This document shows positions 1 to 58,580 of a stretch of DNA of 58,580 nucleotides, piece by piece. The translations under genes and the position numbers were made by a program. How positions within the stretch are numbered: position 1 is the first letter of the stretch; each line of letters begins with the position of its first letter. The notes below the pieces were generated by a model that searched no databases, was not told the DNA's origin, and saw nothing but the letters and a program-made list of their open reading frames with translations. The stretch covers positions 9,567 to 68,146 of the forward strand of contig JBHLQM010000007.1 in assembly GCA_048884785.1 (NCBI GenBank), read 5' to 3'. Origin of the DNA: Candidatus Thorarchaeota archaeon (lineage in GTDB: Archaea > Asgardarchaeota > Thorarchaeia > Thorarchaeales > Thorarchaeaceae).

Positions 1-4
1 CGCA

Positions 5-400
5 TTATATTTCAAAAATAGAAACTGAAGTTTCAAGGTTTTTTGCGGCTTGAACACATTCGTTCATAATGCCAAATTTGTCTTGATCCATTGGAACAAA
101 GGCGCATACGTACCAAATGCCTTTGCCGGTGCCCATTACCAAGGAAGTTGCTCCTTGAGGATTGATTGTTACAAGCCCTTGTTTATCGTTCAATGCAACT
201 AGTAGATTCATGTATTTCAAAGTGAACTGCTGAAGCTCACCAGCCCAAGCCCTCAGAATGAGATTCAGTTCTTCTTCAGATAATTGCATATTTTCAGTTG
301 AAAATCCAAGTTTGCGTTCATAAGTGAAGGCACAAGCACCCAAGATGCAATCGTAATTAGATATCATGATATCAATTGCCCTTTTGACACGTACAGACAT
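5..400 (-). CDS. Profilin-like protein (divergent Asgard-type profilin)
   Basis: About 131 aa from ATG 400 (the ORF track starts at 412). Pattern resembles Asgard profilins as recalled: N-helix, 'GACAF...FSTENMQLS' (cf. QTENWNIS), 'FTLKYMNLLVALNDKQGLVTINPQG', C-terminal helix. A roadblock/longin-type fold is not excluded. Confidence 0.65.
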   Translation of the reverse strand: MSVRVKRAIDIMISNYDCILGACAFTYERKLGFSTENMQLSEEELNLILRAWAGELQQFTLKYMNLLVALNDKQGLVTINPQGATSLVMGTGKGIWYVCAFVPMDQDKFGIMNECVQAAKNLETSVSIFEI

Positions 401-457
401 TGACCAAACCAACTATGTCTTAGTTGCAAAGAAGAAATACGTTCTCTGTTTGTCTAT

Positions 458-1054
458 CTATGACGAGGCCATGTTAATTGCCTTGGCCATGAGTATTGAC
501 CTGCTATGCAATTCCTCGTTGTCAACCCAAGTAACGAAACGGTTGTGGTAGACTGACATTCCGTGCCTAAGAGCAATATTCCGGATATTAGGTGAGTCAA
601 TTGGGGAGGACTCAAGTCTGTAAATAAACCAGTTCTGAGGATCATTGCTCCTAATTCTACAAATAATTGAAAGCTCAACTCCATTTTCAAGCAAAAGTCT
701 GAATCGCTTTCCGAAAATTGGTCTGACCTTGACTTTTGAGCCAAAAACGCCTCTAAGAACACCCAAGGTGTATGAAACTGCCGGGGCAGGAAGAAATGCC
801 CAAATCCACAATGCATATGCGAAAACCATTATCGCAAAGGCAAGGAAGAATCCGACAGTATTGAAAGAATAAACAATTTCAATCCCTTGCGCCCATCCTG
901 AATCAAAGTATGAAGGCACATCCTCTGAAATTGTGTATATACCTGGGCTATAGAATATATAGAAAGTGACAGTAAATACAATCATGACGGTGGCTAGCGC
1001 TATCCTCTGCCTGTCTCTGTAGAGACCCTTTGCATGGACCAATAGGCTATCCAT
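458..1054 (-). CDS. Hypothetical membrane protein (2 TM helices plus soluble C-terminal domain)
   Basis: 198 aa ORF with two hydrophobic segments; abuts the upstream wHTH gene (1 nt gap). Confidence 0.75.
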   Translation of the reverse strand: MDSLLVHAKGLYRDRQRIALATVMIVFTVTFYIFYSPGIYTISEDVPSYFDSGWAQGIEIVYSFNTVGFFLAFAIMVFAYALWIWAFLPAPAVSYTLGVLRGVFGSKVKVRPIFGKRFRLLLENGVELSIICRIRSNDPQNWFIYRLESSPIDSPNIRNIALRHGMSVYHNRFVTWVDNEELHSRSILMAKAINMASS

Positions 1055-1055
1055 C

Positions 1056-1409
1056 TTACTCTTCCTCTAGTGATTTTTCATAGATCTTTTTTGTTGCCGC
1101 CCCGTACTTGCGACACATATCAACCAGCAACGCTAGGAGCGGATGCTCATTGTTGATTCTGATCGCATATAGTTTCGGAGTAAGCTGATCTATCATGATC
1201 ATCTCGTTTTCTTGCAGATGCGCGAGCACGCCTCGGTACAGACTTCTTGATTTTCCACTATAGCCAATAAGTCGGCTAAGCTGGACCCCAGACACACTAC
1301 GAGGATATACATGCGCCAGAGCGTTTAGGATTGACCTTCTCGTATCATTGAGGGAGGACAATAGCTGCACTAGCTCGTATATCGAATGCAGTGTATCGTT
1401 ATCATCCAT
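1056..1409 (-). CDS. Winged-helix DNA-binding protein (ArsR/MarR-like)
   Basis: 'RRSILNALAHVYPRSVSGVQLSRLIG...SLYRGVLAHLQENEMI' wHTH pattern; probable start ATG 1409. Confidence 0.7.
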   Translation of the reverse strand: MDDNDTLHSIYELVQLLSSLNDTRRSILNALAHVYPRSVSGVQLSRLIGYSGKSRSLYRGVLAHLQENEMIMIDQLTPKLYAIRINNEHPLLALLVDMCRKYGAATKKIYEKSLEEE

Positions 1410-1597
1410 TACTCTCAACCGTCTATCAATATTTATGTGCGAGCAAGCACACAACCCCGGTGTTGCCTTGTCACACATCCGAGCTATTTTTGTCTTCCTA
1501 GCGAAATCGATTTTTCGGTAGTCGTAAATCCTGCATAAGTTAATAGGTGAATATCAATGAATAATGTTGGAATCCTTTCTAGGAGAGATTAAGGACA

Positions 1598-2173
1598 ATG
1601 GGTTTCGGGTCAAAATACTTTGGATGGCTTGCCACTGTATTAATTATCTTGGCAGCCAGCTGGTTCCTGCTCCCTGCAGGGTATGAAACACTTATTCTCT
1701 GGCTTTCTCCACAATTGGGTAATTATGTTAGACCTGCAATGGTATTGGTCAGTGCCGTATTAGTAAATCCACTGAACAATCTACTAATGGTCGCGATTTG
1801 GGGAATTGCTGGATTCATTGGTGGTGTCATAGCTGGAACAAAGAAGGGTGCATTTGTTGTAGGTTTCTTTGCATGGTTCACAGTAATGCTTCTCCTTGCA
1901 TTTTCTGTTTTTCAGCTAATAACAGCCGGGTTAAACTTGGGTTCACTCCCACCACTGCCGCCCGGAACATCACTCGCTGATGTCTTGGGAATTCCTATTG
2001 TACAATCATTGATAGGAGAGCTTCTCACGCTAATTGGAGGACTTGGTGGCGGCGGAGGAATGCCGAACATTTTCACCATAATCACACCTTTGATTATTTG
2101 GTTTGTAACGCCGATTATTGTTGTTATTGTAACAGCGATAATTGGAGCCGCAGTAAGGCCAAAGGAGCGATGA
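1598..2173 (+). CDS. Hypothetical multi-pass membrane protein
   Basis: 191 aa with 4-5 hydrophobic segments; GGAG upstream; 4 nt gap to the next gene. Confidence 0.8.
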   Translation: MGFGSKYFGWLATVLIILAASWFLLPAGYETLILWLSPQLGNYVRPAMVLVSAVLVNPLNNLLMVAIWGIAGFIGGVIAGTKKGAFVVGFFAWFTVMLLLAFSVFQLITAGLNLGSLPPLPPGTSLADVLGIPIVQSLIGELLTLIGGLGGGGGMPNIFTIITPLIIWFVTPIIVVIVTAIIGAAVRPKER

Positions 2174-2177
2174 AAAA

Positions 2178-3809
2178 ATGAAGAACGTAATACAGCACGC
2201 ATTTGTACTGCTCGTAATGGGTTTCTTGATTGCAGCACCATTATCTGCAGCCGCCAATCCTACATACACATTGGCACAGGATGGAGTCGATATTAATAGT
2301 CTTCTTGAAGGGCTATTCACCAATGGTGCCGAGATTATCTTTGCCAACATTGATGATCAGGGAGTGCCAGGTGTAATCTATGGTCAATTGGGCATTCCAT
2401 CAGAAGCGCTTGCCCTAACTGACGAAATGTATGATGGCTGCATTGCCATGGCCTTGGTTTCCACCCAAGGTGAGTTCTTGAATTTGGTATTCGAACTGAT
2501 TGGTGAAGGCATGCTTGATGGTGGAGGCGATGGCGGAGGGTTCGCGCTCGCGCAAGATGGCGGTTCACCCTTTGATCAGATCATTGGTATGCTTGGAACT
2601 GAATTCAACCTTCTCATCAATGTGTTTGTCAATGTTGACGAAGCGACATCACTTGGCAGGATGAATAATATCCTTTCACACATGACATCCGAATTCGGAT
2701 TCAGTTTTGTCAACATATTAAATCTTAGAATAGATGAGAGCCTTTTCCCACCGGAAGCCGAAATTGAGCTCCCATTTGATTCAATTGATGTATACATTAA
2801 CCAAGAGACACACGAATTTGATATCGCAGTAGATACAATGCTGGATGTGATGAGTCCTGATGGATTCCTTCCTGCAATTGACCGAACTAAATTCACTCAA
2901 GCATTTGCATCTGCTAGTGCATTAATAGCTATCCCAGATATGGCTGAAGTGGTAGAGCTAATCAATAGCTTTGGTGGCGGTGGAGAACCCGTTCCTCCGC
3001 TGTTTCATTTGGCGCAGGTTCCATTTGAAGGATTTGAAGGGCCCATTGCCCTAGCAGCTGCAGGTTATCTGGGTGAGCAATACCTCTCGGCCTCCGATAC
3101 ATCCTTGCATGTTGAGGATCTTCTCGGAGTCACTGGGACACTGGAACCACTTCCGACTGGAAACTCACTGGTCGTAGCGAAACTACCTTACACTTTGAAT
3201 ATAACATCCTTCAGTCCTAATGTTGAGGGACAATCATTCTATGAGAATGAATCGAATATGGTGATCTGGAATTCCACCGCACTCGGTGTTCAGAGTGATT
3301 ACATCATAAACTTTGATGAAGGTGAGTTTCCGCCGCAAATCTCCATTGATAGGGAATTCTCGCCAGATAGTACTACTCCGGGTGGTTCAACTACAGTCAC
3401 CGTAACTGTGACAAATGAAGGCACTGATCCAATCGCTAATCTTTCAGTAGTAGATGACCAGCTTGCTGCAGTATACAGCACTGTAGCTGTAACAGGAACA
3501 ACGTCGCAAAACTTTGCCTCCCTCGCCGCTGGCGCGACTGCAACAATCACCTATACAGTCACATTTGCAAACGAAGGTGGCTACGGCTTTGCACCTGTTG
3601 AAATATCCTACGAGTTTGACGGAGACACCTACAGCAAGAGATCAACCAGACAAGGCTACACAGTGGAGCCTGACATAGGCGGTCTTTTATGGGGCGGTAT
3701 AATGGATGGAATGCCGTATACCGGAGTTGCCCTCGGTGTGGTCGCATTGGTTGGGATCTATGCGATATGGGGTCTCACAAAAAGTCGTGCAGGTCGATAT
3801 CAAGTCTAG
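2178..3809 (+). CDS. Acidic cell-surface protein with signal peptide, DUF11/CARDB-like Ig domain and C-terminal TM anchor
   Basis: N-terminal signal peptide; 'TVTVTVTNEGTDPIANLSVVD...LAAGATATITYTV' Ig-like motif; C-terminal hydrophobic helix plus basic tail; several N-x-S/T sequons. Confidence 0.75.
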   Translation: MKNVIQHAFVLLVMGFLIAAPLSAAANPTYTLAQDGVDINSLLEGLFTNGAEIIFANIDDQGVPGVIYGQLGIPSEALALTDEMYDGCIAMALVSTQGEFLNLVFELIGEGMLDGGGDGGGFALAQDGGSPFDQIIGMLGTEFNLLINVFVNVDEATSLGRMNNILSHMTSEFGFSFVNILNLRIDESLFPPEAEIELPFDSIDVYINQETHEFDIAVDTMLDVMSPDGFLPAIDRTKFTQAFASASALIAIPDMAEVVELINSFGGGGEPVPPLFHLAQVPFEGFEGPIALAAAGYLGEQYLSASDTSLHVEDLLGVTGTLEPLPTGNSLVVAKLPYTLNITSFSPNVEGQSFYENESNMVIWNSTALGVQSDYIINFDEGEFPPQISIDREFSPDSTTPGGSTTVTVTVTNEGTDPIANLSVVDDQLAAVYSTVAVTGTTSQNFASLAAGATATITYTVTFANEGGYGFAPVEISYEFDGDTYSKRSTRQGYTVEPDIGGLLWGGIMDGMPYTGVALGVVALVGIYAIWGLTKSRAGRYQV

Positions 3810-3817
3810 TACGTTAG

Positions 3818-3860
3818 ACGACTTCCGGCAGCAAGCCGGAAGTCGTTCTTTCTCCTTTCT
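3818..3860 (+). terminator. Stem-loop terminator candidate
   Basis: Perfect 12-bp stem ACGACTTCCGGC / GCCGGAAGTCGT with 5-nt loop, followed by a pyrimidine tract, 8 nt after the stop. Confidence 0.7.
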
Positions 3861-3914
3861 AATCATTTATCGCCTAGTTTATCTGTAAAAACTAATTTCC
3901 TCAACTGAACTCAT

Positions 3915-4841
3915 ATGCCGCTACGTGATGAACTGGATGGCTACCTCAGATTGCCTCGGAATTTTTTCGGAATTCCGGCTCCTCGAGATGGTTTACCTGA
4001 TGTTGCTATCCTGGGGATTCCATATGATATTACATCAAGCCATACCCCCGGATGCAGATTTGGTCCAGATGCCATTCGTGTTGCGACAGATTCCGAGAGG
4101 TCTCATAGCTATCCGCTATCAATCGGTGGATCAAGTCATCTTCGTCAAGACTCATTGAAAGAGTCACTGACCATTGAGGATATCGGAGACCTAGAAGTGG
4201 GAGTTCAATCCCCTGAATCGGTTTCAGTTCACATTTCGGATGCAGCTTCCATTCTAGCTGCAAAGAATTGCAGTCTTCTTTTCTTGGGAGGAGATCATTT
4301 CATAACATATCCAATTATCAAGGGTCTCAAGCGTGGGACCAAGGAATCCATAGGTCTACTGTATTTTGATGCACATGCTGATTTCTATGATGACTTAGGC
4401 GGACTGACTCTTTCACATGCATCAACGCTCAAGAGACTAGTTGAGAGTAAATCGATTGCTCTTGAGCATGTACTGGCATATGATCTTAGGAGTGTAACAC
4501 CTGATCAGAAGGAGTCTCTTGGCTCAGGCATTTGCGCAGCTGATAGGAGTTCATTTGAGTCTTCTCTGAACCGAATTGCAGACGCTGTGGATAGATTATA
4601 CATTTCCGTGGATCTTGATGTTCTATCTCCTCACATTGTGCCGGCTGTTGCGCATCCTGAATCGGGAGGTTTGAGCATGGAGACCCTTGTCGAATTGATT
4701 CAAATTGTATTCCAGACAGGAAAGGTCAGATATGCAGATATTGTTGAATTCAATCCGCTGCTTGACAACTCTCGAATTACATCCATTGCTGCACGCGATA
4801 TTATCAAGGAACTGCTGACTGGATTTGCGTACAATAAGTAA
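3915..4841 (+). CDS. speB: Agmatinase / arginase-family ureohydrolase
   Basis: GIPYD, GCRFGP, GGDH, DAHAD, SH, DLDVL and EFNP motifs. Confidence 0.8.
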   Translation: MPLRDELDGYLRLPRNFFGIPAPRDGLPDVAILGIPYDITSSHTPGCRFGPDAIRVATDSERSHSYPLSIGGSSHLRQDSLKESLTIEDIGDLEVGVQSPESVSVHISDAASILAAKNCSLLFLGGDHFITYPIIKGLKRGTKESIGLLYFDAHADFYDDLGGLTLSHASTLKRLVESKSIALEHVLAYDLRSVTPDQKESLGSGICAADRSSFESSLNRIADAVDRLYISVDLDVLSPHIVPAVAHPESGGLSMETLVELIQIVFQTGKVRYADIVEFNPLLDNSRITSIAARDIIKELLTGFAYNK

Positions 4842-4975
4842 GTAATATAAGCAGTAAACTTGGTCATGGATGAAAGTAAGGCCTTAATTGCTATGCCTGC
4901 CCTCTCAGTCTGGTTATGGACTGAAAATACGAAGGCTTTCTTAAACAGACATGCAATTTCACAGGGATGATTTAG

Positions 4976-6346
4976 ATGGTTGATTACGATGTTATTGTTG
5001 CTGGAGCCGGGACTGGTGGTGCAACCACAGCATACACACTGGCGAAAAAAGGGCGATCTGTGCTTCTTATAGACAGAAAGGAAAAGGAGAAGATTGGAGA
5101 TAAGACCTGCGGAGATGCATTGGGAAATCATCACATTCTGGAATTACGACATCTTGTTGGACTACCCGAAGTTCCAAAGGATATCATAGAACATGAAGTA
5201 AATGGTATTGATCTGATTTCACCTGATAGAGAGCATAGGCTGAGAATGCAGGGGCCAACAACAACAGGAATGTCGTTTAACAGATTAAAAATGGGGCAGT
5301 GGTTTCTCAGGCTTGCAGAGAAGGAGGGTGTCGAAGTCATGGCATCCACTCGAGTCAAGAATCCACTATTTGAGGGTGGCAAGGTTTCAGGCGTCAAAAT
5401 CATGGATCCGAAGGGAAATGATAGAGACATCACATCACGCATAGTAGTAGATGCAACTGGTGCCACTGGTATGCTGAGGAGACAGCTGAAGGAGAACACT
5501 CCAATAGAACGTGTCATCAATAAAGAAGACCAAATGGTGGCATGGAGAGATATCTACGAGACTCCTGAATTTGACTTCGAAACCCCAGATATACTTGAGA
5601 TATTCTGGAACCAAGAGGAAACCCTCGGGGGCTATACTTGGATCTTCCCGCAAGGCAAGAATCGGGTCAATGTAGGTGCCGGTGTTATGACAATTCAGGG
5701 GCACCGGAAACCACAAGATATCATGAAGAACTTCGTTGAACCCAACTGGAATTTCTACAAAACAAAACTGAATATTATGGATAGTAGTGGTGGTGTTGCT
5801 CCAATACGTCGGCCTATTGATACAATGGTTGATGATAACTTCATGCTTGTTGGAGATGCAGCATGTCAGGTCAACCCGATACATGGAGGCGGAATCGGTT
5901 CATCCCTTCTAGGTGGAGCTCTCGCAGGACTAACTGCTGCTGAAGCCTTAGAAAAGAATGATACCTCAATCGGTGCGCTTTGGGGATACAATCCCAAGTA
6001 TATGGAGATGTATGGTGGAAAGCAGGCGTCTCTCGATGTGTTTAGATGGTTTCTCCTGAATATAACAAATGATGACATAGATTACGCTTTCAGAAAGCAA
6101 ATCATCAAGGCAAGTGATCTCCTGGATACAAGCATGACTGGAAAAATGACTATTGGGTCAGGAGAGAAATTCAAGCGTCTTCTATCAGGTTTTGGAAATA
6201 TTCCTCTTCTGAGGAGAGTTCAGAAAATTGCCCATCTAATGGAAGATATACGCGAACTCTATAATCAATATCCTGATTCTATCAAGGGATTGCCAGACTG
6301 GCAAAAGAGGCTTTGGCCAATCTATGATGCGGCCAAGAAGTTGTAG
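4976..6346 (+). CDS. Digeranylgeranylglycerophospholipid reductase (geranylgeranyl reductase family)
   Basis: GAGTGG FAD motif, KTCGD, YTWIFP, VGDAA...NPIHGGGI. Confidence 0.88.
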   Translation: MVDYDVIVAGAGTGGATTAYTLAKKGRSVLLIDRKEKEKIGDKTCGDALGNHHILELRHLVGLPEVPKDIIEHEVNGIDLISPDREHRLRMQGPTTTGMSFNRLKMGQWFLRLAEKEGVEVMASTRVKNPLFEGGKVSGVKIMDPKGNDRDITSRIVVDATGATGMLRRQLKENTPIERVINKEDQMVAWRDIYETPEFDFETPDILEIFWNQEETLGGYTWIFPQGKNRVNVGAGVMTIQGHRKPQDIMKNFVEPNWNFYKTKLNIMDSSGGVAPIRRPIDTMVDDNFMLVGDAACQVNPIHGGGIGSSLLGGALAGLTAAEALEKNDTSIGALWGYNPKYMEMYGGKQASLDVFRWFLLNITNDDIDYAFRKQIIKASDLLDTSMTGKMTIGSGEKFKRLLSGFGNIPLLRRVQKIAHLMEDIRELYNQYPDSIKGLPDWQKRLWPIYDAAKKL

Positions 6347-6404
6347 TGGATGTCTCAGGTCAAATGTGCACTATGAGCATTTCTGAGGTCCGGGGGGTCG
6401 TAAA

Positions 6405-7358
6405 TTGAAAACTGTAGGTAAAGCTGTGGGAGTTTCCATTGCAATCCCGAGCGATGCCTATTATTCATTTTTCAATAGCCCCTATGTTGGACATCAGCAA
6501 AGTAGCTCTTTAGACATTTATCCCGCACACGGTGAGTGGGGAGGCTCAGGATTTTCTCCTGTTTCAGGGAGAGTTACAATTGTTCGTCGATTCAAGATGG
6601 GGAGGAAGAAGGATTTTGTCACATCAGATTATGACTATGCCATAGGAATCCAGCCATCGAATGATGAAGAGCATCTAGTTCGCTTACTGCACTGTCATCC
6701 TGTTGTCAAAAGAGGTGATTCCATTGAGGCCGGGGAAGAAGTCGGCTCACTGATACGATCTAGGTATTTTAATTTCTGGACCGCCCCCCATTATCATATA
6801 GACGTGATGACATCAAGAGATTTTAATCGATCTTCACAATCTCATACAATCACATCAGCCATCAATCTAAGTCCTGGGATTAAGATTCACGGACAATATC
6901 CCCTTAACGAGGTTGATTGGACAATAAGATCAGTCACTGCAGATTGTGCAATTGCATCATCTTCAAGATTGAAGTTTGGTGAATTGGATGGCATCTATGG
7001 ACACATTGGGGAGATTGGATCAGGAGTAGCTGGGCTTCTTGATGGAGGGATAAATCACTATCCACTTTGCGGCTTTTTTGGAGCAAATGGAAACATCGGG
7101 ATGGTGCACATTGGTAACGAAATAATAGGTTCACTGGATGGGAATCCAAGGGGTGCCCCATTTTTCCATCAAAATAGACTTCATTCAATTTTTCTGGATG
7201 AATTAAAAATCAGAGGAATATCGACCTACATTGCTTCCAAACACCAGCTAGTATCTGGTCTTCTTCCTCTGAAACTAATCCCACTTGAATACAAGGGATT
7301 TGAGAATTTGTTGAAAGAAGGCGATACATGTAGGCTTATTCTTCTTCCCCATGGCTAA
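6405..7358 (+). CDS. Hypothetical protein with M23/duplicated-hybrid-motif-like domain
   Basis: 'H...LDIYP', 'SPVSGRV', 'LLHC.P.VKRGD.I.AGE.VG', 'PHYHID'. Confidence 0.55.
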   Translation: MKTVGKAVGVSIAIPSDAYYSFFNSPYVGHQQSSSLDIYPAHGEWGGSGFSPVSGRVTIVRRFKMGRKKDFVTSDYDYAIGIQPSNDEEHLVRLLHCHPVVKRGDSIEAGEEVGSLIRSRYFNFWTAPHYHIDVMTSRDFNRSSQSHTITSAINLSPGIKIHGQYPLNEVDWTIRSVTADCAIASSSRLKFGELDGIYGHIGEIGSGVAGLLDGGINHYPLCGFFGANGNIGMVHIGNEIIGSLDGNPRGAPFFHQNRLHSIFLDELKIRGISTYIASKHQLVSGLLPLKLIPLEYKGFENLLKEGDTCRLILLPHG

Positions 7359-7635
7359 CGATTTGATCCTCTTCAAGGGTCATACTCCATGGCCCCAGAC
7401 CGGATACCCACCAAAAGAGAACAACCCCAATATCGATGACAATCACCCAGAGGGCTGCGGTCCAGAAGAACTGGAATATCAACTCATATTCTGTTGCCGG
7501 AGGTCGTCCCCATGCTAGAAGTGAGAAGAACATGCCAATTTCAACAAAGATGCCAATTAGTATTGCAATCTGAGTAAATAACAGCATTTTCTGCTCTGTG
7601 ACGAATGTCTTGAATCTTGTTGCAGCCTTCATCAC
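7336..7635 (-). CDS. Small membrane protein (2 TM)
   Basis: 99 aa with two hydrophobic helices; fills the gap between genes. Confidence 0.65.
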   Translation of the reverse strand: MMKAATRFKTFVTEQKMLLFTQIAILIGIFVEIGMFFSLLAWGRPPATEYELIFQFFWTAALWVIVIDIGVVLFWWVSGLGPWSMTLEEDQIVSHGEEE

Positions 7636-7726
7636 AAATACCCGTAGAATGTCTAATCAAACCTCAATATAGTTCTTTGGTGACATCACCCATAACAACA
7701 ATGTTAAGGCTTTTCGAATACCAGAT

Positions 7727-8719
7727 GTGATGGTTCAATTGGTAGAATACGTAAGGATTTCACTCGGAACTGCACTTCTTCTAGGTTTACTAGATGGCAC
7801 TCCCCCTGGCAATTTTGCAACTGTTTTTCTCATGACCTACAACGAAGAAGGTTGTCGAGCCAATTGTGCATTTTGCCCTCAGGCATTGGAGAGCAGCTCA
7901 AGTCCTGAGATGCTATCAAGAATTGGATGGCCACAATATAGACTAAAAGATGTTGTAGATTCCATACCGGAAACCAAAGGAATTCAGCGAATCTGTATAC
8001 AATCTCTCAATTATCCAAATGCCATTCAAGATGTTAAAGATATCAGCAAGAGAGTTCGTTCCGTATCAGATGCGCCTATGTCAACCTGTATTCATCCTAT
8101 TTCTAAAAAGGAAATGAGTGGCCTAAAACGGGATGGAATAAACAATATTGGAATCGCAATTGATGCATGTACACCTGGTCTCTTTGATTCAGTCAAAGGG
8201 GTATTTAGAAATGGACCATATTCATGGGAAAGTCATTTCGCGGCAATCCGAAACGCTCAGCAGGTTTTTGGGAAATCCAATGTCACCACACATTTGATAA
8301 TTGGTTTGGGAGAGTCAGAGGAGGATGCAGCGAGATTTCTCTTTAGAATGAATGAAATGGGAGTCAAGGTAGGTCTCTTTGCATTCACAAGTATCAAAGG
8401 GACAGCATTTGAACAACGGCATCAGCCAGATCTAAAGAAATATAGACGTATACAGGCGCTTCGACATCTGATAAGTCAAGGAAGAATCACTGAGGAAGAC
8501 ATATCATTCGACCATATTGGAGTCATGAAATTCAAGTCGGATCCGAATTCTCTTAGAGAAAGCTTATCATCGGGCGGAGCATTTCGTGTGACTGGATGCC
8601 CTGGATGCAATCGTCCCTATTACAACGAACGCCCTAAAGGACCGATGTTCAACTATCCCAGACCCCTCACTGACGATGAACTTGCTGAGGCACTAAAAGA
8701 TACAGGCTTGGTGAATTGA
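7727..8719 (+). CDS. lipS2: Radical SAM protein, LipS2-like subunit of the archaeal two-protein lipoyl synthase
   Basis: CRANCAFC radical-SAM motif plus C-terminal VTGCPGCNRP (cf. LipS2 TxGCPxC(N/D)RP); overlaps a lipoate ligase gene. Confidence 0.75.
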   Translation: MMVQLVEYVRISLGTALLLGLLDGTPPGNFATVFLMTYNEEGCRANCAFCPQALESSSSPEMLSRIGWPQYRLKDVVDSIPETKGIQRICIQSLNYPNAIQDVKDISKRVRSVSDAPMSTCIHPISKKEMSGLKRDGINNIGIAIDACTPGLFDSVKGVFRNGPYSWESHFAAIRNAQQVFGKSNVTTHLIIGLGESEEDAARFLFRMNEMGVKVGLFAFTSIKGTAFEQRHQPDLKKYRRIQALRHLISQGRITEEDISFDHIGVMKFKSDPNSLRESLSSGGAFRVTGCPGCNRPYYNERPKGPMFNYPRPLTDDELAEALKDTGLVN

Positions 8720-9489
8720 AAATCGAAGAATTCAGGTTTCTTGACCTAGAAGTGAATAACGCCTTTCGAAATATGGCAATTGATGAAGCCATAATGCTCT
8801 CGGTTAAAGATGGTAAATCACTACCGACTCTAAGGTTTTACCGATGGAAACCTTCTGCTGTATCAGTGGGTACCTTTCAAAGTATGCTGGATGAAGTTGA
8901 TGTTGAGTTCTGTAAAAGAAACAACATTGATTGCATAAGACGTATCACCGGCGGCGGGGCAGTATACCATGATTTTAATGGGGAAATCACATACAGCATC
9001 ATTCTTCCGAAAGGTCACAGACTAGCACCTGATGATATCATAAAATCATACAAAATAATATGTCAAGGGATAATACGAGCACTAAGCAATCTTGGTATCC
9101 CCTCTGAGTTCAAGCCAATAAACGATGTTATCAGTGGCGGAAAAAAGGTATCAGGAAATGCACAAACAAGAAGGCACTCTTGCGTACTGCAACATGGGAC
9201 TACACTACTCAATCTTGATGTTGAGTTAATGTTCAGCATTCTAAAGGTCCCACAAGAGAAGATCTCAGACAAAATGATAGCAGATGTCAAGGACCGAGTA
9301 ACATCAGTATCTGATGTTCTTGAGAGAAGAGTGGCTATTGGAGAACTACGGAATGCTCTTCAATATGGCTTCTCAGAAGCACTGGCAATCAAACTAACCA
9401 AAGGCGAATTATCGACGGACGAGGAAAGAATGGCCAAAGAGCTTGAGAGTTCCAAGTATAGGAGTACTGACTGGAATTTCTCGAGGTGA
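8716..9489 (+). CDS. lplA: Lipoate-protein ligase A, catalytic subunit
   Basis: NMAIDEA, LRFYRW, RRITGGGAVYHD, KVSGNAQ, QHGT. Confidence 0.9.
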   Translation: MKIEEFRFLDLEVNNAFRNMAIDEAIMLSVKDGKSLPTLRFYRWKPSAVSVGTFQSMLDEVDVEFCKRNNIDCIRRITGGGAVYHDFNGEITYSIILPKGHRLAPDDIIKSYKIICQGIIRALSNLGIPSEFKPINDVISGGKKVSGNAQTRRHSCVLQHGTTLLNLDVELMFSILKVPQEKISDKMIADVKDRVTSVSDVLERRVAIGELRNALQYGFSEALAIKLTKGELSTDEERMAKELESSKYRSTDWNFSR

Positions 9490-9493
9490 TGGA

Positions 9494-9766
9494 ATGAGAA
9501 GTTCGGCATACAAGGTCCCAGAAGGCAAGCTAATAAAAGTGAAACTTTGGGTGACCAATGAATCGATTTCAAAAATCATTATTGCTGGAGACTTCTTCCT
9601 TCATCCAGAAGAAACTATAACACTGATTGAAGAGAATCTGATTGGTACTCATCTCAATGCAAAGAGCCTAGAAACTTCAATTAGATCTTGTTTGGCAGAC
9701 GCTGGTGGAATATTGATTGGTGCCACTCCAAAGGATATTGCAGATGCAATAATGATTGCGAAATGA
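9494..9766 (+). CDS. Lipoate-protein ligase C-terminal accessory subunit (LplB-like)
   Basis: 'KVPEGKLIKV...IAGDFFLHPEE'; ATG 9494 preceded by GAGGTGA. Confidence 0.85.
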   Translation: MRSSAYKVPEGKLIKVKLWVTNESISKIIIAGDFFLHPEETITLIEENLIGTHLNAKSLETSIRSCLADAGGILIGATPKDIADAIMIAK

Positions 9767-10026
9767 TAGTTGCATACTCGCTAAGATTTCAATCTTGTCG
9801 ACTCAACATGTTCTAGTTCCACTTCTTCATCATCAGCGGTCAATCAGATTGGTCAAACCTGAGTTATGTTCTCGTATTTCAGGCTTTTAGTACATTATCT
9901 TGATGAATGGCTATTCTACTGTATTTTGCAGAAAAATCGGCCTACAGAAAACTTCATCACAAAAGATGCAACATACTACCGTTTGGGAAACACGGATGTA
10001 AATAAGCGAAACATGGATGTGAATAT

Positions 10027-11508
10027 GTGAAGCCTCTTGGTACTATTACCAAGTACTATCCGTTCATAGAGGAAAAACTCCAGAGGACTCTGAATCGATT
10101 AATGGATGAATCTGAGTGTTATTTTGAATTTGCTCAAAAACTGGCGAAGTATGTAATGGAGAATGATGTTGATGTTCATCTTGCATATCTTGCAACGAGA
10201 CTAATTTGGTGGACGCAAGTTCCAGATCTGATAGAATCTATCGCACTGAAATATCATGATTATGAACCGATACAGGCTTGGAAGTACCCACTTAGAGGCG
10301 CAATCACTGATCAGGTTAACTACGAAATGGAGTTTCAAAAGACACTAATTAAAGCCATAGAGCAATGTACAGACGATTGGATACGAGTTGAACTTTACCT
10401 ATTAGATGCTGTCTTCAAGATTCCTTTTTCCGTTCCTGATGTTGTGAAGTCATTGGATGCGGCAAGCCTCCTAATTGAAGACAACGAGAGGCTCGAATGT
10501 TTTAGTTCTTGGTTTGATGTCATTGAGGGAGTAACCAAAAAAAGAGAAATGACCTTGGACGAAACATGGAATCTTTTAGAGAGAGGAAGAAAAGCTGCAA
10601 AAATGTACAATGATGATATTGTCAGATACGAAAGTCTCCTGTATCAAGCCTCGATTAGGCGCGATGTGGATATCCAATCATCTCTGGATCTATACGAGCA
10701 GGCATATAGTTTAGCAACTGCCTTGGAGATTCCATTCTTCATATCAGAGGTAATGAGTGATTGCTCTGTTTCCTATGAGTTATCAGGTGAATTCGATTTG
10801 GCCGTAGCGAGCGCTTCTGAAGCTGTGAATGAATCTCATGGGATTCATCCGAATACACCGCTACTAATTCTAGCCCGCATATATTCGCGACTAGGAATGG
10901 GCGAAAAAGCTCTTGAGAGCATTAACAGTATCGACGAAACTCTAGATGAAACTAGTATTCATGTCTATCACCTAAGAAAGGCTCGCGCACTTCTTTTACT
11001 AAACAGGCTTGACGACGCCGAACACCATCTAGAATTTGCCTATCCTTTGGTTCTAAGAACTGACTGGGAAATGCGCCTAAGCGAATACTACCATGTGACT
11101 GGTCTTCTGGAATATGCGAGAGGAGAACTACATAATTCGTTGAACATGCTTCAGAAATCACTCGAGATTCTTGAACGTCGAAACCACCCTCTTTCGAAAA
11201 TACCAATCCTTAGAGATCTAGCCAACGTCGAACTTTCAATAGGTCTAGAATCAAAGGACTCTGAAGGCGCAATTGTCCCTGGTCAATGGATGACCTGCCT
11301 TGAGAACTTGATAAACAACCACACTTTACCGGGACTCAAAATGGAATTCGCACTTCTTAAGTCCGACTTTTATCTCAATTCAGGACATATTCAAGATGCT
11401 CGTCAGATTCTTGTAGATGCATTGAATCTCTCTGACTCAGATGCGTTCAGGACCCTACGATTTGAATTGAAAAAGAGGTTACACGCTATAGATTTGCTAT
11501 GGATATAG
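10027..11508 (+). CDS. TPR-repeat protein
   Basis: Repeating helical pairs (e.g. 'LARIYSRLGMGEKALE', 'GLLEYARGELHNSLNMLQKSLEI'). Confidence 0.75.
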   Translation: MKPLGTITKYYPFIEEKLQRTLNRLMDESECYFEFAQKLAKYVMENDVDVHLAYLATRLIWWTQVPDLIESIALKYHDYEPIQAWKYPLRGAITDQVNYEMEFQKTLIKAIEQCTDDWIRVELYLLDAVFKIPFSVPDVVKSLDAASLLIEDNERLECFSSWFDVIEGVTKKREMTLDETWNLLERGRKAAKMYNDDIVRYESLLYQASIRRDVDIQSSLDLYEQAYSLATALEIPFFISEVMSDCSVSYELSGEFDLAVASASEAVNESHGIHPNTPLLILARIYSRLGMGEKALESINSIDETLDETSIHVYHLRKARALLLLNRLDDAEHHLEFAYPLVLRTDWEMRLSEYYHVTGLLEYARGELHNSLNMLQKSLEILERRNHPLSKIPILRDLANVELSIGLESKDSEGAIVPGQWMTCLENLINNHTLPGLKMEFALLKSDFYLNSGHIQDARQILVDALNLSDSDAFRTLRFELKKRLHAIDLLWI

Positions 11509-11650
11509 GAATCATGAGATTAAGTATTCTTACCATTGATCACTCTTCTGACAATCACAGATACCTCTAGCATCTAAGGTACCTTTTTATTCCGCGACAA
11601 CCGGTTGGATTTCGGGATCAAATCATTAGAACTTCTCCGGGTGTCTACCT

Positions 11651-13042
11651 ATGGAAAAAGATTCTGAAATGGGAAATGTGACTCTTTTTGTCGTACTTGC
11701 TGCAGTCGCGGTGATTATTCTCTTTGAAGTATCGACATATAGCTATCTTTTGTTCCATTCAGCAGTCGAGCTTTTCTCAATTATCATAGCAATGTCTGTT
11801 TTTGTCATTGGATTGAATGCGGATAGGTTCTCTCACAATGAAATTTTTAGAGCACTTGGAATAGGCTACTTGTTTGTTGGAATTTTGGATACACTCCATT
11901 TGCTTGCCTTTAAGGGAATGGGGGTGTTTCCTGGTTTTGATGCCAACCTTCCGACGCAATTGTGGTTAGCCGCAAGAATCCTAGAGTGTTCAAACTTTCT
12001 TCTGGCACCGCTCATATACAAACGAAGTTCTCCACGATGGGCTATTTTCTCAGGAAATCTAATTTACAGTATTACGTTGACAGGATTGATATTCTCAGGA
12101 TATTTTCCTGTTGCGTATATTGAAGGAGTGGGGCTTACCCTATTCAAAGTGGGAACGGAATATGTCCTTATTGTATTGTTATTGGTTGCAATGGTTGCTT
12201 TTACAAGATACGATTTGGGGCTTGAAAAAAGACTAGTACGCCTTATCACATATGCACTCATTTCAACTGCCCTTGCTGAGATTTCTTTCACTCTTTATGT
12301 CGATGTTTACGGGATTATGAACATGATTGGACATTATCTTAAGCTGATATCCTTCTACTTCATCTATAGGGCAATGGTTGTTGGTCCTCTCTTTACTCCA
12401 TATGAGGTTATGTTTAGAAAAATCAAAAGAGATGAAGAAGCGCTAAGAATTGCCAATAAAACAATGAGGCACGATATTATCAACGAACTAGCAATTATTC
12501 AGACCTCACTCGAACTCTATTCTGAAATGGGAGATGACTCAGTTCTGAAAGAAGCAAATGAAGCGACAAAGAGAGGTATCAACCTGATACAATCAATTAA
12601 AACCTTGGAGAATTCGGACAACCGGGCACTTGATGCGAATTTCCTAAGAATTCATGATATGCTTTTGACATCAGCCCAAGATTCCAAATTGAAGGTGTCC
12701 ATTGAAGGCTCAAGTGAATGTCTAGCTAGTGATGCAATGTCATCTGTATTTCACAATATCATCCAAAATGCTGAACAGCACAGTAATTCAGATAGAATAG
12801 AGATTTCTCTAAAGGACGAGAAGGGCTTCTGCATCATAAGCTTCAGAGATTTCGGCAATGGAATTCCTGAAGACTTACACGAAAAGATATTCGAAGAGGG
12901 ATTTACCTACGGAGAAAATGCAGGAACTGGTATGGGTCTCTTTCTTGCTAGAAGAATAGTAGATAGATATAATGGGACGATTAAGTGTCTTAGCGGGTTT
13001 CCAAACGGATCCGTCTTTGAAGTAAGATTGCCTGCTCCTTAG
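11651..13042 (+). CDS. Sensor histidine kinase with MASE3 membrane domain
   Basis: MASE3 motifs (LLFHSAVELFS, DTLH.LAFKGM, NLPTQLW); H-box RHDIINEL, N-box NIIQNA, G1 DFGNGI, G2 GTGMGL. Confidence 0.9.
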   Translation: MEKDSEMGNVTLFVVLAAVAVIILFEVSTYSYLLFHSAVELFSIIIAMSVFVIGLNADRFSHNEIFRALGIGYLFVGILDTLHLLAFKGMGVFPGFDANLPTQLWLAARILECSNFLLAPLIYKRSSPRWAIFSGNLIYSITLTGLIFSGYFPVAYIEGVGLTLFKVGTEYVLIVLLLVAMVAFTRYDLGLEKRLVRLITYALISTALAEISFTLYVDVYGIMNMIGHYLKLISFYFIYRAMVVGPLFTPYEVMFRKIKRDEEALRIANKTMRHDIINELAIIQTSLELYSEMGDDSVLKEANEATKRGINLIQSIKTLENSDNRALDANFLRIHDMLLTSAQDSKLKVSIEGSSECLASDAMSSVFHNIIQNAEQHSNSDRIEISLKDEKGFCIISFRDFGNGIPEDLHEKIFEEGFTYGENAGTGMGLFLARRIVDRYNGTIKCLSGFPNGSVFEVRLPAP

Positions 13043-13128
13043 AAACACCATCTGCATTTGCTTTCCTCTTTTTCAAGTGAGCATAGGTACAGTGAAATAG
13101 CATTATGTATAACCACCAGCTGATTGCA

Positions 13129-13608
13129 ATGTCAGATACAGAGTACTCGAATGACAAGAAAGTTCGGAAGGTCAACTCAGATTTAGAGAAGTTCAGGATT
13201 GATCTTCATAAGGCTGAATCTGAATTATCTGGAATTGATACACGCTTAGATGGCGAGATCGAGAGGCTCCGTGGTGACGCCAAGTCAAAGAAGGATTCAT
13301 TTGAAACACACCGAAGAAGAACGCAAGAGCTGGAAAAAGAGTGGCGGGCTGCTGATAGAATTTTCAAGAAAGCTCAAGGTGGCAAGAATAAGGAAATATC
13401 AGCGGCCAGAAAAAGAGTCGACACTCTTCGGAAAAGAATATCCAACGCAGAGAAGACCAAGGAGAAACGTATCAAAGAGATTGAAAAGAGCAAGCAGAAA
13501 CAAGTGGACAAGGTAAAGAAAGAGAAAGCTAAAGAGATGGATCACATCAAAGAAACAGAAATTGAGCGCGTTGAAGAGGAGAAGAAACGAGAACTAGGAA
13601 TGAGTTAG
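13129..13608 (+). CDS. Highly charged coiled-coil protein
   Basis: K/E/R-rich helical ORF; probable ATG 13129. Confidence 0.7.
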   Translation: MSDTEYSNDKKVRKVNSDLEKFRIDLHKAESELSGIDTRLDGEIERLRGDAKSKKDSFETHRRRTQELEKEWRAADRIFKKAQGGKNKEISAARKRVDTLRKRISNAEKTKEKRIKEIEKSKQKQVDKVKKEKAKEMDHIKETEIERVEEEKKRELGMS

Positions 13609-13623
13609 GTTTTCAACTGGGAG

Positions 13624-14616
13624 ATGGGAAAGGTGAATGCGTACTTCATGATTGTGCTAGTTTCAATATTGCTTTTCTTTGTAGTGTGGCTATTCGGTCT
13701 ACTCCTTGAGAAGCTTTCACATGCTTCACTTAATGTCACAAGAAAGCCAGGGTCTCGCGCATGGTATGTTCTTGTCGGACCAGGAGTTGCGCTTCATGAA
13801 TCATCTCACGCCTTGGGGTGTGTTCTTACTAGAACTGAAATTGTGGAATTCAAACCAATCAATGTGTCAGTTCAAGGCGATCAGGTATTGCTTGGATATG
13901 TAAAGTATGTTAACCCTCCAAGTACGTTGAAGCGGACTATAATCAACCTTGCACCTGTTGGTATTTCACTTATCCTTCTGACTTTTTTTGCATTAGGGGC
14001 TACATACTTGATTCCTGATACTCATTTGGGAGGAGAGGCAATCGCTCTTCTTCAGAATCTCATTGGCCTAAAGAATGATCCAATTGTGTTGGCAGATATG
14101 TACGGACCCCTAAATATGATCGGTTCCTTTGTATTCGATTTCTTTTACACGTTTGCAGGTTTGACAGTTATCAATCCGCTTTTTTGGATAGTTGCTTTTC
14201 TTGCTATGACAATTATGTTCAGTAGTGCCCCCTCTGATGTAGATATCAAGAATGCACTTCCCGGACTAAAATTCCTATTATTGTTTGAAATGATTTGGCT
14301 TGTACTTGCTGCGGTGTATCCGCCTATCGGCTGGCTGCTACCAGGAGTATTCGAGCTCGCTGCAGTAATGTTTGCACTAGCCCTCGGATTCACAGCGATA
14401 GCCTATGGATTCTTCATCATGATAACAGCAATGGGCATGTTGAAAACGCCGTTCAATTTTATTCCGTTTATTGCTACTTTGCTAACTGGCTATGTACTTG
14501 CCACTTACTATCCACTAATGTTCTCTCTTGCTATGCAGACGATCATTTCTGTGGCAGTGTTTGTAGCGGTGGCTGTTCCATTACTACTAGCTAAGTCACT
14601 AAGATCTGAATCGTAA
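13624..14616 (+). CDS. Membrane-embedded HExxH metalloprotease-like protein (M50-like/zincin)
   Basis: 'PGVALHESSHA', 'LGYV', 'INLAP', 'APSDVD'; multiple TM helices. Confidence 0.7.
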   Translation: MGKVNAYFMIVLVSILLFFVVWLFGLLLEKLSHASLNVTRKPGSRAWYVLVGPGVALHESSHALGCVLTRTEIVEFKPINVSVQGDQVLLGYVKYVNPPSTLKRTIINLAPVGISLILLTFFALGATYLIPDTHLGGEAIALLQNLIGLKNDPIVLADMYGPLNMIGSFVFDFFYTFAGLTVINPLFWIVAFLAMTIMFSSAPSDVDIKNALPGLKFLLLFEMIWLVLAAVYPPIGWLLPGVFELAAVMFALALGFTAIAYGFFIMITAMGMLKTPFNFIPFIATLLTGYVLATYYPLMFSLAMQTIISVAVFVAVAVPLLLAKSLRSES

Positions 14617-14665
14617 TACTGGGTATGATAAAGGCAGTATCCCTCATACTCAATGGTTACGAAGA

Positions 14666-15013
14666 ATGGCAAAGATAGACTTGGTTCGGCGTCCATCTCT
14701 AATAAGTCCCCGTCATTTACTCAGATACATCTTTTTTACTGAAATGCAGGTAGAACAAGCGGCGAAAATCCTCAATGAAATAATAGCCAGCAATGGGAAT
14801 ATATCGGATTCCGAGTGGGAGCGTTTTGTACTCAGCAGTAGAGGACTATATGTCAAAGTTATGCGGAAACTTAGAGACGTAGGATTAATCGAAAAAAGAA
14901 AAGGTGAATTCTCTATTGCTAATGATTTTTCTTCATCACTAAATAAGCTCAGCAGTTATTGGGCTGCAATAAAGGAATCTTTTGATGAAGGGGACAGGAG
15001 CATATCATTCTAG
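14666..15013 (+). CDS. Hypothetical winged-helix-like protein
   Basis: 'SRGLYVKVMRKLRDVGLIEKRKGEF' recognition-helix/wing pattern. Confidence 0.65.
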   Translation: MAKIDLVRRPSLISPRHLLRYIFFTEMQVEQAAKILNEIIASNGNISDSEWERFVLSSRGLYVKVMRKLRDVGLIEKRKGEFSIANDFSSSLNKLSSYWAAIKESFDEGDRSISF

Positions 15014-15015
15014 AA

Positions 15016-16599
15016 TCAATCTAGTTTGACTTCACCTTCCTTGATCTCAATCTCCTTTAGTGTTGAGACTGCAAGGTCGCCTTCCAACTTGATAACTCCG
15101 AGTTTTGACAATTCTCTTGCATGCTTTTGTGCCAGTCCAGCTGGAATTCCAAGAGCTTTGCCGAGGTCAGCGAATGACATCTTGCCCACTTCATCAACAA
15201 GTAGAAGAACTTTGGTATTGGCTTCGAGGCCTAGAACTGTGATATAGCGTTTGGTGCGTTCATCTGCAAGGTCTCTCATCTCTAATGCCATATCTCGCTC
15301 TTTCTCCATGAGACGTGTTGCCTTTTCATATGCTTCTCGCTGCATTTCTACAATAGGAATTTTCTCATTTGCTTCTTTGAGTTCCTGTTCCAAATCATAG
15401 ATCTTTTGCTCAAATTCCTTAATCTCATTGATTTTGTCTTGAACTGCTTCAATCTCTTTCAGGCGCTTAACTGAGAGCTCTTCTGCAGTATCCTTTTCCT
15501 TTGTTTTTTCTGCGAGCTCGCGTTCTAGTGTCTTAATCGTCTTTGCATTCGTTTCTGATTCCTGACGTCTTTCAGCTAGTGTCTTTTCGAGCAAATCGAC
15601 TTTTGATTTCAAGGCCTTTAATTCAGCCTCATTCGCAGGGGCAGGGGCTTTCTTGTGCGACTCCGCCTTTTTATAGACTTCAAGCTCTGTCTTGATTTCC
15701 GCTGTTTGAATCCGTTGCTCCTCAAGCTCCGATTTCACGTCATCTCGCTCTTTGGTTCGTTCCTCTATTACTGCATCCTTTCTGAATAGATTCTCTCTCA
15801 TCTCAGAGATTTCCGATTCAAGGTCAGCTATTCTTCGGTTAAGCTCTTCTCTGGCGACATCCTGAGACCTTGCTTCATTTATCTGGGCGTGAAGGGACTG
15901 CATTTTTTCCTGAAGATCTCGAATTTCCTTGTCCTTCTCCGTTAGTACATCGCCTGATGCAAGTGCATCTTCTTCAAGGCTTTGCATAAAGGATCTCACC
16001 ACATCTTGTTGCTGAATGATGGTGGCTCGAAGATTGGTTTCAGTTTCTCGAACTCTGGTTGCGAAGTCCTTGAATTTTTCTTGAGTTTCGTCAACTATTC
16101 TATCAACCAACTCTTTCTCTAGAGATGCAAATTCACCGTCTACTATGTCAACGAATGTCGTTTCGATGACTCCCTTGAACATGGGCATGCGCAGTTTCTC
16201 AACCATCTCATCGGAGATGATTGTCTTTAGATCGACGACCTTCCCTCTGAATGTAAGCAGCTGAGCCGCAAAGATCCCAACAACCGTTCGCTGCAGCGCA
16301 GTAATATCACTGCGCATAGATTCGAGCTTTTTAAGAAGCGCATCAAAATTCGCAACCGCCTCTGTTCCTTGAGTAATTTTCGCCGCTCTGCCTTCAGTTG
16401 AATCAAGACCTTCGACGAATTCAAGTGCAGTAGCTGCGGCCGAGATTAAATCATCCCCACTTTTAATAGGAATAGATGTATCTCCAAATTCATCTTCTCC
16501 CTCTGCCATCTTTTGAATGTTTAAATCAGTGAGCGCAGATTCTTTCAAAGCCTTCTGCATATCGGCTTTGTCTTTTTCAGTCAATTTCTCATCTGGCAT
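15016..16599 (-). CDS. Long coiled-coil protein with C-terminal winged helix
   Basis: E/K-rich heptad region over most of its length; C-terminal 'GKMSFADLGKALGIPAGLAQKHARELSKLGVI' HTH. Confidence 0.8.
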   Translation of the reverse strand: MPDEKLTEKDKADMQKALKESALTDLNIQKMAEGEDEFGDTSIPIKSGDDLISAAATALEFVEGLDSTEGRAAKITQGTEAVANFDALLKKLESMRSDITALQRTVVGIFAAQLLTFRGKVVDLKTIISDEMVEKLRMPMFKGVIETTFVDIVDGEFASLEKELVDRIVDETQEKFKDFATRVRETETNLRATIIQQQDVVRSFMQSLEEDALASGDVLTEKDKEIRDLQEKMQSLHAQINEARSQDVAREELNRRIADLESEISEMRENLFRKDAVIEERTKERDDVKSELEEQRIQTAEIKTELEVYKKAESHKKAPAPANEAELKALKSKVDLLEKTLAERRQESETNAKTIKTLERELAEKTKEKDTAEELSVKRLKEIEAVQDKINEIKEFEQKIYDLEQELKEANEKIPIVEMQREAYEKATRLMEKERDMALEMRDLADERTKRYITVLGLEANTKVLLLVDEVGKMSFADLGKALGIPAGLAQKHARELSKLGVIKLEGDLAVSTLKEIEIKEGEVKLD

Positions 16600-16803
16600 G
16601 GGATTCCCTCAAGGAGCAAGCTACGCAGCTATGATGCGTGTCTCGTGTATAAGGTTTCCTAGAGTATGCTCTTCAATGTTTTTACTGGTGAAAAAATGAT
16701 TCAAATAGGCACCTAGCCTGTTTCATATCATTCCGCTCCAAGACCAGAGTGTATGCCAACAACTCGGTAAGGTCATATTGGTCAAATGGTATCGTGTTGC
16801 CTA

Positions 16804-18024
16804 ATGACCACCAGTAAGAAAATCCTTCAAGACAAGAATATTGGCGTAGTTGGATTTAATGCTCGCCCATTAGCATGCTCTGCGTACAAAGCGGGTGGGA
16901 ATGCATATGTTTCAGATTACTGGGGGGATTCGGATCTAAATCAGTGCTCTAAAGATTGGGTTGCGGTTCTCAGTTCTGTTCCAGGAAGTCGACAGAGAGG
17001 CACACTGGAATCACCTGTGTATATTACTCTGGCCAAGAATTTCCTAGAAGTATTCTCAGAAACCAGATTTGATTTCATTTTGATTGGAAGTGGATTTGAT
17101 GACCATTCGGAATCGCTGGCAAGGATTGAGGGGATGTTTGGAATAACCGGAAATTCAGTAGAGCAAATGAAATTGGCTAGGAATCGAAGTAAACTCAGGA
17201 CGCTGGCGAATAGATACAAAATCGGAATGCCTCAAGAATCTCTTGTTGAAGACAAGGATGATGCAATAAAATCTGCAGATGATATTGGCTATCCCTGTGT
17301 TGTTCGACCAATCACTTCTGGAGGCGGGGCTGGCATAAGAGTACTACCCAATTCCAATGCCCTTGAAAGATATTATGCGGCTCTTGAAGATACTGGGAAA
17401 ATTGGTGCTCGAATTATTCAAGAGTATGTGCCGGGCTGGGATGTAAGTGCAAGCGTTCTCGGAGCTAGAAAAGAAGCTATGACACTATCAGTGCAGGGAC
17501 AGCTTATTGGGCTTCCTTCAACAGGCAGAAACTGTGATTTTGCCTATGGCGGCAACTACTACCCCCCTAGAATCAGCGAAAATACTAATGAGAGGATACG
17601 ACATGTTTCAGAAGCCATCATCAAATCAATTGGGCTCATTGGTTCAAATGGTATCGATTATGTAGTTGATAAAAAGGGAGACATATGGCTCTTTGAAGTC
17701 AATCCACGTTTTCAAGGGTCATTGGAAATGCTTGAGCATGCAGGAAATATCTCCATATCTGAGCTACACGTGAATGCATGTAATGGAGAATTGCCAAATG
17801 AAGCTCCGAAATTCAAACCAATAGTGAAGATGATAGTCTATGCAGTAAAGGATGGAATTGTTCCGGATCTGTCTATTTTTCCAAATTCGGTTGATAGGTC
17901 TCCAGCAGGTGTTGGCGTTCAGAAGGGAGATCCCATATGTTCGGTTATTGAGATTGGACATAACCTACGAGATGCCTATACTAAGGCAAAATACTGTTTT
18001 GATGCAATACAAAAAGGCCTCTGA
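16804..18024 (+). CDS. ATP-grasp carboxylate-amine ligase (COG2232-like)
   Basis: 'DYWGDSDL', 'SGGGAGI', 'IIQEYVPG', 'GIDY', 'EVNPRFQGS'. Confidence 0.8.
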   Translation: MTTSKKILQDKNIGVVGFNARPLACSAYKAGGNAYVSDYWGDSDLNQCSKDWVAVLSSVPGSRQRGTLESPVYITLAKNFLEVFSETRFDFILIGSGFDDHSESLARIEGMFGITGNSVEQMKLARNRSKLRTLANRYKIGMPQESLVEDKDDAIKSADDIGYPCVVRPITSGGGAGIRVLPNSNALERYYAALEDTGKIGARIIQEYVPGWDVSASVLGARKEAMTLSVQGQLIGLPSTGRNCDFAYGGNYYPPRISENTNERIRHVSEAIIKSIGLIGSNGIDYVVDKKGDIWLFEVNPRFQGSLEMLEHAGNISISELHVNACNGELPNEAPKFKPIVKMIVYAVKDGIVPDLSIFPNSVDRSPAGVGVQKGDPICSVIEIGHNLRDAYTKAKYCFDAIQKGL

Positions 18025-18059
18025 GAGTGGTTAGATAGGTTAACTCTCTTACCACTCTC
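18023..18059. terminator. Hairpin between convergent genes
   Basis: GAGAGTGGT (18023-18031) / ACCACTCTC (18051-18059), with further imperfect inner pairing. Confidence 0.5.
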
Positions 18060-18081
18060 TCAAGCCATTCCAGCCACCTAT

Positions 18082-19518
18082 TCACTCATCTTCAGGGATT
18101 CCAGAGAGATACCTAGCAATCTTTTTCCGCTGTTCTAAATCATAACCCTTCAAAATAGCCACATCTTCCATCTGTGGACTTCCTCCTCCATGAAGTCCGG
18201 CTACTGCAATCACTCCTCCAATTGAAGAACAGAGCATGTCGGAAAGTGTGCGGTATACTTTGTAGACATTTTCCGCAGAAACGTCTTCTTTCCGTTTGAT
18301 ATACTTTTGAAGCAGTGGTCCTATCTTCTCGTCAAAGAAATCTTCTTCGTGAGGAAGTGTGGCCGGGAGTCCTCCTGCAAGGTCAGAAAGTATCTCGAGC
18401 TCGTGATAGTAATTCTTGCCTGCATGCTTTCTTCCAACGTTGCAGAAAACGGCATCAGGCACCATAGTACCAGAGGGGTCTTTTGTTCCCTTGTATGCCG
18501 CGGCGATGCCTGCTGCATAGACCAATTCACTAACGCTGATCAATTCAGCGAGCTTGGTTTGTACATGTTTTTTATCCTCGATCCCATTGTATTCACTAAC
18601 TAGGGCGCTGAAGCCAAGAATGATTTCAGAGCTCGCAGGTTTGCATCCAGTATAGCTGTGTCGATGATAAAGAGCAAACAGCAATGCAGCCCACCCGCCA
18701 AAGACATGCTCGCCTTCATATCCCCCGAGAAAAACGCGTTCATTTGGAATGAAAACATCATCAAAAATTATGAAGTTCTCTACATCTCCTACCTCGCCCA
18801 TTGGACATGAGAATTTCTCGCGCTTGAAGTTCGAGGCTCTCGTGACCAGCTGCACTCCATCCCAATCACCAGGCACAGCAAATGCCACGGAATACTGATC
18901 TTCCTTCTCGGTTAGCATCCTCGTCGGAGTAACAATGATTTCTTCTGCCACTGCGGCTGCAGTGATATGATTCTTTGCTCCTCTGACAACAATACCATCG
19001 TCTCTATGTTCTATCACACGTAGGTAGAGATCTGGGTCAGCTTGTTCATGCGGTCGGAGTGAACGGTCACCCTTAACATCAGTCTGTGCGCAACATCCAA
19101 TAATATCATTCTCTTGCCAGTAGTTGAGATACTTCTGAAATCTCTGATTATATGGGCGACCTGTCATTGATTCGGCTCGATGTGTAATTATCGACAGAGA
19201 GTTCATAGCATCAATACCCATACATCTGAAAATGCAACCCCCACTCTCTCTGCATAATTTTCTAGTGAGTTCTTGCTTTTTCAGAAGGTCATCAACACTC
19301 TGGTGAATGTGGGTGAAACGGTTTATCGTTCCATGAGATTCTGACTGGACAGAGAGCAAATCCTTGAACTCAGGTTTGTTTACATTATCTAGTGTCAAAG
19401 CGATTACTTTGGCAACGCCCTGCAATCTAGTATCGTCACGCGTGACATTCTGGCCATTCATTATCACATTAGGTTTCATTTTATACAATTTCGATAGATA
19501 TTCTTCTCCGGTCTTCAT
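18082..19518 (-). CDS. 4-hydroxybutyryl-CoA dehydratase / HpaB-family flavoprotein (AbfD-like)
   Basis: 'CIFRCMG.D', 'AQTDVKGDR', 'GAKNHIT', 'HRHSYTGCK' (3Cys+His Fe-S ligand pattern), 'HGGGSP'. Confidence 0.82.
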   Translation of the reverse strand: MKTGEEYLSKLYKMKPNVIMNGQNVTRDDTRLQGVAKVIALTLDNVNKPEFKDLLSVQSESHGTINRFTHIHQSVDDLLKKQELTRKLCRESGGCIFRCMGIDAMNSLSIITHRAESMTGRPYNQRFQKYLNYWQENDIIGCCAQTDVKGDRSLRPHEQADPDLYLRVIEHRDDGIVVRGAKNHITAAAVAEEIIVTPTRMLTEKEDQYSVAFAVPGDWDGVQLVTRASNFKREKFSCPMGEVGDVENFIIFDDVFIPNERVFLGGYEGEHVFGGWAALLFALYHRHSYTGCKPASSEIILGFSALVSEYNGIEDKKHVQTKLAELISVSELVYAAGIAAAYKGTKDPSGTMVPDAVFCNVGRKHAGKNYYHELEILSDLAGGLPATLPHEEDFFDEKIGPLLQKYIKRKEDVSAENVYKVYRTLSDMLCSSIGGVIAVAGLHGGGSPQMEDVAILKGYDLEQRKKIARYLSGIPEDE

Positions 19519-19704
19519 AATAAAACACTGCAGCACATTGTTTGTAGCAATACTTAAGCAAAGCGGAATTCAACCGAAGCATAGATAATTTCATTTTTGA
19601 TGATTCAAATTACTTCTCTTATTGGACTAATCAGAGTGGAGTGCAAACCTATATCTGGAAATACGTCAAACGATATACATCCTGTGCCTGAGGGTGAAAG
19701 ACTA

Positions 19705-20682
19705 ATGAGGATGTGCGCCAACTGTGGCAAATCCAATCTTCCCACAAGAAAGTTTTGTATCCGCTGCGGACGTTCTTTGCTGACTGATACGAAGGAAAAG
19801 AAACCTGTTGCAGCAAAAGTAGAGACAAAAGTCGATACAGCTAAAGCTGAAACTCCCGCAGCAAAAACAGCTGATGCCACCGACGATGGGGAAGATCGCT
19901 GGGTCAAGCCAAGTGAAGTTTCACGCGATAGGGTTAGAGCTGCAACCGGAGCAAAAAGGATGACAGAGCTTGAAAAGGCAAGGGCGGCATTTGCACAGGC
20001 GGAAGAGGTTGGGATTGAAGAGGGTGATACTGGCGTAGTAGTTACTAGGATGCTTAGAGCTAGCGAGGTCAAGGAATTGATGGAGGGTGTGACTGCCATG
20101 CATGGTTCAGAAGTCTCCGAGGATGATGAACCCATTGTAGGACCTCCACCTATTGCCGCTCCGAGTCCAAAGGATATTGAAGAGCAAATCCTTGGGAGTC
20201 ATTCTGCCTACGTAGAAAAGAAGCCTGAGCCAGAACCTATGGTACCGAGTGATGATGCGCGTGTTTCGGCTACACTCTCGAATGAGTTCTCTAGCTCTAG
20301 ATATGACGAAATAGAGGCGGAAACGATTTCCAAAGACGACGATAGCGAAACTGCAGTCTTCTCCGCCGTGAATAAACCTCCTGAAACACCCCCTCCAGCA
20401 ACTGCTCCTCTTACCTCAGAATCACTCGACTACGATGCGATAACTGCGTGCCCGAGTTGCGGAGAAATTGTGAATATTGATCAATTCGAATACCCCAGTG
20501 AGATATATAGCGCCATGGGGTCCGCGAGAATCAAGCAGGCTAGATTCTTTGTTGTTCAAGGGAAATATGAGCAGGCACAAAAGATTGTTCGAATTGCAAG
20601 GTCACTGTTCATGAAAGCAAATGATGAAGCAGGTTTGGCAGAGGTTGGTAAGTTAGTGGATTCTTTGGCAAGGAGAGGTTAG
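19705..20682 (+). CDS. Zinc-ribbon protein with Pro/Glu-rich linker and C-terminal helical hairpin
   Basis: CANC...CIRC at the N-terminus, CPSC later, TPR-like C-terminus; GAGGGTGA before ATG 19705. Confidence 0.75.
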   Translation: MRMCANCGKSNLPTRKFCIRCGRSLLTDTKEKKPVAAKVETKVDTAKAETPAAKTADATDDGEDRWVKPSEVSRDRVRAATGAKRMTELEKARAAFAQAEEVGIEEGDTGVVVTRMLRASEVKELMEGVTAMHGSEVSEDDEPIVGPPPIAAPSPKDIEEQILGSHSAYVEKKPEPEPMVPSDDARVSATLSNEFSSSRYDEIEAETISKDDDSETAVFSAVNKPPETPPPATAPLTSESLDYDAITACPSCGEIVNIDQFEYPSEIYSAMGSARIKQARFFVVQGKYEQAQKIVRIARSLFMKANDEAGLAEVGKLVDSLARRG

Positions 20683-21470
20683 GATCTCAGCCAAAGGTCG
20701 AGAAATTTCTCACGTTCAGAGCTGAATCGTGATTGGTCGTTACACATCATCAGGAACTTTCCATCATAGCCTCGCTGTTTTAACTCTGCAAACATGGGTT
20801 CGAAATTAATGCTCCCTGTCCCAATCGGGAGGTGCTCATCGTATTTAGAGGCAATCTCCCGCATCTCACTAGTAGTCAATTGCCGCTCCTTTTTTATCTT
20901 CAAAACCTCATCAACCATTTTCTGACCATGGTTATCATGAACAATCACCATTCGAATTCGCTCAAAAAACGATTGAATATGGCCTAGAGCTCTATTATTG
21001 GTGGCCATGATTTGTCCATGTCCCAGGTCGAGAGCCATCATGATCCTCGGATGCGCATCACACAAGAGCATGAGTTCTGTGAAGTAGAGACCTAGTGTTT
21101 CAATGGCTATTGATACATTTGCCTCTCGCACAATGTCACATAGATTCGGTAGAGCCGATAGAAAGGCTTCAATCTCATTATCATCGTAGAACAATGAGGA
21201 TAATGTTGTATGAAATGTGACTAGGTCAGCTCCTATCTCTCGGCCTAAATCAATATACGGAATGATATCTTTTGCGAAGTTCATAGGTTCCCATGAGGGA
21301 TCGCTTGGAAGATGAAGTGTAAATGGAATACCTGCATCGTTCAGCATTCCTTTTGCGGCTCTGAAGTCGATACCATCATCTAGATCCATCCTGAGATCTA
21401 TAAAATCGGGCTCGAAGGACAAAGCTAATTCAATTTGCTTGTTATCCCGTGCGAAGGTACCGATTTCCAC
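20679..21470 (-). CDS. Sugar phosphate isomerase/epimerase (AP endonuclease 2 TIM barrel)
   Basis: 'TLHLP', 'IAIET', 'LDLGH', 'VHDNHG', 'DEHLPIGTGSINF'. Confidence 0.8.
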   Translation of the reverse strand: MEIGTFARDNKQIELALSFEPDFIDLRMDLDDGIDFRAAKGMLNDAGIPFTLHLPSDPSWEPMNFAKDIIPYIDLGREIGADLVTFHTTLSSLFYDDNEIEAFLSALPNLCDIVREANVSIAIETLGLYFTELMLLCDAHPRIMMALDLGHGQIMATNNRALGHIQSFFERIRMVIVHDNHGQKMVDEVLKIKKERQLTTSEMREIASKYDEHLPIGTGSINFEPMFAELKQRGYDGKFLMMCNDQSRFSSEREKFLDLWLRS

Positions 21471-21610
21471 AATCTCAACCTGCCTGAAAGAAGATATCTG
21501 AGCCGTCTTTTGTCACTTTTGGTTCAACCTTTTGCACTCGCACAAGCGACGATAGTGTTATTAGAAGCACACGCAATCAATTCATCTACTGCAGTTGGAG
21601 CGTCGTACAT

Positions 21611-22147
21611 CTGACAGACCCGGTTGCTTATCTCTTCAAACTGGTTTTTCTTGGTGAGGGCGGAGTAGGCAAGACTAGTCTTGTGGGTCGATATGTCTAT
21701 GACTCTTTTGAAGGCGACTATCTTGCGACGATTGGTGCCGCGATGCACACGAAACCGGTGAAGGTAGAAGATACTCTCTGCAAGCTTGTAATTTGGGACA
21801 TAGCAGGGCAGGATGACTTTGCGCAGCTCAGGAAGGCGTACTATCAGAATTCAAGTGGAGCATTCTTCGTCTTTGATACAACACGCCCAGATACAATTGA
21901 GCGAATAGAGGAATGGATTGATGCACTCTATGCTGTTACCGGTGAAATACCGCTTGTTTGTCTTGAAAATAAAATTGATTTGAATTCTCAGATTGATAGA
22001 AAGAAACTTGATAGACTTCAGAAAAAACATGGATTCAAGCTGATTCAGACTAGCGCAAAGGAAGATACAAATGTTGAGGAAGCATTTCTACAAATGACAA
22101 GGGAAATCCTTGAGCGCTCACGAGCGAAGAAACGAACAATAGACTAA
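21611..22147 (+). CDS. Rab-like small GTPase 1 (probable CTG start)
   Basis: G1 GEGGVGKTS lies in frame upstream of the track start 21683; G2 TIG, G3 WDIAGQ, G4 ENKID, G5 SAK. Confidence 0.88.
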   Translation: MTDPVAYLFKLVFLGEGGVGKTSLVGRYVYDSFEGDYLATIGAAMHTKPVKVEDTLCKLVIWDIAGQDDFAQLRKAYYQNSSGAFFVFDTTRPDTIERIEEWIDALYAVTGEIPLVCLENKIDLNSQIDRKKLDRLQKKHGFKLIQTSAKEDTNVEEAFLQMTREILERSRAKKRTID

Positions 22148-22174
22148 TCAACAAGTTTGAAGTTGGTATGCATC

Positions 22175-22702
22175 GTGTCCAGTAGAGAAGCTGACTTCGT
22201 ACATAAGTTCGTATTTCTAGGAGACTCGGGAGTAGGCAAGACTTCCTTGGTTGAAAGATTTGTATACGACAGCCTTAGCACTGATATGGCTAGGACCATT
22301 GGTGCAGTACTGCACGTCAAACGAGTGGAATATAAGGAAAGAGTTCACAAGCTCGTGATTTGGGATCTTGGGGGACAGGAGTCTTTTGCAGAGCTGAGAG
22401 AGCAATACTGCTCCAATGCTAGCGGCGCATTCTTTGTGTTTGATAGGACACGACCTAGCACATTTGATAGCATTGAGAACTGGCTACGGGCACTAAAGAC
22501 TGCAGCAGGCGACGTTCCTGTTGTCGTAGTTGAGAATAAAGTGGACTTGGAATCACGCATGGATGATGGTATGGTGCATAGCGTTATTGCCAAGCATGTC
22601 TTGAAGTATATTCAGACTAGTGCTACAGAAAATATCCATGTTGAACAAGCATTCACCGAGTTAGTGCGGGAGATTGATGACCGTCTGATAGATAGACGAT
22701 GA
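22175..22702 (+). CDS. Rab-like small GTPase 2
   Basis: GDSGVGKTS, TIG, WDLGGQE, ENKVD, SAT; start GTG 22175 or TTG 22157. Confidence 0.9.
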   Translation: MSSREADFVHKFVFLGDSGVGKTSLVERFVYDSLSTDMARTIGAVLHVKRVEYKERVHKLVIWDLGGQESFAELREQYCSNASGAFFVFDRTRPSTFDSIENWLRALKTAAGDVPVVVVENKVDLESRMDDGMVHSVIAKHVLKYIQTSATENIHVEQAFTELVREIDDRLIDRR

Positions 22703-22707
22703 AATAT

Positions 22708-23403
22708 TCAATGTGGTCCGATGGAGTCGTCTCTCTTGTATGCCTTGCCTAGCTTCTGTTTCCTGCCAGTCTTGACGTAAATTGCCCGTTCGGCCATCTG
22801 AAATGCATGATCAGCTGCTCTCTCGAAATATCGGCCAACAATTACATAGAACATCGACATCCTTTCAATGCCCTCTTGTTTCCGGAGATATTCGCTAATC
22901 TCTTGAAACATCTCTTCGGTTTCTTTGTCACTTTCAGCTTCAAGACGTTCCAAGTCGTTTATGCCGGATAAGTCCTCATCAAGGATGGCTATACTAGCGA
23001 TTACTAGAGTCTGTCGAGCCAAATCAGCCAGATGGGGAAGCGAAATCAGCTCTTTGTAATGTTGTTCTCCTTCACAAAGACGGGCAATGTGAGCAATCTT
23101 GTAGGCATATCTTCCAACACGGTAAAGATGGTGACAAACTTGGAGGTAGGTTGCGAGCCTACGAAGGTCTTTGGCAACCGGCTGTCGGCGAGCAATAGTT
23201 TCGAACACGTCTCGTTCAATCTTATCCGATAATTCTTCAATCTTGAATGACCTCTCTTTCACCTGCGATGCCTTTACCTGATCCAACTCTTGGAAGGCTA
23301 CCATCGATTCCATTAGTAGACCGATTGACATATCGAAAAGAATTCGTGTGCTTGACTTAATGTCCTCAAGATAGTGTTCTAGTTGTTTCCTGGTGCCGCT
23401 CAT
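22708..23403 (-). CDS. phoU: Phosphate uptake regulator PhoU
   Basis: 'RRQPVAKDLR', 'ERAADHA..MAE'; last gene of the pst operon. Confidence 0.9.
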   Translation of the reverse strand: MSGTRKQLEHYLEDIKSSTRILFDMSIGLLMESMVAFQELDQVKASQVKERSFKIEELSDKIERDVFETIARRQPVAKDLRRLATYLQVCHHLYRVGRYAYKIAHIARLCEGEQHYKELISLPHLADLARQTLVIASIAILDEDLSGINDLERLEAESDKETEEMFQEISEYLRKQEGIERMSMFYVIVGRYFERAADHAFQMAERAIYVKTGRKQKLGKAYKRDDSIGPH

Positions 23404-24171
23404 TTATCCAATCCTCCCTGTGATAAACGCCTCTGTTCTCTCATCCGCCGGTGCCTCTGCAATTGTGCTGGTTTTATCGAACTCAACAAGTTCTCCAAGG
23501 TAAAGAAATGCAGCTTGGTCTGAAACTCTGAACGCCTGCTGAACATTATGGGTAACCATGATAATAGTATAATCCTTCTTGAGTTCAACAACCAAATCTT
23601 CAATCTTGCCTGCACTTATAGGGTCTAGAGCCGATACGGGCTCATCCATAAGGAGCACAGGAGGATCCACAGATAACGCACGAGCAATACACAATCTCTG
23701 CTGCTGGCCGCCTGAGAGATTCGGAGCAGGCTGATCCAAATCATCTTTTACCTCATCCCATAGAGCCGCTTTCTTCAGTGAAATCTCAACAAGCTTCTCT
23801 AGCTCCCCCTCATCTCTCAATCCGTGAAGACGCGGTCCATAGATAATGTTCTCTCTTACACTCATTGGAAACGGATTTGGCCGCTGAAAGACCATGCCAA
23901 TATTCTTTCGTAAATCGTATACACTCGATCCAGCTCCATATATGTCAGACCCCATAAAGAGGACTTCCCCCTCTCGTTTGAAGCTAGGCACCAAGTCGTT
24001 GAGTCGATTAATCGTTCGCAAAAGTGTTGATTTTCCGCATCCAGATGGTCCCATAATAGCAGTAATAGTATTGTCTTTGAAATAGCATGAAATGTTTTTG
24101 AGTATCTTTTTCCTTCCAAACCATGTGCTTAGATTCCGTACTTCTATATGGTATTGAAAATCCATATTCAA
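23404..24171 (-). CDS. pstB: Phosphate ABC transporter ATP-binding protein
   Basis: GPSGCGKS, VFQRPNPF, LSGGQQQR, LMDEP. Confidence 0.95.
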   Translation of the reverse strand: MNMDFQYHIEVRNLSTWFGRKKILKNISCYFKDNTITAIMGPSGCGKSTLLRTINRLNDLVPSFKREGEVLFMGSDIYGAGSSVYDLRKNIGMVFQRPNPFPMSVRENIIYGPRLHGLRDEGELEKLVEISLKKAALWDEVKDDLDQPAPNLSGGQQQRLCIARALSVDPPVLLMDEPVSALDPISAGKIEDLVVELKKDYTIIMVTHNVQQAFRVSDQAAFLYLGELVEFDKTSTIAEAPADERTEAFITGRIG

Positions 24172-25085
24172 ACCAACCTCCTTGTGACTTTTCGAGATAT
24201 GATGTTTGCAATAATATCAACAACAAGGACCATTACCAAAAGCGTCAATGCAGCCCCATACGCTTTTACTTGGAGATATTCTCTTGGGTCACTAATGTAT
24301 GCCCATATCGTATATGGTAGAGATGCAACCCATGATCCTGAGCCCTGCAGCTCAGTGGGGACTCCCAAAGAATTTCCAGCCGTGAAAATGAGTGGTGCAG
24401 TCTCTCCCATTACTCTGCCAACAGCCAGCAAGACACCAGTTATGATCCCTGGGAATGCTGATCTAATAGTTACATTCCATGTTGTACTCCATTTTGTTGC
24501 GCCTAATGCAAGTGATGCTTCCCTCAAAGACATAGGTACAGCCTTCATTGCTTCCTGAGTGGTTCGCAGTATGGTCGGTATCATCATGAATGCAAGTGTT
24601 AGACTTCCGGCTAGAATACCCATGCCAAGATGTAGAAAATCGACTATGAAGGCAAAACCAAAGGCTCCAAAAACAATTGAAGGAATTCCAGCAAGTACAT
24701 CTGATGCGAACTCGACAATATTGCGTACAACTCCTGGTTGAGTGTATTCTGTGATATATACAGCGCCAAGAACACTGAGGGGAATTCCAACTAGACTAGC
24801 CAAAGTGATTAGCTCCACGGTTCCAACAAGAGCATTCCTAATTCCACCTTCGAGGCCAACACCCGGAAAGGTCCAGAGGAACGCAAAGCCCTGTGAAGGA
24901 CCTGTTCCAAAGAGTTGTGTAAATCCAACTGAAAGAAGCTGAAATAGAATCAAGAAGAACGGAGAAACAATTAGAATGATCGCTCCTCCTAAGAGCAGCT
25001 TAAAGATTAGATCCTTTATTTCTCTCCGAGATTTTCCCGATATGAATGACTTCATCCGATGAATAATGTTCTCTCCAGAAAGCAC
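24168..25085 (-). CDS. pstA: Phosphate ABC transporter permease
   Basis: 'GIPSIV.G', 'EASLALGATKW', 'GETAPLIFT'. Confidence 0.93.
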   Translation of the reverse strand: MLSGENIIHRMKSFISGKSRREIKDLIFKLLLGGAIILIVSPFFLILFQLLSVGFTQLFGTGPSQGFAFLWTFPGVGLEGGIRNALVGTVELITLASLVGIPLSVLGAVYITEYTQPGVVRNIVEFASDVLAGIPSIVFGAFGFAFIVDFLHLGMGILAGSLTLAFMMIPTILRTTQEAMKAVPMSLREASLALGATKWSTTWNVTIRSAFPGIITGVLLAVGRVMGETAPLIFTAGNSLGVPTELQGSGSWVASLPYTIWAYISDPREYLQVKAYGAALTLLVMVLVVDIIANIISRKVTRRLV

Positions 25086-25088
25086 CTT

Positions 25089-26117
25089 TCAAACAAGCCC
25101 CCTTGTCTTCATTCCCCATCGAATGAAGAGTTTTGCAGTGACTGTGAACATAATGGACATTAGCAATAGAAACAAACCCACAGCGAACAAGGCTGAACGC
25201 CAGAGGGGAAATACAAAGGCATACCCTAACTGGTTGGTAATAATGCTCGTCATCACATACGCGGGATCGAACAGAGTGTAAGGAATCTGAAGTGAGTTGC
25301 CTGTAACCATAAGAACAGCCATAGTTTCTCCAACTGCACGTCCTAGTGAAAGCACTATGGCTGCTCCAATACCAGGCAGTGCTGCAGATAAAACAACCTT
25401 TCTTGCAGTTTCACTCTGAGTTGCACCAAGTGCGTAGGAAGCTTCTCTCAGTGAACTGGGGACTGTCATTAAAGCATCATTTGAAATTGTCACCACTGTA
25501 GGCAGCAACATGATAGAAAGAATAATCCCTCCAGCAAGCAAGCTCAAGCCATTAGATTGAACTCCAAAGGCAGGTGCAACTGAATCACTAATCCAAGGGA
25601 CTAGGACTATATATGCCCATAAACCATAAACAATTGACGGAATTGCAGCCATCATCTCAATGACCATTTTAATTGGCTGTTTCAGCCGCATTGGACAAAA
25701 TTCGCTAAGGAATATAGCTCCACCTACTCCAAGTGGTATTGCAATACCAATGGCAATTGCCGTGCAAAACAGCGAGCCAACAATGAAGATTGCGATACCA
25801 TATAGATCTCTGTTTGGATCCCAGGTTGGATTTACTATAATGCCAGGTCCGCCCGCAGGATTCGTGAGAATTGGAATTGCTTCGTACCAAAGAAAAGCCA
25901 AGATTAGGATAATTATGATTGTACTGGCAGAAGCCGGCACCAAAAGACCAGCTTTTCCCATCATGTCTATTCGGCCAGGCTTATCAGAATCAATGAAATT
26001 CTCAATCGATTTGGAGATCTTGGTTGGTGCCAGCTTAATACTCTGAATAGCAATCTTTGCTCTACTATTCTGTTCACCATTGGCCTCCAATTCGTGTTCA
26101 TTGTTCAGAGATTCCAT
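25089..26117 (-). CDS. pstC: Phosphate ABC transporter permease
   Basis: 'IPSIVYGLW', 'EASYALGAT', 'GRAVGETMAVLMV.GN'. Confidence 0.93.
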   Translation of the reverse strand: MESLNNEHELEANGEQNSRAKIAIQSIKLAPTKISKSIENFIDSDKPGRIDMMGKAGLLVPASASTIIIILILAFLWYEAIPILTNPAGGPGIIVNPTWDPNRDLYGIAIFIVGSLFCTAIAIGIAIPLGVGGAIFLSEFCPMRLKQPIKMVIEMMAAIPSIVYGLWAYIVLVPWISDSVAPAFGVQSNGLSLLAGGIILSIMLLPTVVTISNDALMTVPSSLREASYALGATQSETARKVVLSAALPGIGAAIVLSLGRAVGETMAVLMVTGNSLQIPYTLFDPAYVMTSIITNQLGYAFVFPLWRSALFAVGLFLLLMSIMFTVTAKLFIRWGMKTRGLV

Positions 26118-26138
26118 CCTCCATTCGTCATTAGTACG

Positions 26139-27203
26139 CTATGAGCTAGGAGACATCTCAGCTATAATAGCAAGCGAATATGCTTGAGCTGAAGTCCCGT
26201 TTATCGGAACATAGCCAACAGCAGGTATATACCTTTGACCTTGGACAAGACACCAGGTCAGATATGTCAATGTGTACCATTGTAGGTTTTCTCTATTAAT
26301 GAGATAGAATAGCAACCGGGCAATCGGGTATGCACCTTCTAAGTTGGAGTTCATTAGATCCTCATTTGGTTCTGATAGTTCGGAAGGTATTGCACGAATT
26401 GAATTTTCGAGTGAAGGAGCTACCCACTCATCATTTCCAGAGTTATAGAGTTCAATGGCAACTAGCTCTTCAAGGAATGCCAAGCCAACATAGCCAATAC
26501 CATGATCATCGTTTCCAACACCTGAAGCCACTCCTGGGTTGCCATCAACTGCATTAATACCTGCAGGAAATGACAATGCTTCTTCGTGGCCCAGATGCCA
26601 CTCGAATTCAGCATTATTCATATTGGTATTCTCATCCGCTGTTTCTAGCCAACGAGCGAATGTTGAAGTTGTCCCACTAGCATCAGACCGAACATATACA
26701 TTAATTGGACCTGTTTGCTGAATGCTAACACCGAATGTAGTTTCAAATGACTCCCAGGTAGTTACATTTCTCTGAAAGATAGATACAACCATGTCACAAT
26801 CCATTCTCAATACGCTACCATTCACAAATGGATTTGCCACTACTCCCAAAGCATCTGCAGATATTGGTAGAATTTCCACATTTGGATTGTCATTAACATA
26901 CTCCTGGTTAGGATAGGTACTTGATGCTCCAACATCTATGAGACCTTCTGCAACTAGAGACAGACCAAGGCCTGAACCTCCAGTACTGGGATTGACTGTC
27001 AAACCAGGTTGGTCTCTATGGAAGTATTCAGCCCAATCCTGAGAGAGAGGATACACAGTAGTCGACCCTGCAGTCGTAATTGTTGCGCTTCTAGCATCAT
27101 TTGGAGGAGGACTTATGAAAACAAGACCTCCAGCACCAAGAATAATTCCAATGAAGAGCCCAGCGATGAGCCCACGTTTTTGTTTTAATATCGATGATGC
27201 CAT
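26139..27203 (-). CDS. pstS: Phosphate ABC transporter substrate-binding protein
   Basis: N-terminal TM anchor, AGSTT, GGSG.G, RSDASGTT, YPIAR. Confidence 0.92.
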   Translation of the reverse strand: MASSILKQKRGLIAGLFIGIILGAGGLVFISPPPNDARSATITTAGSTTVYPLSQDWAEYFHRDQPGLTVNPSTGGSGLGLSLVAEGLIDVGASSTYPNQEYVNDNPNVEILPISADALGVVANPFVNGSVLRMDCDMVVSIFQRNVTTWESFETTFGVSIQQTGPINVYVRSDASGTTSTFARWLETADENTNMNNAEFEWHLGHEEALSFPAGINAVDGNPGVASGVGNDDHGIGYVGLAFLEELVAIELYNSGNDEWVAPSLENSIRAIPSELSEPNEDLMNSNLEGAYPIARLLFYLINRENLQWYTLTYLTWCLVQGQRYIPAVGYVPINGTSAQAYSLAIIAEMSPSS

Positions 27204-27335
27204 GACGATATCCTCGAGTGTTAGCTATGCTTCCCATATGGTATATCGAATTAAGCTAATCGCTATGCTCAGAAAAAATCAGAATTACTGCCATGGCAAG
27301 TATATATAAGAAGGGCCTGAAATTCTGCGCTCGCA
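27204..27335. promoter_or_regulatory. Divergent pstS / Na-Pi promoter region
   Basis: TATA-like TATATATAA (27301-27309); palindrome TGCCATGGCA (27289-27298); GCTATGCT twice (27224, 27262). Confidence 0.5.
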
Positions 27336-28952
27336 ATGGTAAGCGTAATTGAGAATCTGATCATTGTTGTTGGTGGCCTTGCGCTTTTTATGTTCTCCAT
27401 TAATATGCTTCGTGAAACACTTGGAAAGCTATCAGGAGCTAGAGTTGTCAGAATTCTCGAAAAGGTCAGCAACGACCCAATTAGAGGAATAGGTGCAGGG
27501 ACCGCAGCCACATTTATGACTCAGAGTTCCAGTATCACAGTACTTACGCTGATAGGATTCGTAAATGCAGGAATGATGACATTCAGGCAATCAGTTAATG
27601 TCATGTTGGGCTCGGAAATAGGCACAACAATTACGGCTCAGATTGTATCCTTCGATATTGGATTCTTGTATTGGCCACTGCTAGCTTTCGGTTTCTTTGG
27701 GATGATGCTAGCGCCGCGCGAACCATGGAAAAATGTCTTTCGAGTGATATTCTGTCTTGGGCTAATATTCTTGGCAATGGAATTCATGAAGGATGGAGCC
27801 AAGGCCATTCTGAATGACCCCGAGAATACGTTCTTTGTTGATGCTATCTCAGAATATAGTGCTATACCATTGGGTGGCATCTTGATTGGCACAGCTATTG
27901 CCGGGACAACACAAAGCAGCTCTGCAACTACAAGTCTCGTCATTGCTCTGGGAAGTGCAGGACTTATTGGACTCCCAATGGGAATCGCTTTGGTGATGGG
28001 TGCAAACATAGGAACTTGCTTTCTTGAGCTTATCGCTGGAATTGGAGCAACAACTCCTGCGAAACGAACAGCCATAGCTCAGGCTATGATCAACGTCACT
28101 GGAGTGGCAGTTTTTTACCCATTCATAGGAATCTTTTCAGATGTGATTGCACTTACGGCAACTGACCTACCAAGGCAAATTGCAAATGCACACACGATTT
28201 TCAATGTCTTTGTCAGCCTAATGTTCATTCCGCTTGTTGGTCTACTAGTTAGATTCTGTGAGAGGCTAATACCTGATAAGGAGGGCGAGATTATTGGTCG
28301 CCATTTCTTTGATGATCAGATGCTAAACATGCCGCAAGTCGCAATTAGAGAGGCTGAGCGTGAAATCTATAGGATTGCAGAAACAACCTATGATATGATC
28401 CTTCTTGGTGAAAAAGCACTGCTGGATAAGAACCTCGATGAAGCACGAAGAATTATGCAGCTTGAGGAAGATGTGGATGAAAGATGTAGGTCTACCGAAT
28501 TATTCATCGACAAGATTCGAGAAGAGGAATTAAGCGAGAAGGATATCATCTGGAGAATGAAGCTTCTTGCAATGCTTACTGATATAGAGCGTGTAGGAGA
28601 CCTCTGCGAGAACATCGGAGAATTTGCACTAGAACGAATGCGAAATGGGATTACATTCTCTGACCAAGGTTCTCGTGATATTAGAGAGATGTTCCATCTT
28701 GTTTCAGAAACATACAAGAAATCCATTCGAGCACTAGAAACAAGAAACAAAGCAATAGCAAAAGATGCCGAAGAACTAGAAGATGAAGTTGATTTGATGG
28801 AGAGAGAGCTTCGCGAGGCTCATACTAGGCGGCTAGCAGAAGGGATATGTCACCCTGAAGCAGATACCGTATTTATTGAAACGCTGCGTAGCCTTGAAAG
28901 AATCAGTGATCATGCTGACAACATCGCGTTAGATATCATCATGGATCGCTAG
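27336..28952 (+). CDS. Na+/phosphate cotransporter (NptA/YjbB family) with C-terminal PhoU domains
   Basis: Two QSSS motifs, 'GANIGT', 'IANAHTIFN', 'ERVGD', 'ERISDHA.NI'. Confidence 0.92.
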   Translation: MVSVIENLIIVVGGLALFMFSINMLRETLGKLSGARVVRILEKVSNDPIRGIGAGTAATFMTQSSSITVLTLIGFVNAGMMTFRQSVNVMLGSEIGTTITAQIVSFDIGFLYWPLLAFGFFGMMLAPREPWKNVFRVIFCLGLIFLAMEFMKDGAKAILNDPENTFFVDAISEYSAIPLGGILIGTAIAGTTQSSSATTSLVIALGSAGLIGLPMGIALVMGANIGTCFLELIAGIGATTPAKRTAIAQAMINVTGVAVFYPFIGIFSDVIALTATDLPRQIANAHTIFNVFVSLMFIPLVGLLVRFCERLIPDKEGEIIGRHFFDDQMLNMPQVAIREAEREIYRIAETTYDMILLGEKALLDKNLDEARRIMQLEEDVDERCRSTELFIDKIREEELSEKDIIWRMKLLAMLTDIERVGDLCENIGEFALERMRNGITFSDQGSRDIREMFHLVSETYKKSIRALETRNKAIAKDAEELEDEVDLMERELREAHTRRLAEGICHPEADTVFIETLRSLERISDHADNIALDIIMDR

Positions 28953-28980
28953 GCTAAACTTATGACGTCATATTGAAACC

Positions 28981-29832
28981 ATGGGAGTGGGAGATATATT
29001 GTCACCAGATAAGAATTCCAAATCATATCTGAATGAGCTTGATGGAAAAGAGTGGGTCAAGGCAACAAAATCCTGGTTTGTGATAAATCCGCGGCCTCGT
29101 TCGAAGAACGAACTGAATCACCCTGCAAAATATCCCGAAGAGCTAGTGCAGCGATTTGTAAAATTCTTCACTATGGAGAATGATTGGGTTCTAGATCCAT
29201 TTGCAGGAGTCGGGAGTACTCTTGTCGCATGCAAGCAAATGAATAGGAATGCTGTAGGTATTGAATTAAATCCTGATTTTGTGAGGTTGGGACAGAAAGC
29301 AATCCTGAGTACCGATGGAAAAGGGATATGTCATTTCCTTATTGGAGACGCTCTGCTGACTAAGCAAAGCATTGAAGCAGAGTTCGAAGATGGAATCCCT
29401 CAATTCAAATTTGTTATGACATCGCCACCATATTGGAACATGTTACGGAAATCCCGTGGAGGAAACGAAACTGTTCAGAAGGAACGTGAAGAGGAAGGTT
29501 TGCCTATCTACTATAGTGACCTGGAATTGGATGTTGGAAATATACAGGAGTACCAAGAATATCTTGAAAGAATTGGTGAGATATTCTACAAGCTTCGGGA
29601 TTTGCTTATAGACGGAGCATATATTGTGGTAGTCGCCCAAAACATGAGAGATGTAGATGGTATAATGAAACCAATTGCATGGGATCTGGCTCAGCGCTTA
29701 TCACAGGACTATGCACTCCGTCAGGAAATGATTTGGTGCCAAGATAACAAAAGGCTTGGATGTTGGGGGTATCCAACGACTTACGTTTCTAATGTTCATC
29801 ATCACTACTGTCTGGTTCTGCAAAAAAACTGA
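28981..29832 (+). CDS. Orphan amino-methyltransferase (N4-C/N6-A DNA methylase family)
   Basis: HPAKYP, DPFAGVGST (motif I), TSPPYW (motif IV). Confidence 0.82.
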   Translation: MGVGDILSPDKNSKSYLNELDGKEWVKATKSWFVINPRPRSKNELNHPAKYPEELVQRFVKFFTMENDWVLDPFAGVGSTLVACKQMNRNAVGIELNPDFVRLGQKAILSTDGKGICHFLIGDALLTKQSIEAEFEDGIPQFKFVMTSPPYWNMLRKSRGGNETVQKEREEEGLPIYYSDLELDVGNIQEYQEYLERIGEIFYKLRDLLIDGAYIVVVAQNMRDVDGIMKPIAWDLAQRLSQDYALRQEMIWCQDNKRLGCWGYPTTYVSNVHHHYCLVLQKN

Positions 29833-29865
29833 GTGAAGACATATTCTTCATAAGCACTCGAAGAG

Positions 29866-30750
29866 TTGGGCAAAATCATGCTGGTGAATGTTAGAGCACT
29901 TCATGCAGAAGATAACGAGCAAGTTAGAAGGGTTTCAAATAGTGTGTGGGAGGATGACTATATTGCGAACAATTTTCTATCCTGGATTGATGATCCTAGT
30001 TGGCACTTCGTTGGAGTATTCGAGGATGATGACTTAGTATCCTTTACGGCCCTTCAGGAAGTTCCTGGTGCAATATTTGGTTGGATCAAGGGCCTTCGAA
30101 CTGACATAGACCGACAAAGGAAGGGGTATGGGTCACTTGCAGTTAGGCGCGCATTGGAGATTGCGAAAGGCATTGGACTTCATGAAATAAGGTATGTAAC
30201 AGGTTCGAGGAATGAAGCATCTCTTCAACTGGCGTTGAAGCTCGGATTCGAGGTATTTGAAAAAGTGATGTCATTCAGACTAACAAAACCTTTTCCTCCA
30301 AGGCCAAAACCAAGTCCCTCAATTGTTCCATTGAATGCAGATGCAGCAAGAGTCTATGAAGCAGTTCAGCGTTTTCCAGACCTTATGGGAACCCAGACGA
30401 TACCATTCCCATACGAGTTTGAAGAGAAGACTCGTGAGGGATTTGAAAGAGTTGGTAGAAAGGTAGATTTCAAACTCATCATTAGTGACAGTGGTGAAGC
30501 CTTGAGTCTATTCTATATTCGAGATTTTGAGAACGATGGAACAGTGAACAGAAGAGCAACTCTTTTTGCTCGCGATAGAAGCGCGTTTGTTGATACTATC
30601 TCGAGAATTATTGAAGATACTGAAAGGGATGGAATAGAGAGTCTTGGATTCTTGCTTGGTCCCAACGCTTCCGACTGGGTATCATCAATGATGCTGCTGT
30701 CCGAGGAGTATATGAATCGGAGTCTCATCCTTCTGACTCTAAAACTATAA
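29866..30750 (+). CDS. GNAT family acetyltransferase
   Basis: 'GLRT...QRKGYG', 'NEASLQLA.KLGF'. Confidence 0.85.
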   Translation: MGKIMLVNVRALHAEDNEQVRRVSNSVWEDDYIANNFLSWIDDPSWHFVGVFEDDDLVSFTALQEVPGAIFGWIKGLRTDIDRQRKGYGSLAVRRALEIAKGIGLHEIRYVTGSRNEASLQLALKLGFEVFEKVMSFRLTKPFPPRPKPSPSIVPLNADAARVYEAVQRFPDLMGTQTIPFPYEFEEKTREGFERVGRKVDFKLIISDSGEALSLFYIRDFENDGTVNRRATLFARDRSAFVDTISRIIEDTERDGIESLGFLLGPNASDWVSSMMLLSEEYMNRSLILLTLKL

Positions 30751-30808
30751 CTCCCTTCAGAAAGAGTAATTAAGCCCCAAATATGTCTTAGTGAATTCAG
30801 TGATAACA

Positions 30809-31144
30809 ATGGGCGAGAGTGGAATACCAAAAGAAGTAACCTATGCGAGCTACATAATCCTGCTAGATATCTTCACAGGAATTATTGTTAGTGCAATAAT
30901 GTATTACCTCTATGAGGATTGGACTGCAGGTGTTGGGCTCATAATAGCCATTGTGGGAGTCTGGGTATTTCTGGAGATCAAGAAAATGAATCCAACGGCA
31001 TGGCAGTTGGGTATAATACTGAATCTCGCAGGACTAGCCCTTTACTTGTTGGGAAACATTATGGTGGGACTTTCAGGTGCTCTACTGTGTTTGATATCAG
31101 TGATTTACCTGTACTCACCAGCTGTTAGACAACACTTCCAATAG
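30809..31144 (+). CDS. Small 4-TM membrane protein
   Basis: Hydrophobic ORF ending 'YLYSPAVRQHF'. Confidence 0.7.
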   Translation: MGESGIPKEVTYASYIILLDIFTGIIVSAIMYYLYEDWTAGVGLIIAIVGVWVFLEIKKMNPTAWQLGIILNLAGLALYLLGNIMVGLSGALLCLISVIYLYSPAVRQHFQ

Positions 31145-31192
31145 GTCCAGTACATCTCGGGTGACATACTAATGGCACCCGAGTCATTTCTT

Positions 31193-31705
31193 TCAGTCTG
31201 GCTCATCCAGACCTAGAGCTGCATCTGTTTCTTCTTCAAAATCATAGAGCACTGACCATTGTGGTGAATAATAGATTGGTTCGTGGTCACGTTCCTCCAA
31301 CTGGAGTCCCTCTGTGTTAGCAATAGCCTTTCGTACTGTAAATGATTTGGCTCCATCCCAACGCAAGTACGCATTCAAATCAAATGAAAAATTGCCCTGA
31401 AACACACCACACGGTCCTCCACAGAATATCTGCTCCCCTCGAATCTCAAGAACACCACCACAGTATTTGCAGATTGCGTCACGACCGTGTGCATAGATTC
31501 GACCATCTATTATCTGAACAAAGAGAACCGTATCATCCCCTTCAAAGACACCCCATACCTCGCCACCATGAATGACCTTCCGCCATAGTTTAGCAGGAGG
31601 TCGCCTATCTGACTTGATTTTTGGAGGTTTAGAATGGTTAACCTTCTTATCACTTGGGGAAGCATTTTCAAAGTCAGTTAGTCGGGTCTGAACAGTCTTT
31701 TTCAC
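31193..31705 (-). CDS. Hypothetical zinc-ribbon protein with N-terminal PIP-box-like motif
   Basis: 'QTRLTDF' at residues 6-12; CKYC...CGGPC. Confidence 0.7.
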   Translation of the reverse strand: MKKTVQTRLTDFENASPSDKKVNHSKPPKIKSDRRPPAKLWRKVIHGGEVWGVFEGDDTVLFVQIIDGRIYAHGRDAICKYCGGVLEIRGEQIFCGGPCGVFQGNFSFDLNAYLRWDGAKSFTVRKAIANTEGLQLEERDHEPIYYSPQWSVLYDFEEETDAALGLDEPD

Positions 31706-31794
31706 ATATCCTTGTGAACTATGACCCTAAATAAACACCAAGAAATACGTACATATCTAGATTCAATACTCGATATAGAGGATGTTCGCTATTG

Positions 31795-32628
31795 CTAAAC
31801 ACCTGTGCCATAAACCACTTTGACATAGAGATTGTCAATGGCTTGGCGAGTCAAGTCAAATTCCTTCTCCGCTCGCACAAGAAAATCACTCCACATGTTC
31901 ACTAGGGCAGCGGCGCGTCTTCGAGAATCGGCTTCAGATATTTCAGTCACAATCATCGCTTCTCTAATGTTATCCTCAAAACCATCAGGTAGCCAATCGA
32001 GCATCCTAGTATAGAAATACCGCCATTTGGGTGCAGGGAGAAAGGAACGATTCAAAGAATACACGAGTTCGAGAAGCATATCGATCCCATAGTTTACAGA
32101 GTACTCTGCTGAAATCAAATCGTCACGGTCAATCCAAAGATCAATCATGGTAGGAGCGTATTCCTCAGTACCTGAACAATACCATGTGAAATAGATCATA
32201 TTCTTGGCAATTCGTACCTTCCATGTATCTTCATCCATATACAGTATTTGTTTCAATGCTGCTGCGACATTTCCTGTTCTATCAAAAGCCAATTCAGAGT
32301 GTAAGAAATCCCATCTCTGATATTCATCCCAATCCCGTTTTCTGAAATCATCTATCAAGTATACCTCTACATCCATCTCGACATGCGACCTGTCTTCCAG
32401 AGTAGCTGAAATAGAGGGGAGAAAATCTTTAGTAAATGGATCTTCATTGTTCATCAATACGATAATATCAACATCTGAGTATTTGTCAGCGAATCCCCTT
32501 GCCAATCCGCCAATATACAGAATACCCTCAACCGAAGTGAAGTGAGAAACCCTCTCATTAAACTCTTTGGCAATCATTCTGAAAGTATCTATCTTGTTTT
32601 CTCCTCTCATCCCAAACATTGCTTCCAA
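31795..32628 (-). CDS. Pol-beta-superfamily nucleotidyltransferase (DUF4037-like)
   Basis: 'GGLARGFADKYSDVDI' plus 'LN..F.PAPKW'. Confidence 0.8.
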   Translation of the reverse strand: MEAMFGMRGENKIDTFRMIAKEFNERVSHFTSVEGILYIGGLARGFADKYSDVDIIVLMNNEDPFTKDFLPSISATLEDRSHVEMDVEVYLIDDFRKRDWDEYQRWDFLHSELAFDRTGNVAAALKQILYMDEDTWKVRIAKNMIYFTWYCSGTEEYAPTMIDLWIDRDDLISAEYSVNYGIDMLLELVYSLNRSFLPAPKWRYFYTRMLDWLPDGFEDNIREAMIVTEISEADSRRRAAALVNMWSDFLVRAEKEFDLTRQAIDNLYVKVVYGTGV

Positions 32629-32633
32629 TTCTC

Positions 32634-32972
32634 CTACAGAGCAGCATGGATATTTTCTAATCTCTCCCTGGCGGAATCCCCAGCTTGCATCAACCAGGTA
32701 GAGAGTGTATTGCAGATATAGTCTTTACAGTGCGCGCATGTTTCAACTCCCTTCTGACTGGCACACGCACGAACTATACATTGACTGGACCAGCGAAAAT
32801 GAATACCATTCTCAACCTTGCACCCCTCGCAATTGATATCTTCTATACTGACAGGGTATTGAGGTGAGTCCCATTTCTTCTGTGTCTCTACTCTGAGCTT
32901 GTTGTCATTATTTATCCTCGCAACAAACGCTGGACATTCCTCACAATCTAAACCACAATATGCCATTTCCAT
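32634..32972 (-). CDS. DUF3795-like Cys-rich protein
   Basis: YCGLDC..CP, CEGC, C.VR.CA..KGVETCAHC..Y.C. Confidence 0.85.
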   Translation of the reverse strand: MEMAYCGLDCEECPAFVARINNDNKLRVETQKKWDSPQYPVSIEDINCEGCKVENGIHFRWSSQCIVRACASQKGVETCAHCKDYICNTLSTWLMQAGDSARERLENIHAAL

Positions 32973-33093
32973 TTTTCGTCATATTGGAAAAAGAAGCATT
33001 GCGATTGTTGCAGTACTCATATTCTTGAAATATGGATCAATTTTGACTTGTAGGGGGAAAAAAAAGACCCTGTAATTATGCATCTATCTGTTC

Positions 33094-34056
33094 TTAGATA
33101 GATAGATCTGCTACCAATTCCAGTAAATAATTCTCAAGATCCTTATGCTTCGCAGTTTCAACAAATGGAGTCTTAGAAAATTCACCTCGAACCTCGCCTA
33201 TCATGAATCCAGTTTCTCCTTTTTTAATGCAATCAATCGCAAATGCACCCAATTTTGTTGCTAGTATTCTATCCTGACGAGATGGATTCCCGCCCCGCTG
33301 TATATAACCCAATACCGAAACTCTGCATTCTTCACCAACCATCATAGATAGCTTCTTGCTTATTTCCACAGCATTTCCTTCTTCATCACCCTCGGCAACA
33401 ATGATGAATGCAAAGTTCTTTCCTCTTTTCCTTCCAGCTGCAATGTCCTCTGCTATTGCATTCAAATCTGTTGGAGTTTCAGGAATTACTATTGCCTCTG
33501 CGCCGCAAGAAATCCCAACATCTAGAGCAATAGCACCTGAATGTCGACCCATCACCTCGATTAGAAAGAACCTATCAAAGGATTGTGCCGTATCACGGAT
33601 TTTGTCCACCGCATCTATTGCATTGTTGACAGCTGTATCAAAGCCAATACTGTAATCTGTGCCATAGACATCATTGTCAATCGTACCAGGCAACCCGATT
33701 ATCAGCCCTTTCCAAACCTGCTGGAGTGCTTCCATAGCTTGCATTGTACCATTTCCACCTATCGCGACCAGCGCACCAAAATCCTCTTCTTCCAGTATTC
33801 TAGCAGCCTTCCTCTGACCTTCCTCTGTTCTGAACTCCTTTGACCTGCCTGTTGTTAGAATGGTACCGCCTCTATGGATAATATTTGCCACAGACCTGGC
33901 CTCCATTCTCGTAAAACGCTTTTCTAAAAGGCCCTGCAATCCGCCAGTTATTCCAATGATTTCAAAGCCCCTGGAAATGCCAACCCTTACAAGAGCACGT
34001 ATACAAGCATTCATGCCAGGGCTGTCTCCGCCGCTGGTGAGGATTCCAACTTTCAT
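33094..34056 (-). CDS. pfkA: ATP-dependent 6-phosphofructokinase (bacterial PfkA family)
   Basis: TSGGDSPGMN, GGNGT, PGTIDND, EVMGR, LGYIQRGG; start ATG 34056. Confidence 0.92.
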   Translation of the reverse strand: MKVGILTSGGDSPGMNACIRALVRVGISRGFEIIGITGGLQGLLEKRFTRMEARSVANIIHRGGTILTTGRSKEFRTEEGQRKAARILEEEDFGALVAIGGNGTMQAMEALQQVWKGLIIGLPGTIDNDVYGTDYSIGFDTAVNNAIDAVDKIRDTAQSFDRFFLIEVMGRHSGAIALDVGISCGAEAIVIPETPTDLNAIAEDIAAGRKRGKNFAFIIVAEGDEEGNAVEISKKLSMMVGEECRVSVLGYIQRGGNPSRQDRILATKLGAFAIDCIKKGETGFMIGEVRGEFSKTPFVETAKHKDLENYLLELVADLSI

Positions 34057-34146
34057 ATTAAGGGCATATTTCTTCATAACAAATAAGCTATGCGGCTGAA
34101 TATCCGCAATACAGTTTCTCAATGAAACAAATGTTCGATCGGTGCA

Positions 34147-34662
34147 TCAAGCTCTCGAAGCAAAGTAATGAAGATAATCTGTACCAGGAACATCATAGCC
34201 AAGCTCTCTGAGGAGTAATGCAAGTTGACCGCGATGATGATTTGCATGCAGAACATACTGAAGAATGAAGTCCATAATGTCAAGCTCAATAGGATTTTCA
34301 GATATGTGCCGGACCAAAACCTTGCCTTGAGGTATGTGCTGAAGCACTCTACTCAGGCGTTCATCATAGTCGTTCCACATTGAAAGAAGCTCAACTCTTT
34401 CTGAATTCAATATTGATTCGTATATCCCTTCATCAGAGGATTCATCCAAGATCCTGAAGCATGTTGCGAGAGCGGCTGTAATATGAGTAGATATCTCTCT
34501 AACATTCCTGCCTGCAATGTTAGTTTCATAGTCAGGCATCCTCATTTCAAGAACAATACTCCGTATTCTTTGATTTGCCCAGTAATGATACATTGCCAAG
34601 TTTTTGAATACCACTTGGTACCACCGGAAGCTAAAGCCACAATGGATATTATTACTCTTCAT
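34147..34662 (-). CDS. DinB/YfiT family protein
   Basis: 'YHYWANQR', 'TH', 'HANHHRGQ'; true start uncertain. Confidence 0.8.
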   Translation of the reverse strand: MKSNNIHCGFSFRWYQVVFKNLAMYHYWANQRIRSIVLEMRMPDYETNIAGRNVREISTHITAALATCFRILDESSDEGIYESILNSERVELLSMWNDYDERLSRVLQHIPQGKVLVRHISENPIELDIMDFILQYVLHANHHRGQLALLLRELGYDVPGTDYLHYFASRA

Positions 34663-34668
34663 ATTACA

Positions 34669-35622
34669 TTAGATGAGACCGCGCAACCTAAGGTAGACAT
34701 AGAATGGAATTGTCAGGACCATACTGGCAAGAAGGACAATCAGAAAGGCAGTGGGCTCATTCATAAACGGCAAGCCAACATTCATGCCATAAATAGATGC
34801 AATTAGTGTTGGAACACTTACTAAAAGAGATACAGCGGTGAGAGTCTTCATTACAGTGTTAAGATTGTGACCAACAATACTGTCGTAGATCTCCATTGCA
34901 TTCTCAATGAGCTCTCTATATATCATACTCAGTTCAATTTGCTGTTGGAGGTCAACTTCAAGTTCCTCAAGACGATCCTCATCAAGTATCATCCTGCCAA
35001 ACCTATGATGACGCTTCATTGCACGGAGGACACGCATGTTCCCTTTTAGTGCAGCATCTACATAGATAGAATCTCGTGAAAGCTGAAAGAATTTGTCCAT
35101 GTGGGAAGGGTAGAGGTCTCGCTGAATATCCTGCTCAGTATTCTTGATAGTTGCCTCAATAATGTCCAGGACAGTTTCGAATGAGTGGATAACAATTTCC
35201 CACTGATTGTAGATTATCTCACTCGCTGCCGTACTCCTCTTAATCACTGTCCTCAGTCTTTTCCTTCGAAGGGGGACGACCTCATGCTGCATCACAATAA
35301 TATCTCGACCATTTGTGAAAATGCCTATAGGCGCAGTCGAATATGCTCTATCGGTACAATTGAGATCCACTGGAACCCTAAGAACAATCATTGTGAACTT
35401 ATCTTCAATTTGTATGCGAGGTCTCTCATCCATGTCAAGCATATCTTGCAGGTCTTCGAGATCCACTTCGAACTTACTTGAGAGGGGTCCAAAGTACTCT
35501 GGTTGAATTCCAATCATTTCTATCAGCAGAGGTTCATCGGGTGCACTCTCTAGGTCAGGATATTTTATTCCGCTTTCTAGTGCCATAATCGTGAAATTGT
35601 ACTCTTTGGACTCGCCACTCAT
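34669..35622 (-). CDS. corA: CorA family Mg2+ transporter
   Basis: 'D.DERPR', 'LNTVMKTLT', 'PTLIASIYGMNV.LP'. Confidence 0.9.
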   Translation of the reverse strand: MSGESKEYNFTIMALESGIKYPDLESAPDEPLLIEMIGIQPEYFGPLSSKFEVDLEDLQDMLDMDERPRIQIEDKFTMIVLRVPVDLNCTDRAYSTAPIGIFTNGRDIIVMQHEVVPLRRKRLRTVIKRSTAASEIIYNQWEIVIHSFETVLDIIEATIKNTEQDIQRDLYPSHMDKFFQLSRDSIYVDAALKGNMRVLRAMKRHHRFGRMILDEDRLEELEVDLQQQIELSMIYRELIENAMEIYDSIVGHNLNTVMKTLTAVSLLVSVPTLIASIYGMNVGLPFMNEPTAFLIVLLASMVLTIPFYVYLRLRGLI

Positions 35623-35768
35623 TTCTTTTCACCTCTTGACAAGTTCTACATAGCTGATAGCAATCAGGTATTTGGTTTGGAATATTACACTAGGTTTCCG
35701 CGCAAGGTAAGACTCCGAATTTAATCAGGATATAATCCTAACCGACCTGGGGTACTGATATCAGTAAC

Positions 35769-37085
35769 TCAGATTACCACGCTTTCAATTTCCACTTTTC
35801 GGTTCTTGATGCTGAGTGTGTCAGAGTCTATCTTTTTGCCCCCGAAGAGCTCTGCCTCCGGCAAACCTCGATATAATGCATCTGCTATTCGTCCCATTGC
35901 ATCTGCTTTCATTATTCCAGAGCCGCTTGCGCCATTTGCCACTAGCACGCCATTTTCATAATACACAAACGGAATCGCATCCGGAGAATAACAATAGCCT
36001 CCGGCCCAGCTATTCACAGGTCGAGTCGAAGCAAAGGCAGGAAAATATTTGGAAAGCACTGGAAATACACTGTTTTCGTAGTAGGCGCTCTCTGGAACCA
36101 TATCCTCATCTGTTTGGATATACTTGTATGCCCGACCCAGTTTGTCCCCGCACCCAATCCAGAAACCCTTCTCTTGCATTTGAGGCCTGAAGTAAACGCC
36201 AGCGCTGGGCAAAATGATGAATGGGCACATTCCAAGATCGTTGAATCCCTTTGTATTCAATAGTCCTTCTAGTTCTTTGTTGTCATTTCCATGAACAACA
36301 TAGATGTGCCTTTTCTTTCCCTTTGTTCTGCTGTCCATTCCAATCGGATCAAGTAGCTCGTTTGCCCATGCGCCTGTGGCAAGTACAATGCACTTCGCGT
36401 GGAATTCTCCTTTGTCTGTCTTTACACCGACGACCTTCTTCTGCTGCCATGCAAATGGCTCACCAGGAAGGTCAAGCTTTGGGTCAGCCTCAAGGATGAG
36501 TTTTTCGACGTCTATACCGAAACGTGGCTTAACCTTACTCATTTTCTTGAATTCCTCAAAGTAGAATTCGACATATCGGGTTGGGTCTAAAACGCCACAA
36601 TCTGGCCCAAAAAGACCATAGTCAACTTCTTTGAGATGCATAAGTTCTGCTTCTTCATCCCCGTGAAAATCCACGTTGAGAGAAGGAATCAACTCTTTGA
36701 GTTCCTTTTTATTGTAGACCCTGTAATTGACCTCCGAAGCCTCCATTCTCTTCATCCAAAGTTGCACACTTTCACTGTTGAATTGAGATTCATTCAAAAG
36801 CCATAGATAGCCACACTTTTCAAAAAGCAGTTCGAAACCCAAGTCTTTTTGCACATGCTCGATGAATTTTATCGATGAGTCAGTCAAAAGCTGGTTTGTT
36901 GAAGAAGCAAACATATTCCTTACTGCGGCAGCACTCATTGCTGTATTTGCCTGTCCTGCTGCAAGGTATCTATCAACAAGCAGAATTGCTTTGTCAGGAT
37001 TGTTCTTCTGCAGATAGTATGCTGTTGCAACGCCGATAATACCAGCACCTACGACAATAATATCAAAGGTTTCGGAATCACTCAT
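35769..37085 (-). CDS. FAD-dependent oxidoreductase (DAO / sarcosine oxidase beta / proline dehydrogenase family)
   Basis: GAGIIG, GYLWL, ATGAW, WAG, SGSGIMKA. Confidence 0.85.
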   Translation of the reverse strand: MSDSETFDIIVVGAGIIGVATAYYLQKNNPDKAILLVDRYLAAGQANTAMSAAAVRNMFASSTNQLLTDSSIKFIEHVQKDLGFELLFEKCGYLWLLNESQFNSESVQLWMKRMEASEVNYRVYNKKELKELIPSLNVDFHGDEEAELMHLKEVDYGLFGPDCGVLDPTRYVEFYFEEFKKMSKVKPRFGIDVEKLILEADPKLDLPGEPFAWQQKKVVGVKTDKGEFHAKCIVLATGAWANELLDPIGMDSRTKGKKRHIYVVHGNDNKELEGLLNTKGFNDLGMCPFIILPSAGVYFRPQMQEKGFWIGCGDKLGRAYKYIQTDEDMVPESAYYENSVFPVLSKYFPAFASTRPVNSWAGGYCYSPDAIPFVYYENGVLVANGASGSGIMKADAMGRIADALYRGLPEAELFGGKKIDSDTLSIKNRKVEIESVVI

Positions 37086-37324
37086 CTACTGGTGCCTCCA
37101 AGCCGTTTCTGGCGTGTTTCACCTCGAACCTTTAACCCTTATGCTTTGAAGACTTCATAGAGATAGAATTGGAGATAAACCTGACCTTTGTGGAGAATGG
37201 ATTTTTGCTCTCACTGTATATTCCTTTTAGTCAAAGCAAATTGATTCTGGAGTCTGTTTGAAGGCACAAGATTATTCTTCTATGGCCTCTCCCAAATTAT
37301 TGCATAAGATGGAGCTAGAATATT

Positions 37325-38617
37325 ATGGATCTCTCATTTCAAGCCAAAAGAATTGTTCCTTCAGCAACCCTAGCAATTAATGAGCAAATTGCTAGTCTCC
37401 GAGAACGCGGAGAACAGGTCTATCATCTGGGTTTTGGTGAATCGCCGTTCCCGGTTCATCCACTTGTACGCAAGGCTTTATGCGATAACTCATGGCGACA
37501 CAGCTATCTTTCCACTCAAGGGATTCTTCAGCTTCGAGAACAGGTATCACAATTCTATAGGGACGTTTTTAATTTGCAGTATTCACCAGAACAAGTCATT
37601 ATTGGTCCTGGAAGCAAACCACTCATGTTTGCAGCGCTTACAGCACTTGATGGCCCTATACTCCTAACTGCACCATCGTGGGTTAGCTATCAGCACATGG
37701 GCCGCTTTCTTTCACGAGATGTGCATCATATTATGACTGACTCGAGCAACTCTTATAGATTGGACCCCGAACTTCTTGCTAATGCTGTTCAGGACCTGTC
37801 GCTAGGTCAAAATGAACAGAAGGTTCTCGTCCTGAACTATCCCTGTAATCCTACCGGGCATAGCTACACAGAGAACCAATTGAAGGGAATTGCAAAAGTA
37901 GCCCGGGAAAATAATATTGCTATATTATCAGACGAGATATATGCCCTCACACGTTTCACAGATCAAGAACATCATAGTATCTCCGAATACTATCCTGAAG
38001 GCACTCTTATTACGAGTGGGCTTTCTAAAGACCGGTCACTAGGAGGGTATCGTCTCGGAACATTACTAATCCCACAAGATGAAAAATCACTTCTCAGGAG
38101 TATCTTGGCTGTTGGAAGCGAGATATGGTCAAGTGTTTCCGCACCCATCCAATATGCCGGTATAGAGGCCTACAGAACAGACACTGGTATTATAGAATAC
38201 ATAAACAACTGCACGATGGTTCACGAACTTGTAACAAGGTATGTCTACAGAAGAATCAGCAAGGTGGGAATATCATGTCCTTATCCGCAAGGAGCTTTCT
38301 ATCTATTTCCAGACTGGAATGATTATAGAACTGAGCTTGCGAATAGGGGGATTGCTACTTCTGGAGAGCTGGCAAGAGTTCTGCTAGAAACCTACCATGT
38401 GGCAACTCTACCTGGAGCTGAATTTGGAATGCCTCCGGAGAATTTATCGTTGCGTCTTGCAACTGTTGACTACGAGGGAGAACAGGCATTAGAATCGTTC
38501 CTAAGTGATGAGGATTCAGCATTGGAGAATCCTGATAGATTTGTTGCAGAAATTGCACCCCGCATCGAGAATGCATGCAGCAAGCTTCAGGAGTTCACTA
38601 TGCATTTTTGCGTTTGA
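37325..38617 (+). CDS. Class I/II PLP-dependent aminotransferase
   Basis: NYPCNPTG, DEIY, SGLSK...GYRLG. Confidence 0.9.
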   Translation: MDLSFQAKRIVPSATLAINEQIASLRERGEQVYHLGFGESPFPVHPLVRKALCDNSWRHSYLSTQGILQLREQVSQFYRDVFNLQYSPEQVIIGPGSKPLMFAALTALDGPILLTAPSWVSYQHMGRFLSRDVHHIMTDSSNSYRLDPELLANAVQDLSLGQNEQKVLVLNYPCNPTGHSYTENQLKGIAKVARENNIAILSDEIYALTRFTDQEHHSISEYYPEGTLITSGLSKDRSLGGYRLGTLLIPQDEKSLLRSILAVGSEIWSSVSAPIQYAGIEAYRTDTGIIEYINNCTMVHELVTRYVYRRISKVGISCPYPQGAFYLFPDWNDYRTELANRGIATSGELARVLLETYHVATLPGAEFGMPPENLSLRLATVDYEGEQALESFLSDEDSALENPDRFVAEIAPRIENACSKLQEFTMHFCV

Positions 38618-38742
38618 ATTAGAACCAGTCACAATGCAGGCCCACTGGAAAATCGAATTCATTGGCAGATACAAGGAATCTAAAATATCAGCGAGCAGAA
38701 GACATATCAAGAATCATGTACAAGTGACCTGGGGGTTAGAGA

Positions 38743-39729
38743 GTGCCCGGTTTAGTAGTTAGAAAGGATAATGGCGATTTACACTGGTACCCGCTCTTTA
38801 GGCAAGATCAGAAGTTTACGTTCTATCCATCCAAGGATTATGGACAAAGAGAAACAGGCTTTAAGGTCGGGAGAGGTTTCAATTTCGAGAAGTACTTGCC
38901 AGGATTTTGGATGACAGGCGGTCAGATGGAAGGACGGCGAAGGATTGGTGGCGGAAACTCGCTAGTAGTTGCTGAGAAAGACGGAGACCTGAAGTTTTAT
39001 AGATTTGAAAATGAAACATTTCTTGTCAGTGGAACAGGAGACAAGGTAGGCAAGGGTTTCAAAAGTAGTTGGGACTTCTATGTCGCGGAATGGATGGCCA
39101 ACGGAACTTCAGATCTTCTCGTGAGAGATGAAGATGGAGACCTCCGCCTATTCCCATGGGACGGGAAGGAGTTTCGAGACCTCGGACGGTCAGAAAATGT
39201 TGGTAAAGGTTTCAAGAAGGATAAATATCCGGACTTGTTCCCAGGATACTGGAGAGGAGGTAAATACCCAGATCTTGTCGCGAGAGAGGAGAATGGGAGT
39301 CTTTGGCTTTACCCGTTTAATGGAGAATCATTTAGAGACGCAGGTGACCGTGAGAGGATAGGGCGCGGCTTCGGTGACCAGTTTACTCATTTTCTCATCG
39401 ATGAATGGATGCAGAATGGAACTCCCGACATGATTGTAAGGGACAAGGGAGGGAGTCTTAAGAGATATGTGTTCGGTAGACAAGGCAATGATTTCAAGTT
39501 TGAAGACGGACCCTACGAAACCGTCGGGAAAGGATTCCATGATGATTGGACATATCTAGTGGGTCATTGGAGAATGCCTGGAAAGCCCGATCTCATCCTT
39601 AGAGATGACGATGATAATATGAGATTCTATCCCTTCGACGAAGGAGAATTCACAGACCTGCCAAAAGGGGATAAGTACATCGGAAAGGGCTGGAAGTTCA
39701 CACATTTCTGGGACTTCTATCCGATTTGA
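38743..39729 (+). CDS. Six-repeat beta-propeller protein (tachylectin/FG-GAP-like repeats)
   Basis: Six roughly 50-aa repeats: DL.vRd.dG.L..YpF...vG(K/R)G(F/W)...W. Confidence 0.75.
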   Translation: MPGLVVRKDNGDLHWYPLFRQDQKFTFYPSKDYGQRETGFKVGRGFNFEKYLPGFWMTGGQMEGRRRIGGGNSLVVAEKDGDLKFYRFENETFLVSGTGDKVGKGFKSSWDFYVAEWMANGTSDLLVRDEDGDLRLFPWDGKEFRDLGRSENVGKGFKKDKYPDLFPGYWRGGKYPDLVAREENGSLWLYPFNGESFRDAGDRERIGRGFGDQFTHFLIDEWMQNGTPDMIVRDKGGSLKRYVFGRQGNDFKFEDGPYETVGKGFHDDWTYLVGHWRMPGKPDLILRDDDDNMRFYPFDEGEFTDLPKGDKYIGKGWKFTHFWDFYPI

Positions 39730-39829
39730 AACTGTGATTGCATCCACGCATCTGCCTCTCATCTGCTCCCAAGTCGTTTCCAATTAATATTAATGCGAGA
39801 GAGCTTCCCATGTAACTGGGTGAAGTTTC

Positions 39830-40288
39830 TTGAGATGGAGCGTTCTTTCAGAACTTCCTGATGACGTTTTTCAACAATGGCAAAAAACTGGCGGCTCTCT
39901 AAATCCAAGCTCAGTTCTGGCATCAATCAATGAAGATGGATCTCCTCGGACAGCGCCCTTTGGTAGTCTCAGAGCTATCTCTCCGAAACTGTTACGTCTT
40001 CTTGTTCATAAATCTCATGACACACTCGCCAACATCGTGAGGGACAATAGGATTATGATAGCTCTTGTTTCTCCTCCGAATACAGCTGCAAGCGTTAAAG
40101 GGATAGCAAGAGTAATTCAACATGAATGGGAGGGTGATAGGCGGTATGCCCTGATTGAGATTGAAGTACTAGAAGTCAAAAACGATATGCCCGTACAAAT
40201 CAAAATCGAATCCGGCATCTCAATATCACCATCAGGTCCATTTCAAGATTGGTGGAACGGTGTGTGGCCTGAATTTGAAAACATATGA
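39830..40288 (+). CDS. Pyridoxamine 5'-phosphate oxidase-like FMN-binding protein
   Basis: 'LASINEDGSP', 'TLANI.RD', 'SVKG.ARV'. Confidence 0.75.
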   Translation: MRWSVLSELPDDVFQQWQKTGGSLNPSSVLASINEDGSPRTAPFGSLRAISPKLLRLLVHKSHDTLANIVRDNRIMIALVSPPNTAASVKGIARVIQHEWEGDRRYALIEIEVLEVKNDMPVQIKIESGISISPSGPFQDWWNGVWPEFENI

Positions 40289-40406
40289 ATCAGAAGACCA
40301 AAGCTCCTGTCCACTCAATAGATATAGTAGTTTAATAATGGAGAATCAAAATGATATTAAGGAGTAGAGGGCCGGAATAGGTCACTCGAATAGAGAGGCC
40401 ACTAGC

Positions 40407-41174
40407 ATGAATGATTCGGATACGATTGATCTTGCCTATGTTGAGGGTCGTATGGATACAAAATTCTGGGCGATTGGAGCAATTCTGGCAGCACTTTATG
40501 GTGTTGGTTCATTAATACCAGTCAGTGGGTTCATCATTGCTGGAGGCATCTCTGCCAGTATCAGTTTGACTCTTTTGATAGCACCTCTATTTGGTATTAT
40601 TCTTGGACCATGGAAAGGAGGAGCATTTGGTCTAATAGGCGGAATTATTGCTACTGCACTAGGAGGCTCAGGAGGATTATTCCTAGCGATTCCATTTCTC
40701 TTCCTTTCTCCGGGAATCTCTGGATTCCTTACAGGTCTTTGTGTGAAGCCTGAGATGGGAAACAGATGGGTTCCAGGCGCAGGAATTACTGCCATCTTCA
40801 TTTCCCTCATTATGTTTCTCTATCTAATCGTGAATCTTCAGGCTTGGTGGTTCATGGCGTATTACGGAGCTGCACTAGTGGTGGCAATATCTCTTCAGCT
40901 AACCGGAAAGTCCTTGGATCTGGGTAATCCTGGAAGAAACACTCTCTTGAAGATAATTCCTTTTGCCCTAATTGGAACGGTCACGGATTTTTCAATGATG
41001 ACAATGGGAGCGGTGTACATCTTTGCCATTCCAGCAGAAGTATTTGGATTCGTCATATTCCCTGCTATGCTTGTAGAGAGAACTGCGGCTATATTGATTA
41101 GCACACTTGTAATTCTAGCAATAGTTAAGGCATTTCCAGATCTTTGGATTCGGCCTCCAGAATCACATCAATAA
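40407..41174 (+). CDS. ECF transporter S-component-like membrane protein
   Basis: 'APLFGIILGPWKG...GLIGG'; multiple TM helices. Confidence 0.65.
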   Translation: MNDSDTIDLAYVEGRMDTKFWAIGAILAALYGVGSLIPVSGFIIAGGISASISLTLLIAPLFGIILGPWKGGAFGLIGGIIATALGGSGGLFLAIPFLFLSPGISGFLTGLCVKPEMGNRWVPGAGITAIFISLIMFLYLIVNLQAWWFMAYYGAALVVAISLQLTGKSLDLGNPGRNTLLKIIPFALIGTVTDFSMMTMGAVYIFAIPAEVFGFVIFPAMLVERTAAILISTLVILAIVKAFPDLWIRPPESHQ

Positions 41175-41763
41175 TAATTCCGAGGGTGTCAACAAGAATA
41201 TTCAGCGGCATTGTAGCCAATGAAGAATCGTCTTTCTCAACTGATTGTTGAGGCAAAGGCGGCACATGAACAAACATCGCCTTCGCTTGCACTTCACCAG
41301 TCGCGATCCAATCTAAGACAGTGAATAGAATCCAGTTGCACCCATAGGTGCCCGCGTGATAGCTAACTGCCGCTGGAATTCCCCTTGAGTTAAGAACATC
41401 AACAATTGGGTGTACATTGATGTTGGAGAAATATGCTGCGGGAGAACCCTCTTTGATCACAAACCTATCCGGTTTGTATCCATAGTTATCTGGTCGTTTC
41501 ACATTGATAATATTGAGACCTATCTGCTCAAGAGTAATGACGGGTCGGTTTGCTTGACCCATACAAATAATGTATTCAGGTGTATTCTCGTGTATAGATT
41601 GCTTCAGTATTTGCGCTGCTTTATTATAATCCAGAGGAAGCACCTTGCCAATTATCCTGTACCCGCTGGCTATTGTTCCATCTAATGCTTTCACAATTTC
41701 CTCTGAAGGATTGATTGAATAGCCATCAAACGGCTCAAATCCAGTGACGATTATTTTTGGCAC
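41125..41763 (-). CDS. pcp: Pyroglutamyl-peptidase I
   Basis: TGFEPF, NPS, catalytic E, AGTYGCN, FVHVP. Confidence 0.92.
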   Translation of the reverse strand: MPKIIVTGFEPFDGYSINPSEEIVKALDGTIASGYRIIGKVLPLDYNKAAQILKQSIHENTPEYIICMGQANRPVITLEQIGLNIINVKRPDNYGYKPDRFVIKEGSPAAYFSNINVHPIVDVLNSRGIPAAVSYHAGTYGCNWILFTVLDWIATGEVQAKAMFVHVPPLPQQSVEKDDSSLATMPLNILVDTLGIIIDVILEAESKDLEMP

Positions 41764-41812
41764 AACAGCACCCTATTCAAGAGATACCCTATCCTAGATA
41801 TTCCTTGTGCAA

Positions 41813-42523
41813 TCATGAAATTGCCAAGAAGACGAAGTATCCTCCGAGGGCAATTTGGAAAATTCCGATGATAACATTGATCCAATTTATCCCCCCATAG
41901 CCAGCACGCTTTGAAGCTGTATCTGTTCCAACCGTAAGAAACGCTCCGAAGATGAAATCCGTCGATATATGTGTGAGGTAAATTAGGACTGCTGCAATGA
42001 ATACCGTTCCTACTCCGACTTGTAGCTCAGTCATTAATAGGGTCACATTGCTTAGTCCAATTGCGGCCCACCACAGGATAAAGTATGGAGAAAGTATACT
42101 CACTGCAGCACCTTGTGTTGTTGCCTCTGCGATGCTTGATACTCTTGATGTGAGTGTTTGATTTTCATCCAAGGATTTGACTTTGAATCTATAGTCTTTT
42201 AGTGCCAAAAACCCATAGGCGACAATTACAATTCCTCCGAATCCAACCATGAGATCAATTGTAAAGGTATCAAATGCAAAAATCTGAGTTCCAATGATGA
42301 TAGCGCTGACAATCCCCAACTCAACAATAGCATGCCCAACCATTGGCATTATCCCATGTAATCGTCCATGCCGACTTGATTGCATAACTACAGCCGCGGA
42401 CAACGGACCAGGAGCCAATGCTCCTGTCAGCGACAGCAAGAACCATACAACCAAGATTTCTAAAACACCCACAGTGGCAACACCTGCAATATCTGCGCGA
42501 ATAGCAGCTTTGCACAAAAACAT
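41813..42523 (-). CDS. LysE family translocator
   Basis: 'GALAPGP', 'GHAIVE', 'SPYFILWW'. Confidence 0.85.
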   Translation of the reverse strand: MFLCKAAIRADIAGVATVGVLEILVVWFLLSLTGALAPGPLSAAVVMQSSRHGRLHGIMPMVGHAIVELGIVSAIIIGTQIFAFDTFTIDLMVGFGGIVIVAYGFLALKDYRFKVKSLDENQTLTSRVSSIAEATTQGAAVSILSPYFILWWAAIGLSNVTLLMTELQVGVGTVFIAAVLIYLTHISTDFIFGAFLTVGTDTASKRAGYGGINWINVIIGIFQIALGGYFVFLAIS

Positions 42524-42648
42524 GATGTTTGGAACCTATTCATCGTAATTACGTATTACCTGTATTACAATATGCAATTTAGGCACCGTTGGAAATCCTT
42601 AATAACTATCTCAAATCAGGGACTTTGATTCTACGGGATGGTAACTCT

Positions 42649-43791
42649 GTGAAGCAAGTACAGATCACGGTTCCCTATGAGAAGACCGAAACGGTGTTTG
42701 ATTTTCTTGTGGATGTTCTTGATATCAAGAACGTTGTCAGATTCACCGCTGATAACGCACACCTACTCCAATTTAGGATTCCTGATGATGAAGTCAGCGA
42801 TACTATGGAAGGATTGAAGAGTAGAGGCGTGGGTGTTGAATTTGGCTTCATAGATATCTTAGACCTTAAGGCATCCTTGCCTCGCGAGGTTGAGGAAACA
42901 AATGAGAAGAAGATACAACGGGAAGCAACTTTAGCTGTAGAAGAAATTTACGACAGTGTTAAGAAGCAAGCATCACTAAGTTTTGATTTCATCGCCTTTG
43001 TGGTTTTCGCGGCAGTAATGGCTGGATTTGGTCTTATTCAGAACAACATCACAATCATAGTTGCATCAATGCTTTTGTCACCTCTCATGGGTCCGATGCT
43101 TGGTGTAGCATTGGGCTATGTAGTAGGAGATAGATCTCTCTTCATCAAAGGCACCAAGAACGAACTAATAGCGTTGGGTCTATCCTTTGCGGTTGGAGCG
43201 GTTATGGGGCTACTAATGCCTATTCTGTATCCCTTTAGTCCTGGATTCATGAATGTAGTTGAAAGCCAGTGGAATGCGGCTCCAATGGTACTAACTGAAG
43301 TGACCAGAAGAGGAACCATATTCACTGCACTAGATATTGGTATTGCCATCTTTTCAGGGGCAGCAATTGCTATCTCAGTCACAAGGGGAGATATGTCGTC
43401 CCTTGTCGGTGTTGCAATATCAGCTGCTCTAATGCCTCCTGCAGTCAATGTGGGAATGATGATAACGCTAGGGGCAATAACAGGGTCAGTAGATGGGATC
43501 GCAATAGGCGGAGGTTCTCTTTTACTTCTTGGCATGAACATCATCTTAATTGATGTTGCAGCTGTGATTATGTTTAGAATCAAGAAGCTAGGTATAATTG
43601 AGGACAAATCAGCTACTTGGACAGCTGTTACTCAATATCGTCAGCGGAGAAGTGGTAGCCTCTATCACAAGCCATCCGCTGAAGGTGGAGCTACATTCAC
43701 TCCTGCACCAGCTGCTACAGTTAACGGTAAATCTGAAACGACAACCGAATCAGCAGAAAAGAAGGAACCTAACAAGAAAGGGACGAGCTAG
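42649..43791 (+). CDS. DUF389 / TIGR00341 family membrane protein
   Basis: 'SMLLSPLMGP', 'LVGVAISAALMPP'; probable GTG 42649. Confidence 0.85.
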   Translation: MKQVQITVPYEKTETVFDFLVDVLDIKNVVRFTADNAHLLQFRIPDDEVSDTMEGLKSRGVGVEFGFIDILDLKASLPREVEETNEKKIQREATLAVEEIYDSVKKQASLSFDFIAFVVFAAVMAGFGLIQNNITIIVASMLLSPLMGPMLGVALGYVVGDRSLFIKGTKNELIALGLSFAVGAVMGLLMPILYPFSPGFMNVVESQWNAAPMVLTEVTRRGTIFTALDIGIAIFSGAAIAISVTRGDMSSLVGVAISAALMPPAVNVGMMITLGAITGSVDGIAIGGGSLLLLGMNIILIDVAAVIMFRIKKLGIIEDKSATWTAVTQYRQRRSGSLYHKPSAEGGATFTPAPAATVNGKSETTTESAEKKEPNKKGTS

Positions 43792-43903
43792 GAGAAGCGG
43801 GTTGAGAACCAGTTCTCATCAGTTGTATTACTCCAATGATACATCCAGTTATAGATAGGATGGGGTTAACTTTCTTAGAAAGTTGACCCGGAGATTAGCA
43901 CAA

Positions 43904-44230
43904 ATGAACGAGAATGAACAGCTCAAGAACAAGCTCTTCAAAGGACTTACTGAACACGACATCCTGACGTGGGAGGAGGAAAAGATGAGATTCCAACGAA
44001 GGATGGGGCAGAAAGTGACTGATCTCCAATTTCTACGCCATCTTCTAATGATTGCATCTCGACCGGTGATATCAACGAAAGAGGGCATCTCTACAGGATA
44101 TATAACTGGCCAAGGACCAATATACGAGAAAGGTGATAGTCTTCTGGAGAGATACCGACAAAAGCAAGTTGATCATGTATCAGATGTGTCAAAACCCATT
44201 AGGAAATTGGACTCAAAACTTTCTCACTAG
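43904..44230 (+). CDS. Hypothetical protein
   Basis: ORF fills the gap; GGAG before ATG 43904; no recognised domain. Confidence 0.6.
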   Translation: MNENEQLKNKLFKGLTEHDILTWEEEKMRFQRRMGQKVTDLQFLRHLLMIASRPVISTKEGISTGYITGQGPIYEKGDSLLERYRQKQVDHVSDVSKPIRKLDSKLSH

Positions 44231-44266
44231 ACACAAGCCTATCTCATAATACACAAACCCTCAATC

Positions 44267-44298
44267 TTATATACCATTTGTTCACTAGTTACTAGTGA
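44267..44298 (+). promoter_or_regulatory. TATA box and palindromic operator candidate
   Basis: TTATATA (44267-44273), then the perfect inverted repeat TCACTAGT-T-ACTAGTGA (44282-44298). Confidence 0.6.
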
Positions 44299-44345
44299 CC
44301 AATTGTACACTAGCTAAAGCGATATTGTGGAAGAGTGTGAATTAA

Positions 44346-44498
44346 ATGCTGGAAAGAACAAGGATTGACGATGAAGATGATGCAGGTCAGCAACAGACAA
44401 ACAATGACCTGCAGCAGGGATCTTGGTTTGATGATGGATTGTACCAAGAATGGCTTGTTTTCCTATATGGAATCTGGAACAGGATAGACTATTTGTAG
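44346..44498 (+). CDS. Small 50-aa acidic/aromatic ORF, absent from the ORF track
   Basis: MLERTRIDDEDDAGQQQTNNDLQQGSWFDDGLYQEWLVFLYGIWNRIDYL*, between the promoter and the regulator gene. Confidence 0.5.
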   Translation: MLERTRIDDEDDAGQQQTNNDLQQGSWFDDGLYQEWLVFLYGIWNRIDYL

Positions 44499-44540
44499 TA
44501 GAACCAAATCTGTATTTAGACGCGCAGGGAGAGATGACGC

Positions 44541-45251
44541 TTGCCTCAAGAAGACCAGGAGAAACCAGACGATCTAGATTTAGTGTTTAAAGCACTTGGA
44601 CACACCACACGAAGGAGGATACTCAGACTACTCGCTCAGAGGCCTAGGTATCCATATGAACTCAGCAAGCTGCTATCCTTTGAATTGAGCAAAAGTGTGA
44701 CTTCTCGGGTGGTCATTAAACATTTAGAAGTGCTGCAAAATGTGGGGATAGTTTCCAGAGAAACAGGAGAGAGTGATCTGGGTCCTGACAGGACATACTA
44801 TCGACTTAATATGGGATTTGGGCTTTCAACTACTCTCTTGCCCAATACCTTTGTTGTGCGTTTGACTCCACATGGTGGAACTATTAAACTTCCAGCCGGG
44901 TTTGTGATCCCATCGGTAAGTACAGATGTCAAAGCTGTTCGGTATCTTCTGAACGACCTTCAAAAGATCGATCGTCGACTTACTTCGTTGGATGATGAAA
45001 GAACAAGATTGGCTAATCTGAAGGGGCAGATAATCCAGAGGGTGGAGGACATAATGCAGGAGCACAACTGGGATGAGATAAGTTGCTATCGAGTAAGAAC
45101 CCTACTTAATCCAGTCCGCTCAGAAGCAGAGGGAGAGGAATCTGCCGAGCCTATGGATGAAGTAATGGATATTTTTGAGAAGCAAATGGGTAGTTCCAAG
45201 ACATCTAAGGAAAAGAAACCAAGACAAGAAATATCAATTGAATTCGATTGA
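44541..45251 (+). CDS. ArsR-family regulator with coiled coil (COG1777 / archaeal heat-shock-regulator-like)
   Basis: 'FKALGHTTRRRILRLLAQRPRYPYELS', 'KHLEVL...GIV', 'GPDRTYY', C-terminal coiled coil. Confidence 0.82.
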   Translation: MPQEDQEKPDDLDLVFKALGHTTRRRILRLLAQRPRYPYELSKLLSFELSKSVTSRVVIKHLEVLQNVGIVSRETGESDLGPDRTYYRLNMGFGLSTTLLPNTFVVRLTPHGGTIKLPAGFVIPSVSTDVKAVRYLLNDLQKIDRRLTSLDDERTRLANLKGQIIQRVEDIMQEHNWDEISCYRVRTLLNPVRSEAEGEESAEPMDEVMDIFEKQMGSSKTSKEKKPRQEISIEFD

Positions 45252-45257
45252 GAAACT

Positions 45258-45959
45258 CTACCAATTGAGGTCAATTCCCCAATCTGTTCTATCTGGTCCT
45301 TGCATACTCGGGACATATTCAATCGGATTGTAGGGCATTTCTATACCAGTTGATTTCTTTATGGTAAGATAGTTCTTGCCTCGAGATGTTGAGAGTGTTA
45401 CTATTCCTTGAGCCAAAGAGAAGAGCTGATTGATTGTAACCGAGTCTGCTGTATCTGCATGGATAAGATAATACTCTATGGATCCATTTCTGATGCTCTC
45501 TTCTACGCTCTCTTTAAAGAATTGAACCACATCTCTAGCTGAGAAATCGATAAGAAGAGGAGTTAATGCTTCAAAAGCTATGACACGAGGTTGCAGGAGA
45601 TTCCTTAGACTTCTCATCATGATATTAATCTCATGAAGATGTGGAGAGCAAGTATGTCTTCCTACGGTTTGCTGTCCGTAATTGACCTCTAGTATTTGAA
45701 ACTCATCATTTTGCTTCTTTGCCATATCATCAATTAGAGTTCTATTCCTTGCTTCAGTTATCACATTAAGAGTTCTGAGTCCATGCTTGGCGGCTTTTTG
45801 AATAACAGTCGTCATGAAAAGGTCATAATGGCTTTCCTGTGAAGCCATTACCAGATACACATATCCCTTTGGTGGCTTAGTGAGTAAACTATCAATGATG
45901 TTTTGGTGGTTTTTGCTAATTTCTCTGTTTACGCCAGCCATTACAGCCTGACCTCTCAA
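45258..45959 (-). CDS. Degenerate KaiC/RAD55-like RecA-fold protein (no Walker A)
   Basis: 'IDSLL...PPKG', 'VIAFEALTPLL', 'LFSLAQGIVTL', 'LTIKKSTG'; GxxGxGK absent. Confidence 0.65.
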   Translation of the reverse strand: MRGQAVMAGVNREISKNHQNIIDSLLTKPPKGYVYLVMASQESHYDLFMTTVIQKAAKHGLRTLNVITEARNRTLIDDMAKKQNDEFQILEVNYGQQTVGRHTCSPHLHEINIMMRSLRNLLQPRVIAFEALTPLLIDFSARDVVQFFKESVEESIRNGSIEYYLIHADTADSVTINQLFSLAQGIVTLSTSRGKNYLTIKKSTGIEMPYNPIEYVPSMQGPDRTDWGIDLNW

Positions 45960-46339
45960 TCCTCAATTCTCAGATGTTTTCTGATAGTTTCAACCAATGC
46001 CTTACCTGAAAAGGGCTTTACGAGATAGTCGTCGGCACCTGCTTCTTGCCCTTCTTTGATGTCACGGCTCAATCCTTTAGCGGTAAACATCAGGATTGGC
46101 ACTTTTTTGAACCTATCTTCCCCCTTTAGTCGTCTACATACCTCGAATCCATCCATTCTTGGAAGCATAACATCAAGAAGGATGAGATCGGGACTCTCTG
46201 AATGTGCGAGCTCTAATGCAGTTTCTCCATCGAATGCGCAAGCAACTTCGAAGCCATGACTTTCAAGGAATTTCTTTGCCAACTCAGTTGTTATCTGCTC
46301 GTCATCAACAACCAAGATTAGTGGCTTTTTTTCACTCAA
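45956..46339 (-). CDS. Stand-alone response regulator receiver
   Basis: VVDD, LLDVMLP, FTA, KPF. Confidence 0.93.
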   Translation of the reverse strand: MSEKKPLILVVDDEQITTELAKKFLESHGFEVACAFDGETALELAHSESPDLILLDVMLPRMDGFEVCRRLKGEDRFKKVPILMFTAKGLSRDIKEGQEAGADDYLVKPFSGKALVETIRKHLRIED

Positions 46340-46352
46340 GTATCATCAATCC

Positions 46353-47738
46353 TTATACAATGGGCATTAAATCGTAATCAAGGAATCCTTCTGAGAGAAT
46401 AGGGCGTAATGCAAGATAATTGGTTCTTGGATTCTCTCCGACAACTCCCAGCACGCCGCATATTTCTTGAACACTGAGATGTACATGGTGAGATATTGAT
46501 TCGCTCTTTATTCCTTGATGTCTGCTTAGGATCGTTATTGTTGTTCTATTTGTTCTCTGAAGTGATGAGGACATTTCTGCAATCATCCCACGAACTCCTG
46601 CCGGGCCATACATGTTCTCCAATGTATCCAAAGCAAAAAGCTCCGTCACCTCATGCTTGAACTTCCTTTCTAGTTCTCCTGCCTCATATCTAATTTCCTG
46701 GAGGGTTTTAAGAGGATCAGAATCTATGGTTCTAACATTTTCGTATTGACCCAAATAATGGCGACCAAAGAAAACTACCTGAGCTTCTACTCGTGGTTTA
46801 TCAACAAAATGTGCTAGATTCTCTATGAAGAATTCGGGAGACCAGCCCTCGGGAAGAAGAATAACTGCAGGACGTCCTAGCTCCAAATGATTTGAGAGGA
46901 AGGGTATATAGATAGTTTCAAGGTATGGAACACCCAGATTCTCAACCTCAATTAGACTGAGTTGTCCTTTTCTGAATCCTCCGCCCAACATTTTATCCAG
47001 ACTGTGATTGCCTGTTGACATTCTATCTGGCGAAGGGTCAGCAATTGGTTCGCGACTTACTGTGATTGCCGGGTATTGATGTAAATACCAAGGAATGTAT
47101 GTAAATCGTCCATCATAAAGGGTAAAGAGAAAAGTATCCTGACTTATGGGTTGAGATCTCATTTTCTGCAGAATTATCTGGCGGTGCATCCGCTGATTTT
47201 CCCGTATTTTTTCAAGAACTATAACGCCATCTGCTGAATGGTGGAGAGTGTTGCAGTCAAAACTCGAAGAGGTTTCCTCTGAAACAAGAATTAATTTCCG
47301 ATTTTCTCTTCTGGCAGCGTGAATAATTGACTGTTGAATCTCATATCTATTGTCAGATGGTATAGGTTGCACAAAATCCGTCCAAGAATCTACTATAACC
47401 AGCTCTGCCTCGCATCTAATTTTGGTTTCCCCCAGAAGGTTGCAAAGATGGTCCTCTAAGGATGATTGATGAGCAATTTCTAGGTTCAAAGGACGTCTAT
47501 AGGATGAAAGAATATGGCGCTTTGCCCAATCAGGAGTTGTAGTGCCTAATTCTTGGTCAATCGCATTGAAATTCTCAGTACTGGTCAAAATCATGAATGA
47601 ATTCTTGTAATGTCTGAAAATCTCCTGGACAAAGAGTGATTTGCCAGTTCCGGGTTTTCCTGTGACAACAAGTACAAATCCTGTATTTGATGACAGTGCA
47701 TCCTGTATACTCGGAGGTACTTCGCCTACTTCACTCAT
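46353..47738 (-). CDS. Two-domain GvpD/KaiC-like ATPase (N domain intact, C domain degenerate)
   Basis: GKPGTGKS, VIVDSW, ADGVI, QKMRS; second domain 'STGNHSLDKMLGGG' lacks Walker A. Confidence 0.82.
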   Translation of the reverse strand: MSEVGEVPPSIQDALSSNTGFVLVVTGKPGTGKSLFVQEIFRHYKNSFMILTSTENFNAIDQELGTTTPDWAKRHILSSYRRPLNLEIAHQSSLEDHLCNLLGETKIRCEAELVIVDSWTDFVQPIPSDNRYEIQQSIIHAARRENRKLILVSEETSSSFDCNTLHHSADGVIVLEKIRENQRMHRQIILQKMRSQPISQDTFLFTLYDGRFTYIPWYLHQYPAITVSREPIADPSPDRMSTGNHSLDKMLGGGFRKGQLSLIEVENLGVPYLETIYIPFLSNHLELGRPAVILLPEGWSPEFFIENLAHFVDKPRVEAQVVFFGRHYLGQYENVRTIDSDPLKTLQEIRYEAGELERKFKHEVTELFALDTLENMYGPAGVRGMIAEMSSSLQRTNRTTITILSRHQGIKSESISHHVHLSVQEICGVLGVVGENPRTNYLALRPILSEGFLDYDLMPIV

Positions 47739-47834
47739 TGGACGATTCCCTTGCGCTTTTCAATCATATCAATAACTAACTTATATACATAAGTACGGAT
47801 CATCGAAGTGCGCCGGTCCAATCCAATTTCATTG

Positions 47835-49430
47835 CTATTTCGACAATCTTTCAATGAAATCAAGTAGATAGGGACATATACCACCGGTCTTCCATAGTAG
47901 ATTTCCATTGCATCCTTTTCGGGGTGCTTGAGTTTCTACACGACATTCAAACGTTTTTTCTCTGTCAAAAAGAATACAGAGCTCACTCTGCAAGTCAGGA
48001 TCCTCTATGAATTTAGCCCTCACTTTTCGCATTAGTGTAACATCATGGTGTTTTACCCAGTCAGAAACATCACCTAGTACTGATTTTGCCTCTTCAATCA
48101 GAGCCTTTTCCGGCTCCACCTCTTGTGCAAAGGACGTCATTATCTGACTAACTCTTGCTGTGAATGCAAGCAATGGATTGCCCGTCTGAACAGCCTTCTT
48201 TTCTGCAAGAATATAGAGCTTCATGGCATCCTTGAATTTTTCCTGCATATAGTTGGCGTCTGCAAGCAAGAAAGGCAAAAGGATCAGAAGATCCACCATG
48301 CCTGATGCTTCAGCTATTTCTGTGCTTTCCTTATAATTCGTAATTGCCTCCTCAAAATTACCCTTTCTAATCATTATATCTCCAAGGTTTATTTTGCAGG
48401 TGGCAATACCTCGCATGTACTCAGCTTCTTGGCTTATTTCTAGAGCTCGCTGATTGTATATCTCCATTTGGTCAAATTGATCAAGACTTCTATCAATCTC
48501 TCCCACATTGATAAGGGTTCGAGCAAGTCCAATTTGATTATTCAGCTGTTGTTGGGTAATCAGTAACTCCTCGAACTGATCTCTTGCATCTTGGTTCTGT
48601 CCACGATCCATGTGAAGAATACCGACCAGATTTCGAGCATCTGATACTCCTTGGAGATATCCCATCCGCTCATATTTTTGTAGGGCTGCCTTAACAAGAT
48701 TCATTGCACGGTCGTATTCGTGGGATTCTTCCAAAATTCTTGCTCTGTAGTACATTATATCTGTGAGCGCGAGTTCATGGTCCATAACTTTAGCAGTTTC
48801 TTCCGCAGAATCAAGTCTAACATAGGCTTCGTCACGCAAACCCATTTGAAGGTCAATGTGTGCCATCAGGATTCGGGCTCTCAGAAGAGAAGCTTGCACC
48901 TTATTTCGTATGAGTTCATCCTTTGTTGTAGCTAATGTGACCTTATCGATGCTTTCCAGAGCTATCGTTCTTGCTCGTTCTGTGTATCCCAAATCTATGA
49001 GGACTGATGCCAATTGAACAGAAAGCTCTGCAAATGCGATGTAGTCCTGTCCTTGCCAGGCTTGATTGACGTATGTCTGTAGATTGTTCAGCCACCGTGG
49101 ATCAAGGCTCTGTCTGCAATATGCTGCAGCAGCATATCCTTTGCCTACTATACTGGAACTGCTTTTCGCAATTATCTGATTATAGCCATAAAGTCCTCTG
49201 AGAAAAGCTGCTTTCGCACAGATTGCCAAAAATCCCTCACTTCTGTTTCTCCACTCTCCACTCCCAACATATTCAGTTAAGACATCTGTAAAATGCATGA
49301 AACGATCCTTTCCAGATCTGTATCCAGCGGCAAGTCTGCTACCTATATCGTCCTTCTCAGATTGTTCTAGCCGGTCTATATACATAGAAAACTCCGGTAT
49401 AATTGGTTTATCAAGCAATACTCTCGGCAC
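47835..49430 (-). CDS. TPR-repeat protein with C-terminal 4-Cys segment
   Basis: Roughly 40-aa repeats with 'NLVG/NVG/NLG' signature; tail 'LC...EC...GC...IC'. Confidence 0.82.
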   Translation of the reverse strand: MPRVLLDKPIIPEFSMYIDRLEQSEKDDIGSRLAAGYRSGKDRFMHFTDVLTEYVGSGEWRNRSEGFLAICAKAAFLRGLYGYNQIIAKSSSSIVGKGYAAAAYCRQSLDPRWLNNLQTYVNQAWQGQDYIAFAELSVQLASVLIDLGYTERARTIALESIDKVTLATTKDELIRNKVQASLLRARILMAHIDLQMGLRDEAYVRLDSAEETAKVMDHELALTDIMYYRARILEESHEYDRAMNLVKAALQKYERMGYLQGVSDARNLVGILHMDRGQNQDARDQFEELLITQQQLNNQIGLARTLINVGEIDRSLDQFDQMEIYNQRALEISQEAEYMRGIATCKINLGDIMIRKGNFEEAITNYKESTEIAEASGMVDLLILLPFLLADANYMQEKFKDAMKLYILAEKKAVQTGNPLLAFTARVSQIMTSFAQEVEPEKALIEEAKSVLGDVSDWVKHHDVTLMRKVRAKFIEDPDLQSELCILFDREKTFECRVETQAPRKGCNGNLLWKTGGICPYLLDFIERLSK

Positions 49431-49576
49431 TCTCTCTCCAGAATAAATACTAATGCATTTCGATGACGCACCGCCTTTTTAAATCAAAAGGGTTCTAGTA
49501 TTTTTGTCCGCGCTTTTTATTATTGGTGGGTAAAGATTAAATCATAATAGCATAAAAAGGGCTGAGGAGAGGAATA

Positions 49577-50332
49577 ATGGCGAAGAATAGGGTAAGCAGT
49601 GGTGTTTCTGGGCTTGATAATTTGCTGAATGGAGGGTATATGCACGGACGGTCCATGTTGTTGGCAGGAGGGCCAGGAACTGGCAAGAGCATTTTGACAT
49701 GGCATTTCATTTTTGATGGGATAAGAAAAGGCGAGAGTGCTGTGTTGCTATCACTCGACCAAACCTCTGATGTCCTTATTGAGGACATGAAGGCATTTGG
49801 ATTTGAACCTGACAAAGCTATCAGTGACCAGAAATTTACAATCCTGAGTGGAACTCTGCGTCTTGTTCCTACTGAAGCAGGATACGACTATGTCATAGGA
49901 TTTGATCATCCACTCTTTCGAGAGAAACCGTTTACCATTCCACGCCTGGCAGACCTTGTGAAGAAGAGATCTGATGAAACAAAAGCTACTCGAATTGTCA
50001 TTGATGGATTAGGCCCCTTATTGGAGTTGGCAGGCAATCGATTCGAAGTGCGGCAGATGGTGTATAGCTTCATCAAAGAGCTTTCTAACCCAAATGCAAC
50101 AATCTTACTTACACATGAATTGAGATCTCTTACAGGAGCACAAAACGACGAAATGCCGTACTTCATTGCCGATGGTGTGATTAAGCTAGATATGATCTAT
50201 TCAACAGGAGATTATGTCAGAACACTCAGGATTGTCAAGTTAAGAGGAACTAGTCATACCATGCGACCTGTAATGTTTCGAATAGAGTCAGAAGGTGCAA
50301 AAGTCTATCCTGACGCAAGAATCCCTGAATAA
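49577..50332 (+). CDS. Single-domain KaiC/RAD55-like ATPase
   Basis: SSGVSGLDNLLNGG, GGPGTGKS, RIVIDG, ADGVI, VKLRG; GAGGA upstream. Confidence 0.88.
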   Translation: MAKNRVSSGVSGLDNLLNGGYMHGRSMLLAGGPGTGKSILTWHFIFDGIRKGESAVLLSLDQTSDVLIEDMKAFGFEPDKAISDQKFTILSGTLRLVPTEAGYDYVIGFDHPLFREKPFTIPRLADLVKKRSDETKATRIVIDGLGPLLELAGNRFEVRQMVYSFIKELSNPNATILLTHELRSLTGAQNDEMPYFIADGVIKLDMIYSTGDYVRTLRIVKLRGTSHTMRPVMFRIESEGAKVYPDARIPE

Positions 50333-50336
50333 GAAT

Positions 50337-50726
50337 CTACAGTACTGGCTCAACCTTCCTCATCATATCCAAAAGGTCATACATTGAGAAAGGTTTCTGG
50401 ATGTAGGCACGGGCACCAGCAACCAATACCTGATTTCCGAAGTCTTCAACAATATCGGCAACTGCAATGATTGAAATCTTGGCATCTATATCCAAGATCT
50501 TCTCAATAATACGCATTCGCTCTCCTTCTGTCATCATGAAATCGAGCACAATGATACTTACTCTGTGTGAGCTACACATCGCAAGAAGTTCATCAGGGGT
50601 TTCAGGTTCACCGATTACATCATATCCGGCTTCCTCTACTGCCATTCTTACAAGTGACCTTAGCAAAGGAACATCGCCCGCAATTATGACTTTCAAGAGG
50701 TACACCTGTTCTTGAACATAAAGCAA
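50337..50726 (-). CDS. Atypical receiver domain (pseudo-receiver)
   Basis: 'IIAGD' instead of DD; LDF Asp and KPF kept; Ala at the Thr/Ser switch ('AVAD'); start possibly TTG 50696. Confidence 0.82.
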   Translation of the reverse strand: MLYVQEQVYLLKVIIAGDVPLLRSLVRMAVEEAGYDVIGEPETPDELLAMCSSHRVSIIVLDFMMTEGERMRIIEKILDIDAKISIIAVADIVEDFGNQVLVAGARAYIQKPFSMYDLLDMMRKVEPVL

Positions 50727-50742
50727 AAATCAAAAGCGTGAA

Positions 50743-51105
50743 CTAGGTTGAAACTGCCGATTCAACCAGGTCCAACATATGACGAATCGTTACTGGTTTG
50801 AGACCAAAGCTCACAGCACCATTCTTCATAGCCTGTTCACGGACATTCGCATCAGCACTGATGAATACAATTCTGGCGTTTGGTTCTATTGACAGAATCT
50901 CTTTCATCGCCTCAAGACCATCCTTATTCGGCATGCGATGATCCAATATTAGAACATCAGGTTTGGTATCCATAGACATATACTTCTGAATGGCTTCTTC
51001 ACCATCAAAAGCATCCGCGACGACCTCGTGCCCTTTTATCGAAAACACATCTTTGTATAATCGATGTAGAATGGGTTCATCGTCAATTATGAATATAGAC
51101 ACCAT
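50743..51105 (-). CDS. Stand-alone CheY-like receiver
   Basis: IIDD, LDHRMP, FISA, KPV. Confidence 0.93.
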   Translation of the reverse strand: MVSIFIIDDEPILHRLYKDVFSIKGHEVVADAFDGEEAIQKYMSMDTKPDVLILDHRMPNKDGLEAMKEILSIEPNARIVFISADANVREQAMKNGAVSFGLKPVTIRHMLDLVESAVST

Positions 51106-51971
51106 ATATCATGCCTACCTTATGAGCTACTCAACGTCTTTTGATTTCTGCTGTTAACTCTGTATTGAGCATTCTCTACTCATACATTCAGTTAAACTTA
51201 GCTTGTTTCAAACGCAGTGTTTCTATTTAGTTGTATGGTATAAAAATGAATATGGGATTCATATTACATTTGGGTTCTCTGCACCGATTCCGGATTCATC
51301 GCATATTCCTATTGCTACTTCCTATTTATTCCAAGATATTTTTGGTATTCCAACCTTTCGATTTTTCGACAACCATTTTTTTGTGTAACATTAATTATTA
51401 TACTAATTATTTATACAATATGCCACTATTATGTAATATTAATTCCTATGCATCGGCAATGTGTTGCATATATAATTATAGATTACAATTTTAACAAATA
51501 TAGGTTATATAATAATCAAATTTCTTCCCAGGTGTCATCCATATTCATATAAACAGCGTATTCGATAATTGAGTATGATTAGTCAATTCAAAACATGATC
51601 CCTTTGTATTTCATACTCATTTAGTGTGTACTACTACCTTTTTCCGAGGATAATCAGGGTTATTTGCATCAAATATTTACCCGAAGATATTATAACACGA
51701 TTACTGGGTATGGGAATGTATTCTGTTTTCTTGTGGATGCGATCATCCAATTAAGGGATTGATTAACCCAATGAACATAAAATATATAGATAATATTAAT
51801 AATTAATGGGAATTATAATAAAATGCATTATATGGTACCAAATTGTACCACAAAATGCATATCTACTTAACTTAAACGGATATCGTAATAAATGACAAAA
51901 TGCAAAACTGAGGGATAGAAATAATTAATATGACGAATGTTTGCATAAACATATATTAAAAATAAATTGAT
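51106..51971. other. AT-rich non-coding island (about 0.87 kb)
   Basis: 10/60 G+C in both 51361-51420 and 51781-51840; no credible ORF; longest gene-free stretch in the window. Confidence 0.8.
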
Positions 51972-52580
51972 CTATTTCGGTTTTTTTAATTGGAATTTGG
52001 CATCCTGTACCTTCCGATCAATTTCAGTCCTGAGTACTTGTACTTCCTTTCGTATAGCATCGAAACGTCGTTTCTTAGCAATTTCATCAGCATTCTCAGC
52101 TAGCGTTTCTGCCTTAGATGATATCTCCTCAAGACGTTCTTCACTCCATACATTGATATCGTCACTGTACAATTCATCCAATGAGTCAGATGTATCCCTA
52201 AGATCATCTAGGAGTAGCCTGGCTGTAGTTTCATCAAGAGTGTACTCAATTTCATCTCTCAGCTCAATAGAGTTTTCTGGACCAAAAACAATTAGCTGGG
52301 ACATATGTTCCGAAACACTCTGTAGCAACTTTGAAAGCTCATCTCGTGCATTCCTGAGTTCACCTTGTTCGAGGGAATGTTGTGCCTTTTGTCGCTCAGA
52401 GCGAATCCTTGCAAGCAAACCTTGACTTGCATGATCACCGTCCATCGCTTTTGCGTCTGCTTTACTAGCTGCAGTGGACGTATAGTTTTGTGCAAATCTA
52501 ATCAGGATGATAAACAGAATTGCTGCTAGTGCAATTCCTGCAAGAAGTATTAGTTGATAAAATACATCACCCTCTTGCAT
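51972..52580 (-). CDS. Membrane-anchored helical/coiled-coil protein
   Basis: N-terminal TM helix followed by a charged helical domain. Confidence 0.72.
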   Translation of the reverse strand: MQEGDVFYQLILLAGIALAAILFIILIRFAQNYTSTAASKADAKAMDGDHASQGLLARIRSERQKAQHSLEQGELRNARDELSKLLQSVSEHMSQLIVFGPENSIELRDEIEYTLDETTARLLLDDLRDTSDSLDELYSDDINVWSEERLEEISSKAETLAENADEIAKKRRFDAIRKEVQVLRTEIDRKVQDAKFQLKKPK

Positions 52581-52849
52581 TAGGAACCCCCTATGTAGGC
52601 CATTTCTTGGTCAAACATGTTTCTGTTTTTCAAGTAGTTGGCTAATAGGTGTACTCATACAAGTATTTCCTGAGTATTACAAGGTTCGAAATACAAACAA
52701 ATCTCCATATACGTGTACATCTAAGTTTCGATTCTCAGCGAAACCCGTTCTCTCCTCCTCCTCATCATTGAAACCTCCTCGAAAACTTTGACAACAAAAT
52801 TCAATGCGTTTACGATTACTCTGATACGTTTACTACCATGACTCCTTTC

Positions 52850-52955
52850 GAGAAGGCGTGTACTGGCACTGACATAGAGGGTCCGTAGGGGATTCTGGAC
52901 CCTGTGGGCGTCTAGAAGGTCCTCTGTGGGTACACGCTTCTCTCTTCTTTTTTTT
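52850..52955 (+). ncRNA. Candidate structured RNA (long interrupted hairpin plus oligo-T)
   Basis: Nested helices 52850-52863/52930-52942, 52873-52881/52920-52928 and 52893-52900/52910-52917, with G-U pairs; T-tract follows. Confidence 0.5.
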
Positions 52956-53046
52956 GACCCTAATTAACGTGAGTACCTAGTCGTATGTATGTTTGGCTGT
53001 TGGCAGAGTTGGCAACTTATAAGAAGCTGCCACCAAATCATAAGCC

Positions 53047-54303
53047 ATGCAACCTGAAATCTTAGATGATGGTCTTATAATGCGCAATGCATCTGTTGAA
53101 GACATGCCATCACTATTAGATCATTTCCGAACCGTACATGGTGCTGGAGTAGAAGCTCAACTCACAGCAATGCTCGAGAAATACCCTAGGTTCTCCTGGG
53201 AAGATAGTTTCATAATCGCAGACCAGAACTCTGGAGAAGTTGTTTCCTGCATCTTGCTTTTGCAGAACTCATGGATTCTCGACGGTGTTGAAGTCCCTTC
53301 GGTCGAAATGGAAGCAGTAGGAACTTTGAAAGCATACCGGTATAGAGGACACATTCGTCTTCTCAATCAAGAATTCGAAAAACGAGCCGCGCAACTAAAT
53401 CCAGCGATTCAGGCTATAGCAGGGATCCCCTTTTTCTACCGTGAATTTGGCTATGAATATGCAGCGAACCTTGGTGGAGGCTATCCCATTAATCCCAATC
53501 TCATTCCGAACCTGAAAGATGGTGAGGAGGAATCTGTCACATTCAATCTGGTGACCTCTAAGAACTTTAAGGAGTTCCTAAGTTACCGGGAGAAACATAT
53601 ACCCTCGAAGACGTGGACTAGAAAGATACGGCCTGAGGATGCATCCTACCTAATTTACGAAACGACCTCTCTTGAGCAAGAGGCATTTTTCTTCTATCTC
53701 GTAAAGGAGAAAGGAAAGACTGTCGGTGTTTTCATTCTTTCACGATGGACAAATAGACTTGATATCGTAGAGCTCTATTTAGAAAACCATCTATTTGCAG
53801 ATGCTGTAATGAGATTCGCCTTGGCAAAAGCTCATGAATGGGATGGGATGACCGTCAGGATGCCACCGCCAAATCAGAAACAGGTCAGAGAGTTTGTGAG
53901 CGCCCGTAATCAGGTTATCACTATTCCTAGATATGCATGGTGTATCAAAATTCCATCCATTCCGCGTTTCATCGAAACCATAGGACCCCTCCTCTCTAAT
54001 CGACTGAGTGATACCGAGTTTCGAGGATTCACTGGAGAATTAGCGGTGACGACCTACAAACAGGGGTATTCAATCAAATTTGAGAATGGAGCATTTCAGT
54101 CAATTACCGAGAGAGGAGAGAAGGACCCGGGGGAATACAACCTCCGGATACCGAAAGGTTCCCTTACAAGATTGCTAATGGGGTACGAAACCCTTGACGA
54201 GCTAATGAAACACGAACCGGATGTATACTGCGCATCAGTATCGCGCCCAATTGTCAGAAATCTGTTTCCACGTTTCGACGCCGTAGTTGATCCCTATTAT
54301 TAA
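53047..54303 (+). CDS. Eis-like GNAT acetyltransferase with C-terminal SCP2-like domain
   Basis: 'VGT..AYRYRG', 'GIPFFYREFGYEYA', 'LTRLLMGY'. Confidence 0.85.
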   Translation: MQPEILDDGLIMRNASVEDMPSLLDHFRTVHGAGVEAQLTAMLEKYPRFSWEDSFIIADQNSGEVVSCILLLQNSWILDGVEVPSVEMEAVGTLKAYRYRGHIRLLNQEFEKRAAQLNPAIQAIAGIPFFYREFGYEYAANLGGGYPINPNLIPNLKDGEEESVTFNLVTSKNFKEFLSYREKHIPSKTWTRKIRPEDASYLIYETTSLEQEAFFFYLVKEKGKTVGVFILSRWTNRLDIVELYLENHLFADAVMRFALAKAHEWDGMTVRMPPPNQKQVREFVSARNQVITIPRYAWCIKIPSIPRFIETIGPLLSNRLSDTEFRGFTGELAVTTYKQGYSIKFENGAFQSITERGEKDPGEYNLRIPKGSLTRLLMGYETLDELMKHEPDVYCASVSRPIVRNLFPRFDAVVDPYY

Positions 54304-54361
54304 TGGCGGAAATTATCTAGTTGCGCCGTAGTGTAGTTCTATATAGAATTACACTATCTCT

Positions 54362-55540
54362 TTGATATTCCACAAGAGGCCAGGAGTGGTCGTTTTGAAA
54401 ATTCGCAGCATTCTAGTTGTGGTCGCAATAATTACTCTGATAATGCAGATAGGGCTAATATCTGATTCGCAGTATGTGCAGGCTCAAACGACAGTCAAAC
54501 CAGAGGCAAGAGGTGCTCATTCAATGGCGTTTGACCCGTACAATAATGTGGCTATTATTTTTGGGGGATTCTCCTTGACAGGTGGTTGGCGGTCTCTCAG
54601 TGACACATGGACATATTCATACTCAGAGAATTCATGGACTGAACTTGTGTTGACACCTTCACCGTCAGCACGGTCAAATCATGCAATGGTCTATTGCAGT
54701 GAAACAAACGAGGTCATTCTCTATGGAGGACAGGGAGCAGCAAATCCTACAGATACATGGTCATTTGCCTGCGACACTCAGACATGGTCTCAAGTTGCGA
54801 CCTCAGTCAATCCTGGAGTCCATCACTCTCTCGCCTTGGCATATGATCCACAGGAGAATGCTGTGATTCTCTTTGGGGGATTCGGAGATGATGGGCTAGA
54901 GCGAGATGACACATGGAAGTTCGATTGTGATACAAGAGAGTGGTCTGAGCTTTCTCCAGCCGAGGTCCCACTTGCACGCTATGGGCATGTTATGGTCTAT
55001 GACGATTCAATCAATAAGATTGTCATGACATCTGGAAACACCGCATCCCAAGGACATCAGGACGACACCTGGATTTTTGATACATCCACAAGCAATTGGA
55101 CCCAGCTTACGCCAACAGGAAACCCAGATCATTTGAAATGGCCCTCAATGACATATGACTCAACAAATAAGAAATGCATTTTATTCGGGGGACAGATTGG
55201 TGATAATTCTGTCGACCGTACTTGGATATATGATGGTCTACAGAATACCTGGCAACGACGTTATCCATCTGAATCGCCTGAGGACAGGATAAACACAGGT
55301 CTTGCATTCGATTCGACCAACAATGTCACCATCCTTTTCGGAGGGATTGTCATCGATGGAGCCCAGTTTGACGACACATGGGTCTATTCATACGAAGATA
55401 ATGTATGGACTGAGATGGAGGTGGGTTCCGGTGCAACGACCTCCAATGGCGCCGGTTTTGATTCATTTCTGATTTTGGTGGCTGTGCCTGTCATTATTTC
55501 AGCAGTCATCATAGTTATCATATTGCGGAGAAGGAGATGA
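54362..55540 (+). CDS. Membrane-anchored extracellular Kelch-repeat protein
   Basis: Six repeats P.AR..H.M.YD...ILFGG...DTW.Y...W; signal peptide; C-terminal TM plus RRRR; start possibly TTG 54395. Confidence 0.88.
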   Translation: MIFHKRPGVVVLKIRSILVVVAIITLIMQIGLISDSQYVQAQTTVKPEARGAHSMAFDPYNNVAIIFGGFSLTGGWRSLSDTWTYSYSENSWTELVLTPSPSARSNHAMVYCSETNEVILYGGQGAANPTDTWSFACDTQTWSQVATSVNPGVHHSLALAYDPQENAVILFGGFGDDGLERDDTWKFDCDTREWSELSPAEVPLARYGHVMVYDDSINKIVMTSGNTASQGHQDDTWIFDTSTSNWTQLTPTGNPDHLKWPSMTYDSTNKKCILFGGQIGDNSVDRTWIYDGLQNTWQRRYPSESPEDRINTGLAFDSTNNVTILFGGIVIDGAQFDDTWVYSYEDNVWTEMEVGSGATTSNGAGFDSFLILVAVPVIISAVIIVIILRRRR

Positions 55541-55632
55541 GACCTGGAAGTCATGTTATAGATTTCCAATCACTTGTAATAGGAAATGTGCGGTTAATAT
55601 ACCCATACGCTTGACAAATATTGGGAGTTGTA

Positions 55633-57237
55633 ATGGAGAAGGCAACAATTGTAGATTCTGCTACAAAAAGGCGATATGCCGAATTAGAGAAACAAGCTGA
55701 TGAATTCATCAAGACTGACGGCTGGGAAGCATTCATGTCCAGCCTTAGGCATGTTCGTCCTGAAGGAAAAGCACGGGATGCTGTAGTTGAGCTCCTGCAG
55801 CTGCATGCTGTAGGCGGAACGGACTCTGATATTTTCAGAGAGTTCGGAACTCTTGAGGGCAACGATCTCCACCAAATTAGAGCGAATGCGGCTGACCATG
55901 CAATCATCATCCTTAAGGATCAGATTTCGAGCAAACATACCTATTTTCTAGATATTGAAGCCATGACAATGACTCCCTATGTGGTTCTGGTTAAGGATGT
56001 CATTGAAGCGCGCAAACGAGAAATTGAGCAGCTGAAGCAAAATCCATCGCGAATCGATGTGCTTGGTACGTACTATGGTTTCCAGATTCTTATGACTGAT
56101 AACTCAATGCCATTCGAGTCTCCAAATACATATGGATATCGTCGCTGGCGGCGCACGACTTGGTTGAACGGAGCAATAACAGAAACTGCAGCCAATGCTA
56201 TAAAAAATCTGACATCAGAGCTTTCAAATGAAGTCGACATGGACATGACATATAAAACTCTTCAACGCAGTTCCATCTTTAGGAACAGATGTACTCAAGG
56301 AACTGCAGACATTCTTGCTAATGCAGTACGTGTTTCTCTCTACAAGGTCCCAGGAAACCGGTCAAGTGCAGCCAGTGCCCTTGGTCATACAGGAGACTCA
56401 AGGGTGCTGCCTTTTCTGCATCATCGGTTGCCACTTGAACAGAGCAGGTATGTCAGGATTTCAATAGCTAGAGCCCTCGGGACAGTAGGACATGAGTCAT
56501 CCATTGAAGTCCTAAAGGAGCGGGCCATAGTTAATCGTCGCTATATGTCCAAAGAGGCGGAAGCTATGATTGATGCGATTGGCAGAATCTACTCTCCGCA
56601 GTGTAATGAAATCCTCACCGAGCTATTGAAACATGACGGTAATACAATAAAAGCAGCAGTGATTCAAGCGCTTTCAAAGCAGGATTCACCAAACGTCGTT
56701 GAATTGATCTCACCGTATCTTGTTCATAGAAGCAAACCAGTTGTGAGAGCAAGCGTATTTGCATTATCCGAATTAGGAAATGCTGGCACTGAAGCTATTA
56801 TAGCAAAGGCAACCAATGTGATCAAGAAAATTGGCTATGATAGACTATCTATAAACGCGTTCAGGAAGTTGCTGGAAATTTCTGCCATTGCTGAAATGCC
56901 AGAGGTTCATCAATACTTTGCAGGAAGGGTTGAAAAACTTGGCAAAGAACTCAAGAGAATGCGGAACTCTGTCAATAACAGCTTTGGCTACTACTGGAGA
57001 AGATGGGAAGCGAGGGTTAGAACAAGGCTAGTTGAATACTGTAAATTGGCTTCAACCCATCTTAGACCCCCATTCCATTCAGATCTTATCAACTCAATGA
57101 AGTCAGTTTTCAAAGAGCAACCTGATCTCATCAATATGACAAACACGCTAGGACAAACTCCCCTGATACGAGCCATAAATGGGAATCCGGTAATGGAAGA
57201 CAAGTTTGAGCAGACATACCTGCCTTCCTTTGGATAA
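55633..57237 (+). CDS. HEAT-repeat (PBS-lyase-like) protein
   Basis: 'RSSAASALGHTGDSRVLPFL', 'VRISIARALG', 'VVRASVFALSELG'. Confidence 0.8.
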   Translation: MEKATIVDSATKRRYAELEKQADEFIKTDGWEAFMSSLRHVRPEGKARDAVVELLQLHAVGGTDSDIFREFGTLEGNDLHQIRANAADHAIIILKDQISSKHTYFLDIEAMTMTPYVVLVKDVIEARKREIEQLKQNPSRIDVLGTYYGFQILMTDNSMPFESPNTYGYRRWRRTTWLNGAITETAANAIKNLTSELSNEVDMDMTYKTLQRSSIFRNRCTQGTADILANAVRVSLYKVPGNRSSAASALGHTGDSRVLPFLHHRLPLEQSRYVRISIARALGTVGHESSIEVLKERAIVNRRYMSKEAEAMIDAIGRIYSPQCNEILTELLKHDGNTIKAAVIQALSKQDSPNVVELISPYLVHRSKPVVRASVFALSELGNAGTEAIIAKATNVIKKIGYDRLSINAFRKLLEISAIAEMPEVHQYFAGRVEKLGKELKRMRNSVNNSFGYYWRRWEARVRTRLVEYCKLASTHLRPPFHSDLINSMKSVFKEQPDLINMTNTLGQTPLIRAINGNPVMEDKFEQTYLPSFG

Positions 57238-57331
57238 TTGGGGACCTGGTACCAACATTGGCGTGTTTATTGGTTACAGCAGAGTTGGACAAGCGGTCAG
57301 TTGGAAAGGCACTTAACAACTCGTTGCTTCC

Positions 57332-58132
57332 ATGATTATGACAAAAATGAAATCAACCAGAGAAATTCTTCAGGACTTACATGAAGGCAAGATATCAGTC
57401 GAAGAGGCCGAATCCAAACTTCGAATTCTTGCATTGGCTGATGTGGGAGGGATTGGCCAGCTGGATTTGAATAGGCAGGATCGAAGTGGGGTTCCTGAAG
57501 TAGTTCTTGCTGAAACGAAGAACACAGAAACTCTTTCAAAGATAGTTGGCACTCTTGTACAAGAGAGAGATGTTGCGCTGCTAACCAGAGTTAGCTCTGA
57601 TAAGCTATCCATTCTAAGGCAAGAATTCGGGGACTATGTGTTTGATGTTACAGGATATGATAACCACCTAACCGTTCTCGTACACAAGAAAGGGTGGAAT
57701 AGTCCTCCCCATGAGGGAAAAATTGCTATAATGACGGCTGGTACTTCCGATATTGCCTTTGCGGCTGAGGCAGAGGCAATTGCCCTGATAATGGGTGTGA
57801 AAGCAATATCATTCTATGATGTTGGTGTTGCAGGTATGCACCGACTCATTGAACCGGTAAAGAAGATTCTAGAAGAAGATGTTAGTGCATTAGTTGTTTT
57901 CGCTGGAATGGAGGGTGCACTGCCAACATTGCTAGCTTCTCTGGTCAATATTCCAGTGATCGGTGTTCCGGTTCCAACAGGCTATGGTCATGGAGGAAAT
58001 GGAGAAACTGCTCTCTCTTCTATGCTTCAGTCTTGTGCACCTGGGCTAGCTGTTGTTAATATTGGCAATGGACTGGGAGCTGGAGCTATTGCATGCCTTA
58101 TAGCCAAGCAGTGTGCGAGAAAGTCCAATTAG
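57332..58132 (+). CDS. larB: Nickel pincer cofactor biosynthesis protein LarB
   Basis: 'G.PEVV...K', AGTSD, DVGVAG.HRL, AGMEGAL, VIGVP...GYG, MLQSC, VVNI.NG. Confidence 0.92.
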   Translation: MIMTKMKSTREILQDLHEGKISVEEAESKLRILALADVGGIGQLDLNRQDRSGVPEVVLAETKNTETLSKIVGTLVQERDVALLTRVSSDKLSILRQEFGDYVFDVTGYDNHLTVLVHKKGWNSPPHEGKIAIMTAGTSDIAFAAEAEAIALIMGVKAISFYDVGVAGMHRLIEPVKKILEEDVSALVVFAGMEGALPTLLASLVNIPVIGVPVPTGYGHGGNGETALSSMLQSCAPGLAVVNIGNGLGAGAIACLIAKQCARKSN

Positions 58133-58183
58133 GCCAGCCTGAGAGAAGATTATTAGGCCAGTTAATTTGCGTTTTCCATTGAG

Positions 58184-58580
58184 ATGAGCCCAGACACAGA
58201 TGTTGTTATTATTGGAGCAGGACCAGCTGGTCTTACAGCGGCCAAGGAATTGGCAAATAATGATGTAGATTTTACCCTGCTGTCGAGAGAAAACAGCCCA
58301 TGTGAACGCAAAGTATGTGGCGGCTTTGTCCCAATTCGTGCACTCAGGGAATTCGAACTTCAAGGTATCCCTGAGTCTTTTAATATACGGTCCATACGAC
58401 TGAAATTCCCTGGCTATCCACGCGTTCAGGTTGATTTTGACGACTCCGTTGGCATCAACGTGACTAGGAAAGCTTTGGGACTGGCAATGCTGAAGAGAAT
58501 TCCAGGCTACAAAGATAGAATTCGTATGAACTCAAATGCCAATTGGATCAGTATTAACAGGGAAAATGCTTCGATCAAGT
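58184..58580 (+). CDS. Geranylgeranyl reductase-family FAD oxidoreductase (truncated by window end)
   Basis: MSPDTDVVIIGAGPAG...KVCGG; runs off the window, so absent from the ORF track. Confidence 0.8.
   Translation, partial: MSPDTDVVIIGAGPAGLTAAKELANNDVDFTLLSRENSPCERKVCGGFVPIRALREFELQGIPESFNIRSIRLKFPGYPRVQVDFDDSVGINVTRKALGLAMLKRIPGYKDRIRMNSNANWISINRENASIK

Follow-up and report, generated by a model that had tools for sequence, protein, structure and literature searches.

The window that we analyzed is a 58,580-nucleotide stretch of a Candidatus Thorarchaeota genome, and positions 45258 to 51105 of it contain seven genes, three for KaiC-fold proteins, three for stand-alone receivers, and one for a TPR protein (Table 1). 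All seven genes described in an earlier note on this DNA were found where that note had placed them. Since KaiC251 lies on the opposite strand, the cluster comprises at least three transcription units, with putative promoters presumed between TPR531 and KaiC251. The tight coupling that had been reported for Kai2dom461, RR127, and dead233 stood in part. The 13-nucleotide gap is correct, and the 4-nucleotide overlap probably falls away, as it hinges on an upstream TTG start for dead233. Because two orthologues have a stop at that TTG and then an in-frame Met, the real start of dead233 is probably 45941, which would leave a 14-nucleotide gap.

Table 1. Features of the receiver, TPR, and KaiC-fold locus (positions in the window)
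Feature	Description	Position	Strand	Evidence
HTH236	ArsR/Phr/SurR-like winged-helix protein	44541..45251	+	Pfam HTH_5, 2.5e-6
dead233	KaiC-fold protein without P-loop, 233 aa	45258..45959	-	Profile match and fold
RR127	Stand-alone receiver	45956..46339	-	Pfam Response_reg, 1.8e-31
Kai2dom461	KaiC-like double domain	46353..47738	-	Pfam KaiC PF06745, 5.9e-14, residues 22-209
TPR531	TPR protein with 4-Cys tail	47835..49430	-	Pfam TPR_12, 8e-22
Intergenic region	Between divergent TPR531 and KaiC251	49431..49576		A/T-rich TATA-like stretches read in the sequence
KaiC251	Single-domain KaiC-like protein	49577..50332	+	Pfam KaiC PF06745, 1.3e-45
RR129	Receiver with degenerate acidic pocket	50337..50726	-	Pfam Response_reg, 2.2e-14
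RR120	Stand-alone receiver	50743..51105	-	Pfam Response_reg, 4.3e-21

The claim of three KaiC-like proteins, one single-domain, one two-domain, and one fully degenerate, was borne out by Pfam, a profile match, and structure models. KaiC251 scored 156 bits against Pfam KaiC (gathering threshold, 26.6 bits) and matched KaiC chains at 1e-33 to 1e-39. Its Walker A motif (GGPGTGKS), Walker B residue D143, and K221/R223 are invariant, and the protein probably binds ATP. The pair of Glu residues that follows strand 2 is catalytic in KaiC. In KaiC251, D61-Q62 replaces this pair, its "sldq" aligning to "tfee" and "afee" of KaiC; we read four further KaiC-like paralogues in the genome, of which three keep the first Glu (EE, ET, and ED) and one has TD. 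The first domain of Kai2dom461 likewise has an invariant Walker A motif (GKPGTGKS; G27, G30, G32, and K33), Walker B residue (D117), and K192/R194, with E55-N56 at the catalytic position. Its second domain is highly conserved though it lacks a P-loop, and it carries EVENLGVPYLET at the Walker A site in 12/12 orthologues and in 8 out-of-family relatives. The AF2 model of Kai2dom461 (pLDDT, 80.6) is a full KaiC-like double domain that Foldseek aligned to full-length KaiC over ~480 to 500 columns (E, ~1e-23), with a TM score of 0.36 to 0.38 that reflects a different relative placement of the domains despite two tandem RecA-like domains. Its family comprises 562 clusters at an E value of ≤1e-30.

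Pfam and NCBIfam searches gave no match for dead233, and its membership in the KaiC superfamily is assigned by profile and fold alone, as it fails PF06745 by sequence. Its profile aligned to the first domain of Kai2dom461 over ~185 columns (hhalign probability, 86.7 to 90%; E, 1.5e-6 to 4.4e-6). The AF2 model (pLDDT, 87.5) had KaiC, PH0284, and FlaH (4yds) as its best structural matches in Foldseek (E, ~1e-12; TM, 0.65 to 0.71), and by profile and model dead233 is a KaiC-fold protein. The P-loop position reads MASQESHYD instead of GKPGTGKS, the Walker B Asp has become Glu, and K-K-S occupies the place of the K-x-R motif.

These proteins could instead be RadA/RAD55- or GvpD-type factors, serving in DNA repair or as protein-turnover regulators, with the receivers unrelated to them. 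Public annotations of relatives do read "RAD55 family ATPase" or "GvpD P-loop domain-containing," and the two-domain protein, which the earlier note had called GvpD-like, matches Pfam GvpD_P-loop (PF07088) in 8/12 orthologues. However, the match of Kai2dom461 is marginal (26.2 bits; cut-off, 24), compared with 52.4 bits for Pfam KaiC (gathering threshold, 26.6); KaiC scores higher in 12/12 orthologues; and the GvpD basic region (GvpD_bR2, PF20440) matches only 1/12, at 0.0026. Furthermore, the top structural matches are KaiC, PH0284, FlaH, and PH0186 rather than RadA, the NCBIfam RadB and RadA matches are tiny, and gas-vesicle genes are absent from the cluster and its scanned flanks. The GvpD-like label relies on that marginal GvpD_P-loop match, and we consider a RadA- or GvpD-type role very unlikely.

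All three receivers match Pfam Response_reg, as had been claimed, with the qualification that one of them is degenerate. RR127 has the canonical DD, D56, T86, and K108, all invariant in 14/14 orthologues, and RR120 has the canonical DD, D55, S83, and K103, all conserved in 9/9. In the acidic pocket of RR129, the first residue is Gly in 9/9 orthologues and the second is variable, with the phospho-acceptor Asp and the Lys kept. RR127 and RR120 thus have the expected residues at all five receiver positions, and RR129 qualifies as a receiver by domain score only. The genome has only 5 receiver matches, 3 of which are in the cluster; this high share is not general, as 31 genomes of the family have 0 to 27 receiver matches each. 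The cluster had also been called kinase-less, which is accurate locally and not genome-wide. By Pfam, none of the seven genes encodes a HATPase_c or HisKA domain, no cognate kinase is encoded with the receivers, and in the cluster and the flanking genes that were scanned, no kinase, KaiA/KaiB, or gas-vesicle domain turned up. Elsewhere in the genome, HATPase_c matches number 17, and one of these lies inside the window at a distance of 32 kb. Among 71 related loci, a single-query search of limited sensitivity found a kinase-like gene within ~9 kb in 5, at varying positions.

Another reading would make RR120 and RR129 chemotaxis regulators of the CheY type and KaiC251 an ArlH-like archaellum component. 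CheY_Halo is among the best NCBIfam matches of both receivers (RR129, 43.1 bits; RR120, 58.9 bits), and KaiC251 scores 57.6 bits for NCBIfam ArlH, yet these scores are far under the cut-offs (200 and 215). Moreover, no CheW match was found in this 91%-complete genome (the control was positive in 8/14 genomes), and archaellum genes are absent from the cluster. We consider a chemotaxis or archaellum role extremely unlikely.

TPR531 consists of a family-specific N-terminal region, TPRs (about residues 130 to 420), and a C-terminal domain in which four cysteines are invariant (C485, C496, C507, and C519; about positions 47874 to 47978). The gene is present in 71/86 genomes of the family, in all 16 genera. 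The earlier note had taken the cluster for an Asgard module; it is not Asgard-wide and is confined to one Thorarchaeota family, the C-terminal domain being found in 64/76 family genomes and in 0/224 other Asgard genomes. TPR531, RR129, and RR120 persist in 36 of the 71 loci without any intact KaiC-like gene. Because it is kept there, TPR531 is not merely the scaffold for KaiC-like proteins that had been proposed; together with RR129 and RR120, it is the family-wide core of the locus, and the KaiC-like genes and RR127 are an accessory set. RR127 itself is independent of the KaiC-like genes, as it is intact in 12 of these 36 loci. HTH236, which is convergent with the cluster, adjoins both full and reduced loci and is absent from 10 core-only loci of one clade. 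Its NCBIfam scores for Phr_regulator (45.8 bits) and SurR (33.6 bits) are both far under the cut-off, and it may be a candidate output regulator or merely a conserved neighbor.

An ATPase beside a TPR sensor would also suit an antivirus defense or STAND-like surveillance system, and TPR531 has weak TPR_MalT-like and AfsR-like matches while the accessory set is patchy within genera. However, PADLOC-DB gave no system, only generic REC, TPR, HTH, and P-loop matches, and by Pfam the seven genes lack nuclease domains and effector domains of any other kind. The neighbors are housekeeping-like (DUF389, LysE, and GNAT), and the chromosomal position is fixed rather than a variable island. We regard a defense function as highly improbable.

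The gene order is conserved in relatives, contrary to a refuting condition that the earlier note had set: the full order was found in 9/14 loci first examined and, among all 71 loci, in 21 that are complete and 13 that are truncated by contig ends. In 86 family genomes, which are related rather than independent and mostly fragmented metagenome-assembled genomes (MAGs), so that some gene absences may be assembly gaps, we found the Kai2dom C-terminal domain in 33, dead233 in 36, and KaiC251 in 32. By a hand tally, all three KaiC-like genes are present in 28 of these genomes, none in 48, and some in 10. Of these 10, 8 were inspected: contig ends truncate 6, and the other 2 are decayed. Not one of the 36 loci lacking the set retains an intact KaiC-like gene. 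Four loci (G017, G142, G170, and G304) hold interior remnants of between one and three KaiC-like genes, and in another, G303b, only KaiC251 is broken. On a tree of TPR531 (69 rows), the presence of the KaiC set requires 14 changes, at least 8 of which are forced by well-supported branches; shuffling the trait gave a mean of 23.4 changes, and 0/500 shuffles were as low as 14. The tree is unrooted, and loss rather than gain is read from the four remnant loci alone. Across the family, the three KaiC-like genes stay or disappear as a set, which fits paralogues working as one unit and supports their interdependence.

Ordinary synteny could leave these genes side by side through recent common descent, with no shared function. 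Every locus comes from one family, and conservation extends beyond the cluster to its neighbors mem400, orf115, and HTH236. However, the order is kept at protein identities down to 35 to 60%, the far flank (cc202 and GNAT) is not conserved, and the KaiC-like genes, which lie in two places and on both strands, vanish jointly in at least 8 tree-forced changes. Furthermore, the Kai2dom-RR127 pair is seen again in two other families, and common descent alone is an unlikely explanation.

Next, we considered the pairing of Kai2dom461 with RR127. The two genes are adjacent in 2/8 loci of other Asgard families, with the receiver 52 to 59% identical, and Kai2dom relatives in the other 6/8 lack a neighboring receiver. 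Multimer prediction, suggested as a check in the earlier note for all pairs, was run on this one pair with custom alignments as input. The predicted complex scored 0.52 (runs of 0.52, 0.53, and 0.50; best control, 0.02), a band in which, according to the tool, most predictions are wrong except where the pair was already likely beforehand. Contacts agreed by ≥97% between runs, and the pLDDT of the partner was ≥84. In the calibration, the mark was reached by 58/80 solved complexes and 2/110 mismatched pairs, and scores of ≤0.60 included 7 of the 80 solved complexes and both passing mismatches. The model weakly suggests that Kai2dom461 may bind RR127.

Taken together, we lean, with modest confidence, toward a lineage-specific, two-layer signaling locus of one Thorarchaeota family, in which an accessory set of KaiC-fold proteins and RR127 is added to a core trio. 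Domain identities, motif states, conservation, and the joint loss are observations, and we infer every physical contact, phosphotransfer, and output in this scheme. The core would be an operon-like trio in which RR120 acts as a normal phospho-acceptor, RR129 has a crippled metal pocket, and TPR531 contributes its private 4-Cys tail. Plugged into it would be RR127, a third and normal receiver, and three KaiC-fold proteins acting as a unit, with Kai2dom461 combining a first domain that is competent with a second that lacks a P-loop and dead233 serving as a nucleotide-blind copy of that first domain. Histidine kinases encoded elsewhere would phosphorylate RR120 and RR127, and the receivers would dock on TPR531 and Kai2dom461. 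We also infer that the KaiC-like proteins form hetero-oligomers and bind receivers; such a mixed, nucleotide-dependent oligomer could gate or prolong the signal, and the output may run via the adjacent ArsR/Phr-like HTH236. A bolder alternative, which we hold to be rather unlikely, is that a mixed KaiC-fold ring, made of one or two ATP-binding, poorly hydrolyzing subunits interleaved with nucleotide-blind ones, takes the place of a histidine kinase and determines the phosphorylation or the conformation of the stand-alone receivers. The ring could be a phosphodonor of the KaiC type, or it could be a slow nucleotide timer whose state RR127 reads. In that case, receiver domains would have an input that is independent of kinases and was attached to a receiver/TPR/4-Cys sensor core of greater age.

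Several known systems resemble the two-layer locus that we favor. Cyanobacterial KaiC, which signals through SasA/CikA to RpaA, shares with it the double RecA-like fold of Kai2dom461 and a receiver as a system partner. However, the second P-loop of Kai2dom461 is dead, its catalytic EE pair is altered, and Walker A motifs are not found in both domains. The scores for NCBIfam circ_KaiC (TIGR02655; 79.6 and 16 bits) and PRK09302 (123 and 37.8 bits) are well below the cut-offs of 546 and 408, respectively, KaiA and KaiB are absent from the cluster, and no SasA-type kinase is adjacent; a KaiB-like match on another contig of the genome is subthreshold (22.1 versus 27 bits). ArlH/FlaH has a single RecA/KaiC-like domain of ~230 to 250 aa, as here, and FlaH is among the best matches of dead233. 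ArlH binds ATP with little hydrolysis. In contrast to that system, the NCBIfam ArlH scores here are 57.6 and 23 bits (cut-off, 215), and arl genes are absent from the cluster. GvpD of haloarchaeal gas-vesicle clusters has, like Kai2dom461, a P-loop N-terminal domain followed by a second non-P-loop region; however, the Pfam GvpD score is marginal and below that of KaiC, and gvp context is absent from the cluster and scanned flanks. In a genome-wide gvpA search, the control itself matched nowhere. The closest likeness is to the KaiC-like ATPases proposed as archaeal signal-transduction hubs (Makarova, Galperin and Koonin 2017, mBio), which, in the passages of PMC5847659 that cite that work, include "iKaiC" inactivated domains and KaiC-REC fusions of Methanosarcinaceae. 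As far as those passages describe them, we rate the locus as a variant of these hubs: in both, KaiC-fold ATPases are tied to receivers, inactivated KaiC domains stand beside active ones, and signaling is presumed to depend on contacts between proteins and not on DNA-binding response regulators. Measured against the same passages, the thorarchaeal parts differ in being separate genes instead of fusions, in the co-occurrence of three graded KaiC paralogues, of which one has an altered catalytic pair, one is half dead, and one is fully dead, in a private TPR/4-Cys protein and two receivers that outlast all KaiC genes, and in an accessory set that is all-or-none over at least 8 changes.

The earlier note described seven contiguous genes at this site, and the ORF listing and family scans bear this out (see the table). 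The full seven-gene order was present in 9 of the first 14 loci examined. We then fetched about 20 kb around each full-length TPR531 match, which gave 71 loci from 69 genomes (window included), and mapped these loci with all of the cluster proteins. The full order was found in 21 loci, and 13 more were cut by contig ends in a manner consistent with it. One locus (G303b, the second copy in its genome) had only KaiC251 disrupted. Four loci (G017, G142, G170, and G304) had no intact KaiC-like gene but kept interior remnants of between one and three of them, that in G170 being a weak match (E = 7e-9), and in 32 loci no vestige of these genes was seen. These two classes make up 36 KaiC-less loci, where RR129 and RR120 come immediately after TPR531; genome G030 is the sole exception where the contig left room. 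RR127 is intact in 12 of the 36. HTH236 is absent from 10 loci, all of one clade. Whole-genome searches were consistent with these locus classes. The locus has a core, TPR531, RR129, and RR120, and an add-on made up of the three KaiC-like genes and, in most cases, RR127; the three KaiC-like genes are present or absent as a unit. The persistence of the core where the trio is missing argues against TPR531 being no more than a scaffold for the KaiC-like proteins.

Features in and around the cluster (window coordinates)
Feature	Position	Strand	Basis or remark
Second TPR protein, 493 aa	10027-11508		TPR_12 and TPR_MalT-like
MASE3 kinase (HATPase_c)	11651-13042		one of 17 HATPase_c matches
HTH236, ArsR/Phr-like winged-helix gene	44541-45251	+	end 6 nt from dead233
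dead233, P-loop-less KaiC-fold protein	45258-45959	-	ORF listing; no match in sequence-family scans
RR127, stand-alone receiver	45956-46339	-	ORF listing; clear Pfam match
Kai2dom461, two-domain KaiC-like	46353-47738	-	ORF listing; P-loop protein, clear Pfam match
TPR531, TPR protein	47835-49430	-	ORF listing; clear Pfam match
TPR531 four-Cys region, residues 485-519	47874-47978		C-x10-C-x10-C-x11-C
KaiC251, single-domain KaiC-like	49577-50332	+	ORF listing; P-loop protein, clear Pfam match
RR129, stand-alone receiver	50337-50726	-	ORF listing; clear Pfam match
RR120, stand-alone receiver	50743-51105	-	ORF listing; clear Pfam match
A/T-rich stretch upstream of RR120	51106-51971		866 nt; no ORF of >=110 aa

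Two loci with short TPR matches were excluded from the TPR531 tree, which has 69 rows. Presence of the KaiC set requires 14 changes on this tree, at least 8 of them forced by well-supported branches. Shuffling gave a mean of 23.4 changes, and none of 500 shuffles needed as few as 14. Because the tree is unrooted, the direction of change, loss, is taken from the remnants. The three KaiC-like genes are present or absent jointly even though they occupy two sites and are not all on one strand. Such behavior would be expected if they were subunits of, or steps in, one machine. It supports the earlier suggestion that active and inactive KaiC paralogues depend on each other, in that all three genes are kept or lost together; contacts among them we infer.

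The genomes compared are related, mostly fragmented MAGs, and in whole-genome searches of 86 from the family, 71 gave a match to TPR531, 33 to the Kai2dom C-domain, 36 to dead233, and 32 to KaiC251. By hand tally, all three KaiC-like genes occur in 28 genomes, none in 48, and a partial set in 10, of which 6 are cut by contig ends, 2 are decays, and the remaining 2 are G277 and G176. Related loci came from 31 MAGs labeled Candidatus Thorarchaeota (22), Promethearchaeota (4), or unclassified archaeon (5). The TPR531 tail is present in 64/76 family genomes versus 0/224 other genomes of the phylum sample. dead233 was detected in 19/36 genomes of the window's family, in the single genome (1/1) from a second family of the order, and in 0/23 genomes from other families. 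The relative in that second family (G037, L023:9345-9986; 27% identity) has an unrelated context: a radical-SAM gene on one side, a 387-aa gene lacking annotation on the other, and genes for a P-type ATPase and a large surface protein nearby. It stands alone, and therefore a P-loop-less KaiC-fold protein exists outside the cluster too.

The three KaiC-like proteins are graded in their motifs, whose roles as assigned here are established for RecA/KaiC ATPases. In 10 aligned KaiC251 orthologues, Walker A (GGPGTGKS), the Walker B Asp, and the K-x-R-G motif are invariant. KaiC251 has Asp-Gln at the positions aligned with the catalytic Glu-Glu of KaiC, where EE, ET, ED, and TD occur in four further KaiC-like genes of this genome. 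In the G004 orthologue (L020:13694-14449), codon 104, which encodes Asp or Glu in the others, is a TAG, the single one in frame, and KaiC251 is interrupted by stops in one of the two G303 loci (L092, G303b), the other cluster genes being intact; both cases reflect either early decay or assembly errors. Elsewhere in the genome, a tandem pair of single-domain KaiC-like genes (contig C42:7300-9300, L133), one EE and the other TD, sits beside a 111-aa frame with a subthreshold KaiB match (22.1 bits versus 27), and the three may form a separate KaiBC-like unit.

Kai2dom461 is predicted to fold as a double RecA-like domain (pLDDT 80.6), and Foldseek aligned about 480 to 500 columns with full-length KaiC (E about 1e-23). 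Walker A, Walker B, and K192/R194 are all retained in the N-domain, and the C-domain, though it has no P-loop, is the most conserved portion of the protein. This live-N/dead-C design is seen in the alignment of its relatives, a large family of ~470-aa proteins (562 clusters at 50% identity, E <= 1e-30) whose members in Baldr-, Odin-, Hod-, and Helarchaeota and in Thermoplasmata are labeled RAD55, GvpD P-loop, or AAA ATPases; 86/301 phylum genomes have a match. The dead233 profile matched the Kai2dom N-domain over about 185 columns (probability 87 to 90%), with MASQESHYD over GKPGTGKS, F-E over V-D, and K-K-S over K-M-R; its match to the KaiC251 profile was weak (2.3%). The predicted dead233 structure (pLDDT 87.5) had KaiC, PH0284, FlaH, and PH0186 as top matches (E about 1e-12, TM 0.65 to 0.71). 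The Kai2dom C-domain profile matched KaiC251 over its first 57 columns only (probability 90%) and gave nothing against its own N-domain or dead233.

Kai2dom461 and RR127 are adjacent in the window (13-nt gap). A Kai2dom461 relative also adjoins a receiver (52 to 59% identical) in 2/8 loci from other Asgard families; in the other 6, the relatives have other neighbors. A predicted Kai2dom461-RR127 complex scored 0.52 (runs 0.52, 0.53, and 0.50) versus 0.02 for the best control, with at least 97% contact agreement between runs and partner pLDDT of at least 84 when custom alignments were supplied. In calibration, the mark was reached by 58/80 solved complexes and 2/110 mismatched pairs; scores of <=0.60 accounted for only 7/80 solved complexes and for both passing mismatches. 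The model weakly supports a Kai2dom461-RR127 partnership, to which the adjacency in the window and in the two outside loci also points. In another Asgard family (L058, L060, L061, and L062), Kai2dom relatives of 26 to 28% identity sit in a conserved trio between a small ORF of 102 to 107 aa and a ~725-aa protein, which in L061 has metallo-beta-lactamase/beta-CASP domains; these neighbors suggest that the double-domain protein has different partners there.

Across all aligned orthologues, the five positions of the receiver signature are conserved in RR127 and RR120. RR129 retains the phospho-acceptor Asp and the Lys; of its acidic pair, the first residue is Gly in 9/9, and the second is variable. 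In TPR531, orthologue alignment revealed a conserved non-TPR N terminus and a C-terminal domain with four invariant Cys, possibly a metal or redox site. Family scans gave no lead on this tail, and a search of the ESM Atlas gave no match of >=0.9 and none with TM >=0.5. Immediately downstream of the second TPR protein is the MASE3-HATPase_c histidine kinase; this TPR protein is not closely paralogous to TPR531 (best E 0.015). This TPR-kinase pairing (10027-13042) may hint at how the organism's TPR proteins connect to kinases.

The description of the system as kinase-less holds locally, for the cluster only, but not genome-wide: 17 HATPase_c matches lie elsewhere in the genome, which is 91% complete, and 13 of these score >=57 bits in frames of 430 to 1226 aa. 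Since kinase-like genes occur elsewhere and none in the cluster, the receivers would be phosphorylated by histidine kinases encoded elsewhere in the genome. Only 5 receiver matches were found, 3 inside the cluster, and with so many kinase-like genes and so few receivers the cluster may be a main funnel of two-component input in this genome. Receiver matches range from 0 to 27 per genome in 31 family genomes, and a high cluster share is not general. Searches of the genome found no CheW and no KaiB match at threshold; in the gvpA search, the control gave no match anywhere. A defense-system search gave no match for the cluster. HTH236 is a candidate output of the system; output, like contacts and phosphotransfer, we infer. 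The A/T-rich stretch upstream of RR120, in a region of lower GC (0.36 at 50001-52000 versus about 0.42 to 0.45 elsewhere), may contain regulatory elements or encode a small RNA; an Rfam scan of 44000-53000 matched no family.

To our knowledge, archaeal KaiC-like ATPases have had almost no biochemical tests as native signaling hubs. This locus is a compact test case of that idea, defined by natural variation, and comes from Asgard archaea, a group whose regulation attracts broad interest. Its three paralogues form a graded series (one with an altered catalytic pair, one half dead, and one fully dead), and their repeated joint loss argues that they work only together. The locus also offers three small receivers amenable to in vitro phosphorylation, and a core that can show the system's action in the absence of KaiC.

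KaiC-like ATPases as archaeal signaling hubs, inactivated "iKaiC" domains, and KaiC-REC fusions are in print in PMC5847659, which credits them to Makarova et al. 2017, and PMC13700489 repeats the hub idea. The literature searched contained no paper on this cluster, whose neighborhood may yet be tabulated in Makarova et al. 2017. Against that literature, the architecture, its division into core and add-on, and the repeated loss of the three graded KaiC paralogues as a complete set appear new; the components and the general hub idea are already known.
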